The notes under the pieces are model-generated. The model did not search any database and was not told the DNA's origin. It saw only the letters and a program-made list of their open reading frames with translations. Shown piece by piece: positions 1 through 64,000 of a stretch of DNA of 64,000 nt (position 1 is the stretch's first letter; each line of letters opens with the position of its first letter). This DNA is from Entomortierella parvispora E1425 (Eukaryota > Fungi > Mortierellomycota). Where the stretch lies: positions 2,108,001 through 2,172,000 of the forward strand of contig BQFW01000007.1 of NCBI GenBank assembly GCA_020891255.1, given 5' to 3'. Made by a program: the position numbers and the translations under genes.

Positions 1-2337
1 CTCGAAGCTGCCAATCGGAAAGTGGATCAGGTGGCAACCGAGCTCTGGAAGCTAACTCAATTAGCAGCGGATCTACAACGGACTCTTTTGCAACACACAT
101 CCGGTGTCTTGGCTCTGGGAGTTGTTCGCTTGGAGGACCAGAGTCGGAGAGAAAGGGAATTTCACGCTATTCAACTTCAACAGGCTACTGAAGGTCCAAA
201 CCATGAAGAACAAATGTAAGTCTCTCCCTTTTTTTTATTTTGTTTTATTTACTAAAGGTAAAAGGAAGGAGTACTGACATTAGCCATTGTTTGGTATAGT
301 GAGTCAATGTCTAGGACTATATCAAGTTTAGAGGGGGATGCTTTTGAGGCCCAAGCATTGCTAGAGGACAAGGATCGAGCTATTGGGCGATTAATGAAAC
401 AGTTGGAGCACCAGCAGGACCTTTTCATGAAGCTAGACGAGCAACAGCAAAGAACCATGGAACTTGCAAGGTTACAACAACAAAATCAAACTAAAGTCAG
501 TGATTCAGGACTTAAAGCCTCGAATGCCAAGGTGGAGGAGCTGACAGCTGTTTTGGGAGTTGTTGGCAGGCGACTGCAGAAAATTCTTCAACTCCAGCAG
601 CAGAATCATGGAAACCACATGGCAGATTCCAACACCACCCATGCTACGTTACAGGATGAGGGGCATCGGTCCCAAAAGCCTCAACGTAACAGAAGTGCTC
701 AGAAATGGCCCTCCGAAACAACCCTTCTCTCAAAGACTTCGACGATTCAAAACCAGGAACCGCAGTTGGCAGCCATGCAGGAGGATTTTAACCACACACA
801 GCCTTCTGACGAGACAGGACAGGTCGAAGCAGACTCTCGAACAAAAACTGGCGAAAGAGTGCCGAATAAGGCGATTCAAAAACAGGTTTATGATGGAGAG
901 AAAGAATCAGAAGTGGCCTATGTTTCTCCAGAAAGCATCCAATCGATTTTGGATGCCCTTGAGGAGCATGCGTCGGTCTCGCAGAGCAAGATGGCAGTCC
1001 TCGAAGGCGAATTGGGTCTTCTTCGGCGACAGTCGTTGGTGCTGAGCCAGAGTCGAGCCAATAGCGTTAAAGTCAAGTCCCCCAGTAAGAAAGGCGCGGC
1101 CGTAGAGGAAACGATCCGGGCAGCGCTGGAAAAAAGTCTCAAGGACGCACTGCTGGAAAAAGAGATGGCCAGGCAGGAATTGGAAAATGAACGCCAACGC
1201 TGGCAAGATGATCAAAACCATCGTATCCGTGCACTGGAGGAGAGTATAGTTGCAGTTGAAGATCAAGAGCAATTTCAGTTGATGCATGCGGTCGATACTG
1301 TCGGATCGTCGGAGCTCAAGGACAGCATGGTGGTGGAGCTTCGGAGACAGCTGCGGGAAGCAATTGATGAAATCGATGTGCTCAGTCTTCAACAGCAATC
1401 AAGCCTCAAGTCCATGCGACAGCTGTTTGATCTATTGCCTGATTCCAGGAGAAAAAGTCATTTACAGCTCTTTTCCTCACACCAACAGCTCCAGCAAATG
1501 ATCGCAATGAACAGTAGCCCTAAAGGCGCATCGGACGCTTCTTCTGGAAGAGCAAGCCCAGCTGGGAGCATATCCTCGTTGACGGCATCTGGTGCTGTAG
1601 GGTTCACTATGGAGGCCTTGATCGTGCGCGTGAAGGAGTTGGTGGCAAGGTCTCAGCAACTGGAGCAGGACAATACCGAGCTTCGACAACACCTACAACG
1701 ACCAACGAACGGGGATACCGGACACGCCGGTCATGAGCATCCACACCCAGAGGATAACAGTGACCCCCACTCTACCTGGATTCTCAAATCCGACCTGGAG
1801 CGACTTCAAGCAAGTTCGGGTATGGTCCAGTTGCTAGAGAAAGAACTTGAGCTATTGAAGCAACACACCGACATGTTGCTGGACGAGAATGCACGGTTGG
1901 CTGATCTAGCAGCAGCGACAACTACTGGTGTTAATCAGGCGGCGGTGACAACATTTTCTCAGGGTGGTCGACCATCCGTGGAAAAACTAAGCCTGGAAGA
2001 TGCCGTAGATGAGTTGCAAGAGATTGTTCGAGCTAAGGACCAACTGCTAAAAGAACGAGAAGAGGCTTTTCAAATTCAAGAGCAGACTCTCCAAAGCACG
2101 CGCGAAGAACTGGCCAAGGCGACTACAGGTCCTTCCACCCCATCCTCGAGAACGACAACAGGCACGTCAATGACTGATATTGCTCCCGATCACCAGCTGA
2201 GTGACTACGATCTAGGATCTCTGGAGGAGTTCAGGGACAAGTGTCGAGGTCTAGAAGAGCAAATAGGCGAGATGCGGATGATCATTGCAGCATTGGAGAG
2301 TATGACGGGCGGTCCAGGTTCTGGCTATCACATTCTT

Positions 2338-2384
<47 letters not shown>

Positions 2385-2817
2385 GTCTTCCTCGACTGCT
2401 TCCTGGCTCAGTTCGAGTCTTGGAGCCGTTGGGTCACTCAGCTTTGGATCGTTGACACAAAAGAACAGCTCCAATCCCACGACTTCCAGCACTGCTGCCC
2501 AAAACGCCACACTCATGTCTCCACCAAGTCCTTCAGGTCTCTCTTCACCCACCCCTTCGGGTGCCGATGCTATCTATGGAGGCAGTAATGCTAGCCACTT
2601 TCTCAGCGCAAGCGGCAGTCAACAAAATGTTACTCTGGGCAGTCATACCACCTCAGTTACAGGCGCCACTGCAGCGCTGAGGAAGGAGTTTAGGAGGGTC
2701 ATGCATGAGCTGCGGGAGGAAAAGGACAAGACTGTCCGCAAAGAGGTGGAAGAACGCCGCCGACTTGAGCGGGTCGTTCGCCAGTTGCGTCGGGATATTC
2801 AGGCCCTTGAAAAATAA
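1..2817 (+). CDS. Coiled-coil protein, Uds1/'involucrin-repeat protein'-like (5'-truncated by window)
   Basis: Exon to 215, GT-AG intron 216-299, then in frame into the 836-aa ORF ending 2817. Long coiled coil; C-terminal TAALRKEFRRVMHELREEKDKTVRKEVEERRRLERVVRQL resembles, from memory, the C-terminus of fungal Uds1-family proteins. The N-terminus lies outside the window. Confidence 0.6.
2338..2385 (+). repeat. CAG/CAA coding repeat (poly-Q16)
   Basis: (CAGCAA)n run encoding 16 Gln inside the coiled-coil CDS. Confidence 0.9.
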
Positions 2818-3959
2818 TGAGGTCCACCTCCACTGAACTGCCAATTCTAATGTTATTAATAAAGCAACATAACAATACCGAAGGGCAACAAAACCGAATA
2901 GATGTCGAATCATCTAGCGTATATTTGAGTAAATTATATTAGAATTCTAGAGTAATGACTTTTAAACCAAAAAATGCCTTGTAATCGCCTTGCTTGAACG
3001 GACAAGAGTAGAAGAGGCAGCATGGTGAGTTGGGATGAGAGTTTGGTGGTTGAGCTGAACAGAAAAGTGAGCGAGGTCGATGGTCTTTATAGATCACATC
3101 CCTTGGGTGAAATGCAAAGAAAAAAAAGTCAGGGGAGTGGGGGCTAGACAGCCTTTGACCCAAGATTGCCGATGCGGATGCGGCGCCGAGGGATGGGGAT
3201 ACAAAGACACAGAGAAGCAAAAAAACGAGGAGGGACAATGGGACTGGCGAGTGGCAACACAGGCCATGAAAGAGATCCAAGGGCAGCCTCCTGGCACCAC
3301 GCGAAGGAGGCTTTTCCGCTGTGCACCCTTTTTGCTAGCAGGAGGATGCAAGAACGATGGACAGATGGACAGACAGAAGCAAGGGGCTGTCGTCACCCTT
3401 CCGCGTTGGACAGCACCTCTTGAGAGAGTTGAGAAAGGAGAGGGGAGGGATGATCTATGCAGCAAGAACATTACGCGTGCTTTAATGTTCGCTTTAGAAG
3501 GGAGAGTTGCGTGCTTATGGCGCGCAGATGCTCTCAAGACTGGAGACCAAGCACTAAGGTGTGGGTTGCACAAGGCGGCCGAAGCGACGGTCTGTTCGGT
3601 GTGGAGGAGGAAGAGGAGAAAGACGGGCGGAAGAGAGGAAGAGAGCAGCCATGATGGTAAATGAACATGCTACGCAGATAGACAGACTGCAAATGCTGTC
3701 GTTGCGTGCATGCACATGTCGACGTGGCGGAGGAACACAGAGTGCCTGCGCCCTGGCTGGCTGTCGCTTTCTTTCTTTTGTTTCCTTCCATCCTCTTTCT
3801 TCTCCTCATCCCTCCCTTGCTTCCATCATCCCTGCTACCTTGCTCCCATTCATCCTCATTAACATCTCATTCACAACTCATTCTGAATCTGAACAAAGAA
3901 AAGAAACAAAAAAAAAAAAAAAAGAGTCAAAAAAAAAACTCCCCCATTCCACTCCCAAC

Positions 3960-6900
3960 ATGAGCGTGTAAGAATGTGTCCATGGCAACACCAATGCACA
4001 AAACCAAAGCAGTAGAGAACTGACGGTTGTCTGTCCATGAATATTCACTATTAGCTTTGGTTTCGACTTGCATGCTCAGATTCTCTCGAGTCTCGCCACT
4101 ACTTTGGCCAAAGACCCGACTACCTCGGCGGACGAGGTCCAGCGCCTTGTGCGCGCTGGCCCTGTGTTGCCTTTGACCAGTCAGCCATCCTCGCCCAAGC
4201 CATCCGCCAATGGCTCTGAGAACTCTTTCAGTTCAGCCGAGAATGTGCTTGCTGACGGTGGCCTCATGGTGAGTGCACTCTTGATCCATGAGCACAGAGA
4301 CACGCAGACAAGAACAGGAACTAACTGTTTGTCTTGACATGATAGACCATGCGCCACCAACACGCACTTATTGCCCAGGCCAAATTTGCGGCAGAATCCT
4401 CGGGTCAGTTTGACCACGATCTTGTCCCTCGTCTTTGCGGATATCTTCACTCTCTGCCCAACTTCCAGTTCAGCGACGGCTTTGGACTCAAGGGTAAAAA
4501 TAGCTTGATGAAAGGATGATCCATGACCATCAACGTGCTTGTATGTTCAATCATTGCTCCCCTTCCTACTATCACTAGGCAAGTCCTCGGCGGACAACTT
4601 GACCCAGAGTCTCATCATCCATCTGTTCACCATTGCTGGCAAGCGTCCTTTGGTCCGTGGGGAGATCTTGGACTCCATCTGGGCCTATCTCGACAAGCTC
4701 TCGAAACTTGTTGTGTCTGACAATGGTAAATATCGCTAGAGAGTGGATGGGTGCAGAAAGGACGGATTGGCACCACCTTGCACAGACACCTTGCACAGAC
4801 ACATAAGTTATCAAACGTCCTTAGCCTAACTCATTGTATTCCTCAACAACTAGCTGTCAAGGTGTGCGAATTTGTTTTGCCTTCACTCAACGGTCTCTGG
4901 ACAGCATTTGAAAATACAAGTCTTTCCTTTGGACAAAAGGACTTCGCGGATTTAGTTGCTCATTCGAATGCGTTCCTGTCCAACGAGACATCGGAGCACA
5001 TTCGTGATGCCATCAACACAATCAAGCAAGAGTCAGATAACATCTACGCTAGACGTGTTCTGGCACAATATGCCCGCGAAAGCATTGTCTTGAGCTCAAA
5101 CCGGATCATCCTCCAGGTCCTGACTGTTAAGAGGAACATGGTTGGACGTATCATCGATGCTCAGTTCTCTGAGGGTTCAGAAACAGTCAATAGCCTTAAT
5201 GGACATGCTCAGCGCAACGGAAAACACGCCATTGAGCACAGCGAGGACGAGGGACCTTCTCAGAATACTGCCTCGACTGCGTCTCTGGTCCCGGTCAATG
5301 TTGCTTTCAAGACCTTTGACGACATCTGGACTACACTCCTCGTCAAACCAGCCAAGCACTATGTCGCAGGTGATCAGGTTGACTTGACCAAGATCATGCG
5401 TTCCGAATATATCCAGTCGCTCCAATTTTTTGCCGATATTCGAGAATTCGCCAATGAGCTCCTCTCCAAGGGAGGCGTCTCCCACGAGTTCTACTATGCT
5501 GAGATCATGGGCATTTCATTGGTAACAGTCGTCAATTGCCTTTTTTTTTTCTTTTCTTTTTCTTCAAAAATATTAACTTGCCGTTTCCTCTCAATGTTGT
5601 CCATAGCAATTGGCCTCACTTGCCAGTATCTACATTCACGAATTGGATGATGTGCTTCCTTCTCATATTTCCAACTGTCTGTTCAACAGCGTTCGTAAAG
5701 ATGAGTTCTGGATTCACAGCGCCGCTTTGGATTGCTCTGGCGTTCTTAGTATCAACTTTGCTGAGGCCAATCGTGAATTGACCGCCTTGTTGCAACAATT
5801 CTTGACAACCCCGTCGCCCATCTTTGACGGGGCTGACTTTGCACTCATTCAGTCTAGCGCTGTTGAGCGTTTGGCTCAAAACCTGAGCCAGCCCTCTGCA
5901 GGGGAAGATGTGGCATTGTCGACTGTGTACGCTCTTTTGAATATTCTCTACAGCTACAACACAGCCTCCAAGGAAAAGCTGGCTATTCAGGAGCAGTCGA
6001 CAAAGATCCAAGAGAACATTGTGGCGGCAATCTCCAAAATTGCATGCGTTCTGAAAGGCGAAAAGGTAATTTTATGATTGAAATGAACTGATACATAGCA
6101 ACGTACTAACACAATAACTTGGGACCCTCTGTTCTAGATTACCTCTTTGGCCCTCTCGATGCTCGCCCAGCAAATACGCCACCATAGTGCCAGTTTGGAC
6201 TGCATCATCGTTTTCCCTTTGACAGACATTGCATTGGCAGGGTCACTTCATTCGTTCAACGATATTGTTCAAGTCCTCGGTAATCTCATCAAGAACGCCG
6301 CTGCAACGGACCGCAAGGCAATCTCGAAGGAGCTCTCCCAAGCTGTAAGTGACATATATTCCTTCACAGAGTCAGAAAATAGCCGCCAGTAGCGTTGGCG
6401 TTGAGATGTGAAGTTTATACTAATATTTGTCTTTTCTTGTGTACAGGTAATACTCAGTTTCTCACGCTTGGCTCAGACTGTCAACAACCGACCAGAGTTC
6501 TATCACCCATTCATGGTCAGCTTGCTCAAGTTGATTATTGAAAAGGCGGATGTCGGACAGGCGGCCGGCAAGCGCAGCCAAAATAGCGGTGCTAAAGGAA
6601 TCAACCCTCTGTCCACTAGCGTTGGCCAACTTTTATCTGTTCTCAGCAAGTTGCTCGCCCACGATGACTTCCAGCCCCACCTCAAACCCAGCAAAGAAGA
6701 CGTCAAGCTGTTCAGAGATGTTTGGTTCTATTGCGTTCTCCTTGATTTCGTCAAGGATCCTATCTCCAACAAGGATTCTAGCAAAGTCCTGCTGAACATC
6801 GCACGTAAGACCCCAGCTTTTGTTTCTGGCGATCATGGATCCAACGCGTACTTGGAGGGCGAGCTCGAGTACAACTCTGTCTTGCCCCGAGGAATCCTGG

Positions 6901-9900
6901 ATGACCAGAAAGCTGCCATGAGAGCGACCTTGACTAGCTACCTGCCTGGGCAGGCAGCCGCAATCAAGGCATTGAGTTCTGCCAAGGTTGTATTCCTGCT
7001 GTCGGTCTACCATGTTGAGACGATGAGAAGCCGTCAAGGAAACTGTTCATTCATCCTCCAGTACTTTATGAATGTGGGCGTGAACGATGGAGGTCTTACA
7101 AGCTGCTTGGAGGCTATTGCTGATCAAGTCATTAGCGTCTTTACGTCCGAGTCTCAGTCCAAGGTTCTCGCGCATGCTCTTGACGATGAAGTACGTCAGC
7201 AAGTCCGAAGCTTAGTCCTTGGTTGTGCCCACCGTCTGAAGCGCGTGAGCACCCTTGCCAACAAATGGGTCCACAGAGTCATCGGCTCTTTCCCTCAGAT
7301 GATGTGCGACAAGGGATTGGTTGCTCTGGTTCTCGAGTTGAGCGAGCTGCTGTGGCTCAGTTGCGAAAACGAGTTGACTGATGAGTACTGTCCGGTCTAC
7401 TCGTTCACTTCAACGAAGGTGAACGTCACTATCGATCTCCCTGATTCATATCCTTATCGCCGTGAGCTCTTGACCAAATTTGTGGACATGACTCGCAAGT
7501 GGATCGCAGCCGCCATGGCTAACTCGCCTCAAGAGGTGGACGCCCTTCTTCAGGACTACTTGGCCCAGACAGAGAAGATCCACACCGGTGTTAGCCGTGT
7601 CCATATGGGACGCACCCTCGCTGCCCGCGCTGGAAAGGATCTGACCAAAAACCATAATTGCTTTGATGGTCTTGGTAACTTGCCCGGAGCCAACCTGGAC
7701 AATTCTTCAGTCTTCTTCCAAGAGTTCTCGGCCCGTCGTCGGTACCAGGGTGAGATTGGAGGCATGGAAAACTTTTCGTCCGTCTATTCACGCGAGTCTG
7801 GCTCTGTACTTCGGGCACAGCTGCCCGCTCTCCGTGAGAAGCTGCAGACCATGGCGCAACAGGTCAAGGATGACAAGTATGTCTCAAATGATGATCTGGC
7901 CAATGCTTTGCACCGTGCCGTGAGCGCCTTGGCAACACTGGACGAAATCGAGGAGGATTTGGTCAAGATGATCGCCTGGATCCCTATTTATCTTTTCACG
8001 CCCGACAGTTTGAAGATTGGTACTTCTGTCTGGAACTGGCTTATCACCGAAAAGCCCAATGTGGAGAAGCGACTCATGACAGAGGTTGCGGCTGGCTGGG
8101 CATGGGCAGCTAGACACCAAAAAGGACTGTTTTCTCCCTTGTTGGACTCTGAGGATCCATTCCGTGTTCGCATGGAGTATGCTCCCACAGACAAGAAGGC
8201 TCGCCAGCGCACTTACAAGATCGCGTCCTATCTGTTTTCGCCTCATGTCATCTGGATCGAGTTCTTGTCGAGTCGATTCCAAGCCACCCGCTACAGCAAC
8301 AGGGATATGGTCGAATCGTTCACTCGACTCCTGTTAATGACATTTGACAAGCAACTCAATATGAGTACTCACCCCCTAGCCCGTGAAGGACGATTTCAGC
8401 TTTTGCTTTTGGGTCTTCGTCTCTTAAAGAGCAACCGCATGGAGGCTTTAATCGAGTACAGATTGCGCGATGCTCTTTACCTGTCTGCTTTGTCTTGGTT
8501 CCAGCTCAACCCTCGATGGTCCTACGGAGGCAACAAGATGCTCAGTAAGACCGAAACCAGGATCATGAAGGAGTTTGGTGTTGCATTGGACCACGACAAG
8601 GTCATCTTGGGCTCTATCCTCTCAAGCATCCATCCCTCCGGATCCCACAGCGCGGATACCAACTACGTCTTCACAGACAAGCTGACACGGGACGCCATCA
8701 TTCGAAAGCACTCCCAGTCCCGTCGTTTGCTCCAACTCTTGACCGAGAACGAGTTGAACCGACTTGGTGTTTGGAGTACTCCATTGGTCCTGAACGGTAC
8801 TGCTCCTGAAGTGAACACTCACGAGAAGGGTATGTCCGAAGAAGGATGGCGCAATTTGGTCCGCTTTGCTTGGAGTGTCTCTGCTTCTTTGGCCTTCCAG
8901 CTCATGTCTCGCTTCAAGAATGCGTTCATTCCCAGTGAGTTGGGACAGCTTCTGGCCAACGATCCTTTTGCAGCAGTCGGGGATGCGGACGCGATCCAAA
9001 TTCTCTTGGGCGAGGGTACCTTCAAATACTCTGCATCTCAGCTCAAGTACCTCTTGTTCTGGCAGCCCGTCCCATCCATCACTGCCATCTCATATTTCCA
9101 GCCCGCTTTCCACAACAACCCCATGGTGCTCCAGTATGCCATGCGATCTCTGGAACACTCGCCTGTTGAGGTCGTCTTCTTTTATGTCCCTCAGATTGTT
9201 CAAGCTCTTCGTCATGACGATTTGGGATACGTCGAGAAGTACATTATGCGCGCTGCTCGCGTTTCTCAGTTGTTTGCTCATCAGATCATCTGGAACATGA
9301 AAGCGAACATGTACAAGGACAACAAATGTGAGGTTCCCGATGCTCTCAAGCCTACTCTTGACCGCATCATTGACAACATTGTGAAGGGATTATCTGGCGA
9401 GGCCAAGGACTTTTACGAGCGTGAGTTTGCCTTCTTTAACCAAGTCACCTCCATCTCTGGCACGCTCATGCCTCTTGTCAAGAAGCCCAAGCCCGAGAAG
9501 AAGAAGAAGATTGATGAAGAGATGGCCAAGATCGTGGTCGATGTTGGAGTGTACCTGCCCAGTAACCCCGAGGGAGTGGTTATCGACATTGACAAGAAGT
9601 CGGGTCGACCACTTCAGAGTCACGCCAAGACCCCTTTCATGGCTGCTTTCAAGGTCCGAAAAACTCGAGAGGAATCGTCTTTAGGCAAGGCTATTATGAA
9701 GCGTGGGTCGGCTGAAGAGGAGGCAGAGGAGCAGATCCCGAAGACGTATGATGTCTGGCAGTCTGCTATTTTCAAGGTCGGAGACGACTGTCGTCAGGAT
9801 GTCTTGGCAATCCAGTTGATCGCCGTCTTCAAGAACATCTTTACCAACGTTGGTTTGGATTTGTATCTCTTCCCCTACCGTATTGTGGCCACCGCGCCTG

Positions 9901-10538
9901 GATGCGGTATGATCGACGTGATCCCCAATTCGATTTCGCGTGATCAGCTCGGTCGTGAAAAGGTCAACAACTTGCAGGATTACTTTTTGACCAAGTATGG
10001 CGGCGTGGACTCGATTGAATATCAGCAAGCCAGGAACAACTTTATTCAGTCTGTAGCTTCGTACAGTGTCATCTCGTACTTGCTCCAGTTCAAGGATCGA
10101 CACAACGGCAATATCATGATTGATGACGACGGACATGTCATTCACATTGATTTCGGATTCATTTTGGACATCTCACCTGGAGGCAACATCAACTTTGAGT
10201 CCTCGCCCTTCAAGCTGACCTCTGAGATGATTCAGATCATGGGATCCAGTGTCGAGGATCAGGGCTACAGATGGTTCTGTGAGCTCTGCGTCAAGGCGTA
10301 CTTGGCCTCGAGACCCTATGCTGAACAAATCATGCAATTGGTCTCACTCATGCTTGAGTCTGGTCTCCCTTGCTTCCGTGGAGAGACCATCAAGAGGATG
10401 CGATCGAGATTCCAACTGGATCGCTCCGAGCGCGCTGCTGCTGAGTTCATCAAGGAGCGTGTGGACGAGTCTCATTTAAACAAGCGCACGGTTCTGTACG
10501 ACTCGTTCCAGAAGGCCACCAACGGCATTCCTTACTAA
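3960..10538 (+). CDS. STT4: Phosphatidylinositol 4-kinase type III alpha (Stt4/PI4KA)
   Basis: ATG 3960 (MSVFGFDLHAQIL after intron 3968-4054). About 7 GT-AG introns in the 5' half, then one long exon to 10538. PIK helical domain (LKYLLFW, FYVPQIVQALR) and PI3/PI4-kinase catalytic motifs (IFKVGDDCRQD, LQFKDRHNGN, HIDFGF). Confidence 0.96.
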
Positions 10539-11159
10539 TTCAAGGAGACCAACCTCCTTTACAACAATGGCGGTCTTCCTTGCCTTTTCCTAGGCTCCAC
10601 TGAAGAGATCTTACGATTTTGAGAAAAAAAAAAAAAAAAAAACGACCCCCCCGCTACACGCACCTAAATCTCATGTTATGACGATTTGTATGAAAACATG
10701 AAAATAAATGTTCTCTCCACTTTGGAAGCACGAACACTTGATTCTAGGCAATGGTGATCTGGCTGAATTGGCAAGGAGTGGAGATTAAGCGCCGTCAGCG
10801 GTGATCAAGATCAATTGCCCAGCGACTATATTCGTGAAAGCCAGTGGGCTCAGATCAGATTCGGACGAAAGCATGCTAGAATGAACCCATGATCAGATCT
10901 CTCTCATGTCCACCCGCATTCATTTACTCCAAATGTCGACATGAGTAAATGAATGTATCAGTCCCCGCCCACCCCCTTGTTATATTCTATGACCCGCTCT
11001 TTAATCAGTGAGGGACAAGACAGGCCAAGTGGCCGGTGCTGCTCCGTCTCAACTCTCAGTCTCATTTCCGCTGATCAAAAACAAAGGTTCGGTATCTGAA
11101 TCACCTTCACGCTCAGATTGGATTCAGTTTCGATGCTCGAGCCATGGTCAGTGCTCTCT

Positions 11160-12520
11160 ACTCCAGACATTCCATTTCAGCTCATTTATCACAGAGACAG
11201 AAGAAGATGATATCAAAGGAGAGGAGTCCTATTCCTCTTTTCAAATAGTTTCTTTCTTTATTTTTATTTTATTTTTTATTTGTATGATTAAAGAGACTAG
11301 AAGAAGAGTCGCGAAAAGGCGGCCAAAGATCTAGATGAGAAAGGAAAGAAAGAAGGGAAACCCGGTGAATATCTGCTTGTCGTCGCAAAAGAGAAAACTT
11401 TGAAAAAGAAGTGAACTTGCCTGTTGGCCCAGGATCAAAAAGGGAGGACAAAACGACCGAGGAAGGGTCGCTCTTGTCGACCATACCCCACTATCTCTCT
11501 TGAGCACCAAGCCTTGAAGGTTCACAGGTAGTGGTCATGTGGGCCCCCGCATCAAGCATTTGAAGGCTGACAAGTTTTTCTTGTCGCCATCGCCAGCTTG
11601 GAAGGCGCTACAATCTCATTCAGTACCTGGCCTTGCACCTGCAGAAGCAGGCAGTTTACAGGTAGTGTCTTGTGGCCCAAGGATTCGATGGTTTACAAGT
11701 CTTTCTTGTATCCATCATGATCCCCGGAAAACACACAATCTCATTCAGTACCTGGGCTTGAGTCAGAGGAGGCGAGAGGTCTTGCAGCCAAAGTCAAGCC
11801 AGGGAGGGCGGATGACTACAAGGCCGAGTCTTGAGTTAGGGGAGGCGGTCTGTCTTGTAGCCAAAGTAGAGTATGGAAGGGGCCGAGGCTTGAATCAGAG
11901 GAGGCAGGCGACCGTGTGGCCAAAGTCAAGCCAGGGAGGGCGGGCGACGCCAAGGCCAAGACTTGGGCCAGAGAAGGCAGGCAGTTTTGAGGCCAAAGTA
12001 GGGCCAGAGGGGACCGTCGGTCGTGTGGCACCGGTCGAGCCGGGGAATAAGGCAGACAACTTTGAGGGCGAGTCTTGGGTCAGAAGAAGAAGGCGTTCTT
12101 GCTGCCAAAGTCAAGCAAGGAAGGGCAGACGACTTCAAGGCCGAGCCTTGTGCCAGAGGAGGCAGGTGGTCTTGCGGCCAAAGTCAAGCCGAGGAAGGCA
12201 GACAACTTCAAAGCCATGCTTGAGCCAGAAGAGGAAGGCGGTTTTGCGGCCAAAGTGGGACCTGGGAGGGTAAGACAGAGTCAAGAGCGTGAGTTGATGT
12301 CGTAAGATGAAGCCAGAAGGCGAAGGGTTTCATGAGGACTCTATTGTTGTTGGCCAGAAGGCAGAATGGTGGACTGTGTGCTCTTTGTGTGCTTTGTGTG
12401 TGTGGAAAGGGAGTGGAGTAGAGTGAAGAGAAGAAGGATGACGAAAAAAAAAGGGGGACCAAGCTGTATATGAATGAAAGAAGAGTTGACTGCTTTCACT
12501 GTCAGCTTGTCGACTGCGGC
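11160..12520 (-). repeat. Left arm of large inverted repeat
   Basis: Reverse complement of 12735-14095. Paired ORF-track entries have identical translations and coordinates summing to 25,255 (e.g. 11539-12273 + vs 12982-13716 -). Similarity decays outside ~11274-12440. Confidence 0.95.
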
Positions 12521-12584
12521 CAGATGTGATAGAGAGGACAACAACATCGGACATGAGGGAAGGAAGCCACACGGCACCGCGAGG

Positions 12585-12670
12585 ACGCGTTGTTTTGTCA
12601 TGAAGGATGAAAATTGGCCAATATTTTTGTCCAATTTCCCAAATTTCCCAAATTTGAGACAAAAACGCGT
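12585..12670. promoter_or_regulatory. Symmetric pair of ACGCGT (MCB-like) sites in the inverted-repeat spacer
   Basis: ACGCGT at 12585-12590 and 12665-12670, exactly symmetric about the repeat axis. CCAAT motifs lie between them. Confidence 0.45.
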
Positions 12671-12734
12671 CCGTCCACCACGCACCATCCCGCCTTGCGT
12701 TCTTTCATCCTTGGCAGTCCACCACACTCTGTAA

Positions 12735-14095
12735 TCGCATCCACGCCGCAGTCGACAAGTGACAGTCAACTCTTTTCCCATACAAATACAGCTTGGTCCA
12801 CTTTTTTTTTTCGCCATCCTTCTTCTCTTCACTCTACTCCACTCCCTTTCCACACACACAAAGCACACAAAGAGCACACAGTCCACCATTCTGCCTTCTG
12901 GCCAACAACAATAGAGTCCTCATGAAACCCTTCGCCTTCTGGCTTCATCTTACGACATCAACTCACGCTCTTGACTCTGTCTTACCCTCCCAGGTCCCAC
13001 TTTGGCCGCAAAACCGCCTTCCTCTTCTGGCTCAAGCATGGCTTTGAAGTTGTCTGCCTTCCTCGGCTTGACTTTGGCCGCAAGACCACCTGCCTCCTCT
13101 GGCACAAGGCTCGGCCTTGAAGTCGTCTGCCCTTCCTTGCTTGACTTTGGCAGCAAGAACGCCTTCTTCTTCTGACCCAAGACTCGCCCTCAAAGTTGTC
13201 TGCCTTATTCCCCGGCTCGACCGGTGCCACACGACCGACGGTCCCCTCTGGCCCTACTTTGGCCTCAAAACTGCCTGCCTTCTCTGGCCCAAGTCTTGGC
13301 CTTGGCGTCGCCCGCCCTCCCTGGCTTGACTTTGGCCACACGGTCGCCTGCCTCCTCTGATTCAAGCCTCGGCCCCTTCCATACTCTACTTTGGCTACAA
13401 GACAGACCGCCTCCCCTAACTCAAGACTCGGCCTTGTAGTCATCCGCCCTCCCTGGCTTGACTTTGGCTGCAAGACCTCTCGCCTCCTCTGACTCAAGCC
13501 CAGGTACTGAATGAGATTGTGTGTTTTCCGGGGATCATGATGGATACAAGAAAGACTTGTAAACCATCGAATCCTTGGGCCACAAGACACTACCTGTAAA
13601 CTGCCTGCTTCTGCAGGTGCAAGGCCAGGTACTGAATGAGATTGTAGCGCCTTCCAAGCTGGCGATGGCGACAAGAAAAACTTGTCAGCCTTCAAATGCT
13701 TGATGCGGGGGCCCACATGACCACTACCTGTGAACCTTCAAGGCTTGGTGCTCAAGAGAGATAGTGGGGTATGGTCGACAAGAGCGACCCTTCCTCGGTC
13801 GTTTTGTCCTCCCTTTTTGATCCTGGGCCAACAGGCAAGTTCACTTCTTTTTCAAAGTTTTCTCTTTTGCGACGACAAGCAGATATTCACCGGGTTTCCC
13901 TTCTTTCTTTCCTTTCTCATCTAGATCTTTGGCCGCCTTTTCGCGACTCTTCTTCTAGTCTCTTTAATCATACAAATAAAAAAAAAAATAAAAATAAAGA
14001 AAGAAACTATTTAAAAAGAGGAATAGGACTCCTCTCTTTTGATATCATCTTCTTCTGTCTCTGGTATGAATGAACTGAAATGCAATGTCTGAAGT
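12735..14095 (+). repeat. Right arm of large inverted repeat
   Basis: Mirror of 11160-12520. Apparently identical over ~12815-13981, with substitutions and indels nearer the centre and the outer end. Confidence 0.95.
12999..13500 (+). repeat. Degenerate ~73-nt tandem array anchored on ACTTTGGC (mirror copy ~11755-12256)
   Basis: Anchors at 12999, 13071, 13144, 13220 (degenerate), 13256, 13329, 13388 and 13461, giving spacings of 72, 73, 76, 36, 73, 59 and 73. Confidence 0.85.
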
Positions 14096-16592
14096 AAACT
14101 ACAATGAGATTGGGGCTGATCTTCGACTTGGATCAACAAAACAGACGAAGCTGTGAGATGCGCCATTCAGTGGATATGCCTCTCTGCTGTTTGCGCTCCT
14201 TCTCATGTCAACAAATGCAGCCATGAGGGCATGAATGAAGTATCACAACACGATGGAGAGTGGAAGAAGAGAGCTCACAAAGACAGACAGCTTCGCCCAA
14301 ATCAGATCTGAGCCCGCGGCGGGGGGGGGGTTTTTTTTTGGTTTGTCCCTGGATTGAATATCTCAACATGCTTCGCTGCGAAAAGAATGATGATGGCCTG
14401 TAGCAAGGTAAACGTGTTCTTGGACACCCATCGGAACGAGTCTTTTCTGTGTTGAGATTGTCCTCCAGCCTTCATTGCAGTATCCTCAGAATTCAGCGCA
14501 TGCACATAGTTAATGGGTCTTTTATTCCGAACAGAAGTGGAACAAGGGAGATAAATAGAGAGGAGAGCTCAATGTGTGATCAAATACATCACTCGCCTCC
14601 TATACCTCCGTTTCTTCTCCACCTTGCCAGTATCCCGTGGGGTCGTTCCCGTCGATAAGTAACGCCGTTGTAGCAGCTTTCGTTGAATGTCATCGAAACA
14701 ATCCGTGTCCGTGGTCTTTGCGTCAATGGCCACGAATCGTATGTTCAATCCCCATTTCAAATAGACATCCAACTTGCCATTGTCCACTTCCGTTACTATC
14801 CACCAACATAGAGAAGAATCAAAGCTGCCACATACAAGTTCCAGGCACCACATGGTCCCAAGCAGGACAAATCAAGGGTCTTGTTGAGTCGACAGCCACA
14901 CAAGTTCATGTTGGGGTCGAATCAATGGATCGTCTCTTTTACACTCGGGAGGTCGAGACCATTGCACCTGAATCGATCCAGTTATATCTCCAAATCTAGC
15001 GCCAACCTCCATTAGTGTATACCTTCAAATGGTTGGTCTTCCTGTGATTCCAAGTCCCAAGAATAGACGTGGGTCCCAAGTTTCGACTGCCGCTCCGCCG
15101 TCTCCTGTTACGAGCCATCGGCCATTGGGTGAGTATGGTCACAGCGTTACTCTCTGTACTCGACACCGGGTCCAGGAGCTTAAAGTCGTCGATCGCCGAA
15201 ATAGTGATTTAGTTCTCGTCGGCGAGCACGCTGTTTTGTCGAACTTGGACTATAGCTAGGAGTATTGTGTCTCTGCATCACATCCTACTCTTAGACAAAC
15301 TCGTCAAACTTGCCAGCAAAGATCGATTTGCCATCCGACAAATGCGTATCAGTCGTGAGAGACCCTGTGCATTCTTGCTCCTGAGGCTCGCCTTTGCACC
15401 GTGATTGCTCAAAAATGCACTACTTTGTAATTTGTTGAAGCGATCCAGGGGATGATCTCCAAAGTCTGACAGCCCATTCTAGACTTCCCGGTGCTAATAG
15501 TCGCCCGTGCGGGAACCATGCGACAGTCTGGTAGATCATGGCAACAGCTAAGACGAGAGGAGTCGAGTTTTTCGTTCGACTGTTGTGCAGCGTCCGCCCA
15601 ATCGCATCCAGATGATCCTGAGCACTTGTAATCATGATGTCCAACTGAAGCAATTCCGTCTGCACTTGCTGGACCAAGTCAACGAGCCACTACAAAAGTC
15701 CTGCATCCAAGATCCTGATCTGTCAACCTATCTCGTGAAGCATCGGAGGAGTGCCTGAAAATACAGGTATTAATATGTAGTATACACGGCCGTCGGTGTC
15801 ATTATTATCAATGACGACTCAACCTTCTGATAGTACCCAAGAGGAGCAGTAGGAGCGAGGAGGAATGCTCGGAGCGAATGGTAGATATGAAGAGACGCGA
15901 GGATTTGATAAAATGACATGAGCCAACAATGAAGATGCGTTAACCAGCTGTCATGGCTCGAGCTGCGGTGAAAGCAGGGTTGGTGGCAACAAGCAGGTGG
16001 CTTTTCTCACCACGTGGCATGCGTGGCATGTGTGGCATTCAGCATCGCCATCTCGTTGTTCGCGAAATGAAAAAAAGAGATCTCTCACGACGAGAGAATA
16101 TCTACCGTCATCGTACGTGCTGCAATGAAGCAAATACGATTAAACGTAGAAAAGTCTTCTTCTAATCGTGATTGCTGCATCTCCTCAATTGAAGCAAATA
16201 CGATTTTAGGTAGAATAGTCTTCCTAAAATCGCAACCGTGTTTTCCCAAAAAATCATTTCGCATCGTTGTCATGGAGAACAGACGCTACATTCCGAAGAG
16301 CACTTTTCTTTTTTCTTTTTTTTTTTTTTTTTTGGTTTCCAATAGGATGCAGCGCGTCATTATCTGTTGATCTATTACAAGAACACCCTAGGCATCTCTG
16401 AAGCGTCTTGACCCTTCTCCGCAAGAACGATTTGTACGAGGAGCTGAGCAAGTGTTTCTTCATACGAGCCGAGACCAAATCTTTGGGCATACGATCACCA
16501 AAGAAGCGAAGACGGAATCAAAAACATCAGATCTGGGACTTGAACAATCTCAACATACGCTGATCTTTTATATTCTGAAGATGTCGGCTCTT

Positions 16593-19500
16593 TTAGACTG
16601 CATGAGCGTAGCGATACACAGTGATTTCCAGTCCTGGGTGAAGCTGATTGTACTTTTCTAATCGATAGTAATGTTCTTCAAAGTCCAGCTTTCCAAGCAC
16701 AATGGACAGCTTTTCCAGTTGATTCTTTGTATCCGAGAACCCATCGATCGCGTCCAGGATGCCATCCAACGACAAGTAGTTGTTCTCAAGATAGAACCGG
16801 TCCATCATGGGCAAAGGGTATGTCTGAGTGAGAGAAGGAGGAGGGAGGGAAAGGGGTAGTGAGCTGCTTGGGATAGTCGAAGTAGAGACCGACGACACTG
16901 AGGAGACGGAGGATGATCTCACCGAGGCCCGCGATGACTGGGGGATGAAATCTTGAAGGTCAAGCGTTCCTGGAGAAAAAGATGGTCGAACTCCTTGAAG
17001 ATTCATTGAGGGTACGGCTCCTGTCGCGATGCCTGATCCTGAACCAGATCCTGACTCGAAAGGAACGGCGGCAGTCGAAGCAACCAGTGGTGAAACAGAT
17101 GGTGCGTGATAGGCGTAATGAGGATGAGCATGCCCTTGATAGGTTGGCTGCTGAGTCTGGATATGGCCGACAACCATGTGCGTCATTCCAGGTGGTAATG
17201 GCGGCTCTGGGTACGCTGCGGTGGTTGTACTTGCAGATCCATTCACCATAGATGCCAAGGGATGTTGGGCCATGCTCGGCGGTGGCCGTTGGGTGCCTTC
17301 TCCTGCCCCATGGCTATTTGAACCAGCAGGAGAACTTCCAGTACCACGATTCGGAGCGACGCCTGACACTGCATACGAGCTCGTGGGAATGGGGGTGTCC
17401 CCGATGGCGAGCCTCAGGTGCTTCAGTCCGGGCATGCAACCCAAGATCGTCCTCAAGGTAGCATCTGTCAGGTGATCAAAGCTGGACAAGCCTAGATATT
17501 CCAGATGCGTCAAGTACTTGAGGTTCAACAGTAGGGACTCTGAACAAGCGCGCATGCCCGAGTACTTTGAGAGATCCAGAATTCTGAGCGCAGGACAGTG
17601 TTGGAGTGAGCGAAAATCAAACGGCAAGTTGGCGCGACCGACAATCTTCAGGACCCGTAGTCGAGGCATCGCCGAGCTCCAACTGAGACTGGTGAGGGAT
17701 CGATTGGACTGGTAGCTGTAGGAGTTGGCTTTGATCACTTCCAACGTATCCTGGAACGCCATGGCTGCATGCGAGATTGTCATCGCAATGTGTTCACTAT
17801 CTGTTCCTGAGAGCTCAATGACTCTGAGTGGCACAAGGGATGGCGTTGGTACGTGATGTGCCGAATGTGACGAGGGGACTGTCCATGTGCCAGCCTATGA
17901 CCATGAAAAGAATTAGAATAAAAAAAAAACATTTTTTTCTGCTTGTTCATTTTTGTAGCCTGGACACATACCTCAAAGTTTCTCCGTTCCAGAACTGCCC
18001 ACTCCAGCAAGTTTTCGTCGACAGATTTCAAATGAAGCTCCTCCAACTGACGGCATTGACTCAAAAAAGTACTAATATTCATCCTTGTCGAGCCGGCCGT
18101 CCCCTCAATATCTCCTGCCGACTGTGGTTGCCCCTGTTGCTCCTGTTGCCCCAACTGCGGTTGGTGTTGATATTGTACAGCTCCAACAGGAATGTCATGG
18201 AGGTTGGGGTTCAACGATCCGCAATTAAGCCTCAAGACTTTGAGATTCCCCCTTGGAATAGGCTCGAGATCTGCCTGCAAATGAGTGAACCCCGCCAACT
18301 CCAATACTGTAAGATGGTCTATCCGAGCAATCAACTCACTCAGATCTGGTTCCATGATCGTGTCATGATTCTCTGGCAGATAGGCTTCCAATTCCAGCAT
18401 CCGTACCGTCCCAAAGAGCTCATTGTGCTTCTGAATGAAATTCACCGATCCCTGGACATCCCAGTCCTCATGACAGGTCCTGATCCGGTGCAGGGTTTCG
18501 AGCTTTGAGACCAAAGGCATCAAATCCTGCATTTGCACTGTCTCCAGAAATAGTTCCCGTATCCGTGCAGGGCAGTGGCTGATTAATCGCCATTCGATTG
18601 TAAACGAGTCATCAATGTTTGGAAACAGCTTCCAGATTGTGAACCGCAATCCAGGATGGTAGTAATGAGTGTGATAGGAAAGATAGTCGACCATGGGTTG
18701 AAAATAATCGACATCAATATCTAGATCGCGCGAGAGCTCCAAAGACAGCAGCGTCGAGGTGGAATGCTGTATGGGTACAACTCTGCATCTACTGGGTTTT
18801 CTGGTTGTCTGCGTGTGTTCCTCATCAATGCTTTGACTGGTTCCTCCTTCATTGCTTGTCGCTGTGGGTGAAGGTGAAGGTGCTAGCGACCTTTCAGCTC
18901 GTTCCTTTTCGGCTAGTTCTGTCCTTGCCTGTTCCAGCTCGGTTCGTTCCTCCTCTGACAGAGTGCAGTTTAGCAATACCCAGAGGACCTGCATCTTTTT
19001 CCGTTTGACAAGACGCTCCCGCTGGTCCTTTTGATGTACGGCTTCGTTCCGTCCATGATGGAAGGCATCCATACTTCTCGTGCTGCTCCGACTGCTGCTC
19101 CGACTGGGCGTCCTTGGAGAATAGCCGACGCCTCCACCAGGTCCTGTTAATGAGGCTGTACTAGAGCGCCTACCGCCAGCATCGCTTGGCACAGTGCTTC
19201 TACCATTGCGTTGCTGTTGTTGCTGCCCTGTTGTTATACTTTCACTCGAGTCTGCCTCTAGAGTCCCCAGGGCGTTTGTTGCCTTTGTGGCAAGTGAATC
19301 GACTGGCGTGGGCAGTTCCTTCTTGAGGACCTGAGAATAAGGCGAGAGTTTTGGCCATGTCGCGTCAATGAGGACCATGGGGCTGCGGTAGAGGAATGGG
19401 ATCACCATTTGGAACCAGGCACGGTTCATGATAAGAAGACTGTAGAGTGCATGACAGTCGTCTGATAAATGCTCCAGAATCACTTGAATACATTCCAGCG

Positions 19501-19663
19501 GCAGGTTCTCCAAACGTGCCGGAGGATGGATGGTGGTTGTTGCGCGCATGGCAAGGTCGGTGTTGTCGTGATGACTGTGGTTGACGTCTAAGAGGGACAA
19601 TGTGTCCATGCGTGGCGGTTCAGTGGATGCACCCAAGGTCGGGTGCACAGGTGGCGTGTTCAT
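16593..19663 (-). CDS. F-box / RNI-like leucine-rich-repeat protein
   Basis: ATG 19663 (MNTPPVHP), one in-frame GT-AG intron 17895-17971, stop 16593. F-box-like LENLPLECIQVILEHL...LYSLLIMNRAWFQMVIPFLY; LRR-like segments (LRVLKIVG, LRILDLS, LEYLGLS). Confidence 0.8.
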
Positions 19664-19904
19664 TGCCAAAGGCGGGAGTCGGTTGTGGAGATTAGATTGT
19701 GAGGAAAGAGACGGCAAAAGAGCGCAAAGGGATGTCCCGTAGAATTTCAAAGATTGTGGAAAGTGGGCTTTGCACAGCAAAAAGAAATCGATTGGAATAC
19801 GTATTATTTTATCTATTGTATGGTGGATGTATGGATGTACGGGATGCTTCCATCTCTCCAGGGTGCTGGAGCGAAGGCATGGTATATGGATACACACTTG
19901 ACAC

Positions 19905-21787
19905 TTAGTTCCACGAGAGATCTCCAAAGGCACTTTGATGAGCAAGAAGGACAAAGAGGAAAGAGCATAGGTCAGTCTTTGAAGATTACAAACTCTGCAC
20001 CACAACTATAGAAGGCATATCATGGTCCATACCTGTTGTTCTTATTGGAGCTTTGGGGAGGGCTTGTAGGCGAGCGGGCAGCACCTGCAATCATGTTGAA
20101 AAAGTCACCACCTTGGGGCATTCCATTGCTGTTTCGATTGTTGTTGTTGGCAGGAGCGCCCGTGCCAAAGCCATTGTTGTTGGATCCAGAAGCGAAAGAG
20201 TCAAAAGTCGAGCTTGAAGGTCCTGACTGCATGGCACCAAATCCATCATCATTTCCCCAAGGGTTCTGTGGCTGTTGTTGTTGTTGCTGCGGCACCTGCG
20301 GTTGAAATGTTGGTGACTGGTGGGCAGGTGCCTGTCCAAATCCAAAAGCGCTCATGCCCTGCAACTGTCCAAATTGCGCCGAAGGCTGTTGCTGCTGTGG
20401 CTGTCCCATGCCAAATGAGGCTTGGTTCTGGTTAGGTCTTGGAGAACTAGATTGGTTGCCATACAGAGACAGAATCGATGACTTCCAGTCTGCATTTCCA
20501 GCGGGCTTTGCAGGTGCAGCCTGGCTGCCATTTGCTGGACTCGAGGCCACAGGGGTAGTCATCGCAAAGAGATCCTGGGTAGCAGTCGTTTGAGCAGGTT
20601 TGGCAGCAGGTTTCTGTGCAGCGGGTGTAGGAGCTGGGGCAGGATCATTTAAACCAAAAAAGTCTTCCTGGGCAGGAGCAGCGGGTTTGCTGGATGCCGG
20701 CTGGCCGATCGAGAACAAGTCTGCTCCTTGAACTCCAGAAGAAGTAGGCTTTTTGGGGAAGGTTGATCTGGTTGGGTTCGATGGTGGAGGTGCGATCATT
20801 CCAGTAAATGAGCCTGAAGACTCTGAAGAGCGGCTCATGTGAGCAGTGGGTCGTGAGTGGGTCTCTGTCTTTCCGTACTATACAGAGCATGTTGAAGTTG
20901 ATCGTCAGTAACAGTTGGCAAGATTCGAGAGTAGTCATATCTTCTCGTCGCTCCAACGTACAAGGTCCATGAGCATGGCTTCATCAATGGGTCCGAGTTC
21001 TGAGGGATCGGGGAAAGGTCCTTTCCTGGCAAACTGCTTATGTTCATACTTTGTACGAATCCAAGGGTCGATTCCCGATGTGCTATAACCGGGTAATAGT
21101 CAAGAAGGTGAGTACTTTCTTTACATCACTGCCGGCGGTCGTCTTTGATCTGGACATCGCCACAATATTCGTTGACCTACTTTTCATTGGGGATGCTGTT
21201 CTCTGGCAGGCGAGCTTCCCAGTACATGTTGGCCTTTTCGTTGCCCCACTTGATCATGTTCTCCACCTGGTCCACGGTCCAGCTGTCCAAGTCCACAGAT
21301 TTGACTATGATAGGGAGGGTCCACATGTGTGAGGTTTTCAAAGAATAAAGCCCTGTGGACATTGTCTTTTATAGCCTTTCCTTACCTTTACTGATGTGTG
21401 TCCCCATCGACCGATGGACTCCTGAGCAACGGATGCACATGAAGCATCCCAAGTTGAAACTGAAGAGAGTAAATGCGGGTTAGGACCTCTGCGCTTTATA
21501 GATTACATGAGTGCAGTCGGCAGGGCCGGTTAAAGTACCTTGCCCATCTTGGATCTATAGCATCGAGAGCAAGGCCGTAGGCCGATAATTAGAATGTGGG
21601 CGGAGACGAGTGGTACCAGAGACATGGTTCTCTGTCTGCTCATGAGATGACAAAGAGGGCAAACGGTACCTTTTTTGCGACAGTCGACGCAGTACTTGTT
21701 GCCAGGCTTTTGCAGCAGCGCCTTCAAGATGCGGGTGTGCTTGTCATTTGAGGTCTTGTCCGCAGTGCGGGCGAATCGGGTCGACAT
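19905..21787 (-). CDS. ADP-ribosylation factor GTPase-activating protein (Age2/SMAP-type ArfGAP)
   Basis: Spliced Zn finger CVDC...[22 protein letters not shown], then [10 protein letters not shown]...WGNEKAN. Low-complexity S/Q/P/N tail; final exon SAFGDLSWN* with stop at 19905-19907. Confidence 0.9.
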
Positions 21788-23254
21788 TGATGAGGCGAGG
21801 AGGGGATGGCAAAGAAGGATGAATGGAAAAAAGAGAGCTAAGGGCCGAGATGATGACGGAGCAAAAGAGAGGGAGCGGGCTGTATTCCTGTTTAAAGAGG
21901 TGCACCCTCTGTAGAGTAATGTCAATCTGAATTGGTGGCGCCAGGTGCAGTGTTCCAAAACTCCAGTGCTTTCCTTCGTTCACCTGTTTCCTGCCCTGCC
22001 CTGCTGTGCAACGTGGTAATGAACAAGAAGGCTGCCCTGAGGACGTTCTGCTTGCGATATAAATAGGAATCTACAAGTACACTGAGGACCACATCTTGCT
22101 GCCTGCTTGGGATGGATCCCTAGTTGGCTAGACAGCCAATTGATTGTTGTTCTACGGCTTGAGCAGGTGTCCCTGTCAGAAACCCATGCTCACACGGATG
22201 GCAACACAAGGTGCAAGTCGAAAAAAAAAGACCCGAGCCTGTGCCTGACCAATAAACTTTTGCCGCCAAGTCCGCCTGGTCCGGGCGACACATCCCACAG
22301 GCCAGTGACTTCGAAACGCAGCAGACTCACTCCCTCCAGGCCCGAGAGAAAAGGGCGAGCATGATCCTCTCCACACGTTGCGGTCGTACAAGGCAGGCAG
22401 GGAAAGAAAGACATAAGAGCGACAGGACAAAGTCAAAATTGTTGACAGCCAAAAAAAAAAAAAACAAAAAAAAAACCAGCAAAGCTGGCAAATGAAATGA
22501 ACGACGCACGTCCAATCCGAAAGGGCAGGCAAGCGACGTGCTCAGTCTACCCCCCTTTTCCAGGAGATGAAAAGCGACGAGAGAGAGAGAGAGATAGAGA
22601 GAGATGAGACTGAGCGAGAAGAGCAGCCGGTCCTAGTGCGGTTACTGTATGTAAAGGCCACCCTTGCAGGAGTAAGTCAAGTCTGGGACGAGAAGTGACA
22701 GTCTCTCTCGCTCCCCGCGGTTTGTCAAGACCAGCAAGCAGTAATCACCCCACCCACGGTCTAATTTTTTCGGATGATGTCAATGATCTGCTGCACCTTT
22801 TCAATTGTTGTTCCGACAAATAATTTAAATTAAGTGGACAGGCCCTGTCCTGTGCCATTGCCACCGTGGCAAAGGATGAGGTGAGCGAGGGCAATGGAGG
22901 GAGGGCAGTGCCCGTCCACAGGTGTCCAGCGACGTTCTTGTCCGAGACAAGCGTGCAACGGACAAGCATTGATTGTCCTGCAGCAAGCAAGCAAGCAAGC
23001 AAGCATGGTCGAGCGAAAATCAGCGAAGCCACGCTTAGTCAGCCCTTGGAGTGTTCTGTCCATGTTCAGGTGGAGAGGTGTGCATTCAGTTCAGTGTCTG
23101 CAGTGTGCAGTCAGTGTGCAGTCAGTGTGCAGTGTCCCACCACAGTGCGATGGATGCGTGCAGTTTCCACATTCGCTCCTTTATTTTCTTGCGCTCTCTT
23201 TTTCTTCCTCTTTTTCTTTTTTTCCCTCCTTCACCTCCTTTCCTCTCTTCTCTT

Positions 23255-23522
<268 letters not shown>

Positions 23523-23655
23523 TTTCTTCCATTCCATTCCATCCCTTTGTCCCTTGCAAATGACTTGCCCTCTTTGCCCGTAGACACAAAAAACCCAACT
23601 TGCATTGACAACTGAAAAAAAAAAAAAAAAAAAAAAAAAGAGGAACCTTCCCACC

Positions 23656-26600
23656 ATGGCCACCCATCCACATCCTTCACCTTCGCCCATGTCCTCACCA
23701 GCGACACCCAAGCCTGCGAATCAGCAGCAGTATTCCACACGGCAATCGCAATCACTCTCGCCCAAATCACCAGTGGACTCTGAAGGACCAGCCTCCTTTT
23801 ACTCTGCTTCGCCCGCTTCGTCGGCGTATTCAATGGAAGGAGACCTGCCATATGTTCCTTCTGCGCTTGACGAACGAGGATCCAATGGCATGGTCACAAC
23901 ATCAGCAACAACAACAACAACAACAACAACAACAGCATCGATGCCCGGTGTCAACAATGACAGCACCCTCCACCACCATGACACCTACAGCAACAACAGT
24001 AACAGCATGGTCGGTCAAAGCAACAATGGCGACCGCACCCGCCGTAATGACACGTTGAACCTTGGACAAGAGGACGATCAGGACAGCGATTCCAGGATCA
24101 ACTGCTTCAACAGCCATCCCTCCCCTCCCCTCCGGTCCTCGTCTGCCTCTTCCATCCCAACGCCCATTGGCCCAAGCGGCCACTCCACACCGCCCGCCCT
24201 TCGCCAGTTGACCACCATTTCGTTCAGTGCCTCGTTGCCGCCCTCGCTCAAACCACGCCCAAACCCACCTGCGCGTCTCAAGAGCGATCTGTTCCCAGGC
24301 CATGGGGGCTTCGAATCTGCGCCTGCGGCATCCAGCGCCCTGACCCCCTCCAATCTGCATTATACCTCCAGTGGACAAAACTCGCCCGGGACGTCCATCT
24401 GCTCTGACGACTCGCCTGATTCGCCCATGTCGGGCCCTGACGAGGGCGACATCCTGACCGACGCACGATCCCCCCTCTCTGCCCTCAACAAGCGAAAGTC
24501 GCTCGGCGCCCTGTTGGCTGCCAATACCCTTGCTGCCAGCAGCAACAGCAACAACATCATCGTCAACAGCGCCAGCTCCTCCTCCTCCTCTCGCAAGGAG
24601 GTCCTCTCCCCCACCTTCCGCGCCCGACACGCCTTCCAAAAGTCCTCTCCTGCCTTTTCTGCCCAGCTGCCCACGCCAGAATCGTCAGGAAAGAAGAAAT
24701 ATGGGGCCACGAGTCCACGCGTTCAGTCGCCCTCCGCTCTCTCAGCCCAGATGCAATCGTTCTGGTCTGCACCTGACGCAGAGGATTCGATCGAACAGAG
24801 CTTGGCCAACGTGAATCTAGACTTGACCAGCTTCCAAGGCACAACCTCGTTGGCCGATCAGGACGACCGCCATTCAGTAGACGAGGACGCAGACAATGAA
24901 CAGGATGGGGACGACGATGTCGACTTGGACGATGACGAATCATGGCATTCGGTGGACGAGGACTTTGGTGGTGAGACCAGTGCTTACCATTCCGACTCTC
25001 CAGCACTCCCGTTGGTGCCGTTTACGAACCAGGTGGGTGGTCATGCTGCCTTCTTGCGTTTCTCCAACAAGGCCATCTGCAAGCCAGTGTCGGAGAACGA
25101 GCAAGTGTTCTACGAATACCTGGAGGCCCATCATCCTGAAGTCCTGCCCTTTATCCCGGCGTACCTCGGTGTCTTGAACGTCTCCTACCGTCAATTGCCT
25201 GATCCCGAGGATGGGGACCGCCCCGGGGAGCAGGTGCCAGAGGTTGTTCTAGAGAAGAATCGACACATTGTCACGGACGCCATGCTGGAGAAAATGAAAA
25301 AGTCTTGGAAGTGGCCCTCGACACCAGGACAATTCCCAGGATCAACGGTGGATATTGTAGAGGAAGGGCGATCGCTGGGCAATCGAGCTGGTATGAGCAT
25401 GGATCGGTTCCAAAGCTCCTTCTACTCGTCCCCTTCACTCCCCACTCACTCGAGTCTACCAAGCTCGTCAACCATGTCCAGTCCTGTAAGCATGACAAAG
25501 ATTCGGGGTCTGACCAGGATCAACTTGGCGCTCAAGGAGAAGGTTCTACGAGAGGTTCTTTCACCTCATTCTTTGAGAGCACGGGCAAAAGCATTCCGAC
25601 AGCACTTTGGGTTCCCCTCGAAATCCCGGCATGAACTTTGTTCTGGCTCGCACGATTCGCCAGAGGAAAGAGGGTGCCAGGACTATCTGAAGCAGGTACC
25701 CAGGCGGCATTCTTTATCCAACCTGAATCTGGCCATGGCTTCCAGGGAGGACCACAAACGACGAGAAATGTCGACCTCCGATTCCGCTTTCCAGCCACGC
25801 CCTGAGAGCAGTCTTGGAAGTCACTCTGGGCGATCGCTGGAGCCGACCTTTGACTCGGACCGCCAACAGCGACGGCTCGACCGTGCAGGCGACCCTATGA
25901 GCAAGGATACGGGCGCGAATGGGTTCCAACAAAACGACATGTTCCTCATGGACGATTTGGAGTTGCCAGAGACAATGCTTGGAACCCAGTCGGCACAGGA
26001 TGAGAATGGTCCTTCGATTCAAAACAACGAGAGAAGCCCATCGCAGGGAGAAGATCAAGGTGGCACGGCCATCTCGATCGGTCGCAACGAGTGGATCCTG
26101 GATGGTCCTGGGGGCGCAAGAGGTAGTCTTCGTGCTGAATCAGCGGCAGAGGATGCTGATACAGAGGCCACGAAGCGTTGTCCTCGCCCCACTGACCCAC
26201 CAGGGAAATACATTTTATTGGAAGATCTCACAGACGGATTGAAGGCTCCTTGTATACTCGACATCAAGATGGGTACTCGCCAGTACGGCATCTGGGCCTC
26301 GGAGAAGAAGATGAGGAGTCAAATGCGCAAGTGTCAAAAGACAACCAGCTACGAGACAGGGATTCGAATCTGTGGCATGCAGGTAAAGGAACAGTTGCTG
26401 ACTGTAGATGCATTGCCATTGGATATACAAACGTTTGCTGACTCTTTTTTTATTTCTTCCATTTCGTCCATGACTCTCACCAGGTGTACAACACAACCAC
26501 GGGGCGGTTCCTCTTCCAGAACAAGTACTATGGCCGTAAACTGACCAAAGAGACCTTGCCGTTGACTCTTCGCGAGTTCTTGTCCAATGGCTCCGAGGTC

Positions 26601-27107
26601 GTTCTTCCCATCATCCCAACGTTGATGCGCAAGCTCAAGGACCTGGCGGTGATCATCAAAAGTCTGAACGGTTACCGGTTCTATGCCAGCAGTCTTTTAA
26701 TCTATTATGATGGCGACAGCTCTTCTAGTCTGTATTCAGTCACGGACTCTCCACCTGGACGCAAGCTCAACAACAGCGCCTCGAGCCCCACTCTTAATCC
26801 GAATTCCACGTCCTCCCCGTCCACGTTCTCGGCCACCAACCTGATTGCGAAAAAGTACCAGGATCGATCCCGCGCGGATTTGAAGGTCATTGATTTCGCC
26901 CACTGCACTCCGGGGATCTTTGACGAGGATGCCATGCCACCGTACCCACCCATGCATCCGGACGAACCCGACAAGGGCTATCTTCTTGGCCTCAAGAACC
27001 TGATGATGATCTTTCGCGAGATCTGGAACCAAAACGGAGGCGATCTCACCATCTCGCAGGTTTGGCTTCAGGAGGAAGAAGCCCTTTGGGCCGGGGTCTG
27101 GGATTAA
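23656..27107 (+). CDS. KCS1: Inositol hexakisphosphate / polyphosphate kinase (Kcs1/IP6K)
   Basis: ATG 23656, intron 26383-26483 (MQ|VYN, in frame). Motifs [17 protein letters not shown] (PxxxDxKxG), SSLL and IDFAH; long disordered N-terminus. Confidence 0.9.
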
Positions 27108-27719
27108 GTGATGCTGTCTCTTGTTTGCTTGTGCTTGTCCTCTTCTTGTTCCTCCTTTCTTTCAATGACTATATCCCTTGATTTCGTTCATTTCGTCTCT
27201 TCTCTTCTCTCTTTTTTTCATTTTACCCATTGTAACAGTCGTTCGCTTTGTTTGCTCTCTTTATTTTCTCACTCTCTTTCATTGTCATGTTTTCATTGCA
27301 ACTGTTTGTTTGTATTTCATTGTAGCTTGCTTTGATTTCTGCCTCTTGTACATTAGTCGCTTCCTCCTCCTCCTCCTCTATCCTCTTCACTCTCTCACCT
27401 CTCACCTCTCGCCCTTTCATACATACATCCCAACTCTAACTTTCTTTCATTGTTTTCTTTGGTTTTGTTCCTTTTTCATGGTCGTTCCATTGGACCTTCC
27501 GTACTCGTTTCTGAGAGACGAATGGGGAATGGCTCCCTAGGGACTAGACAACATACCTACAGAAGACACCAGAGTCATAATAATAAAAAGATCGGATATT
27601 CGAAACAAAAAAAAAAGAAAGGTGTGAACTTGATTCTATTAGAGGGTGAAAGAACAATGATGCTAGAGTAGGGAAGGAGATGTAGAGGGCATACGAAGAC
27701 AAGGAAGGCGACTCTATGG

Positions 27720-30700
27720 CTATGCGATAAAGGATTTGCGAATAACAGGAATCACCAGTTCGCGCTCCATCTCTCCAAACTTCACTTGAAGGGTCACCTT
27801 GTCACTTCCGTCCCATCGCGTTTTTTCTGAAGGCGCCAAATAACGTATCCGTGAAAGGGCCAGGTTGAGTTGAGCCATCGAGACCTCATCGCCCAAGTCC
27901 ATGTCAACCTTCTTGGTACCTGCCGCAGCTGAGGGATGCAAGGTCACCAATCCATGCTCGACTGCAATGCGAAGCGTTGCCTTTTGGGTATGGACACCAC
28001 CCGGACCTGTGGTTGAGGCCGAAGGTACATAGCGGTCAACGCCACGAACAAAGATGGCGTCAATTCCCGTAAATGCTCCAGGTGCCTTGTCCAGAAGTGA
28101 TGACACCGAGGGTGAGGCGGAGGAGGAGAGCCCAGCAGGGCGGGGTCGGTAGTATAGAACCTTGGGTCCCTGAAGTCTCGGTGAAGAAAATGCCGCACTT
28201 TGTGAGAAAATATCCAAACTCCAGATTTTGAGTGCCGCAGCCACCACACTTCCTTCCTCAATCGTCTTTTTGTTGGTCACTTTTCCATAGAGGTGAAGTC
28301 CCAGGCCATGTTCCTCCATCTTGATCACTTCGGCTTGGGGCAAAGCACCAGACTTTGCATTTTGGATGGCTCCTTCAACCTCCTTCCAGTTGTAAGGGTA
28401 AAGAGCTTCCCGGGGAAGGATCGTCAGACCGTTGCTCTCCAGCGCCGAGCGATGATTCCTGACATATGTGGTGAAAGCCTTGGGTCCTCCGCAGTTGAAA
28501 CACTCTGGATCGTAGTTGGTGACCGTAAAGTAATTTTCTGCAATCTGACGGAACATTGTTCGTCCGCGCTTGAAGCGCATCACACCATTGGCCAAGTACG
28601 TGTTCTTGTCATCTAGCGTCCATGCTCGATCGTCAGCAGTGTCGGACACGTCTGAACCAATAAATTCTGTCATGCCATCGCCAGGACTCCGGATCCAGAG
28701 AGCGTCCATGTCCATGTAGAGTCCACCATATTTGTAGAGCGCCACCAAACGCAAATAATCCGCCAAGTGGACTGGAAAGAACTGTCCTGCCTCTGCCCAC
28801 TCGTTCCAGCGCTTGAGCCAGTCCTCGGTGTTGGGACTGAAGAACCACTTGCGCTTCAAAAGCAGGTCCTTGGAGAATGAAAGAATATGGATTTGGTAAC
28901 CTTGCCGGGTATAGTCGATAAAGAAATCGGAGGGCAAGGTGTTGGAGAGGATCATCAGGACTGCGTCGGGGTTATGGACAAAGAGGGTTTCAATGGCCTG
29001 ATAGTGCCTTGCCTGCCACGTTGTCTTGGGGTCTGTGGTCCAAATAGCCCAGTGCAGCTTTGCCCAGCCTTCAGTGTCCGAGTAGATACTACTGGCATCT
29101 GTGAGAACACCAGGAACGATCCATTCGTCTTTGTTGCCAATTGCAGGCATAGGATCCTTGATGTCAATGGCACCAGTTCCTTGATAGAGGCCATCATTTT
29201 TGTTGAGGTTGGTGATGCCCTTGACACTGTCGCATGCCACGCCCCAGTCCTTCCAATGATTGCTGCGGCCATAGCACGAATAGCAGGCGGCGCAATATGT
29301 CTGACGGAACCCTTGGCAAAGCGGCTTATGTTCCACGACGTTTCTGTACATTGCATGCATCGACTCGACTGGCGTGAATGCGTCGCTGAAGTGCTTGGCA
29401 AGCATGTCGTCCTCGCAAACGTCCCATTGCTGCATGCGCTTATCGTGGATCGGCTTGATATTGTATGGATGCAGCCAAATGCCAATGTTTTGATCTTCAT
29501 TCTTTGTAAAGAGTCTTGGTCCTGGGTAGGTCAGCAAGGTTACAATGTCCCTGGAAAAGATATAGAGCGAACCAGCGACAAAGGGTGGAAACACGCCAAG
29601 CTTAAACTCGTGCTCAATGTTTTTGTTTTCGGGATTGGTGATCGGTGCCATATCCCTACACAATAAGGCGTAAATTTCTGTTAGCATGTGAAATACGACA
29701 GCACTGTACTGTGCAACAATGGCGATCAAAAGGGGATTGGCTTCTTACCAGTACGCAAGGCCACGCCAGTAGTAATGAGTAGGTCCAAGATCCATGAGCT
29801 CGTTGGCGACAGTATCCCAACGGACAAAGATATCGTCGTCTGTTTTGCACAAAAAGTCAAACTTGAACTTGTTGCTCCACTCTAAAGCTTTAAAGACCTT
29901 GTAGCTAAGATCTTCATAGGTATCAGAGACGGGCAAGATCAACAGATCGTCGTACGATGCCTGCTCCTCCTTGATCTTGGGTCCCATAACTTCCCTGGCT
30001 CGAGTGCTCGGCGCCTCTCCCAAGACGAATTTGTAAGTGTACGAGAATTTGGATGAAGGGGTTGGCAAAAGTCGCAAGGTGGTTTCCCGGAAAGTTTGTC
30101 GTTTCTGAAATCCTTTAGCAGTCCAGGAAGTGACGATCAAGATCAGGATCTGGGTCTGAGCTGTTCCGATGGCCTGTTTTGCTGCATTCAAGGACGCCAA
30201 TGCATTGGCTCCTGTTGAGGCCAGAGCCTCTGCGGAGGATGGTCGACTGTTGTTTTGATATAGAAGCATCATCATGGTGATAAACGAGACCAGCCCTCCT
30301 GGGATCAAGACTGTCCGAACAATGATGGCTCGGGGATCAACACCAGCACGAGATGCCTTTTGAGGATCCAGCTTATACATGCCCCTGAATCTGAAATGAA
30401 TGGTTTGGATGATCTGTGCCACAGCCAAGATAGCGCAGATCGCCATCCAAGGCCAGATTGGCTCATCCGCGCCAAAGAAACTGACAAAGGAGACCACAGA
30501 GAACCAAAAGATGGTAGCCAAGGTGAAGAGACGGATCATGGCTGGCCGGGGCTCGTAATGAATAAACCATCGTCGGATCAAGTTGTTTGTCAGCCAGAAA
30601 CTCCAGAGTCCTCCCAGCAAGCACTATAAAAAAAGAATGACCATGGCGCGTTTAGTCGACTGCTGCAACGGCGACACACGCTTCTATTCCATGTAGCTGC

Positions 30701-31108
30701 ACGCGGATTTGACTTACCCAGAGGATGCCAACATAGTTGTCGAGGGCAGAGCTCTTCATCATCATGTGAGCACGGGCATCGCGATCATCGATGCTCCTTG
30801 CTTGCTTCAGATGAATGTAGATTCCCCAGAGGGCGGGGCATAGACAGAGAAAGCGCAAGGCACGACTGAGCTGCAGGTACTGGGGCGGTACATCCCGCAT
30901 GGAGTAGATAGGCGGCCGTTGCTGTGGGTGCAGTCGAGGAGACAAAAGCATACAGACACAGTGCACAGCAGAAAAGGAGAAGGGAATAAATAAATAGAAT
31001 GCCAAAAAATGACAAAAAAAATTAGTGGCAACATCAGGCGGAGCATGGGGAGGATGCGAGGATGGAGGCCGAGGAGGGACACCCTTCCAGGCAGCGTACC
31101 GGAGGCAT
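27720..31108 (-). CDS. EOS1-like membrane domain + GT31 galactosyltransferase + GT32 (DxD alpha-1,4-glycosyltransferase-like) fusion, ~1007 aa
   Basis: Four exons (31108-31100, 30921-30718, 30623-29749, 29655-27720) join in frame via GT-AG introns. EOS1-like TM block (RALRFLCLCPALWG...LIRRWFIHYEP..MIRLFTL); GT31 motifs (DTYEDLSYKV, KTDDD, FPPFVAGSLY, EDQNIGIW); GT32 motif (ADYLRLVALYKYGGLYMDMD). Confidence 0.85.
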
Positions 31109-31514
31109 GGCGCAAAAGATTATGGCCGGGAGCGGGGAGAGGGTGGCAGGGAGAAGGGGATCAGAGTGCAGGCCCACGTCTATGGATGAAAGATAAAAAG
31201 GGGGATGCAGCCAATGGAGGGACAGAGAGGAGAGAGGGGATGATATATGCGAGATGGATGGAATGGAATGGGATAGGATGGAGGAGCTTCTTTTTTTTTT
31301 TTTTTTTTTTTTTTTTTCCTGTTCTTTTCTTTCTTGCTTGGCTCTTTGCGCTCTTTCGCACCCACCGAGGATGGAGAAGGGGGGGGGGGAACGAGACAGA
31401 TGTGCATTAAGAGAGGGGATTCAGCGCGCTGCACGCCTCTGTAATTGACCGAGACGAAAAGCAGTCCCTTAAATGAAGGCGTCCGAAAACAAAAATACAA
31501 AGTGCTCGCTCCCA

Positions 31515-31520
31515 ACGCGT
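31515..31520. promoter_or_regulatory. MCB-like element (ACGCGT) upstream of POL1
   Basis: ACGCGT ~150 bp upstream of the POL1 ATG in a ~560-bp divergent intergenic region. MCB control of POL1 is established in yeasts. Confidence 0.5.
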
Positions 31521-31667
31521 CTTTTTGGCACACACACACACACGCTCTCTCTCTTCCTCTCCCTCTCCCTCTCTCTCCCCTCGCTCTTTCCCCCTGTCGG
31601 CTCTCTTCATCGACATTGCTTCTCTGGTCATCCCTCTCTGTCCCTATCCCCAGCCCCATCCCCATCC

Positions 31668-34600
31668 ATGAGCTCGAGGACAAAGAGAACCGCCACATCC
31701 GGTAGCAAGACGGCTGATGCCCTCGCCAAGCTTAGAGAGCTCAAGTCGGGCAAATCGCGTCTTGCTCAGTACGAGGTAACATGCCATGCCCTGACTCGCA
31801 TCCCATTCAGCGTCCATGCAACACAATAATGAGCTCTTGACTCAACCTTTTGTTTTCACCCCTCTTTCTACACTCTTACCCCTAGGTCGAGGAAGCAGAG
31901 GACATTTATGAAGTCGAGGATGACGAGCGGATCATCAAAAGGCTGCGGCAGGATCATGACAACTTTGTAGAGGATGACGACGGTCACGGATATGCAGATG
32001 ACGACTCAGACGAGCAGGAGCGATACTCGGACGAATTCTCGGCCGATGAAGCCCCTGCTAAAGGTAGAGAGCCACTGTGATGATACACCGAGGCTCTAGA
32101 GTGACTGGACCCCGGGGTAGAGTTATTCACGGATTTATGGCTTTTTTATCGTTCTTAGGATCAAAAAAGAATGGCAAAGGAAAGGCTACGGACAAGAATG
32201 CACCAAAACCAAAAGCAAGAGAGAACATTATGGACGCATTCATGAAAGCGGAAGCCAGACCCAAGATCTCGAGACCGGCACCTGTAAGCGATCTATTGCT
32301 AACAACCAAATCACTGTGCTGGATAAAGAATGGTGTTGCTCACTGATACTTGCGTTTATTAGGCCAAATCATCAGAGGCAGACGACGGATTCCTTTCTTC
32401 ACTCCTTCAAGATTTTGTAGAACCAGCAGCTACAACTCCTCCCAAGAAACTTGTAACGCAGACAAAGCGGGCTGTCATCAACACACCAACAGTAAGTAGA
32501 CCGATCACTGTGTCTGATATTTCGGGGCATGGTCTCTGCTCCTTTACCCCTCTAACACGGCCTCCACCCAATAGCGTGCTCTGATTTCAAAAATGGGACC
32601 CTTGAAGATCAAGGACGAGGAATACGACGAAGTTCCTAGAAATCTCTCTGCGCGGCTGGATGACTTTCAGGACCACGACTTTGACGATTTCCAGCCAGAC
32701 TTTTCACCCACTCCGGTACCTGAAATCAAGCAGGAAATTAAAAAAGAGGATGAGAGCACCAGCCCCTTCGATGTTGACGAGGATGAGCCTTCCATGCTGG
32801 CGATCAAGCCCATCATGGCCAAAGACACCAAGATGCCCATGAAGCTTGTCAACGACACCAGCAAAAAGGAGGTTGCCACCGTTGTGAAAAAGTCAGAAAA
32901 CGACAATAACCAATACTGGATGACTGTCGACAGCAACTTGAACCAAGCCTACGCGGAACCAAAGACTGAAAATGATGTTCTCACCGACATGCAAGAGTCC
33001 AACATTAAGGAGGAAGATGGCACTTTGAAGATGTATTGGCTGGATGCATGCGAGGTCAAAGGAGTGGTTTATTTGTTTGGCAAGGTATGGATCTGGTGGC
33101 AAAATTGTCCGTTTCTGCCTTGAAGGGCAAGACTTGTTTTCTAATCCAAACTGCTTTTCTTTTCTTGTTAGGTACTCCAACATTCTACGAATACCTACGT
33201 CAGTTGCTCCATTGCCGTTCACAATATGCAACGCAACCTCTATGTCTTGCCAAGAGATCGTCGAGTGGACTCCCGTGGAAACGAGACTGTAGAGGAGGTC
33301 GATATGATGGCTGTATACGAAGAATTCGACAAAGTTTGCGTGGCACATAAACTGGGCGAAGTGCAATCAAAGCCAGTGACACGCAAATACGCATTTGAGC
33401 TCCCTGGAATCCCAGCATCTGCAGAGTACCTCAAGGTCGCTTATTCTTACTCCAGTAAGTAACTCGCCAATTTGGTCCGAATGTGGCCGACCAATATCTC
33501 ACAATGTTGGTATACTTTTTGTAACCTATAGAGCCAAGTCTTCCAGCAGACTTGACAGGCGAAACCTTCAGCCACGTCTTTGGTACAAACACCAGTGCTC
33601 TGGAGCACTTTATCATCAAACGCAACCTGATGGGTCCCTCTTGGCTTGAGATCAGCAATGCCCAGCTCAACTCTGCAAAGGTACAGGCGGGATTTATCGC
33701 TTGCACAGAATGTCAAGGAGGTTTTGAGCTATTGAGTCTTACTATTTTCACTTTTTGCATAGGTGTCCTGGTGTAAAACAGAGTTCACAGTCCTCGACCC
33801 CAAGCATATCAAGCCCATCACGGATTCGAACATTGCTCCACCACCGCTCGTCGTCATGTCGCTCAGCATGAGAACCATCATTAATCCCAAGGACAAGTCG
33901 AACGAGATTGTATCTGTCAGCACCTCAGTCTATCACGAAGGTATATCATACAGTTGCCAGAGCGCTATGCCCTTCCGATAGTAGATGTTTTAAAAGCCAG
34001 CTTTTCCGAATATGCTTTACTGAATTACTTTTGCCTCATCCTCTTTCTTGATCCTCATTAGTTCGCTTGGATGACCCCGTTGAGAACAACAGAAAGAACG
34101 TGTCTAAGCAAGTTCTGATCCGCAAGCTCCCCTCTAGCCCATTCCCCCCCGGCTTTGACAGCGTTATTGAACGAAGCAAAATCAAGATCCAAAAGTTACC
34201 CTCAGAGAGAGCACTATTGAACATGCTACTCGCCCGTATCAGTAACTCTGACCCCGATGTCATTGTTGGCCACAATTTTGTTGGATTTGATCTTGATGTT
34301 CTCCTTCATCGCATGAAGCACAACAAGGCTGACCATTGGTCCAAGATTGGTCGTCTTCGCAGGACAGTGTAAGTTTTCTGGCATTGCCGTTCATCTTCCG
34401 TGAAAGGTCAGTTGTATTAATATGAAGTTTCTTCTTTTTTTTTAGCTGGCCCAAGCTGCAATCGGGAGCAGGAGGTATGGGCGATACAACAGCAGCAGAG
34501 AAGCAGGTCATGGCTGGTCGTTTGATGTGCGACACATACCTAGGAGCCAAGGAGCATGTACGCGCCAAGAGTTACAGTCTCACACAACTGGTCGCCATGC

Positions 34601-37453
34601 AATTGGGAGTGAACCGTGAAGACATCGAATATGAAAAGATTCTCGCCTACTTCTCGAGCTCTGAGCAGCTGGAACGAATGTTGCGACACTCTGACTTTGA
34701 CACCTACCTCTGCGCGGAACTCATGTTTTCACTCCAGTTGCTTCCACTCTCGAGACAATTGACTACCCTCTCGGGCAATCTTTGGTCAATTACTCTCACG
34801 GCCGGTCGTGCTGTCCGTAATGAATACCTGCTGTTGCACGAGTTCCATCGCAACAAGTATATCTGCCCTGACAAGACCTTCTTCAAAGACAACAAGAATG
34901 CACCAGCACTTCCTCCAGCTGACGGTGACATGGATGAGCCAGAAGAGGCCGGTGGAGGGGCTAAGAAGGGAGCAAAGAGAAAGCCACAGTATGCAGGTGG
35001 TCTCGTACTGGAGCCCAAGAAGGGATTCTATGACCAGTTCGTGCTGTTGTTGGATTTCAACAGTTTGTACCCCTCCATCATACAGGAGTACAACATTTGC
35101 TTCACCACCGTGAAGCACGATCCAAGTAAAGATGAGGACTCGTTGCCCGATTATCCTGAAGAGGGACAACCACAAGGAATCCTGCCAAGGCTCCTCGCCA
35201 ACCTGGTTGAGCGCCGTCGTGAGGTCAAGAGATTGATGAAGGGTGCTACCGGTGCCAAATATGAAGAGGTAAGGCAATCAGTACTGGTTACAAGAGCTTT
35301 GAGAATCACGCAGAAACATTGTAAACTAACTGTACTCACATGTATGCTATTAGTATGATATTCGCCAAAAGGGTCTCAAGCTGACTGCCAACTCTATGTA
35401 TGGATGCCTGGGAGCGGCCTACTCGCGGTTCTATGCAAAGCAATTGGCCATGCTTATTACATCTCGGGGACGTGAGATTCTTCAGAACACGGTCGATCTT
35501 GCTACCCAAAACGGACTTGATGTAGGTTTCGCTTCTAGACTTGTATTTGTTCACACCGAGATATTGCAGCTAAATAGGAACCATATCCCTTGACATTGTT
35601 TGTTAATAGGTCATTTATGGTGACACGGATTCTATTATGATCAACACCAACACCACAAAGATTGAGGAAGTCAAGCCTATCGCAGAAGGTCTCAAGAAGA
35701 TTGTCAACGCTCGTTACAAGCTTCTGGAGATTGAGATGGACGGCATGTACCAGCGCATGCTGCTCTTGAAGAAGAAAAAGTATGCTGCTCTCATGGTTGT
35801 AGAAAAGAATGGAAGACACGAGACCATTGTCGAGACCAAGGGTCTTGATATGGTGCGTCGTGACTGGTGTGGCCTGAGTCAGGACGTTTCCAAGTAAGTG
35901 ATGCACGCTAGACTGCTCTCGTGATTGTAAATCGTAGTAAAAGTCCACCGAAGCTAATGTATCCACATTCCTTCCTTCACTGCTACAGCTACGTGTTGAC
36001 CCAGATCCTGTCCAGCGACAACAAGGACCGTGAGCAGGTGGTGGAGAATATCCACAACTACTTGCGCCAGGTGGGCGAGGAAACACGCAAGGGTCTGATC
36101 CCCATGGAAAAGTTTGTCGTGAACAAGGTAATCACTAAAGCAGAACTGGTACTTTGGGAGAATCAGTAATGATGGCTGGCGTCTTAACTATATTTCCATC
36201 AATACTAGGGTCTGACAAAAGCTCCAGAAGACTATGCTGATGCGAAGGTTCAGCCTCACGTTCAGGTTGCATTGAGACTCAAGAGCAAAGGAATCAGCAT
36301 CCGTGCAGGAGATACGGTCCCGTATGTCATCTGTATTCATGACAATACCCCACCCAAAGGGAGCTATGCAGAACGTGCCTATCACCCTGATGAGGTTACG
36401 CAGCCGGGTTCTGGTCTTACCATCGGTATGTGCAAACACCTTGATTTCGGATTTGGTCTACATCGAATCGTTATTTTGAAAGAATAACTGAACAATAATT
36501 TTTGTCCACGTAGATTTTGAGTACTACCTCAATCAACAAGTTCACCCACCACTGGACAGATTGTGCGGTCCGATCGAAGGCACAGATGCAACACGTCTTG
36601 CAGACTGTTTGGGACTGGATACGTCAAAGTTCCGCTCTGCAGCTCGCACGAATGTTGAAAGCGACGAACTTCAGTCGTACGCATCAACTTTGACTGACGA
36701 AGAGCGATACAAGGATGCAGAGCCACTCCAGCTTTTGTGCCGGAGTTGCCAGACGACATTTTCGTGCTCAGCCTTGCATATGGAGGCAGTAAGTTGTAGT
36801 GTGTTCAGTGTGGGATTCACCTGGCTGTCTATGCTTTGAGCACTTATACCAAAACTTCTTTTTTTTTTTCTTTTTTTTTCCTTTCCACTAGGAATCAACC
36901 AGTCACTTTGGACTCCAGTGTCCAAACTGTTCTGCCATTGTTCAACCTGCCTCAGCCAGCGTGCAGTTGAGCAACGCGATCCGCAAGTATATCCAAAGAT
37001 TCTATCAAGGATGGGTTATTTGTGATGATCAAAGCTGTAACAACCGAACACGGATGGTCAGTGTGGTCGGCCGCCGCTGTCTGGTGAAGGATTGCCGAGG
37101 AAAGATGAACACTGAGGTAACACAGTTGATGAAGGGTTAAAGTTTTTGTCCAGTTTCCGAGAGACCCCAATGCTCACTCTGTCTTTATTCGCTCTACTTG
37201 GGATCTGTCGTCTTAGTATTCGGCCGAGGCATTGTACACGCAATTGTCGTTCTTTGCACATATCTTTGATTTGAACAAGGCATTGGAGAAGGTTGACTTT
37301 AACAAGCATGGATCCGTTCGGGTCCTGATTGAGCAGAACAGGGAATTGGTGCGCCAGCTCAAAGCCACAGCAGAGCGGTACATCAAGAAGAGCGGACAGC
37401 ACGAGGTTGACCTTGCGCAACTGTTTGGGTTCTTCAAGGTCTCGACGCAGTAG
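31668..37453 (+). CDS. POL1: DNA polymerase alpha catalytic subunit (family B), multi-exon
   Basis: ATG 31668 (MSSRTKR). [43 protein letters not shown] and YGDTDS motifs; C-terminal Cys4 zinc-finger segments; many GT-AG introns; stop 37453. Confidence 0.96.
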
Positions 37454-37966
37454 AAAGCCTAAGAGAGCTCGGGATCTTTTTTACGAAAGCGATATACATT
37501 ATTAATAAATGAAGGTTCATGAGAAAAAAAAAGAAAAAAAAAGGTAAAAGAAATGAAGAAACGCAGAAAAGGGATGAAAAGTGCTTTAGTGCTTTTTAAC
37601 AAATGTCTGTTCCTTCTCCTCCCGCCTAAATCCCATTTGGAATGGCTCAATGCTTGCTTTGTGTGTCGATCTCGCGTGGCGTGGCCACAAGGAAGAAAAA
37701 AAAAAAAAAAAAAAAAAAAGTTTGCTGAGATTCAGGACATTTATTGATGTTGTCGTTCTCCACTATTCCATGATGAAGGAGAGAACAAGGTCAAGGTTTC
37801 CGTTTGGAGAAAGGACTTTAATCAAACCGGGGGATGAAGAGCTTTCCGAGAAGGTTTGTTCCTCGGCCAATCCGTATAGGGATGATGGTTCTTGTGGATG
37901 GTCCAACAAATAGCCTTAGTGGAGGAAAGGGGATATGACTGTATGACTGTATGATCCAAAGGACAG

Positions 37967-37971
<5 letters not shown>

Positions 37972-38052
<81 letters not shown>
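37972..38052. repeat. (GA)n microsatellite
   Basis: ~40 GA units between POL1 and the kinase gene. Confidence 0.95.
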
Positions 38053-38057
<5 letters not shown>

Positions 38058-38450
38058 GAGCAACGCGTGAAGAAAGATAGAAAGCATCAGGCAAACAACG
38101 TGCACTGTACAACGTGCACATCCAACATAAATAACATCATCCAGCAAGGATGAAGGATGACGCCGAGAAGGAGGAAGAGAGAAGAGAGAAAAGAGAGCTC
38201 ACACGCAGACAACACAACAGAAAAGGCGCGGGTGAAGCAATAAGCAATCAGGGTAAGCCATCATCAGGGCAAAGGCAAGCAAAGGCGGCAAGCAAAGGCG
38301 GCAAGCAAGGGCAAGCAACGATGTAACTGTGTAACCGTGCTGACTGTGGTTGGTCTCGTCTGTTCCTGCTTTGTTGCTTTGTCCCCTCGTTCGTGCTCTC
38401 TGTCCTGCCACACTTTCACCTTCACCCTCACCTTGACCCACCTTCACTCC

Positions 38451-38502
38451 TTTCCCTTTCCCTTTCCCTTTCCCTTTCCCTTTCCCTTTCCTTTCCCTTT
38501 CC
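38451..38502. repeat. (TTTCCC)n hexamer repeat
   Basis: ~8-9 units in the pyrimidine-rich region upstream of the kinase gene. Confidence 0.85.
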
Positions 38503-38767
38503 TTTTCTCTCTTTCTCCCTTCCTCTCAACTCGTCGTCTTCCCCCTTCTCCTTTCTCGTGCTCCCACCCACCCACCCCTGCATAGACTGCATGTTCCCCA
38601 CCACAGCCCACCTTTGACTGATTGAACCCTTTCATTCCCTGTTGCATTGCCTTGCCTCGCCTCGCCTGCACCCTAGTCTCGCTTCCATCCCTTCTCTCAT
38701 CCTCCAGCCTTTTTTTCCCCCTTTGCACCATTCCAACCACACGACCTGTGCGCCTTCATCGGCATTG

Positions 38768-41700
38768 ATGGCTGCCATCACCATTCAATCACTGCCACAG
38801 CAGGTGCCATTCCTCGCTCCCCAAGGGGTTGACCCGCAGGATGTCCCCTGGCTGGCAGACCTGGTCGCACGCCAGGCCGTTCGGCTCTTTGACCCTCGCC
38901 AGTTGCAGGAACTCGTGCCGTCTGTTGCGACCGGGCCGACGTGTGTCCTCCACACTGCCAAGCTGTACCTCCAGAATCAGGAACAGCAGGGTCAGGGCCA
39001 GGCACAGGCACAGACCCTGGCCATTGCTATCAAGCAGTATCATCGCCCTGCAGATCTCATCTTTGAGGTATGTACAGATACGATGCACCTGGTGGTCCCT
39101 GGTCGGAGTCCAGGCAATGCTCTGATGCATATCTGTTTCTAACCACTTACTCGCTCCACTGCGCCCGGACAATCACTGCATCTCCGTGCTAACGGTCGCT
39201 CTCTCTCTCTTTGACAATATTGCAATAGGTCCACCAACTGCTCATCACCCCTGCATCTCAGTTCACCAACCCTCAGCTGGGCCTAGTCCAATTGGGAGAT
39301 CAAGGATTGACCTGTCTTGTCATGCCCTATCACCCCCTTGGCAACCTCCGTCAGTATATCAAGGACCAACGATCGAATCTCAATGCGCTGCAGCAGATGC
39401 AGATCATCCATGATATTGCCTCTGGACTCGAGTTTCTGCATCAGCGAGGAACCCAACACATGAACTTGCACTCGGCCAATGTCCTCATATCTCTTCAAGG
39501 AGTGGCTCTACTCACCGACTTTGGACGCGCCAACAACCGTGCCGAGGTGGGCATGCCCCCAAAGCCGACAGCTGCGGAGGAAAGGGTCCGATCCCTGGCT
39601 GCCGTGTTTTTAGCACCCGAGGTCTTGGCTTCCAACTCGTATTCAAACAGGAGCGATGTCTACGCACTTGGCATGATCATGTTTGAGTTGCTGACAGGAC
39701 GGGTAGCATTTGAGAACGATCTGAACCTCCCAGGATTGTCGACCAGGATCATGTTTGGCAGACAGGACACGATCCCTCTTCATATCAAGGCGAACCCAGG
39801 ACCCAGCTATGAGTCGCTGATCAAGGATTGCTGGAAACTGAATCCATCGGATCGACCCCATCTCAATGAGGTGAAGAGTCGACTGGAGAAACTGATGACA
39901 GAATGGAGACTCAAGATGCAGCAGCAACAACAACTTTTACTCCAGCAACAACAGCAGTATCAACAGCAGCAACAGGCCCAGTATATGCAGGCGTACCAAC
40001 CGGGCTCAGCTGCCCCACCCACACCGCCTCTGCCAGAGATACCACCTACTGACAAGTCCTTGGGATCCAACATGAGGACATCACGTCTTCCCGACATTGC
40101 AGCTGTTCGAACTGAAGAAAGAGAAACCCCTACAGTTGTAACAACTCATATTGTAGTTTCGGACAAGCAGGACTCGACTTCAGATTCCGGGGCAAAGAAC
40201 AAAAGTGCAAACAAGCCTGTCGAGGCATGGACTATTGGCCTGGCATCTGCACCCTTACATACTCAACAGCGGGATGCTATTCCAGTCACTTCACGGACCT
40301 TATCCAATGGACACCAGAGGGCAAAGTCCGTCTCGCCCGATGACCTGCTCTTCTCGGTGCCTCTGAACACGGTGCCTCTGACTACCGCTATTCCTTCCTC
40401 GGTGACATCGGTGGCTGGAAGCATGCCAACACCCGCTTTGGTCAACCCAGAACCTTCAACGGCCAAAAGCAAGAGCAAGACGGCACCCATCGTTGTGATG
40501 CATCCGACACCGACAAACGGCACTCGACACACAGAGTCAATCTCCTCGATGTCAGGATCGACTACCTCACCGTTGAGTGGCTGGCCTTTGCCACCGACAA
40601 TTCGGACTCATAGCGACACGAGTGTCGTCATGAGCACATATGCGTCTCATCCAACGGCAACCCCAGCTCAGACACCACCAGTACCACAGATACACATTCC
40701 AGCCCGAGGTGTCTCCTCAACTGCCTACACTCCAACAATGGCCGCCACCCAGTCTGAAAACTCTACCATTCCACCGGCCGCATCAGCTGCATCGCCCACC
40801 ACTGCCATCTCGCCCGGCGCGCTCTTCCGTTCTGTAAGGGACAGTATCATTGCCGAAACAGGAAACGAGGCAAACTCCATGGTCTCGTTCTTCAAATGGG
40901 GTCAAGGAACTGAAAACATCCCCGTCGAGAGTCACACGGTCAAATCTGCTTCTGCGTCAGTCAGCATCGTGGGGAAGGCAGAGGACACCACGTTCGACAC
41001 TGGTGTAGGTGCAGGCTCGAGGGACTGGAATCAGAATGCGCGAACTGGACAGGACCCCAAGCGAGCCAAGAGCTTTATGGCCTCCATCGAGTCTCTTGAT
41101 CTTCCACCCCATCCAACATTGAACAATCCACCACCCCTCCCTGCCTCTTCTTCAGCACCACGGGAATCCGCCCTTGTGATCCCCATGTTTCCTGAGCCAC
41201 CTGCTACCCTTCACAATCGCCGAATATCCCAAATGGATATTAGATTTCGGCCCAATAATCTTCGTGCTCTTGGAGCAACGTCTCCAATAATATTAGAGCG
41301 CCCCTCCTCTTTTTCGAGCGACGATTCAGGGTCCGCAGGAGGTGGTCCAAGGAGCCCGACTCGACTTGGCGTGTCCCCCCAGGAATCGACCAACAACGTA
41401 GCAGCCACTCTTGGGCTGACAGCGCGCGGAGCCTATACCCCCATCACCTCTTCCGAGGACGTACCGCAGGCACAGACTTCAAACTGCATCTATTCTGCAG
41501 CACGCAACGGTGATTTGATGGAGCTCCAATATTTTTTGAACTCGGTTTTACATCGATCCCTCTCGAATGGCTCTGGCAACTCCTCGCATGGACAATCCTC
41601 CGTGCACCCGACGGGTTTCTCGTCCATGGCTGCACTTTTGGATGAAGTGGAGCCAATTGAGCGATTGCCCGTCTTGTGTTGCGCTGCCGTTGCGAGAAAG

Positions 41701-43254
41701 AACAAATACCAGGCCTTGAATATTGTCCTAAAGGCCGGAGCCAATGTGGAGGGAAAGGAGCCGCGAGGAGGAAACACACCGCTGCATCTTATTTGTGAAA
41801 CTGCACCTCCTCCTGTCTTAGACTCCTCCGTCATGCGGCACAGAGAAGATGGTGGTATCGTAGAGTCGACTGATGAGAGTCTGGGAGTAGGCCTTGTGGA
41901 TCCAAAGATGAGCCAGCTTTCGCTTTACGATCTGATCCCCATGTATGAGGATGAAAAGGCAGAAGACGAGGATCAGGATCACGAGGAGGTGCTAAAGCGG
42001 GCCGATGAACAGGATGACCAGGAACAGGAAGCTTTGGAGAGAGTGCAAGAGGATTCAGAATCGATCTTTAGCATCACGACCAATGAGGACGGCCTGCCTT
42101 TGCTTTCGACACGTCAACAGAACGCCCTTGGAGGAGGAGGTTACTATCATATGAAAAACCAGATTTTGATGAAGGGTGGTTTAGAAGACCAAATCCGACT
42201 GTTGATCTTGGCCGGCTCTCCCATCGACACGCCCAATCTCCGTGGTGAGACGCCCATGTTGTTGCTGCTTCGGCACCATGACTGTGTTACAGCGTTGGCA
42301 ACGTTTCTCCGACTGGGTGCGGACCCTACCCACATGGCACCTTTTGGACCTGGAACTATGAATTCTGTCGAGGTACACATGGACCCCAAGACACTTCTCA
42401 CGCCGGATTCTCAAAAGAAACGAGGGAGTAAGACATTGAGACGATCAGCCAAAAACAACCCCTTGGTTCAACAGCAGCGTTTACAACAGCAGTTGGGCGC
42501 GGACCCCCATCACATCCTCATCATGCATGGAGCAGCCCTGGCGCATGCAGCGTATTACCTTCAACAGGATTGCGTCCGCTATTTGCTAGAGCACGAGATT
42601 GAGTGCAGTGATCCGGCTCAGATCGAACAAGCCATTGTGGCCTGTCAGCAGTCTGTGGCGGCACAGGTGAACCCACCTTTGGTCTCGGTCCAGAGCCGGA
42701 TCTTGCGAATTCTGGAGCAAAATTGGAGAGGGGAGATTGGGCACAGAAACCGTGTCCGAGTTGCCGAGAGGACTTTGAACCGAAAGCGAAAGCCAGAGAG
42801 ATCCAACCCTCTTTTGGTGGCCTTGGCTGTATCGACGGCTCCGACTCCTCCACCTGGAGGACCTTCCCATTTGACCATGATGAGCTCCCGATTCACGTCT
42901 CCAACATCGCCAACACATGGCTCATCCGCGAAGCCTTCGGTTCTGGGTAAAACCACATCTCAATCTCTAGGAGCAATACCGACCACCCATCTCTATGCTG
43001 TTGAAGGGCCTTCTGGGCCAGAGATTGAGCTCATCAGTCAATATGGCTTCCAACCTGATGGGCATGCCCCACGCTTTCAATTGACGGATCGATCCATGCC
43101 GTTGTCTCCTACTTCCAAGGCACAAGGCGGATTCCATCATGAGCAGTGGGCCAGTGAAGGCGACAGCCCACAAATGGGCGAGGAATCCGATACCAACGAT
43201 ACCAACAAGAATATCTTTAGAAAGTTTCGAACCATTAGCAAAAAAGCCAGATAA
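38768..43254 (+). CDS. TKL-like (pseudo)kinase with long disordered linker and C-terminal ankyrin-like repeats
   Basis: ATG 38768, intron 39068-39228 in frame with the 1320-aa ORF. IAIK, HMNLHSANVL (catalytic HRD Asp absent), DFG, APE and DVYALG motifs; ankyrin-like GGNTPLHLIC, GETPMLLL and GAALAHAAYY. Confidence 0.85.
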
Positions 43255-43293
43255 AGCAGTGACCTTGTTTTAATAATAATAAGCGTGAGGCAT

Positions 43294-43331
<38 letters not shown>

Positions 43332-44225
43332 ATGTTCAATATTGCGTGGGAACGAACGAATCCCCAAATTGCCGCCTGGGAACTAAAGAAATAAATGTAG
43401 AAACCACACGCCTCACATTATTGAGTGGAAGATACTCTGACTCTGAGATAAGCACCATGCGGTGGTTAGATTCCCAGAGCGTGGGCAGGACTCTGGACAA
43501 TGAGTGGGAGCACTGACCAGGTTCAGACAAAAATACACATAAACAAAACAAGGCAGACTTATTGGACACAAAAACTGACACGGAGAATAAAACCGAAATA
43601 GGGGCTTGGCCTGCAAAACAACGCGTGTGGGATCGTTGTCCTTTGCCTAGTTTCTCGTGTGAACATCTGCGCGTCTTTTTTTCCCCGAGTCCATCAATCT
43701 ATTAGGTTGCGCCACAAGATCATGTAAGAGAACTGAATGGATAGTGTATCTACTTTTTTTTTGCATTAATTTTCACTCTCAGCGATAGCAGCTCTTTCGA
43801 TTGAAAACGTAAACCGTATATCCTTGGAATCCTCTCAGGATTGTGCGTCGCCAATGGCCTGCAGAATATGCCCTTCTGCTCATTTTCTAAGTATTCTCTA
43901 GTCTGGGAGAGCGGTGCTTTTTCCGAGGGCCCATCACAAAAATTTTGTGTCAGAAGAGCACGGTCCCCCGCCGTGGGGACGCTTTTTTTTTCTCTTTTTT
44001 TTCCCCCCAAGATCAGCAAATTCTACCCGCCCTGCATTACCCAACCCTTATTCTGGCATGAGAATCGCATTGATTGCATGATCTATAACGAATGGAGTGC
44101 TCTAGCCGTTCAACCTTCCGTGGGTAAATGTAGAAAGTTTTCTCGATATAAACTGCCTCACCCAACCAAGACCACAGGCACAAAGCCTCCTCCCTCACCA
44201 ACTCTATACAAGTCTCTGTTCAAAA

Positions 44226-44786
44226 ATGACACGCTCGCTTCCGTCGCTATTCCTGAGCTTCTTTGCTCTCACTTTGATCTGTCTCCAAGGTGTCTTCGGG
44301 TACATCGAGCCCGGACTCTACGTCATCCAGACTCTTGATAACAAATTTCTCTCGATCGGCCCGGTTCCTCCAGTCTTCCCACCTCATGATGTCCCCGCTC
44401 AGCTTACGACTAATCCACATGAGGTCGAAATTTGGGATGTCAGGCCAGCCGGTGATGGTGGCTACACCATCCGTCAGCGCCAGCGCGGTGACTCGAAGAT
44501 GACCTACGGACTTAACCAAGATGAGGGTAGAGCAGTTATCGTAAGTGCGATGAAGGCTCCCCAGAGCTGGGCTGTGGACTATGCCGGTGACGGTCGGTTC
44601 ACCATTGGAGTCGTCAACCAGGACAACCTCGTTACTGTGAACGGGAGGGAGTTCCCTCCAGTCGTCCTTCGACCTGCCAATGGCAGTCCAGACCAGCGTT
44701 GGAGGTTTGTTCAAATGGACAGATCCTCGTCTGCCCGCGGCGGCATGTACGGAAAGAGCCGTTTCAATCTTCAGTGTGGTCTGTAG
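44226..44786 (+). CDS. Secreted beta-trefoil (ricin-B / mycospin-like) protein, copy A1
   Basis: Intronless 186 aa; hydrophobic signal peptide ending LICLQGVFG; three (Q/E)xW motifs; TATA at ~44147. Confidence 0.8.
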   Translation: MTRSLPSLFLSFFALTLICLQGVFGYIEPGLYVIQTLDNKFLSIGPVPPVFPPHDVPAQLTTNPHEVEIWDVRPAGDGGYTIRQRQRGDSKMTYGLNQDEGRAVIVSAMKAPQSWAVDYAGDGRFTIGVVNQDNLVTVNGREFPPVVLRPANGSPDQRWRFVQMDRSSSARGGMYGKSRFNLQCGL

Positions 44787-45269
44787 ACTCTGCATGGACC
44801 ATTCTGAAACGGTCTGTCGATATCATGGGAGCCCATTCGCCCGCCATATCTACCACCATATACCTCTGGTACTCTTTTTTTTTCTCACTCTCTGTCGTAT
44901 CGTACCCTTATCTCACCATTCCTCTAGCTATTCGACGACAATGTCAGAAGCTAGACCAGCACCTGAATAGTTGTCTACTCTTTGTTTGAAAAGGCAGAAT
45001 GTTGATTGGAATAAATTTTTATAAAAGCGCTCTGTGCTAACAAAAAAGAATCAGAATGGATGGCCACGCCAATTGAGCGTTAGACTCTGGTGAGTTCGTT
45101 CATCTCCTCTTCTAGGTCTAGCTTCTTATTTGACTATCGTAAGGCATCAGTTGACCTCTTCCTCTTGTTGATTTTTTTTTTTTTAAAAAAAACACGGCTC
45201 ACCGGTTTCATACACGGCCATGTCGATCCTTGAAGGTGATTTCAACTGCTCATCTCCATGAAGTAGAAG

Positions 45270-45505
45270 GACCACTCTAGACCAGAGATTGAACTCATCA
45301 GTCAGTAGGGTCTTCCGACTGACGTGCACTTTATACGCTTTCAATTGAAGGGGCGATCCATTCTGCCGCCGTCTTCTATTCAGTCTTCCAAGGTCCAAAG
45401 AGAATACCATCACGCAGTGGGCAAGTGAAGGCTATAGCCCACGAATGAACAAGGGATCCGATCCCAACGATACCAATAAGAACCATTGACTAAGAGGCAG
45501 ATAAA
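45270..45505 (+). pseudogene. Decayed copy of kinase-gene 3' end (relic 1)
   Basis: Matches 43020-43254 (CCAGAGATTGAACTCATCAGTCA...CAGTGGGCAAGTGAAGGC...GATACCAATAAGAA) with stops and indels. Confidence 0.85.
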
Positions 45506-45524
45506 GCTTGAGGTATCTTCTCTC

Positions 45525-45640
45525 GGAAGCGTCTATTTGTCGGCCCGTCCGACAAGATCTTATTTGTCGTCCCTGCTCTCAATTGCTCTTATTTGTCGTC
45601 CGTTCCCCCTTATTTGTCGGCCATGTCCCTATCTGTCGGC
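45525..45640 (+). repeat. Left TIR with ~5 subterminal TATTTGTCG(G) repeats
   Basis: ctatttgtcgg, cttatttgtcgt, cttatttgtcgt, cttatttgtcgg and cctatctgtcgg, spaced ~20-30 nt. Confidence 0.9.
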
Positions 45641-46143
45641 CGCTGATTTTAAGTTAACTACACTAGCATTCCCAAGCGCTTTGACGCCACAATACGAAAC
45701 TGGCAAAGCAGCCTGCGTTCTCCCCTACGATCATGACCTTCATCCTACTTCAGTTGTAAATATCACGAAGAAGACTCCGGTCGTAGGGGCATCTCCATTC
45801 TGCTCTTTGAAGTCCTCTCACCCTCTTTTCCTGGTATCCATCCTTTCTGAAGCCTGCAGCTCAAAAAGCACAACTTTTTTTTCTTTTTTTTTTTTTTTTT
45901 TTTTTGGGAGACATGGCTTCAATGATCATCTCTCCTACAATTGTCCGCTGCCTTCAATTGTCCGCTGCATGAAGACAGTAATACTCCACACTATTAATAT
46001 AAGTTTATGTTCTTTTATTAGGAAAACAGGGCTTTACAAAAATTATCCATTACCACCTCTCAAGATTGGGATATTATTCTCCTCTTATTCTCCTCTTTCC
46101 TGCTCTAATTCTACACTATCTGCAGGCCGTTGTATGTAGATAT

Positions 46144-49100
46144 CTAGAAGTTGCCTTTGGACTTCTTGGAAGCCATGGATAATTCTTGGCTGGACTTGAT
46201 CCTTTTTGTTGGGACCTTCCCCTTGGGCGGTAAAACTATCGGGTCTTTTACGATCTGCAGGCCCGTCATTTCTTCAATTACTTTTTTCATCTGTGCCTCG
46301 GCTTTTTTCATCGCTTTAGCGTAAATAGCTGCCAGCTTTGGATGGTCTGCTCCCATTCGCACCAACTCCTTTGAATTGCCCTGCAACTCAGCAAAGCGGC
46401 TTCGCCGAGCCTGCTCTCTTCGTTCTACAGCGGGGATAGCACCGTACTCGGGGAATAGCTTCGAAGCAGATTCCATATACGTCAAGCATGGAGTCCGAAC
46501 GCGCTTTTCGGACAGAGAAGGATGTCGGGGACCTAGGAAGGCAAGGTCGGGTCCTCTTGTAACCGGAGAAACAGACAAGAAGGGCCGAGACGAAAGATTG
46601 AGGTTCTCGGTGTCTTGCCAGCGCTCTTGGAACCACCGCATGGGCACCAGTTGGATATGGTATCTAAAGGCATGATCTCTCCGCATCATGTAGAAAAAGT
46701 GTTTGCACACAATCCCCACATTCTGCAACTTGAGACATGTGCACAGATATCCTCCATCCCTGAAGAGAAGAACCCACGATGCGTCGTTTTCTTCGAGATG
46801 AGAAACAAGGTGGATACTCTCAATCTCCGAGTCGCTCAGTTCACTTAGCAAGGCCCCCAATGTCGACAGGCGAACTTCTTGTCGAGTAGATAGACGTATC
46901 TGCCCCTCGTCCTCTGGGTCCCTAAAATATCGTCGCAACTTGGTCAGCCATTACAAAAAAAAAAAAAAGGTTAGATGGATTATAGTTGACAGGCGACCGT
47001 TCCCCAGCATTTACTCTACTTACTTCATCGTGCTCATGGAGTTCTGCTTCATAAGAAAAAGAAGAGGAGATTTCCTCTTTCATCTTGTTTTGACCGAATC
47101 GTCCTAGGAATCGCTCGTTTTCCGATATGACGGCTTGAAAGGTATCATATCCCTTATACCTCTCCTTGACACCGTCTTTGGAGTCGTCGAGGAAAGCGAG
47201 GTACCTATTTTGGATGCTATCATCCGCGATCTTCTTTTGAATGACTTGGAAGAGTTCATCCAAGCCTGTGTTGCCGTTCGCCTTGAGTTTGATCAGATGG
47301 TGTGCTTTCTCAACTCGCTGTGAAGCCTGTATCCCAAGCGTGAGGAGTGTCCCCACCCATGGCTTAGCCCAATAAGGGCTTCGACTGTAGATATACTGTA
47401 GCCTCTTGTCAAGTGGACTCCCGGGGACCAAATCAGGGAATGCAAAGTCCAGAGTTCTCTGCCACTCTTCTTCAAAATTTCGCCGAGTTATAGTTCGCTG
47501 AGCAATCCAGAATCCGTTTTTGAACTTTTCGTACTCTTCCTTTCCGACCTGGCAGGAGATGTTCGAAAGATTCTTCGAAAAAGTGCCACAGACAGTTTAC
47601 CATGTGAGTATTGGGGGACAACTTAATGAGCGCCGACTCAAATGCCTTGTCATCGTCGCTAACGACCACATGCGGATGCCGATTGCCGTTCGCCTTGAAT
47701 AAATGGTAAAGAACAAATAAAAAATCTGATCTTGTCTCCTTGCTAAGAAGGGCGCATGCCACAACTCTGGTTGCACCCTCAGCATCGACAATCGTGGTGA
47801 CGTTGAGGTGCATTTTGAAGCGGTTGGTGTTGTATGTTGTGTCGTTCATCACTACATCATGGTATCGTGAATAGAGATCCCTTTGGAGTGGATCCATCCA
47901 AAAGACGCGTCTGATGACCGAATTGTTGTCCGTCTGAACTTTAGCATACCATCGCTCATCCTTCTTGCGGAAACCCGTCAACATTGCTACCAGACGCTGG
48001 GCGTTGTTCGCGCCGTGAGAGCCGGTAGTTCGTCTTGCCATTGCGTTCGACACTCTTCTCCCAGAGAAGTACCGCTCGGGGTTTCGCCTCTTGAGAACTT
48101 CCCTGATAACAGGCATGCTCGCCCCTGCTGCTGAAAGTTCTTGAGCACATTCCCTCATGGGTGTTGTTAACCTCTGTCTCGAGGGACTAAATATCTCGGC
48201 GTGAGCTATCATCTTGTGGTTGTGAGCCGCAGTGTCGTTCTTCCGATAAACGGTACAGTCCTTCCCGTCCTTGCTTGCTGCACGGAGTTGAATGTACCAT
48301 TTGCAGTCGCAGCGAATCGAGGTCTTATTTCTTTCCAACTCAGGTACAGAGGTCTTCTTAGGACTATGCTTCCTCCCTTTTGTACATTCTAGAACCTCTG
48401 TAAAAAAGGGACTGCGTTAGTCGTTCGGCCTTGCCTCGCACACGCCAGCATTGCAAGGAAACGTACTCATCCACTCGCGTGATAGCTTTTTTGCTTGAGG
48501 CGATTCGAATATCAAATCCACACGAAAGGGACCACTGTCGAACGGCATTTATGGCATCCGAGAAAGAATTGAAGATTTGAGAGTCCAGTTCCTCGGGCAA
48601 AGGAGTGTGTGGATTCTAGAAATGGCAGAACAACATCAGACACAGCTCCTCCTTTTTTTTTTTTTTTTTTTTTTTTTTTGTGCAACGAACCTTCTCGATA
48701 GGAACGAAAACCCTTTCATGTTCTGTATCCTGGAAATTCTTGGAGTCCTGGTGGTCCTCACAATCAGATTCTTCTTCATACCAGGGTTCGCGCTCATCTT
48801 CACGAGCATCAGCCTCCCCTCCACACGGGCTTTCATAGTTGGAATAGAGATTGCCCTCAAGATCCCGATCGTCGTAATCATGGTCGTTGTCATCAAGGTC
48901 GTCATCATAATCCTCCGATGGACAATGAAAGCGATTATCGCTGAGGAGATATCGGTCGTAGTAGATATAAAGGTCTTCCCCATCCTGAGCATCAAGGATG
49001 TCAGGGGTTCCCTCTCTTTTCTCCTTCTCCTTCTCTTCAATAACAGGGATGTCATGATCCCCGCCCTTCCCTTGAACAACCGGGATATCGGAAGCGATAT

Positions 49101-50511
49101 TGACAACTCTGTCGGCAACTCTTTCATCGCGCCTTTTTATGGCGGTATTGTGAGTCACCTGAGTTATTCCGTGAGATTTTCTGATGATAAAAGGTGACTG
49201 TTGAGACTGGTCTGGAGGGGTGGGGTCCTCGATAAACAAGGAAGACACGCCCTGCAAGGACAATTGGACAGTATGTAAGTAATTGGACTCAGTAGAAAGT
49301 GATCAACGGCAACATATACGTACTTTGTTCGTCCAGTCTTGTCCGGTCAGAACATACATATACCACAGCCGATGGTTCTTGCTAGTGGCCACCGTCCAGG
49401 CTTTTATGAGATGAAATGGCCGGCACTCGCTCTCAATAACATTAAGAGCAATGACACCACAGGAGCCTCCATCGATGCCTTGTTGGGGTACCTCCAATTC
49501 ATGGACTTTCTTGAATGCCGTATATTCTGGCACCATGCAATGTTTCAACATCCTGGCAATGGTGCGACCAACCTCCTCACCTAATTTATCCGATTGTCCC
49601 CCATCCAGCGAGTGGCCGAAGGACGTTCGTTTGGCGGCAAAGTCGATGACCACAGGAGCCCAATGGCGTCCAATGTTGACAATCGCAAATGCCTTCCTTT
49701 CGGCAATGGCGCAATGAAGGATGGCGGTCTTGATGTAGTCCCACTGCTTCTTTTGTTGCTCCCGCTCATGGACATTCAGATTAATACGAAGGGCTGTCGA
49801 AGGAACGAAGATATCATCGCCGCTGGTTTGAGCTGCAAACTCTTTCATAACCGCGTCAATGACTTGTCCCGACAGCCACTCTTCGTGCCTAAGCTGGAGG
49901 AGGTCGGTGATACTGGTGACGGTACCATTGTAAGCCTTAAAGCCGTGTCTAAGGATAAAAACGGCCAGATTAGATGTGTTAAAAACAAACTGCCATGGCC
50001 AGGGATTATGGATGTACAGTATAACTCACCCCAAAATGTTGGGACTCTGAAGAAGAATGGACCTCATTTTCCGAACGACTTCCGCTCCGATCTTAACAGG
50101 GCCATTTAACCAAGTCAACATATCACGAAGCAAAGCTGACATATCCATTAGGTCATGGATTTGCTTCATGGCCTGAAGGGCGGGAAAGGAGACGAATCCC
50201 ACCTTGCCAATAAGTACGACACCCGGTCGAGAATCGTTACTAATCAGTTCTATCGCGGCCGCGACTGATGCTGGGTGAGGGATCGGCCTGTTGATACTCA
50301 GGTCAGATAGTGTCACTTGAAGCTCGTCGAAGTAGGTCGCAAGTCGCTCTTCGTTGGTGAAGAACGTGGGAGTGACTTTCGTAAGGACAGGTGGGAACTC
50401 CATATGGATTAACTCCCAGCCCGTGAGATGTCTCTGCCACCAGAATTCAAGAAGATCCGCGTCGTCGAGAAGCTCGAGCGAGCCGTTAACATGGCTTTCA
50501 GGGAGCGACAT
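46144..50511 (-). pseudogene. Ulp1-like (C48) protease - acidic linker - FAR1/WRKY-type DBD - MULE DDE transposase - SWIM fusion gene, frameshifted
   Basis: In-frame introns 50029-49949, 49323-49252 and 48690-48616, plus a probable ~55-nt intron near 48417-48471. Ulp1 motifs WLSGQVID, GRHW, VIDF and PQQ..GGSCG; MULE motifs VFW, MNDTTYNTNRF, VVSDDDKA and CLWH; SWIM CTC...VCKH. One-base frameshift near 47575; the splice phase at 47023/46922 is also unresolved. Confidence 0.85.
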
Positions 50512-50970
50512 GAGGTGAGGTTTCCAAGCAAAAGGGTATTTGGTGGTTAAGGGAGATAAGAGGTGGTGGTGGAGGTTCAGTTGGCCGCAAGGCCTTTTAG
50601 TGCCTTAAACGCGTAACGGCTGCCACAAAAAAAACGTCAAGTACTGATTTTTGGCCGATTCTCACGGTGCTCACAAGAAATTACCCCTGAGCCCCTGAAC
50701 CTTCTTCTCGTTTTTGAGTCGAAGGTGCCTACTTTCGCACTTCACTCTTGAATTTATTTCTCGTGTTCAAGTTCTTGCCCAAAAAGAAACATTCCGCTGA
50801 GCAATAAATACGGCACATACTTTCGTCTTTTCTACTACTATTATCTGCACCTGCCTTACTTAGTTACAATCAACCCCATTACTGTGAATCTTCAGGTGAG
50901 TTAAGTACACCTCTTGTCCGTGGAACTCACTCTCAATTGCTCTAACTTCCTTTTTTTTATTGGACAGTAG

Positions 50971-52011
50971 ATGGACGAGGATCACCCTTTCTTTGCCGAG
51001 CTTAGCCGCCATGTTGCATTGGCCTACGACCTCCCTTTTGATGCTCCCTGGTTAGCTCTCTGCCCTGAAAAGACGTATCGGTTCACTTGGACTGAGCTCC
51101 TCCAGGTTGCCAATGCCTTGGCTCTTCCAATAACCTTAAAGTTGTCAAATGGAGCGATCGTTCCAAGACTGCAGGCGCTATGCATGCTTTGCTTTCGATT
51201 GAGTTATCCTCATCTTATCAAGGATATGGCCGCTCTCTTTTCTCGTGATTCTCCTTTTGTGTCGCACGCAATCAAGACCATTAACGAGTACATCCTTTCC
51301 GAATGGAAGCATCTTTTGGAGTTTGACCACACCCGCCTACGAGATGAATATCTGGAGGGTTTAGCAGCGCGAGTTCAGTTTATGAAAGGGAGGCTGACAA
51401 ACTGCTGGGGATTTGTTTCCTGGACTCATATTGAGATCTGCCGACCTAAGGAAAGGCCAAACCTGACATATTCTACCCAGAAACAGATGCACTCAATGAA
51501 ATATCAGTCGGTTTGCTGTCCAGATGGTATAATTGCCCATTTGAGCGGTCCTCATCCGGGAGCAGAAGCTGACACGGTCACTTTGACCAAGTCTTGTCTT
51601 CCAATCATTTTGAATGCCCACTGTCATAACACTCTTGGCGCTCCGATGGTCATTTATGGTGATGGGAATTATCCTGATTGCTTTCAAGTTTGTCGTCCAT
51701 ATCGCGGTCCAGTCCTCAGCAAGTCCGAGATCCGCTTCAACTTATCCATGAGACGTCCCCTTCTTTGTGCTGACAAAGGATTTGACTTCATTGACAATAA
51801 CTGGAGCTGGTTGGCCCATAGTAACATTCTGAAAATGAGACAGACTAAGTACTACATCGTGTCTGCTCTGTTCGCCAATATTCTCACTTGCATTCGTAGA
51901 GGGAACAGCGTCACCTCGTATTTCGGGATGGATCCGCCAACTCTTGAAAATTACCTTACTCCAAAACACCAGTGGATGCCAGAATCCCTTCCAAGTCAAG
52001 ATTTATTGTAA
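50971..52011 (+). CDS. PIF/Harbinger (HARBI1/DDE_Tnp_4-like) nuclease, catalytically degenerate
   Basis: 346-aa ORF with LCMLCFRLSYP, CWGFVSWT (canonical GFIDGT), KYQSVCCPDG, IYGDGNYP and CADKGF (canonical VEWGF). Confidence 0.8.
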   Translation: MDEDHPFFAELSRHVALAYDLPFDAPWLALCPEKTYRFTWTELLQVANALALPITLKLSNGAIVPRLQALCMLCFRLSYPHLIKDMAALFSRDSPFVSHAIKTINEYILSEWKHLLEFDHTRLRDEYLEGLAARVQFMKGRLTNCWGFVSWTHIEICRPKERPNLTYSTQKQMHSMKYQSVCCPDGIIAHLSGPHPGAEADTVTLTKSCLPIILNAHCHNTLGAPMVIYGDGNYPDCFQVCRPYRGPVLSKSEIRFNLSMRRPLLCADKGFDFIDNNWSWLAHSNILKMRQTKYYIVSALFANILTCIRRGNSVTSYFGMDPPTLENYLTPKHQWMPESLPSQDLL

Positions 52012-52034
52012 TAAATTGTATCACTGCATGGTCG

Positions 52035-53595
52035 CTAGCTTTCTGGTCGCCGTGGTGCTGCGGCTGTGGCCAGAGATATACTGGGTTGAAATGTTGTCTG
52101 AGGGCGCGCCAGCATTGGAGGCCATTGTATGGAGGTCGAGTGAGGCTGAGGCTGAGGTAGGCCAGAAGTCCTTGAGTAAGATTTCCATACAATATCCTGT
52201 AAATCACGGATTTCATTTCTGAATGTGAGAAACGTTCCATGCATTTCTGACCTCAAATCCGACAGCACTGAAATGACAGCAACGGTATTCCTATTCAAAT
52301 CGTCGATATTCCTATTCAAATCGTCGATACTCCTATTCAAATCGTCGATCTTGGATACTGTGTTCCTGCCGAGATCTTCAATGATGGTTGTGTTGTCTGT
52401 CATGTTCCTTCTAAGTTCCTTAATTCTAGCGGTAGTCTCAATCGCTACGACCTGTCTTATTGACTGCACTTCGTCCGCTATTCTCCTTTGCTCCTTCGCA
52501 AATCCCCGAGGCATCCGCATTGTCTTTTGTTGTTTTTGTGCTCCGAGGTGGTGTCACAGAGCGGTGTTTGGGCGAAGGTACCATGGCTGACAACGTAGCT
52601 GGAGGGTAGAGTAGCTCTTGTTGCTGCTGATGAATGGGCAAAGCAACTCCACGATGACTTTTCGTATCGCCTGGGGCAGCTCGAACATGCGTGACGTCGG
52701 CCCTATTGGAGCTTCGTGTTTCGCTATCATATTGTTCGCCCGCTGAATGTCCATCCTCATCCTCATTCTCTTCTTCCTCGTCTTCCGGCTCATCGTCGTT
52801 GTCATCGTCTTCACTGCCGCGCGATACAGTATCATCAAATCTTAGTTTCTTGATTCTCCGTCTGCGATCCTCTGTGACAAGATTCTGTCGGGTTGCTGTT
52901 GCGGGAGATGCCACGCGCGCCCTCTCTTCCGCCGTGAGTTCCGATGTTTCCTGCTTGATCCTTAATAAAGTTCGGTCGTAATCGCGCAAAAGACGACAGA
53001 GCTCCAACAACCGAGTTGAGAATGCGAGATCCACCCCAGTCGCGGAAGTGGCTAATTTCTCATAGGCGTTGTAGTCAGCACAGAGTCTGCCAACAGCCGA
53101 ATATAGGGCACCTGCTGTAACGCCTCTCAGACTCGGCTCGGCACGCTCTAGCTCTGTAGAAAGCTGGGTATACAATTCGCCGCCTCTCGTCAGACTCATG
53201 CCTCTCAGTTCATCCTGCGCACTAGCACAGAATTGTTGGAGTCGCTGAACAAGGAATTGGACGGCCAAGAATATCCTCCGTTGGTTTCCACCACTGGGAA
53301 GGGCTTTTAGTCCACAGTACCTCTTTGACCCAGTGGCAGGCATTTCAGTTGAGAGGTCAGCTAAATGAGGAAAAGGGTAGTTCAGTGAAATGCCAGGAGA
53401 GCAAAGGAATCTCAATTGACTCAATTAATTACCTTCCCGAATGCTGTCTTCCACTGAAAGAACCCTACCGGACTGGAGTGAATCGACATCTTCAGGATCC
53501 TCAAATATATTCCGGTAGTGCTTCAGATGGACAGTCTGTTCTCTCGAGAGCGTCGCAGAAGCAGGTTGTGGGGATGGATTTCGTTTTTGAGACAT
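52035..53595 (-). pseudogene. Putative Myb/SANT-like Harbinger partner protein with acidic tract and heptad coiled coil, frameshifted
   Basis: ATG 53595 (MSQKRNP), in-frame intron 53361-53432; LYTQLSTEL...ALYSAVGRL...ATSATGVD...LLELCRLL; acidic stretch. A frameshift near 52540 leads into the IDDLNRN heptads (21-nt DNA repeats ~52290-52350). Convergent with the nuclease gene. Confidence 0.55.
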
Positions 53596-54654
53596 CTCGT
53601 TGTGAGTGATGGATTCGTAATAAAATAAAACCAATTGTTGTGTTGGAGGGCTGCATCGCGTGGTCACGTGACTATAGTCGAAAGATGCCCTGGTGGTGCA
53701 GCGGCCCCGAGCCGCCCCGTGCCTGGACCATGAGGAGGGAAAGACGGGCTAGCCGCTCCGAAGGCGCTCTCGTCGAGGTCGAGCCCTCTCTCTTTGTCGT
53801 TCGAACCTGGCGTGGTCATATTCGCAAATAGATGGTTTCTGTTTTTTTTTTTTTGGTTCTCTTCCGGGTTTTCCTGAAGTTTTCTCGCCTGCTCGTATGG
53901 AACCAGTGTCCATGTAGCAGAAGCAGCAGCGAAGAAATAGTAGGAAAGAAGTATGTGACAAAGACAACTTTCCCCTATCTTTCTCCCATTGCACCCTTTT
54001 ACACCAGGGTAGTGTTGGCTTAGAGGCAGATCCAAACAACCTTGGCTGTAGTTTTGCACCTTGTTCATCATACAAGTGTGCCTTCTGGGTCAATTGCAGA
54101 TACTACGGCAGTAGTCAATGGATATGATATTAGTGAAGGACAATGGCATGGCTTTCAACAGCCTTCGCGTACTTTGAAAATGAGAATTCGCTTCCCAAAT
54201 CCCAAACGTCTAGAATGCAGTTTAGCAGTTCAAAGAAAACAAAGATGATGAGGAAGACACCTTCCCTACAAGAGATACCGTATTGAGAATCCAAAGGTCT
54301 CTTTTAGTGATAGACTGCATCATTTTTAGATGCTTCTTTTTGGTACTAACCGAGCTTCAACTGGCTAAAATGATGAACAAGCGAAAGAGCTGCAAATACG
54401 ATGACCTTGTCAAAATCTCGCCACGCTCACATCCGTACTTGTCATGATTTTTCTTAGTTCGAGAGTGAAAACGTCTTTTCATATTCGTCCAAAGCTGATG
54501 ATCCCTTCTCTGAGGGCCTTGTAACTGGATCAGTACGCGTGTCCAGCTATTTAACATCAACCTCTTTTTGATTCCAACTTCTATCCAACTACACTTTCAA
54601 CTTTTGTTCTCTAGAATATTTGTAGTTAAGTGGGGCTCAATTTAACTTAAATAA

Positions 54655-54765
54655 AGCGACCGACATATACGGGAGCAGCCGACAAATAAGGGGGAGCAGC
54701 CGACAAATAAGAGCAATGAGCCGACAAATAAGAATTGTCGGACGGGCCGACAAATAGTCTAGTCC
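54655..54765 (-). repeat. Right TIR with ~5 subterminal CCGACAAATA repeats
   Basis: Reverse complement of the left-end motif, repeated at ~21-nt spacing. Confidence 0.9.
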
Positions 54766-55419
54766 ATCTTCTCTCTCTCTCTTTTTTATCCTGTTCAATG
54801 CTGCGTGGGAACGGATGAATCCCAGATTGCAGCCTGGGAACTAAAAAATGAGATGTATTATACAACACCCATTGATATTAACATCCAAACAGAAGCGCTC
54901 TTGGCCTGGTGGGTGGAGGGGGAGATACTCTGTCCGACTCTGAGATGAGCACCATTCAGTGACTTGACTCCCACCGTGTGGCAGATCGCTGGACAATAGG
55001 TGGGAGCACTGACCAGGTTCGAAAAAAAGAAAGATGCGGAGAGTAAAAAGCGAAATAGGGGCAATGACGCGTAAAACAACGCGTGTAACATCTTTGTCCC
55101 AGAGCACGATGTGGAGTCGAAGGGACGCGTTTTTTTTCCGTCCCAAGATAAGCAAATTCTACCCGCCTTGCATTACCCAACCCCTATGCATGTCGATTTT
55201 GGCGTGAGAAGTGCATCGATTGCATGATTCACAACGAATGGGGTGCTGTCGCCGCTCAACCTTCCGTGGGTAAATTTACAAACTCTTCTCCACCTCTCAC
55301 GATAAACCCCATTTTTTTTTCTATATAAACCCTGGCTCACACCAGTGAAAACAACAAAATATCCTCATCCGCCTTCCAACTCTTCCCTCCTTTTGCATCC
55401 ATACAAGTCTTGTTCAAAA

Positions 55420-55974
55420 ATGGCACGCTCGCTTTCGTCGCTGTTCCTGGGCCTCCTGGTTCTCACTTTGATCTGTCTCCAAGGTGTCTTCGCGTACATC
55501 CCGGAAGGATTATACGAAATCCAGACCCTTGATAACGAATATCTCTCGATCGGCCCAGTTCCTCCTGTCTTCCCTCCTATGGATGTCCCCGCTCGTCTTT
55601 CGGACCGTAGACGCGGAGACGAAATCTGGGAAGTCCTGCGATCCAATGATGGCGGTTACACCATCCGCCAGCGCGGTGATCCGAAGTGGGCCTATGGACT
55701 CAACCGTGATGACAACGGTGCTGTTATCGTGAGCTCCAGGAAGGCACCCCAGACCTGGGCTGTGGACAAGGCTGGTCCGGATGTGCACACAATTAGAGTC
55801 GTCAACGAGGACAAACTCTTCACTGCGAAACGGGATGATTTCCCTCAAGTTGTCCTTCGACCCGCTGACGGCTCTGGTGAACAGCTTTGGAGATTCATTC
55901 CATTCAGTGATGATTGGAATGCTCGTGGTGGCATGTACGGAAAGAGCCGTTTCAATGTTCAGTGCTATCTGTAG
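55420..55974 (+). CDS. Secreted beta-trefoil protein, copy B1
   Basis: Intronless 184 aa from ATG 55420; signal peptide; ends RFNVQCYL; TATATAAA at 55322. Confidence 0.8.
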   Translation: MARSLSSLFLGLLVLTLICLQGVFAYIPEGLYEIQTLDNEYLSIGPVPPVFPPMDVPARLSDRRRGDEIWEVLRSNDGGYTIRQRGDPKWAYGLNRDDNGAVIVSSRKAPQTWAVDKAGPDVHTIRVVNEDKLFTAKRDDFPQVVLRPADGSGEQLWRFIPFSDDWNARGGMYGKSRFNVQCYL

Positions 55975-56329
55975 AGAACGAAATATGTGGCAGCCTACTT
56001 GATGTCAAAGAGGCACTTCCTCTATATCCAGCACTATCTAGTTTTTTCTTTCTATCGTAGCCCGATCTGCACTTTTGTCTGACTTTGACATCGCCGTACC
56101 CGTTGGACAAATAAATCAAGTTTCATTATTTTAAACAAAAGTGGGTTCGCTCCTCTCCTCGTGGTTCTTCCAACTTGACAGTCGAAAGCGATCCGTTGAC
56201 CTCCTCCTCTCATCGTTAAAAAAAAACACGACTCATTGGTTGCATGGGCGGCAAAGCTCTTGTCCCTAGGTAAACCCTCCTGTGGATCCTAGGAAGTGAT
56301 TCCCACCTCCCATCTCTATGCAAGAAAAG

Positions 56330-56560
56330 GCCTTCAAGACCAGATATTGAGTTCACCAGTCAATATGGCTTCCAACCTGACAGGCACTTCCTACGCCTTC
56401 AATTGACGGATCGATCCACGCCGCCATCGCCCTCCATCCAGTTCTCCAAGACTCAAGGACGATACCATCAAGAGCAATGCGACAGTGAATGTGATAGATA
56501 GCCCGCAAATGAGCGACGGATCTGGGCCCTATGATCCCCACTGCAAGTTCATCTCTAGGC
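56330..56560 (+). pseudogene. Decayed copy of kinase-gene 3' end (relic 2)
   Basis: CCAGATATTGAGTTCACCAGTCAATATGGCTTCCAACCTGA...CAATTGACGGATCGATCC matches 43020-43100. Confidence 0.8.
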
Positions 56561-57194
56561 TTCAAACGACTGGGAATCCCTTGGTGTCATCATCTACCAG
56601 AGCCGAACCATTTCTTGCCCCGTGAACACGGCATGCTTTTGGTTCTCTCAAATATGAGGGAGCGCGACGGTTTCCCTCAGGTTGGGAAAGGATTTCAGCG
56701 ATGATAACAAGAGGGTGCTTGCTAGTAAAATACGAAAACTGACATGTCCTAGAGGTTATTGGAGAGGCTCTTCCGCGAGAGAACTCCAAGAACATGAGGA
56801 TCATGTTTTCAATCGGAGCTCTTGTTGTTGAGTGCAGGAACCCATTCTAAAAAAACACATCCATTACGAAAGCCAAGCAATCGAGCACACAACATCGAAC
56901 GAGTCGCTTCGCTTTGATAATCTACGACCCTTTGCAAAGAACATGGGGGAACTGATGAATTGGACAACCACGCCAAACGGAGCCTAAAACGTCCCGTTGG
57001 ACTCGGGGTGAGCCTGCTCATCACTTCTAAGTCCTTCCTACTTGACTGTCGCTAGCCATCTGAAGATCTTTTCATCTCTCCCTCATGAATAAAATACATG
57101 GTTCATCGGTTGCATGTACAGCAAAGCACCGTACTTTGGCAAACCCCCATATCGATCTTAGAAAGCGATTCCTACTACCCATTTCTATGTTGTT

Positions 57195-57445
57195 GAAGGA
57201 CCCTCCGGACCAGAGATTGAATTCATCGGTTGATATGGCATCCTTGGGCATGTTCCACGCGTGCAATTGACAAATCGATCCATGCTGTTGTCTCCTACCC
57301 AGTCTTCCAAGGCCCTAGACGGATACCACCATGAGCAATGGGCAAGTGAAGGCGATAGCCCACGATTAGGCAAGGGATCTGATCCCAGTGACACCAACAA
57401 GAACCTCTTTAGAAGCTTGGAATCATTAGCAAAAAGGCCAGATAA
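57195..57445 (+). pseudogene. Decayed copy of kinase-gene 3' end (relic 3)
   Basis: GAAGGACCCTCCGGACCAGAGATTGAA...CACCATGAGCAATGGGCAAGTGAAGGCGA...AGCAAAAAGGCCAGATAA. Confidence 0.85.
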
Positions 57446-58487
57446 AGCAATGGCCTTGTTTGATACTCTCTCTCTCTTATCCTGTGCAATGCCGCGTGGG
57501 AACGAACGAATCCCCAAATTACCGCCTGGGAACTAAAATAATATATATGTAGAAACCATCACGCCCCACGTTACTGGGAAGATACTCAGACTCTGAGATA
57601 AGCACCATTCAGTGTCTAGATCCCCAGAGCGAGGGCAGGACTCTGGACAATGAGTGGGAGCACTGACCGGGTTCAGACAAAAATACACATAAACAAAACA
57701 GGACAGATTTGTTGGAGACGAAAACTGACACGGAGAATAAAACCGAAATAGGGGCTTGGCCTGCAAAACAACGCGTGTGGGATCGTTGTCCTTCCCCTGC
57801 TCCTCCTGTCTAGTTATTGTCGTGTGAACATCTGCGCGCCTTTTTTCCCCGAGTCTATCAATCTCAATCTACTAATGTACTAGGTTGTGCCAAAGGTCAT
57901 GTAAGAGAACTGAATAATCGATGGTATGTTTTTTTTTTGCATGACTTTGCACTCTCATCGCGTCGATATCAGCAATTTCGACTGATAACGTAAATCGCGT
58001 GTCCTTGGAATCCTCTCAGGAGAGAGCATCACCAATTGCCTGGAACACTATGCCCTTCTGCTCATTTTCCTAGTGTCACCCTCCATCACCACCACTGCGC
58101 CTTGATTCTCTAGTCTGAGAGAGCAGTGGGCTTTCCAAGGGTCCATCACAAAAAAAAAAATTGCCAGAAGAGCACGGTCCCCCGCCGTGGGGACGCGTTT
58201 CTTTTTTCTGTCCCAAGATTAGCCAATTCTACCCGCTTTACATTTTACCCAACCCCTATGCAAACCGATTTTGGCGTGAGAACTGCATCGCTTGCATGAT
58301 CCACAGTAAAGGGTGTATCCTAGCCGTTCAACCTTCTGTGGGTAAATGTAGAAACTCTTCTCCATCCCCGGTCGATCAAACCAATTTTTTTTCTATATAA
58401 ATTACCTCACCCCACCACCACAACAACAACAAACCACCTCATCTGCCTGCCCGCTCTTTCCCTCCCCACTACAAGTCTTGTCCAAAA

Positions 58488-59042
58488 ATGTCACGCTCGC
58501 TTCCGTCGCTCCTGCTGAGCTTCCTTATTCTGACTTTGATCTGCCTCCAAGGTGTCTTCGGGTCTATCAACGAAGGATTATACATCATCCATACTCTCGA
58601 TAACAAATATCTCGCGATCGGCCCGGTTCCTCCCATCTACCCTCCTTTGGATGTCCCCGCTCGTGTTTTACCTAGTGCAGGGCAAGACAGAATTTGGGAG
58701 GTCTTGCGAGCCGAAGATGGTGGCTACACCATCCGTCAGCGTGGTGACTCGAGCATGGCCTACGGACTTAACCAAAATGAGGACGGAGCAGTTATCGTGA
58801 GTGCTATGAAAAAGCCTCAAAACTGGGCCATAGACAATGCCGGTGACGATCTATTCACCATTAGAGTCGTCAACGAGGACAGCCTTGTTACTGTGAACCG
58901 GGGGGAGTTCCCTCCAGTCGTTCTTCGACCCGCCAATGGCTCTCCAGAACAGCGTTGGGTATTTATTCCAATCCCCCGATTCTCGGATACTCACGGCGGC
59001 ATGTACGGAAAGAGCCGTTTCAATCTTCAGTGTGGTCTGTAG
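58488..59042 (+). CDS. Secreted beta-trefoil protein, copy A2
   Basis: Intronless 184 aa; signal peptide; ends RFNLQCGL; TATATAAA at 58394. Confidence 0.8.
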   Translation: MSRSLPSLLLSFLILTLICLQGVFGSINEGLYIIHTLDNKYLAIGPVPPIYPPLDVPARVLPSAGQDRIWEVLRAEDGGYTIRQRGDSSMAYGLNQNEDGAVIVSAMKKPQNWAIDNAGDDLFTIRVVNEDSLVTVNRGEFPPVVLRPANGSPEQRWVFIPIPRFSDTHGGMYGKSRFNLQCGL

Positions 59043-59519
59043 ACTCTGCATGGACCATTCTGAAACAGTCCGTCGATATCATGGGAGCCCCTTCGCCCGC
59101 CATATCTAGCACCATCTACTCTTTTACTGTTTTCTTTTTTCGCTCTCTGTCGTTTCGTATCCTTATCTCGCCATTCCTCTAGCTATTCGACGACAATGTC
59201 AGAAGCTGGACCAGCACCTGAATAGTTGTCTACTCTTTGTTTGAAAAGGCAGAATGTTGATTGGAATAAATTTTTAAAAAAGCGCTCTGTGCTAACAAAA
59301 AAGAATCAGAATGGATGGCCACGACAATTGAGCGTCAGACTCAGGTGAGTTCGTTCATCTTCTCTTCTAGATCCAGCTTCTTACCTGACTACCGTAAGGC
59401 ATCAGTTGACCTCTTCCTCTTGTTGATTTTTTTTTTTTAAAAAAAACACGGCTCACCGGTTTCATACACGGCCATGTCGATCCTTGAAGGTGATTTCAAC
59501 TGCTCATCTCCATGAAGTA

Positions 59520-59762
59520 GAAGGACCACTCTAGACCAGAGATTGAACTCATCAGTCAGTAATGTCTCCAGACTGACATGCACTTCCTACGCTTTCAACT
59601 GAAGGAACGATCCATGCTGCCGTCGTCCTCTATTCAGTTTTCCAAGGTGCAAAGAGAATACCATCACGAGCAGTGGGCAAGTGAAGGCGACGGTCCACAA
59701 ATGGGCAAGAGATCCGATCCCAACGATACCAACAAGAACCATTGACAAAAAGGCTGATAAAG
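59520..59762 (+). pseudogene. Decayed copy of kinase-gene 3' end (relic 4)
   Basis: Similar to 45270-45505 and to the kinase tail (HHEQWASEGDGPQMG translatable). Confidence 0.85.
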
Positions 59763-60586
59763 CCTGAGGTATCTTCTCTTTCTCTTTCTTATCCTGTTCA
59801 ATGCTGCGTGGGAACGGATGAATACCAAAATTGCCGCCTAGGAACTATAAAAAATAATAACCCCACGTTACTGAGTGGAAGATACTCTGACTCTGAGATA
59901 AGCACCGTTCAGTGGCTAGATCCTCAGAGCGAGGGCAGGACTCTGGACAATGATGGGAGCACTGACCAGGTTCAGACAAAAATACACATAAACAAGCTGG
60001 ACACAAAAACTGACATGGAGAATAAAACCGAAATAGGGGCATTGGCCTGCAAAGCAACGCGTGTGGTATCATTGTCCCTCCCTTGCTCTGGCTTAGTTTC
60101 TCGTCGTGTGAACGCCTGCGCGTCTTTTTTTTCTCGAGTCCATCAGTCTACTAGGTTGCGGCGCTAAAGATCAAGCATCCATGTGCCTTGATTCTCTAGT
60201 CTGAGCAAGCAGTGTGTCATCCATGGGCCCATCACAAAAAAGATTGCCAGAAGAGCACGGTCCCCGCTATGGGAACGCGTCATTTTTTTTTGTTTTTTTT
60301 TTCTGTCCCAAGATTAGCAAATTTCTGCCCGCCTTGCATGATACCCAACCCCCAACCCCTACGCAAATCGATTCTGGCGTGAGAAGCGCACCACTTGCAT
60401 GATCCACAGCAAAGGGGGTGTTCTAGCCGTTCAACCTTCTGTGGGTAAATGTAGAAACTCTTCTCCACCTCCCACGATCAAATCAATTTCTTTTCTATAT
60501 AAACTGCCTCACCAAACCACCCACAACAATAAAAATCGACATCTGCCTGCCCACCCTTCCCCTCTCCACTGCAAGTCTTGCTCAAA

Positions 60587-61141
60587 ATGTCACGCTCGCT
60601 TTCATCGCTGTTACTGACCTTCCTTGCTCTCACTTTGATCTGTCTCCAAGGTGTCTTCGGATACATCGAGCCCGGACTCTACATTATCGAGACTCTTGAT
60701 GACAGATTTCTCTCGATCGGCCCGGTTCCTCCTATTTACCCACCTGTTGATGTCCCAGTTCGTCTTTCGAACAGTCCACCCCTAGAGGAAATTTGGGACG
60801 TCAGGCCAGTCGATGATGGTGGATACACCATCCGCCAGCGCGGCGACTCCAAGATGACCTACGGGCTTAACCAAGATCAGGGCAAAGCAGTTATCGTAAG
60901 TGCGAGGAAGGCACCCCAGAGCTGGGCCGTGAACAATGCCGGCGACGGTCTGTTCACCATTGGGGTCGTCAACCAGGACAGCCTCGTTACTGTGAACAGG
61001 GAGGAGTTCCCTCCAGTCGTTCTTCGACCCGCCAATGGCTCTCCAGACCAGCATTGGAGGTTTGTTCGAGTCGACAGATTCTCATCTACTCGCGGCGGCA
61101 TGTACGGAAAGAGCCGCTTCAATCTTCAGTGTGGTCTGTAG
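60587..61141 (+). CDS. Secreted beta-trefoil protein, copy A3
   Basis: Intronless 184 aa from ATG 60587; signal peptide; ends RFNLQCGL; TATATAAA at 60496. Confidence 0.8.
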   Translation: MSRSLSSLLLTFLALTLICLQGVFGYIEPGLYIIETLDDRFLSIGPVPPIYPPVDVPVRLSNSPPLEEIWDVRPVDDGGYTIRQRGDSKMTYGLNQDQGKAVIVSARKAPQSWAVNNAGDGLFTIGVVNQDSLVTVNREEFPPVVLRPANGSPDQHWRFVRVDRFSSTRGGMYGKSRFNLQCGL

Positions 61142-61609
61142 ACTCTGCACAAACCATTATGAAACAACTTACCGATATCTCGATATCTTGGGTGCCCCTC
61201 CGCCCGCCATATCTAGCACCAGTTACTTTTCTTCTTTACTCTTCCCTCGTTAACCTGATTTTGCCATTCCCAGACCAGCTTCTGATCATGTCGCACCTGT
61301 AGAGGATAGTTGTCTACTTTTGTTTGAAACGGTAGAATGCTGATTGGAATAAATTTTTAAAAAAGCACTGCAGTATGTGCTAGAAAAAACGATAAAAAGA
61401 CAATTGAGGAGCGGACTCACCCGAGCCCGCTCATCCAGGTCCAGCTTCTTACTTGACTGGAGCAAGGCATCGGTTGAACTCTCTTCCTCTCTCATAGATA
61501 AAAGAAAACAAAACACGACTCATCGGTTCCATGCGCCGCAAAGCATCGTACTTGGAAACCCTCGTGTCGATCCTTGAAGGCGATTTCAACTACCCATCTC
61601 TAACCGTCT

Positions 61610-61863
61610 GGATAAGGGATTGAGCTCATCAGTCAATATGGTTTTCAGCCTGATAGGCATCAGGCACTTCCTACGCTTTCAATTGACAGATTGATCCATC
61701 CTGTAGTCTCCTACCCAGTCTTCCAAGGCGCAAGTAGAATACCATCACGAGCAGTGGGCCAGTGAAGGCGACAACCCACGAATGGTCGAGGAATCCGATC
61801 CCAACGATACCAACAGGAACATTCTTAGAAAGTTTCGAACCATCAGCAAAAAAGCCAGATAAA
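61610..61863 (+). pseudogene. Decayed copy of kinase-gene 3' end (relic 5)
   Basis: Still translates IELISQYGFQPD and HHEQWASEGDNPRMVEESDPNDTNRNILRKFRTISKKAR*, versus the kinase's HHEQWASEGDSPQMGEESDTNDTNKNIFRKFRTISKKAR*. Confidence 0.9.
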
Positions 61864-62531
61864 GCAATGACCTTGCGTTAATAATAAAAGCGTGAGGCAT
61901 CCCTCTCTCGCTCTCTCTCTCGTTCCCTCTCTCCCCACATTCAACGTTGCGTGGGAACGGATGAATCCCTCGAAATGCCGTCTGGGAACTAAACAGAACA
62001 GAAAACCCCCACCCCCTGTTACTGACATCCAGGCAGAGGCTTTCTTTGCCTGGGAGGATGAGGGGATAGAAGATACTCTGACTCTGAGATAAGCACCATG
62101 CAGTGACTTGATTCCCACCGTGTGGCAAATCGCTGGACAATAGGTGGGAGCACTGAACAAGCTCAAAAAAGAAAGACATGGAGAGTAAAAAGCGAAATAG
62201 GGGCAATTGCGCCCGAAACAACGCGTGTAACATCTTCGTCCCAGAGAACGTCCCTTGTGGAGGGACGCGTTTTTTTTTTCGTCCCAAGATAAGCGAATTC
62301 TACCCGCCCTGCATTACCCAGCCCCTATGCAAGTCGATTCTGGCGTGAGAAGTGCATTGGCTGCATGATTCACAACGAATGGGGTGCTGTAGCTTTCAAA
62401 GTCTTCTCCACCTCCCACTCTAAACCCATTTTTTTATATAAACCCTGGCTCACAACAGACCAATGACAACAACAACAAATCCTCGTCCGCCTTCCAAGTC
62501 TTCCCTCTCCTTACATCCGTCTTGTTCAAAA

Positions 62532-63086
62532 ATGGCACGCTTACTTTCGTCGCTGTTCCTGAGCCTCTTGGTTCTCACTTTGATCTGTCTCCAAGGTGTC
62601 TTCGGGTTCTTCCAGGAAGGATTATACGAAATCCAGACCCTTGATAACCTATATCTCTCGATCGGCCCAGTTCCTCCTGTCTTCCCTCCTTTGGATGTCC
62701 CAGCTCGTCTTTCGGCCCGTCCACAAGGAGACCATCTTTGGGAAGTCTTGCGATCGAATGATGGCAGCTACACCATCCGCCAGCGCGGTGACCCGAAGTG
62801 GTCCTATGGACTCAACCATAATGACGACGGAGTTGTTATCGTGAGCTCCAGGAAGGCACCCCAGACCTGGGTTGTGGACAGCGTCGATCTGGATGTGTAC
62901 ACAATTAGAGTCGTCAACGAGGACAAAGTCTTAACTGCGAACAGGGATGATTCCCCTCAAATTGTTCTTCAACCCGCTAAAATCTCAGATAAACAGCGTT
63001 GGAGATTCACTGCATTCAGGGATGATTTGAATGCTCGTGGTGGCATGTACGGAAAGAGCCGTTTCAATGTTCAGTGCTATCTGTAG
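62532..63086 (+). CDS. Secreted beta-trefoil protein, copy B2
   Basis: Intronless 184 aa from ATG 62532; signal peptide; ends RFNVQCYL; TATATAAA at 62435. Confidence 0.8.
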   Translation: MARLLSSLFLSLLVLTLICLQGVFGFFQEGLYEIQTLDNLYLSIGPVPPVFPPLDVPARLSARPQGDHLWEVLRSNDGSYTIRQRGDPKWSYGLNHNDDGVVIVSSRKAPQTWVVDSVDLDVYTIRVVNEDKVLTANRDDSPQIVLQPAKISDKQRWRFTAFRDDLNARGGMYGKSRFNVQCYL

Positions 63087-63439
63087 AGAACGAAATATGT
63101 GGCAGCCTACTTGATGTCAAAGAGGCACTTCCTCTATATCCAGCACTATCTAGTTTTTTCTTTCTATCGTAGCCCGATCTGCACTTTTGTCTGACTTTGA
63201 CATCGCCGTACCCGTTGGACAAATAAATCAAGTTTCATTATTTTAAACAAAAGTGGGTTCGCTCCTCTCCTCGTGGTTCTTCCAACTTGACAGTCGAAAG
63301 CGATCCGTTGACCTCCTCCTCTCATCGTTAAAAAAAAACACGACTCATTGGTTGCATGGGCGGCAAAGCTCTTGTCCCTAGGTAAACCCTCCTGTGGATC
63401 CTAGGAAGTGATTCCCACCTCCTATCTCTACGCAGGAAA

Positions 63440-63665
63440 AGGGCCTTCAAGACCAGATATTGAGTTCACCAGTCAATACGGCTTCCAACCTGACAGGCAC
63501 TTCCTACGCCTTCAGTTGACGGATCGATCCACGCCGCCATCGCCCTCCATCCAGTTCTCCAAGACTCAAGGACGGTACCATTAAGAGCAATACGACAGTG
63601 AATGTGATAGCCCACGAATGAGCGACGGATCTGGGCCCTATGATCCCCACTGCAAGTTTATCTCT
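63440..63665 (+). pseudogene. Decayed copy of kinase-gene 3' end (relic 6)
   Basis: Part of the near-identical duplicate 63010-64000 of 55900-56900. Confidence 0.8.
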
Positions 63666-64000
63666 AGGCTTCAGACGACTGGGAATCCCTTGGTGTCGTT
63701 CCCTTCCAGAGCCGCACCATTTATTGCCCCGTGAACACGGCATGCTTTTGCTCTCTCAAATATGAGGGAGCGCGACGGTTTCCCTCCGGTTGGGCAAGTC
63801 AGTGATGATAACAAGAGGGTATTTATTAGTAAAATACAAAAACTAACATATCCTGAAGGTTATTGGAGAGGCTCTTCCGTGAGAGGACTCCAAGAACATG
63901 GGGATCATGTTTTCAGTTGGAGCTCTTGTTGTTGAGCGCAAGAACCCACTCTAAAAAAACACACCCATTACGAAAGCCAAGCAATCGAGCATACAACATC

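Follow-up and report, generated by a model that had tools for sequence, protein, structure and literature searches.

A fungal palindrome with gene-converted arms is probably a divergent pair of non-coding transcription units

The palindromic locus in the window, the 64,000-nucleotide stretch of Entomortierella parvispora DNA analysed here, is probably made up of two identical non-coding transcription units in divergent orientation that are kept alike by gene conversion. We call this locus W. It is not unique, which is new relative to an earlier note on this DNA, being one member of a dispersed family whose other loci carry L-numbers (L014, L016, L017, L019, L020 and L025). W sits in a repeat-rich gap of 6 kb, bordered by STT4, which is transcribed towards the palindrome, and by an LRR/F-box-like gene.

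A repeat search of the window returned an inverted repeat, 11148–12492 against 12763–14107, that is 98% complementary with 270 nt between the arms. BLAST refined the arm alignment to 11159–12492 against 14096–12763 (1334 nt, 17 mismatches, no gaps). The elements of the palindrome are as follows.

11159–12492, minus strand (centre-outward): left arm, holding a copy of the non-coding unit; 17 mismatches and no gaps against the right arm
12763–14096, plus strand (centre-outward): right arm, holding the other copy; it shares ~90% identity with the right-hand unit of L016
11272–12440, no strand: identical core of the left arm, mirrored at 12815–13983; 1169 nt, zero mismatches
10846–10869 with partner 14292–14315, no strand: outer remnant of an older, longer palindrome; 21/24 bases match

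Position-by-position comparison confines the mismatches to the arm edges, nine in 11163–11271 and eight in 12441–12480 (divergence of ~8% and 15%), and a clean run of 1169 nt would have a probability of about 3e-7 if the 17 mismatches fell evenly across 1334 nt. Beyond 11150 and within the spacer (12493–12762) arm-to-arm identity is at background, about 25–40%. The outer remnant has a local score of 33, against 19 ± 2 and a maximum of 26 in shuffles (n=200; z about 7). The earlier note had described arms identical for ~1.15 kb with a coordinate sum of 25255, a diverged centre and ends, and an outer match at 10846–10872 against 14291–14316; all three descriptions hold, the core having that same sum and the remnant scoring above all 200 shuffles. 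A weaker low-complexity pair, 10623–10654 and 14316–14347 (pairs I24 and I25), may lengthen the outer remnant.

The arms have been repeatedly homogenised by intrachromosomal gene conversion. This can be seen by comparison with L016, a paralogue at C7:2.538 Mb that serves as an outgroup for W; it has lost most of one W-type arm, and both of its heads and its spacer are still collinear with W. The two W arms have 75 differences from L016 in common and differ mutually only at the 17 edge sites. The 1169-nt core is the latest gene-conversion tract at W, and the edges were left about as diverged as the paralogue. Divergence between W and L016 is itself nearly uniform, at 2–14 substitutions per 100 nt, spacer included. 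Homology to L016 continues outside the arms.

14186–16126, plus strand: right flank collinear with L016; 76–80% identity to C7:2539357-2541565

Hence the duplicated segment exceeds the palindrome. In a 26-unit tree, six palindromes have arms that group as sisters within their own locus (91–100% bootstrap); the arms of L019 and L025 cluster by side instead, so whole palindromes have been copied. Whole pairs spread by segmental duplication, not transposition. The longest identical arm runs at L019, L020 and L025 are only 56–112 nt, and across the family all states are found between full homogenisation and decay. W is thus an old inverted duplication whose core has been homogenised by arm-to-arm gene conversion, as the earlier note proposed from the sequence alone; the L016 outgroup and the concerted evolution seen in the tree support this.

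Long-read assemblers can make fold-back joins. A paper that apparently describes this genome used long reads (PMC8759367). That W is an assembly or polishing artefact of this kind, a fold-back chimera, is nevertheless hardly credible: its inner and outer edges are diverged, the 270-nt spacer is unique and asymmetric, the outer remnant is present, 12 more loci have the same layout with arm identity of about 84% to 99.7%, and both heads are kept in L016. The diverged edges, the remnant and the sister loci thereby uphold the earlier argument against a fold-back join. The identity of the 1169-nt core may be slightly inflated if short-read polishing of a long-read assembly homogenised the arms; polishing cannot produce the edge gradient.

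At least 13 palindromic loci of the genome belong to this one family, as do one mixed pair and several single units; the family divides into three subfamilies. By self-comparison, the 12 palindromes other than W have arms of about 0.9–2.4 kb that are about 84–99.7% identical, separated by spacers of 159–681 nt; the non-coding unit of which W has two copies is about 1.3–1.7 kb long. Genome searches gave many matches, those of the W arm numbering 54, all at 15 family-type sites. A composite head pattern matches the genome 22 times, always at family loci (reversed control, 0), and with a head profile each palindrome of the family proves to have two heads that diverge. More than 10 loci lie on contig 1 and three each on contigs 7 and 10, with none on most contigs. 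A centromere-type repeat, which should occupy about one locus per chromosome, was rejected on this distribution, and the centromere-like element proposed previously thus finds no support.

The earlier note also suggested a foldback-type transposon. Like the foldback transposons Drosophila FB and Galileo, the family comprises multi-copy palindromes with a variable middle. Tandem subrepeats within the arms may be a further likeness, although those here (about 73 or 32 nt) occupy only an inner part of each arm. Unlike foldback transposons, it has neither conserved termini nor target-site duplications, its arm ends are idiosyncratic and its inner ends, rather than its termini, are the most conserved. 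Each locus has its own sequence at the outer arm ends, target-site duplications were absent from flanks compared at 10 palindromes, and homology between loci stops at varying points, sometimes past the arm end. There is no transposase inside, and the closest copies belong to larger segmental duplications. Since the copies have no common outer ends and no target-site duplications, a foldback transposon or other element with long terminal inverted repeats is highly implausible.

Read outward from the centre, every unit shows one fixed arrangement: a TATA-like box, a CT/CA-rich leader, GC-rich tandem repeats, a pair of conserved modules of 100–145 nt each and an A/T-rich tail. At W these parts and those of the spacer are placed as follows.

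12493–12762, no strand: asymmetric spacer, putative bidirectional promoter or regulatory region; 270 nt, motifs in common with subfamily A
12585–12590 and 12665–12670, no strand: ACGCGT motifs, flanking a palindromic double CCAAT box
12613–12622: palindromic double CCAAT box ATTGGCCAAT, between the two ACGCGT motifs
12779–12789, plus strand: TATA-like box CATACAAATAC, right arm, inner edge
12812–12893, plus strand: CT/CA-rich leader, mirrored at 12362–12443
12999–13500, plus strand: GC-rich tandem repeats of ~73-nt period (repeat families D1–D3), mirrored at 11755–12256
13499–13732, plus strand: two tandem hairpin-like modules (13499–13597 and 13623–13732), near-invariant blocks, mirrored at 11523–11756
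13963–14007, plus strand (outward): A/T-rich tail with several AATAAA, putative polyadenylation region (families D5 and D7), mirrored at 11248–11292

The ends of the spacer carry a short inverted repeat (12498–12520 against 12745–12766), and several of its motifs (GTCGACTGCGG, GGATGAAAAT, AAATTTG and the paired ACGCGT) also occur in subfamily A spacers. Of the 13 family spacers, 11 contain ACGCGT, 10 of these in two copies; by analogy with yeast, the motif could be bound by an MBF-type factor. The heads align between subfamilies, subfamily B having a canonical TATAAATA where the TATA-like box sits, and subfamilies A and B have an equivalent A/T-rich tail, with AATAAA read at W and in subfamily A. 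Spacer motifs too are common to different subfamilies, single units and the mixed pair keep the unit architecture without a matching second arm, and outside this ordered architecture the three subfamilies align only in short stretches. Both the CT/CA-rich leader and the AATAAA-bearing 3′ region noticed earlier are real features of the arms (12812–12893, and AATAAA-type runs at 13963–14007), and the conservation of TATA-like box and leader across three subfamilies strengthens the earlier suggestion of two divergent, non-coding transcript-like arms.

The two modules are the most conserved portion among W, L016 and L017. They have a terminal stem and an apical hairpin in common, with few compensatory pairs, and those of W fold with z about −3 on both strands. 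In subfamily A a core of ~290 nt is 98–99% invariant across 26 units, the flanks being about 85%. Two changes suggest that W may be a decaying copy. Both W arms have lost, through a 6-nt deletion, an ACC-ATG-CTGCC site that is retained by L016 and by subfamilies A and B, and the mirror of the TATA-like box in the left arm (12466–12476) is changed by edge mismatches.

The pattern of change in the units is not that of protein-coding DNA. No conserved ORF was found in them, Pfam gave no match and there were no protein relatives among 5.8 billion sequences. Between W and L016 there are indels of all lengths, and substitutions by position are 44/37/35, with no third-position excess. Neither tandem period (about 73 and 32 nt) is a multiple of three, so the reading frame drifts across all three frames through the ~73-nt repeats; the subfamily A core contains a 1-nt indel polymorphism and an ORF that runs through the subfamily B modules has its frame broken in L014. 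A protein-coding gene pair was rejected for want of a conserved ORF, codon-like substitution and relatives, in agreement with the earlier view that the palindrome holds no convincing protein. Among known RNA families, Rfam 15 gave nothing at E ≤ 1 at W and, at one subfamily A locus, chance-level matches only, far below gathering scores.

We infer transcription, its direction and polyadenylation from these sequence signals. The spacer would act as a bidirectional RNA polymerase II promoter, firing two identical, outward, polyadenylated non-coding transcripts of about 1.1–1.25 kb, of which the two conserved modules would be the functional part. The mirror layout would supply two co-regulated copies together with a built-in repair template. 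Counting against this reading, the subfamily A core does not fold with unusual stability (z −0.5 and +2.1). Since, in addition, module sequences differ between subfamilies, an RNA function is a candidate only.

Transcription might instead run through both arms. The read-through transcript would then fold into more than 1 kb of double-stranded RNA to be cut by Dicer into siRNAs, an explanation that we do not favour and consider quite improbable. At Drosophila hpRNA loci and Arabidopsis IR71, a single promoter outside the repeat drives transcription through the two arms, and there are usually target genes with matching sequence. W resembles them in having a long inverted repeat and a short spacer, in a genome with Dicer, Argonaute and RdRP genes. 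Its arms, near-perfect over 1.3 kb, would form a hairpin, genes of the Piwi-domain, RdRP and Dicer types are present in the genome, and the palindrome lies in the direction of STT4 transcription. It differs from them in that its promoter-like signals diverge from the centre, as do the heads of every family member, and outward signals would yield identical rather than complementary transcripts. Moreover, the family conserves particular sequence modules, not mere arm complementarity, and single units and the mixed pair hold the architecture without a matching second arm. No target-gene complementarity was found, neighbouring genes having been inspected at all of the 15 sites but C1:609.5–615.5 kb. 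The W arms match nothing beyond their own family, the 54 matches including no evident target gene elsewhere of the kind the earlier note had envisaged.

It is possible, although we think it rather unlikely, that the units are functionless: dead, repeat-like DNA moved with segmental duplications, whose arms are alike merely because close inverted repeats convert and whose conserved blocks reflect recent copying or inter-locus conversion rather than selection. The almost even divergence between W and L016, spacer included, fits this and looks close to neutral for their subfamily, and inter-locus gene conversion rather than selection could be the cause of the invariant subfamily A core. W has lost the conserved ATG site and has an altered left TATA-like box, L019, L020, L025 and L016 are visibly decaying, W sits within a repeat-rich gap, and exact-match scans of metagenome contigs found no relatives. 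Against this, the ordered architecture survives in three subfamilies with the TATA-like box exactly at the inner arm edge, spacer motifs are retained between subfamilies, and the ~290-nt core is far more invariant across the 26 units than its flanks.

The reading of W as a divergent non-coding pair can also be extended, though the extension is distinctly unlikely. The family would then be an undescribed class of fungal ncRNA gene, TATA-driven, with cell-cycle-type bidirectional promoters of paired ACGCGT and identical outward transcripts, its modules being functional or processed RNAs and the palindrome being selected because conversion protects the copies from decay. In a variant of this, occasional read-through would make decaying members such as W a source of hairpin siRNAs, by which the other family members are regulated.

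The Drosophila Hsp70Aa/Ab inverted pair consists of divergent, duplicated protein genes under concerted evolution, with proven expression. The family shares with it two head-to-head copies, a common upstream region and homogenisation by gene conversion, which would give two co-regulated copies, whereas its units are non-coding and their expression is predicted from sequence signals. Sex chromosomes are the best-known case of identical palindromes maintained by conversion. In two reports (PMC11168930, PMC7023750), palindromes of the ape X and Y and of willow stay alike through arm-to-arm gene conversion and, as here, have inverted arms, a unique spacer, identity above the age of the structure and intrachromosomal conversion, with several per genome. 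Sex-chromosome arms measure tens of kb to Mb. Those of the present family are about 1–2.4 kb, lie on ordinary fungal chromosomes, lack a protein gene and all derive from a single sequence family that segmental duplication has dispersed. Polymerase template switching, described for short, non-identical inverted repeats (PMC8604942), is an alternative route to identical inverted arms, but a clean 1169-nt tract with graded edges better fits recombinational gene conversion.

What is found here is a dispersed family of small non-coding palindromes on the ordinary chromosomes of an early-diverging fungus (Mortierellaceae). From freshly homogenised to decayed, its loci form a compact natural series in which the length of conversion tracts and the rate of conversion could be measured, and the mixed pair shows how arms appear when they are not mutual copies. 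With the family one could also ask whether non-coding genes gain protection from mirror duplication. Should the units not be transcribed, the locus is ordinary duplicated junk bearing a textbook conversion signature; should they be, they would represent a new kind of ncRNA gene for the Mortierellaceae.

A repeat scan returned a single dominant inverted repeat, 11148-12492 versus 12763-14107, 98% complementary with 270 nt between its arms. BLAST of the two halves refined the arms to 11159-12492 versus 14096-12763 (1334 nt, 17 mismatches, no gaps), and its diagonal confirms the constant coordinate sum of 25255 reported by the earlier note. That note had also described an identical core; a base-by-base walk places it at 11272-12440, 1169 nt with zero mismatches. 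Nine mismatches fall in 11163-11271 and eight in 12441-12480; beyond these stretches and within the spacer, identity drops to background. Were the 17 mismatches evenly spread, a clean run of this length would have P ~ 3e-7. The suspected outer remnant is real, matching at 21 of 24 bases with a score of 33 against 19 ± 2 for shuffles, and the expected AATAAA runs and the CT/CA-rich stretch adjoining the spacer are both present. The parts of the palindrome are as follows.

10846-10869 and 14315-14292: outer remnant, left and right copies
11159-12492, reverse strand when read centre-outward: left arm
11523-11756, reverse strand: mirror of the two modules
12466-12476 (left arm) and 12779-12789 (right arm): TATA-like boxes
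12493-12762: spacer
12585-12590 and 12665-12670: ACGCGT in the spacer
12613-12622: palindromic double CCAAT box
12763-14096, forward strand when read centre-outward: right arm
13499-13597 and 13623-13732, forward strand: two modules
13963-14007: AATAAA runs

Outside these parts, an A-run then C-run at 10623-10654 mirrors a G-run then T-run at 14316-14347 (26 nt, 85% complementary); the pair is perhaps another low-complexity remnant of an older, longer palindrome.

The palindrome belongs to a dispersed family. We searched the 38.9-Mb assembly (20 contigs) with one arm and obtained 54 matches, many of them as inverted pairs ~1-1.4 kb apart; the published long-read genome of strain E1425 comprises 19 nuclear contigs plus the mitochondrion, 38.66 Mb at 49.4% GC, and its paper lists public DNA reads (DRA010776) and RNA reads (DRA013164) (PMC8759367). 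Self-comparison of the matched regions identified 12 further palindromes on contigs 1, 5, 6 and 10, with arms of ~0.9-2.4 kb, arm identities of ~84-99.7% and spacers of 159-681 nt. All-against-all comparison of the family loci (L numbers) resolved three subfamilies.

Subfamilies and incomplete members of the palindrome family
Subfamily A: contig 1 at 0.15-0.8 Mb, contigs 6 and 10
Subfamily B: L014, L015
W type: the palindrome studied here, L016 (contig 7, 2.538 Mb), L017 (contig 7, 2.783 Mb)
Single units: L018, L022, L023, L027, L028
Fragments: L017, L030
Degenerate pairs: L016, L024

By nhmmer, the core of subfamily A has no homology to our palindrome, save for a weak match that led to a B-like unit in L016. 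Scans of metagenome contigs for exact pattern matches found no relatives.

Units of all three subfamilies share one order of parts. Each arm opens at its inner edge with a TATA-like box (CATACAAATAC in subfamily A and in our palindrome, the canonical TATAAATA in subfamily B). A CT-rich block follows ~20-30 nt further on, and after it a CA-rich leader in which the number of 9-nt repeats varies. A composite pattern of this head matched the genome 22 times, always at family loci, and the reversed control 0 times; the head profile gives two divergent heads per palindrome. Beyond the head lie GC-rich tandem repeats (~73 nt in our palindrome and B-like copies, 32 nt in A), two tandem modules of 100-145 nt each, where conservation is highest within every subfamily, and a tail that is A/T-rich on the outward strand and contains AATAAA in our palindrome and in A. 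The core of subfamily A, ~290 nt, is 98-99% invariant over 26 units, with flanks ~85% alike; the invariant block, for example L011:3497-3790 (contig 6, 289996-290289), consists of two tandem units of ~95 nt. The two hairpin-like modules of the W type are nearly invariant among our palindrome, L016 and L017, with repeats 74-80% alike.

The spacers of the family are asymmetric, yet homologous between loci. Those of subfamily A and of our palindrome have in common GTCGACTGCGG near the arm, GGATGAAAAT and AAATTTG. ACGCGT, the MluI cell-cycle box in yeast, occurs in 11 of 13 family spacers, twice in 10 of them, and in our palindrome its two copies bracket the double CCAAT box. By analogy with yeast, we infer that it could act as a cell-cycle box in these spacers.

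The arms evolve in concert. The subfamily-A spacer has two distinguishable sides common to different loci, hence palindrome and spacer are ancestral to those loci, and without conversion the arms would be expected to group by side. In a maximum-likelihood tree of 26 units, arms group by locus in six palindromes, L010, L011, L013, L021 and L029 (98-100% bootstrap) and L026 (91%); L013 and L029 are among these even though they are each other's closest loci. The arms of L019 and L025 do group by side (99-100%), so whole palindromes were duplicated, in that case without later homogenization. These two (contig 1, 478500-483500 and 495000-502000) lie ~18 kb apart in opposite orientation, and may themselves be arms of a higher-order inverted duplication.

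L016 provides the outgroup for our palindrome. It is collinear with the left-arm leader, the spacer, the right arm and 2 kb beyond (window 12386-16126), and its two divergent heads indicate that the head-to-head layout predates the split between the two loci. The right unit of L016 is 90% identical to both of our arms, and its left unit carries B-like modules; L016:2000-4840 (contig 7, 2537000-2539840) is a mixed head-to-head pair in which neither arm is a copy of the other. At 75 of 1244 compared sites (6%) both of our arms carry the same difference from L016; between themselves they differ at only 17 sites, all at the edges, where the right arm retains the ancestral state 9 times and the left arm 7 times. 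The outer edge is ~8% diverged, about equal to the divergence from the paralogue. Such a pattern would be expected if a tract of ~1.2 kb had recently been converted within an old palindrome. The outgroup and the tree together bear out the earlier proposal of arm-to-arm gene conversion in an old duplication. Judged by their longest identical run, the palindromes of the family grade from freshly converted (up to 1317 nt, in L015) to decaying (down to 56 nt, in L020).

We consider it very improbable that the palindrome is either a transposon or an assembly artefact. A fold-back artefact, already doubted in the earlier note, is contradicted by the diverged edges, the asymmetric spacer, the outer remnant and the graded arm identities of twelve sister loci. 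The foldback transposon suggested there does not stand, since the sequence of the arm ends changes from locus to locus and the flanks of 10 palindromes show no target-site duplications. Homology between loci ends at several different points, sometimes past the arm end, and the closest relatives belong to larger duplicated segments; segmental duplication is how the family has spread. More than ten copies lie on contig 1 and none on most contigs, an uneven distribution that rules out one-per-chromosome elements and with them the idea of a centromere-like element.

The same note saw no convincing protein in the palindrome, and Pfam, protein-database, ORF and substitution tests all argue against coding. 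Of the ORFs of at least 60 aa in arms and spacer, ten were compared with Pfam and none matched. A search of 5.8 billion proteins, limited to those of 134-427 aa, gave no relative for the 244-aa ORF. All three frames are open in the repeats, whose periods are not multiples of 3. The 116 substitutions relative to L016 fall on codon positions 44/37/35, with no periodicity, and the indels measure 1, 2, 5, 7, 8, 10, 14, 17, 40, 44 and 73 nt. A, B and L016 retain an ATG in favourable context (ACC-ATG-CTGCC), and the ORFs that start there are just 14-33 codons long with nothing in common past the first three residues; in our palindrome a 6-nt deletion has removed it from both arms. Three further candidates were rejected: a 33-aa ORF after the subfamily-A ATG, which varies in length and sequence with substitutions not at third positions; small tandem ORFs in the A core resembling peptide precursors, which show 1-nt indel polymorphism and, in 5 of 26 copies, lack the ATG; and a 226-aa ORF in frame through both subfamily-B modules, which in L014 falls apart into three frames with stops.

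Known RNA classes fared no better. Rfam returned no match at E <= 1 for our palindrome and chance-level matches only for one subfamily-A locus, and inspection by eye found no proper C/D boxes, H/ACA boxes or hammerhead topology on either strand. The modules of our palindrome fold better than shuffles (z about -3), equally on both strands, with only 2-3 compensatory pairs in alignment folding; the subfamily-A core gives no folding signal. The conservation of the modules would fit action as RNA and as DNA alike.

The long ORF to the left encodes phosphatidylinositol 4-kinase (STT4). Its closest named relatives all come from Mortierellaceae (<=91% identity), where a protein search identified orthologues, one of them at 96% identity and one from Gryganskiella cystojenkinii at 91%. 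A second STT4-type gene lies at contig 3, 896342-897877 (C-terminal 512 residues 92% identical), and in the protein search several other Mortierellaceae likewise show two copies. No family member adjoins the contig-3 paralogue among the genome matches. To the right, an LRR_4 match (E 4e-4) in a 413-aa ORF tentatively suggests an F-box/LRR gene; the 741-aa ORF there has no Pfam match. F-box/LRR genes adjoin some other family loci, in a pattern too inconsistent for a recurrent neighbour. At L027:4772-6001 and L028:4446-5500 such a gene replaces the second arm beside a lone subfamily-A unit and is transcribed away from an upstream region common to both sides, hinting that the spacer can serve a protein gene too. 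The 6 kb separating STT4 from the next gene form a patch of duplicated non-coding DNA. Within it, 14600-16126 is a low-copy repeat, 76% identical to contig 7, 2540096-2541565, and to contig 13, 987337-987953. At 16380-16530 lies a ~140-nt element, probably a MITE or SINE-like repeat, with >30 copies on nearly all contigs, all ~75% identical to this one.

On the sequence evidence, we favour, with some confidence, a divergent pair of non-coding transcription units. The spacer would be a bidirectional polymerase II promoter, each arm a unit of ~1.1-1.25 kb from TATA-like box to AATAAA tail, and the two modules the part of the unit that matters. The serious rival, less probable though far from negligible, is that the units are functionless: divergence from L016 is almost uniform, and in our palindrome the ATG site is gone and the left TATA-like box altered. 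For divergent units, outward transcripts of identical arms have the same sequence and are not complementary, so divergent transcription yields dosage and not double-stranded RNA. Hairpin siRNA from the arms, which we regard as improbable, would require transcription entering from outside, for instance as read-through of STT4. Piwi-domain, RdRP and Dicer-type genes are present in the genome; as a main role, however, hairpin siRNA is opposed by the outward heads, the survival of single units and a genome search with the arm that found no target outside the family.

Conversion between divergent copies matches the mechanism in divergent gene pairs such as Drosophila Hsp70Aa/Ab. Sex-chromosome palindromes share it (PMC11168930, PMC7023750). 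Widely spaced inverted repeats are tolerated and near-perfect palindromes fragile, according to a review (PMC7999016), and family spacers of 159-681 nt fit that tolerance. What is unusual here is that such palindromes, small and non-coding and with their promoter-like head conserved, form a dispersed family in the genome of an early-diverging fungus.
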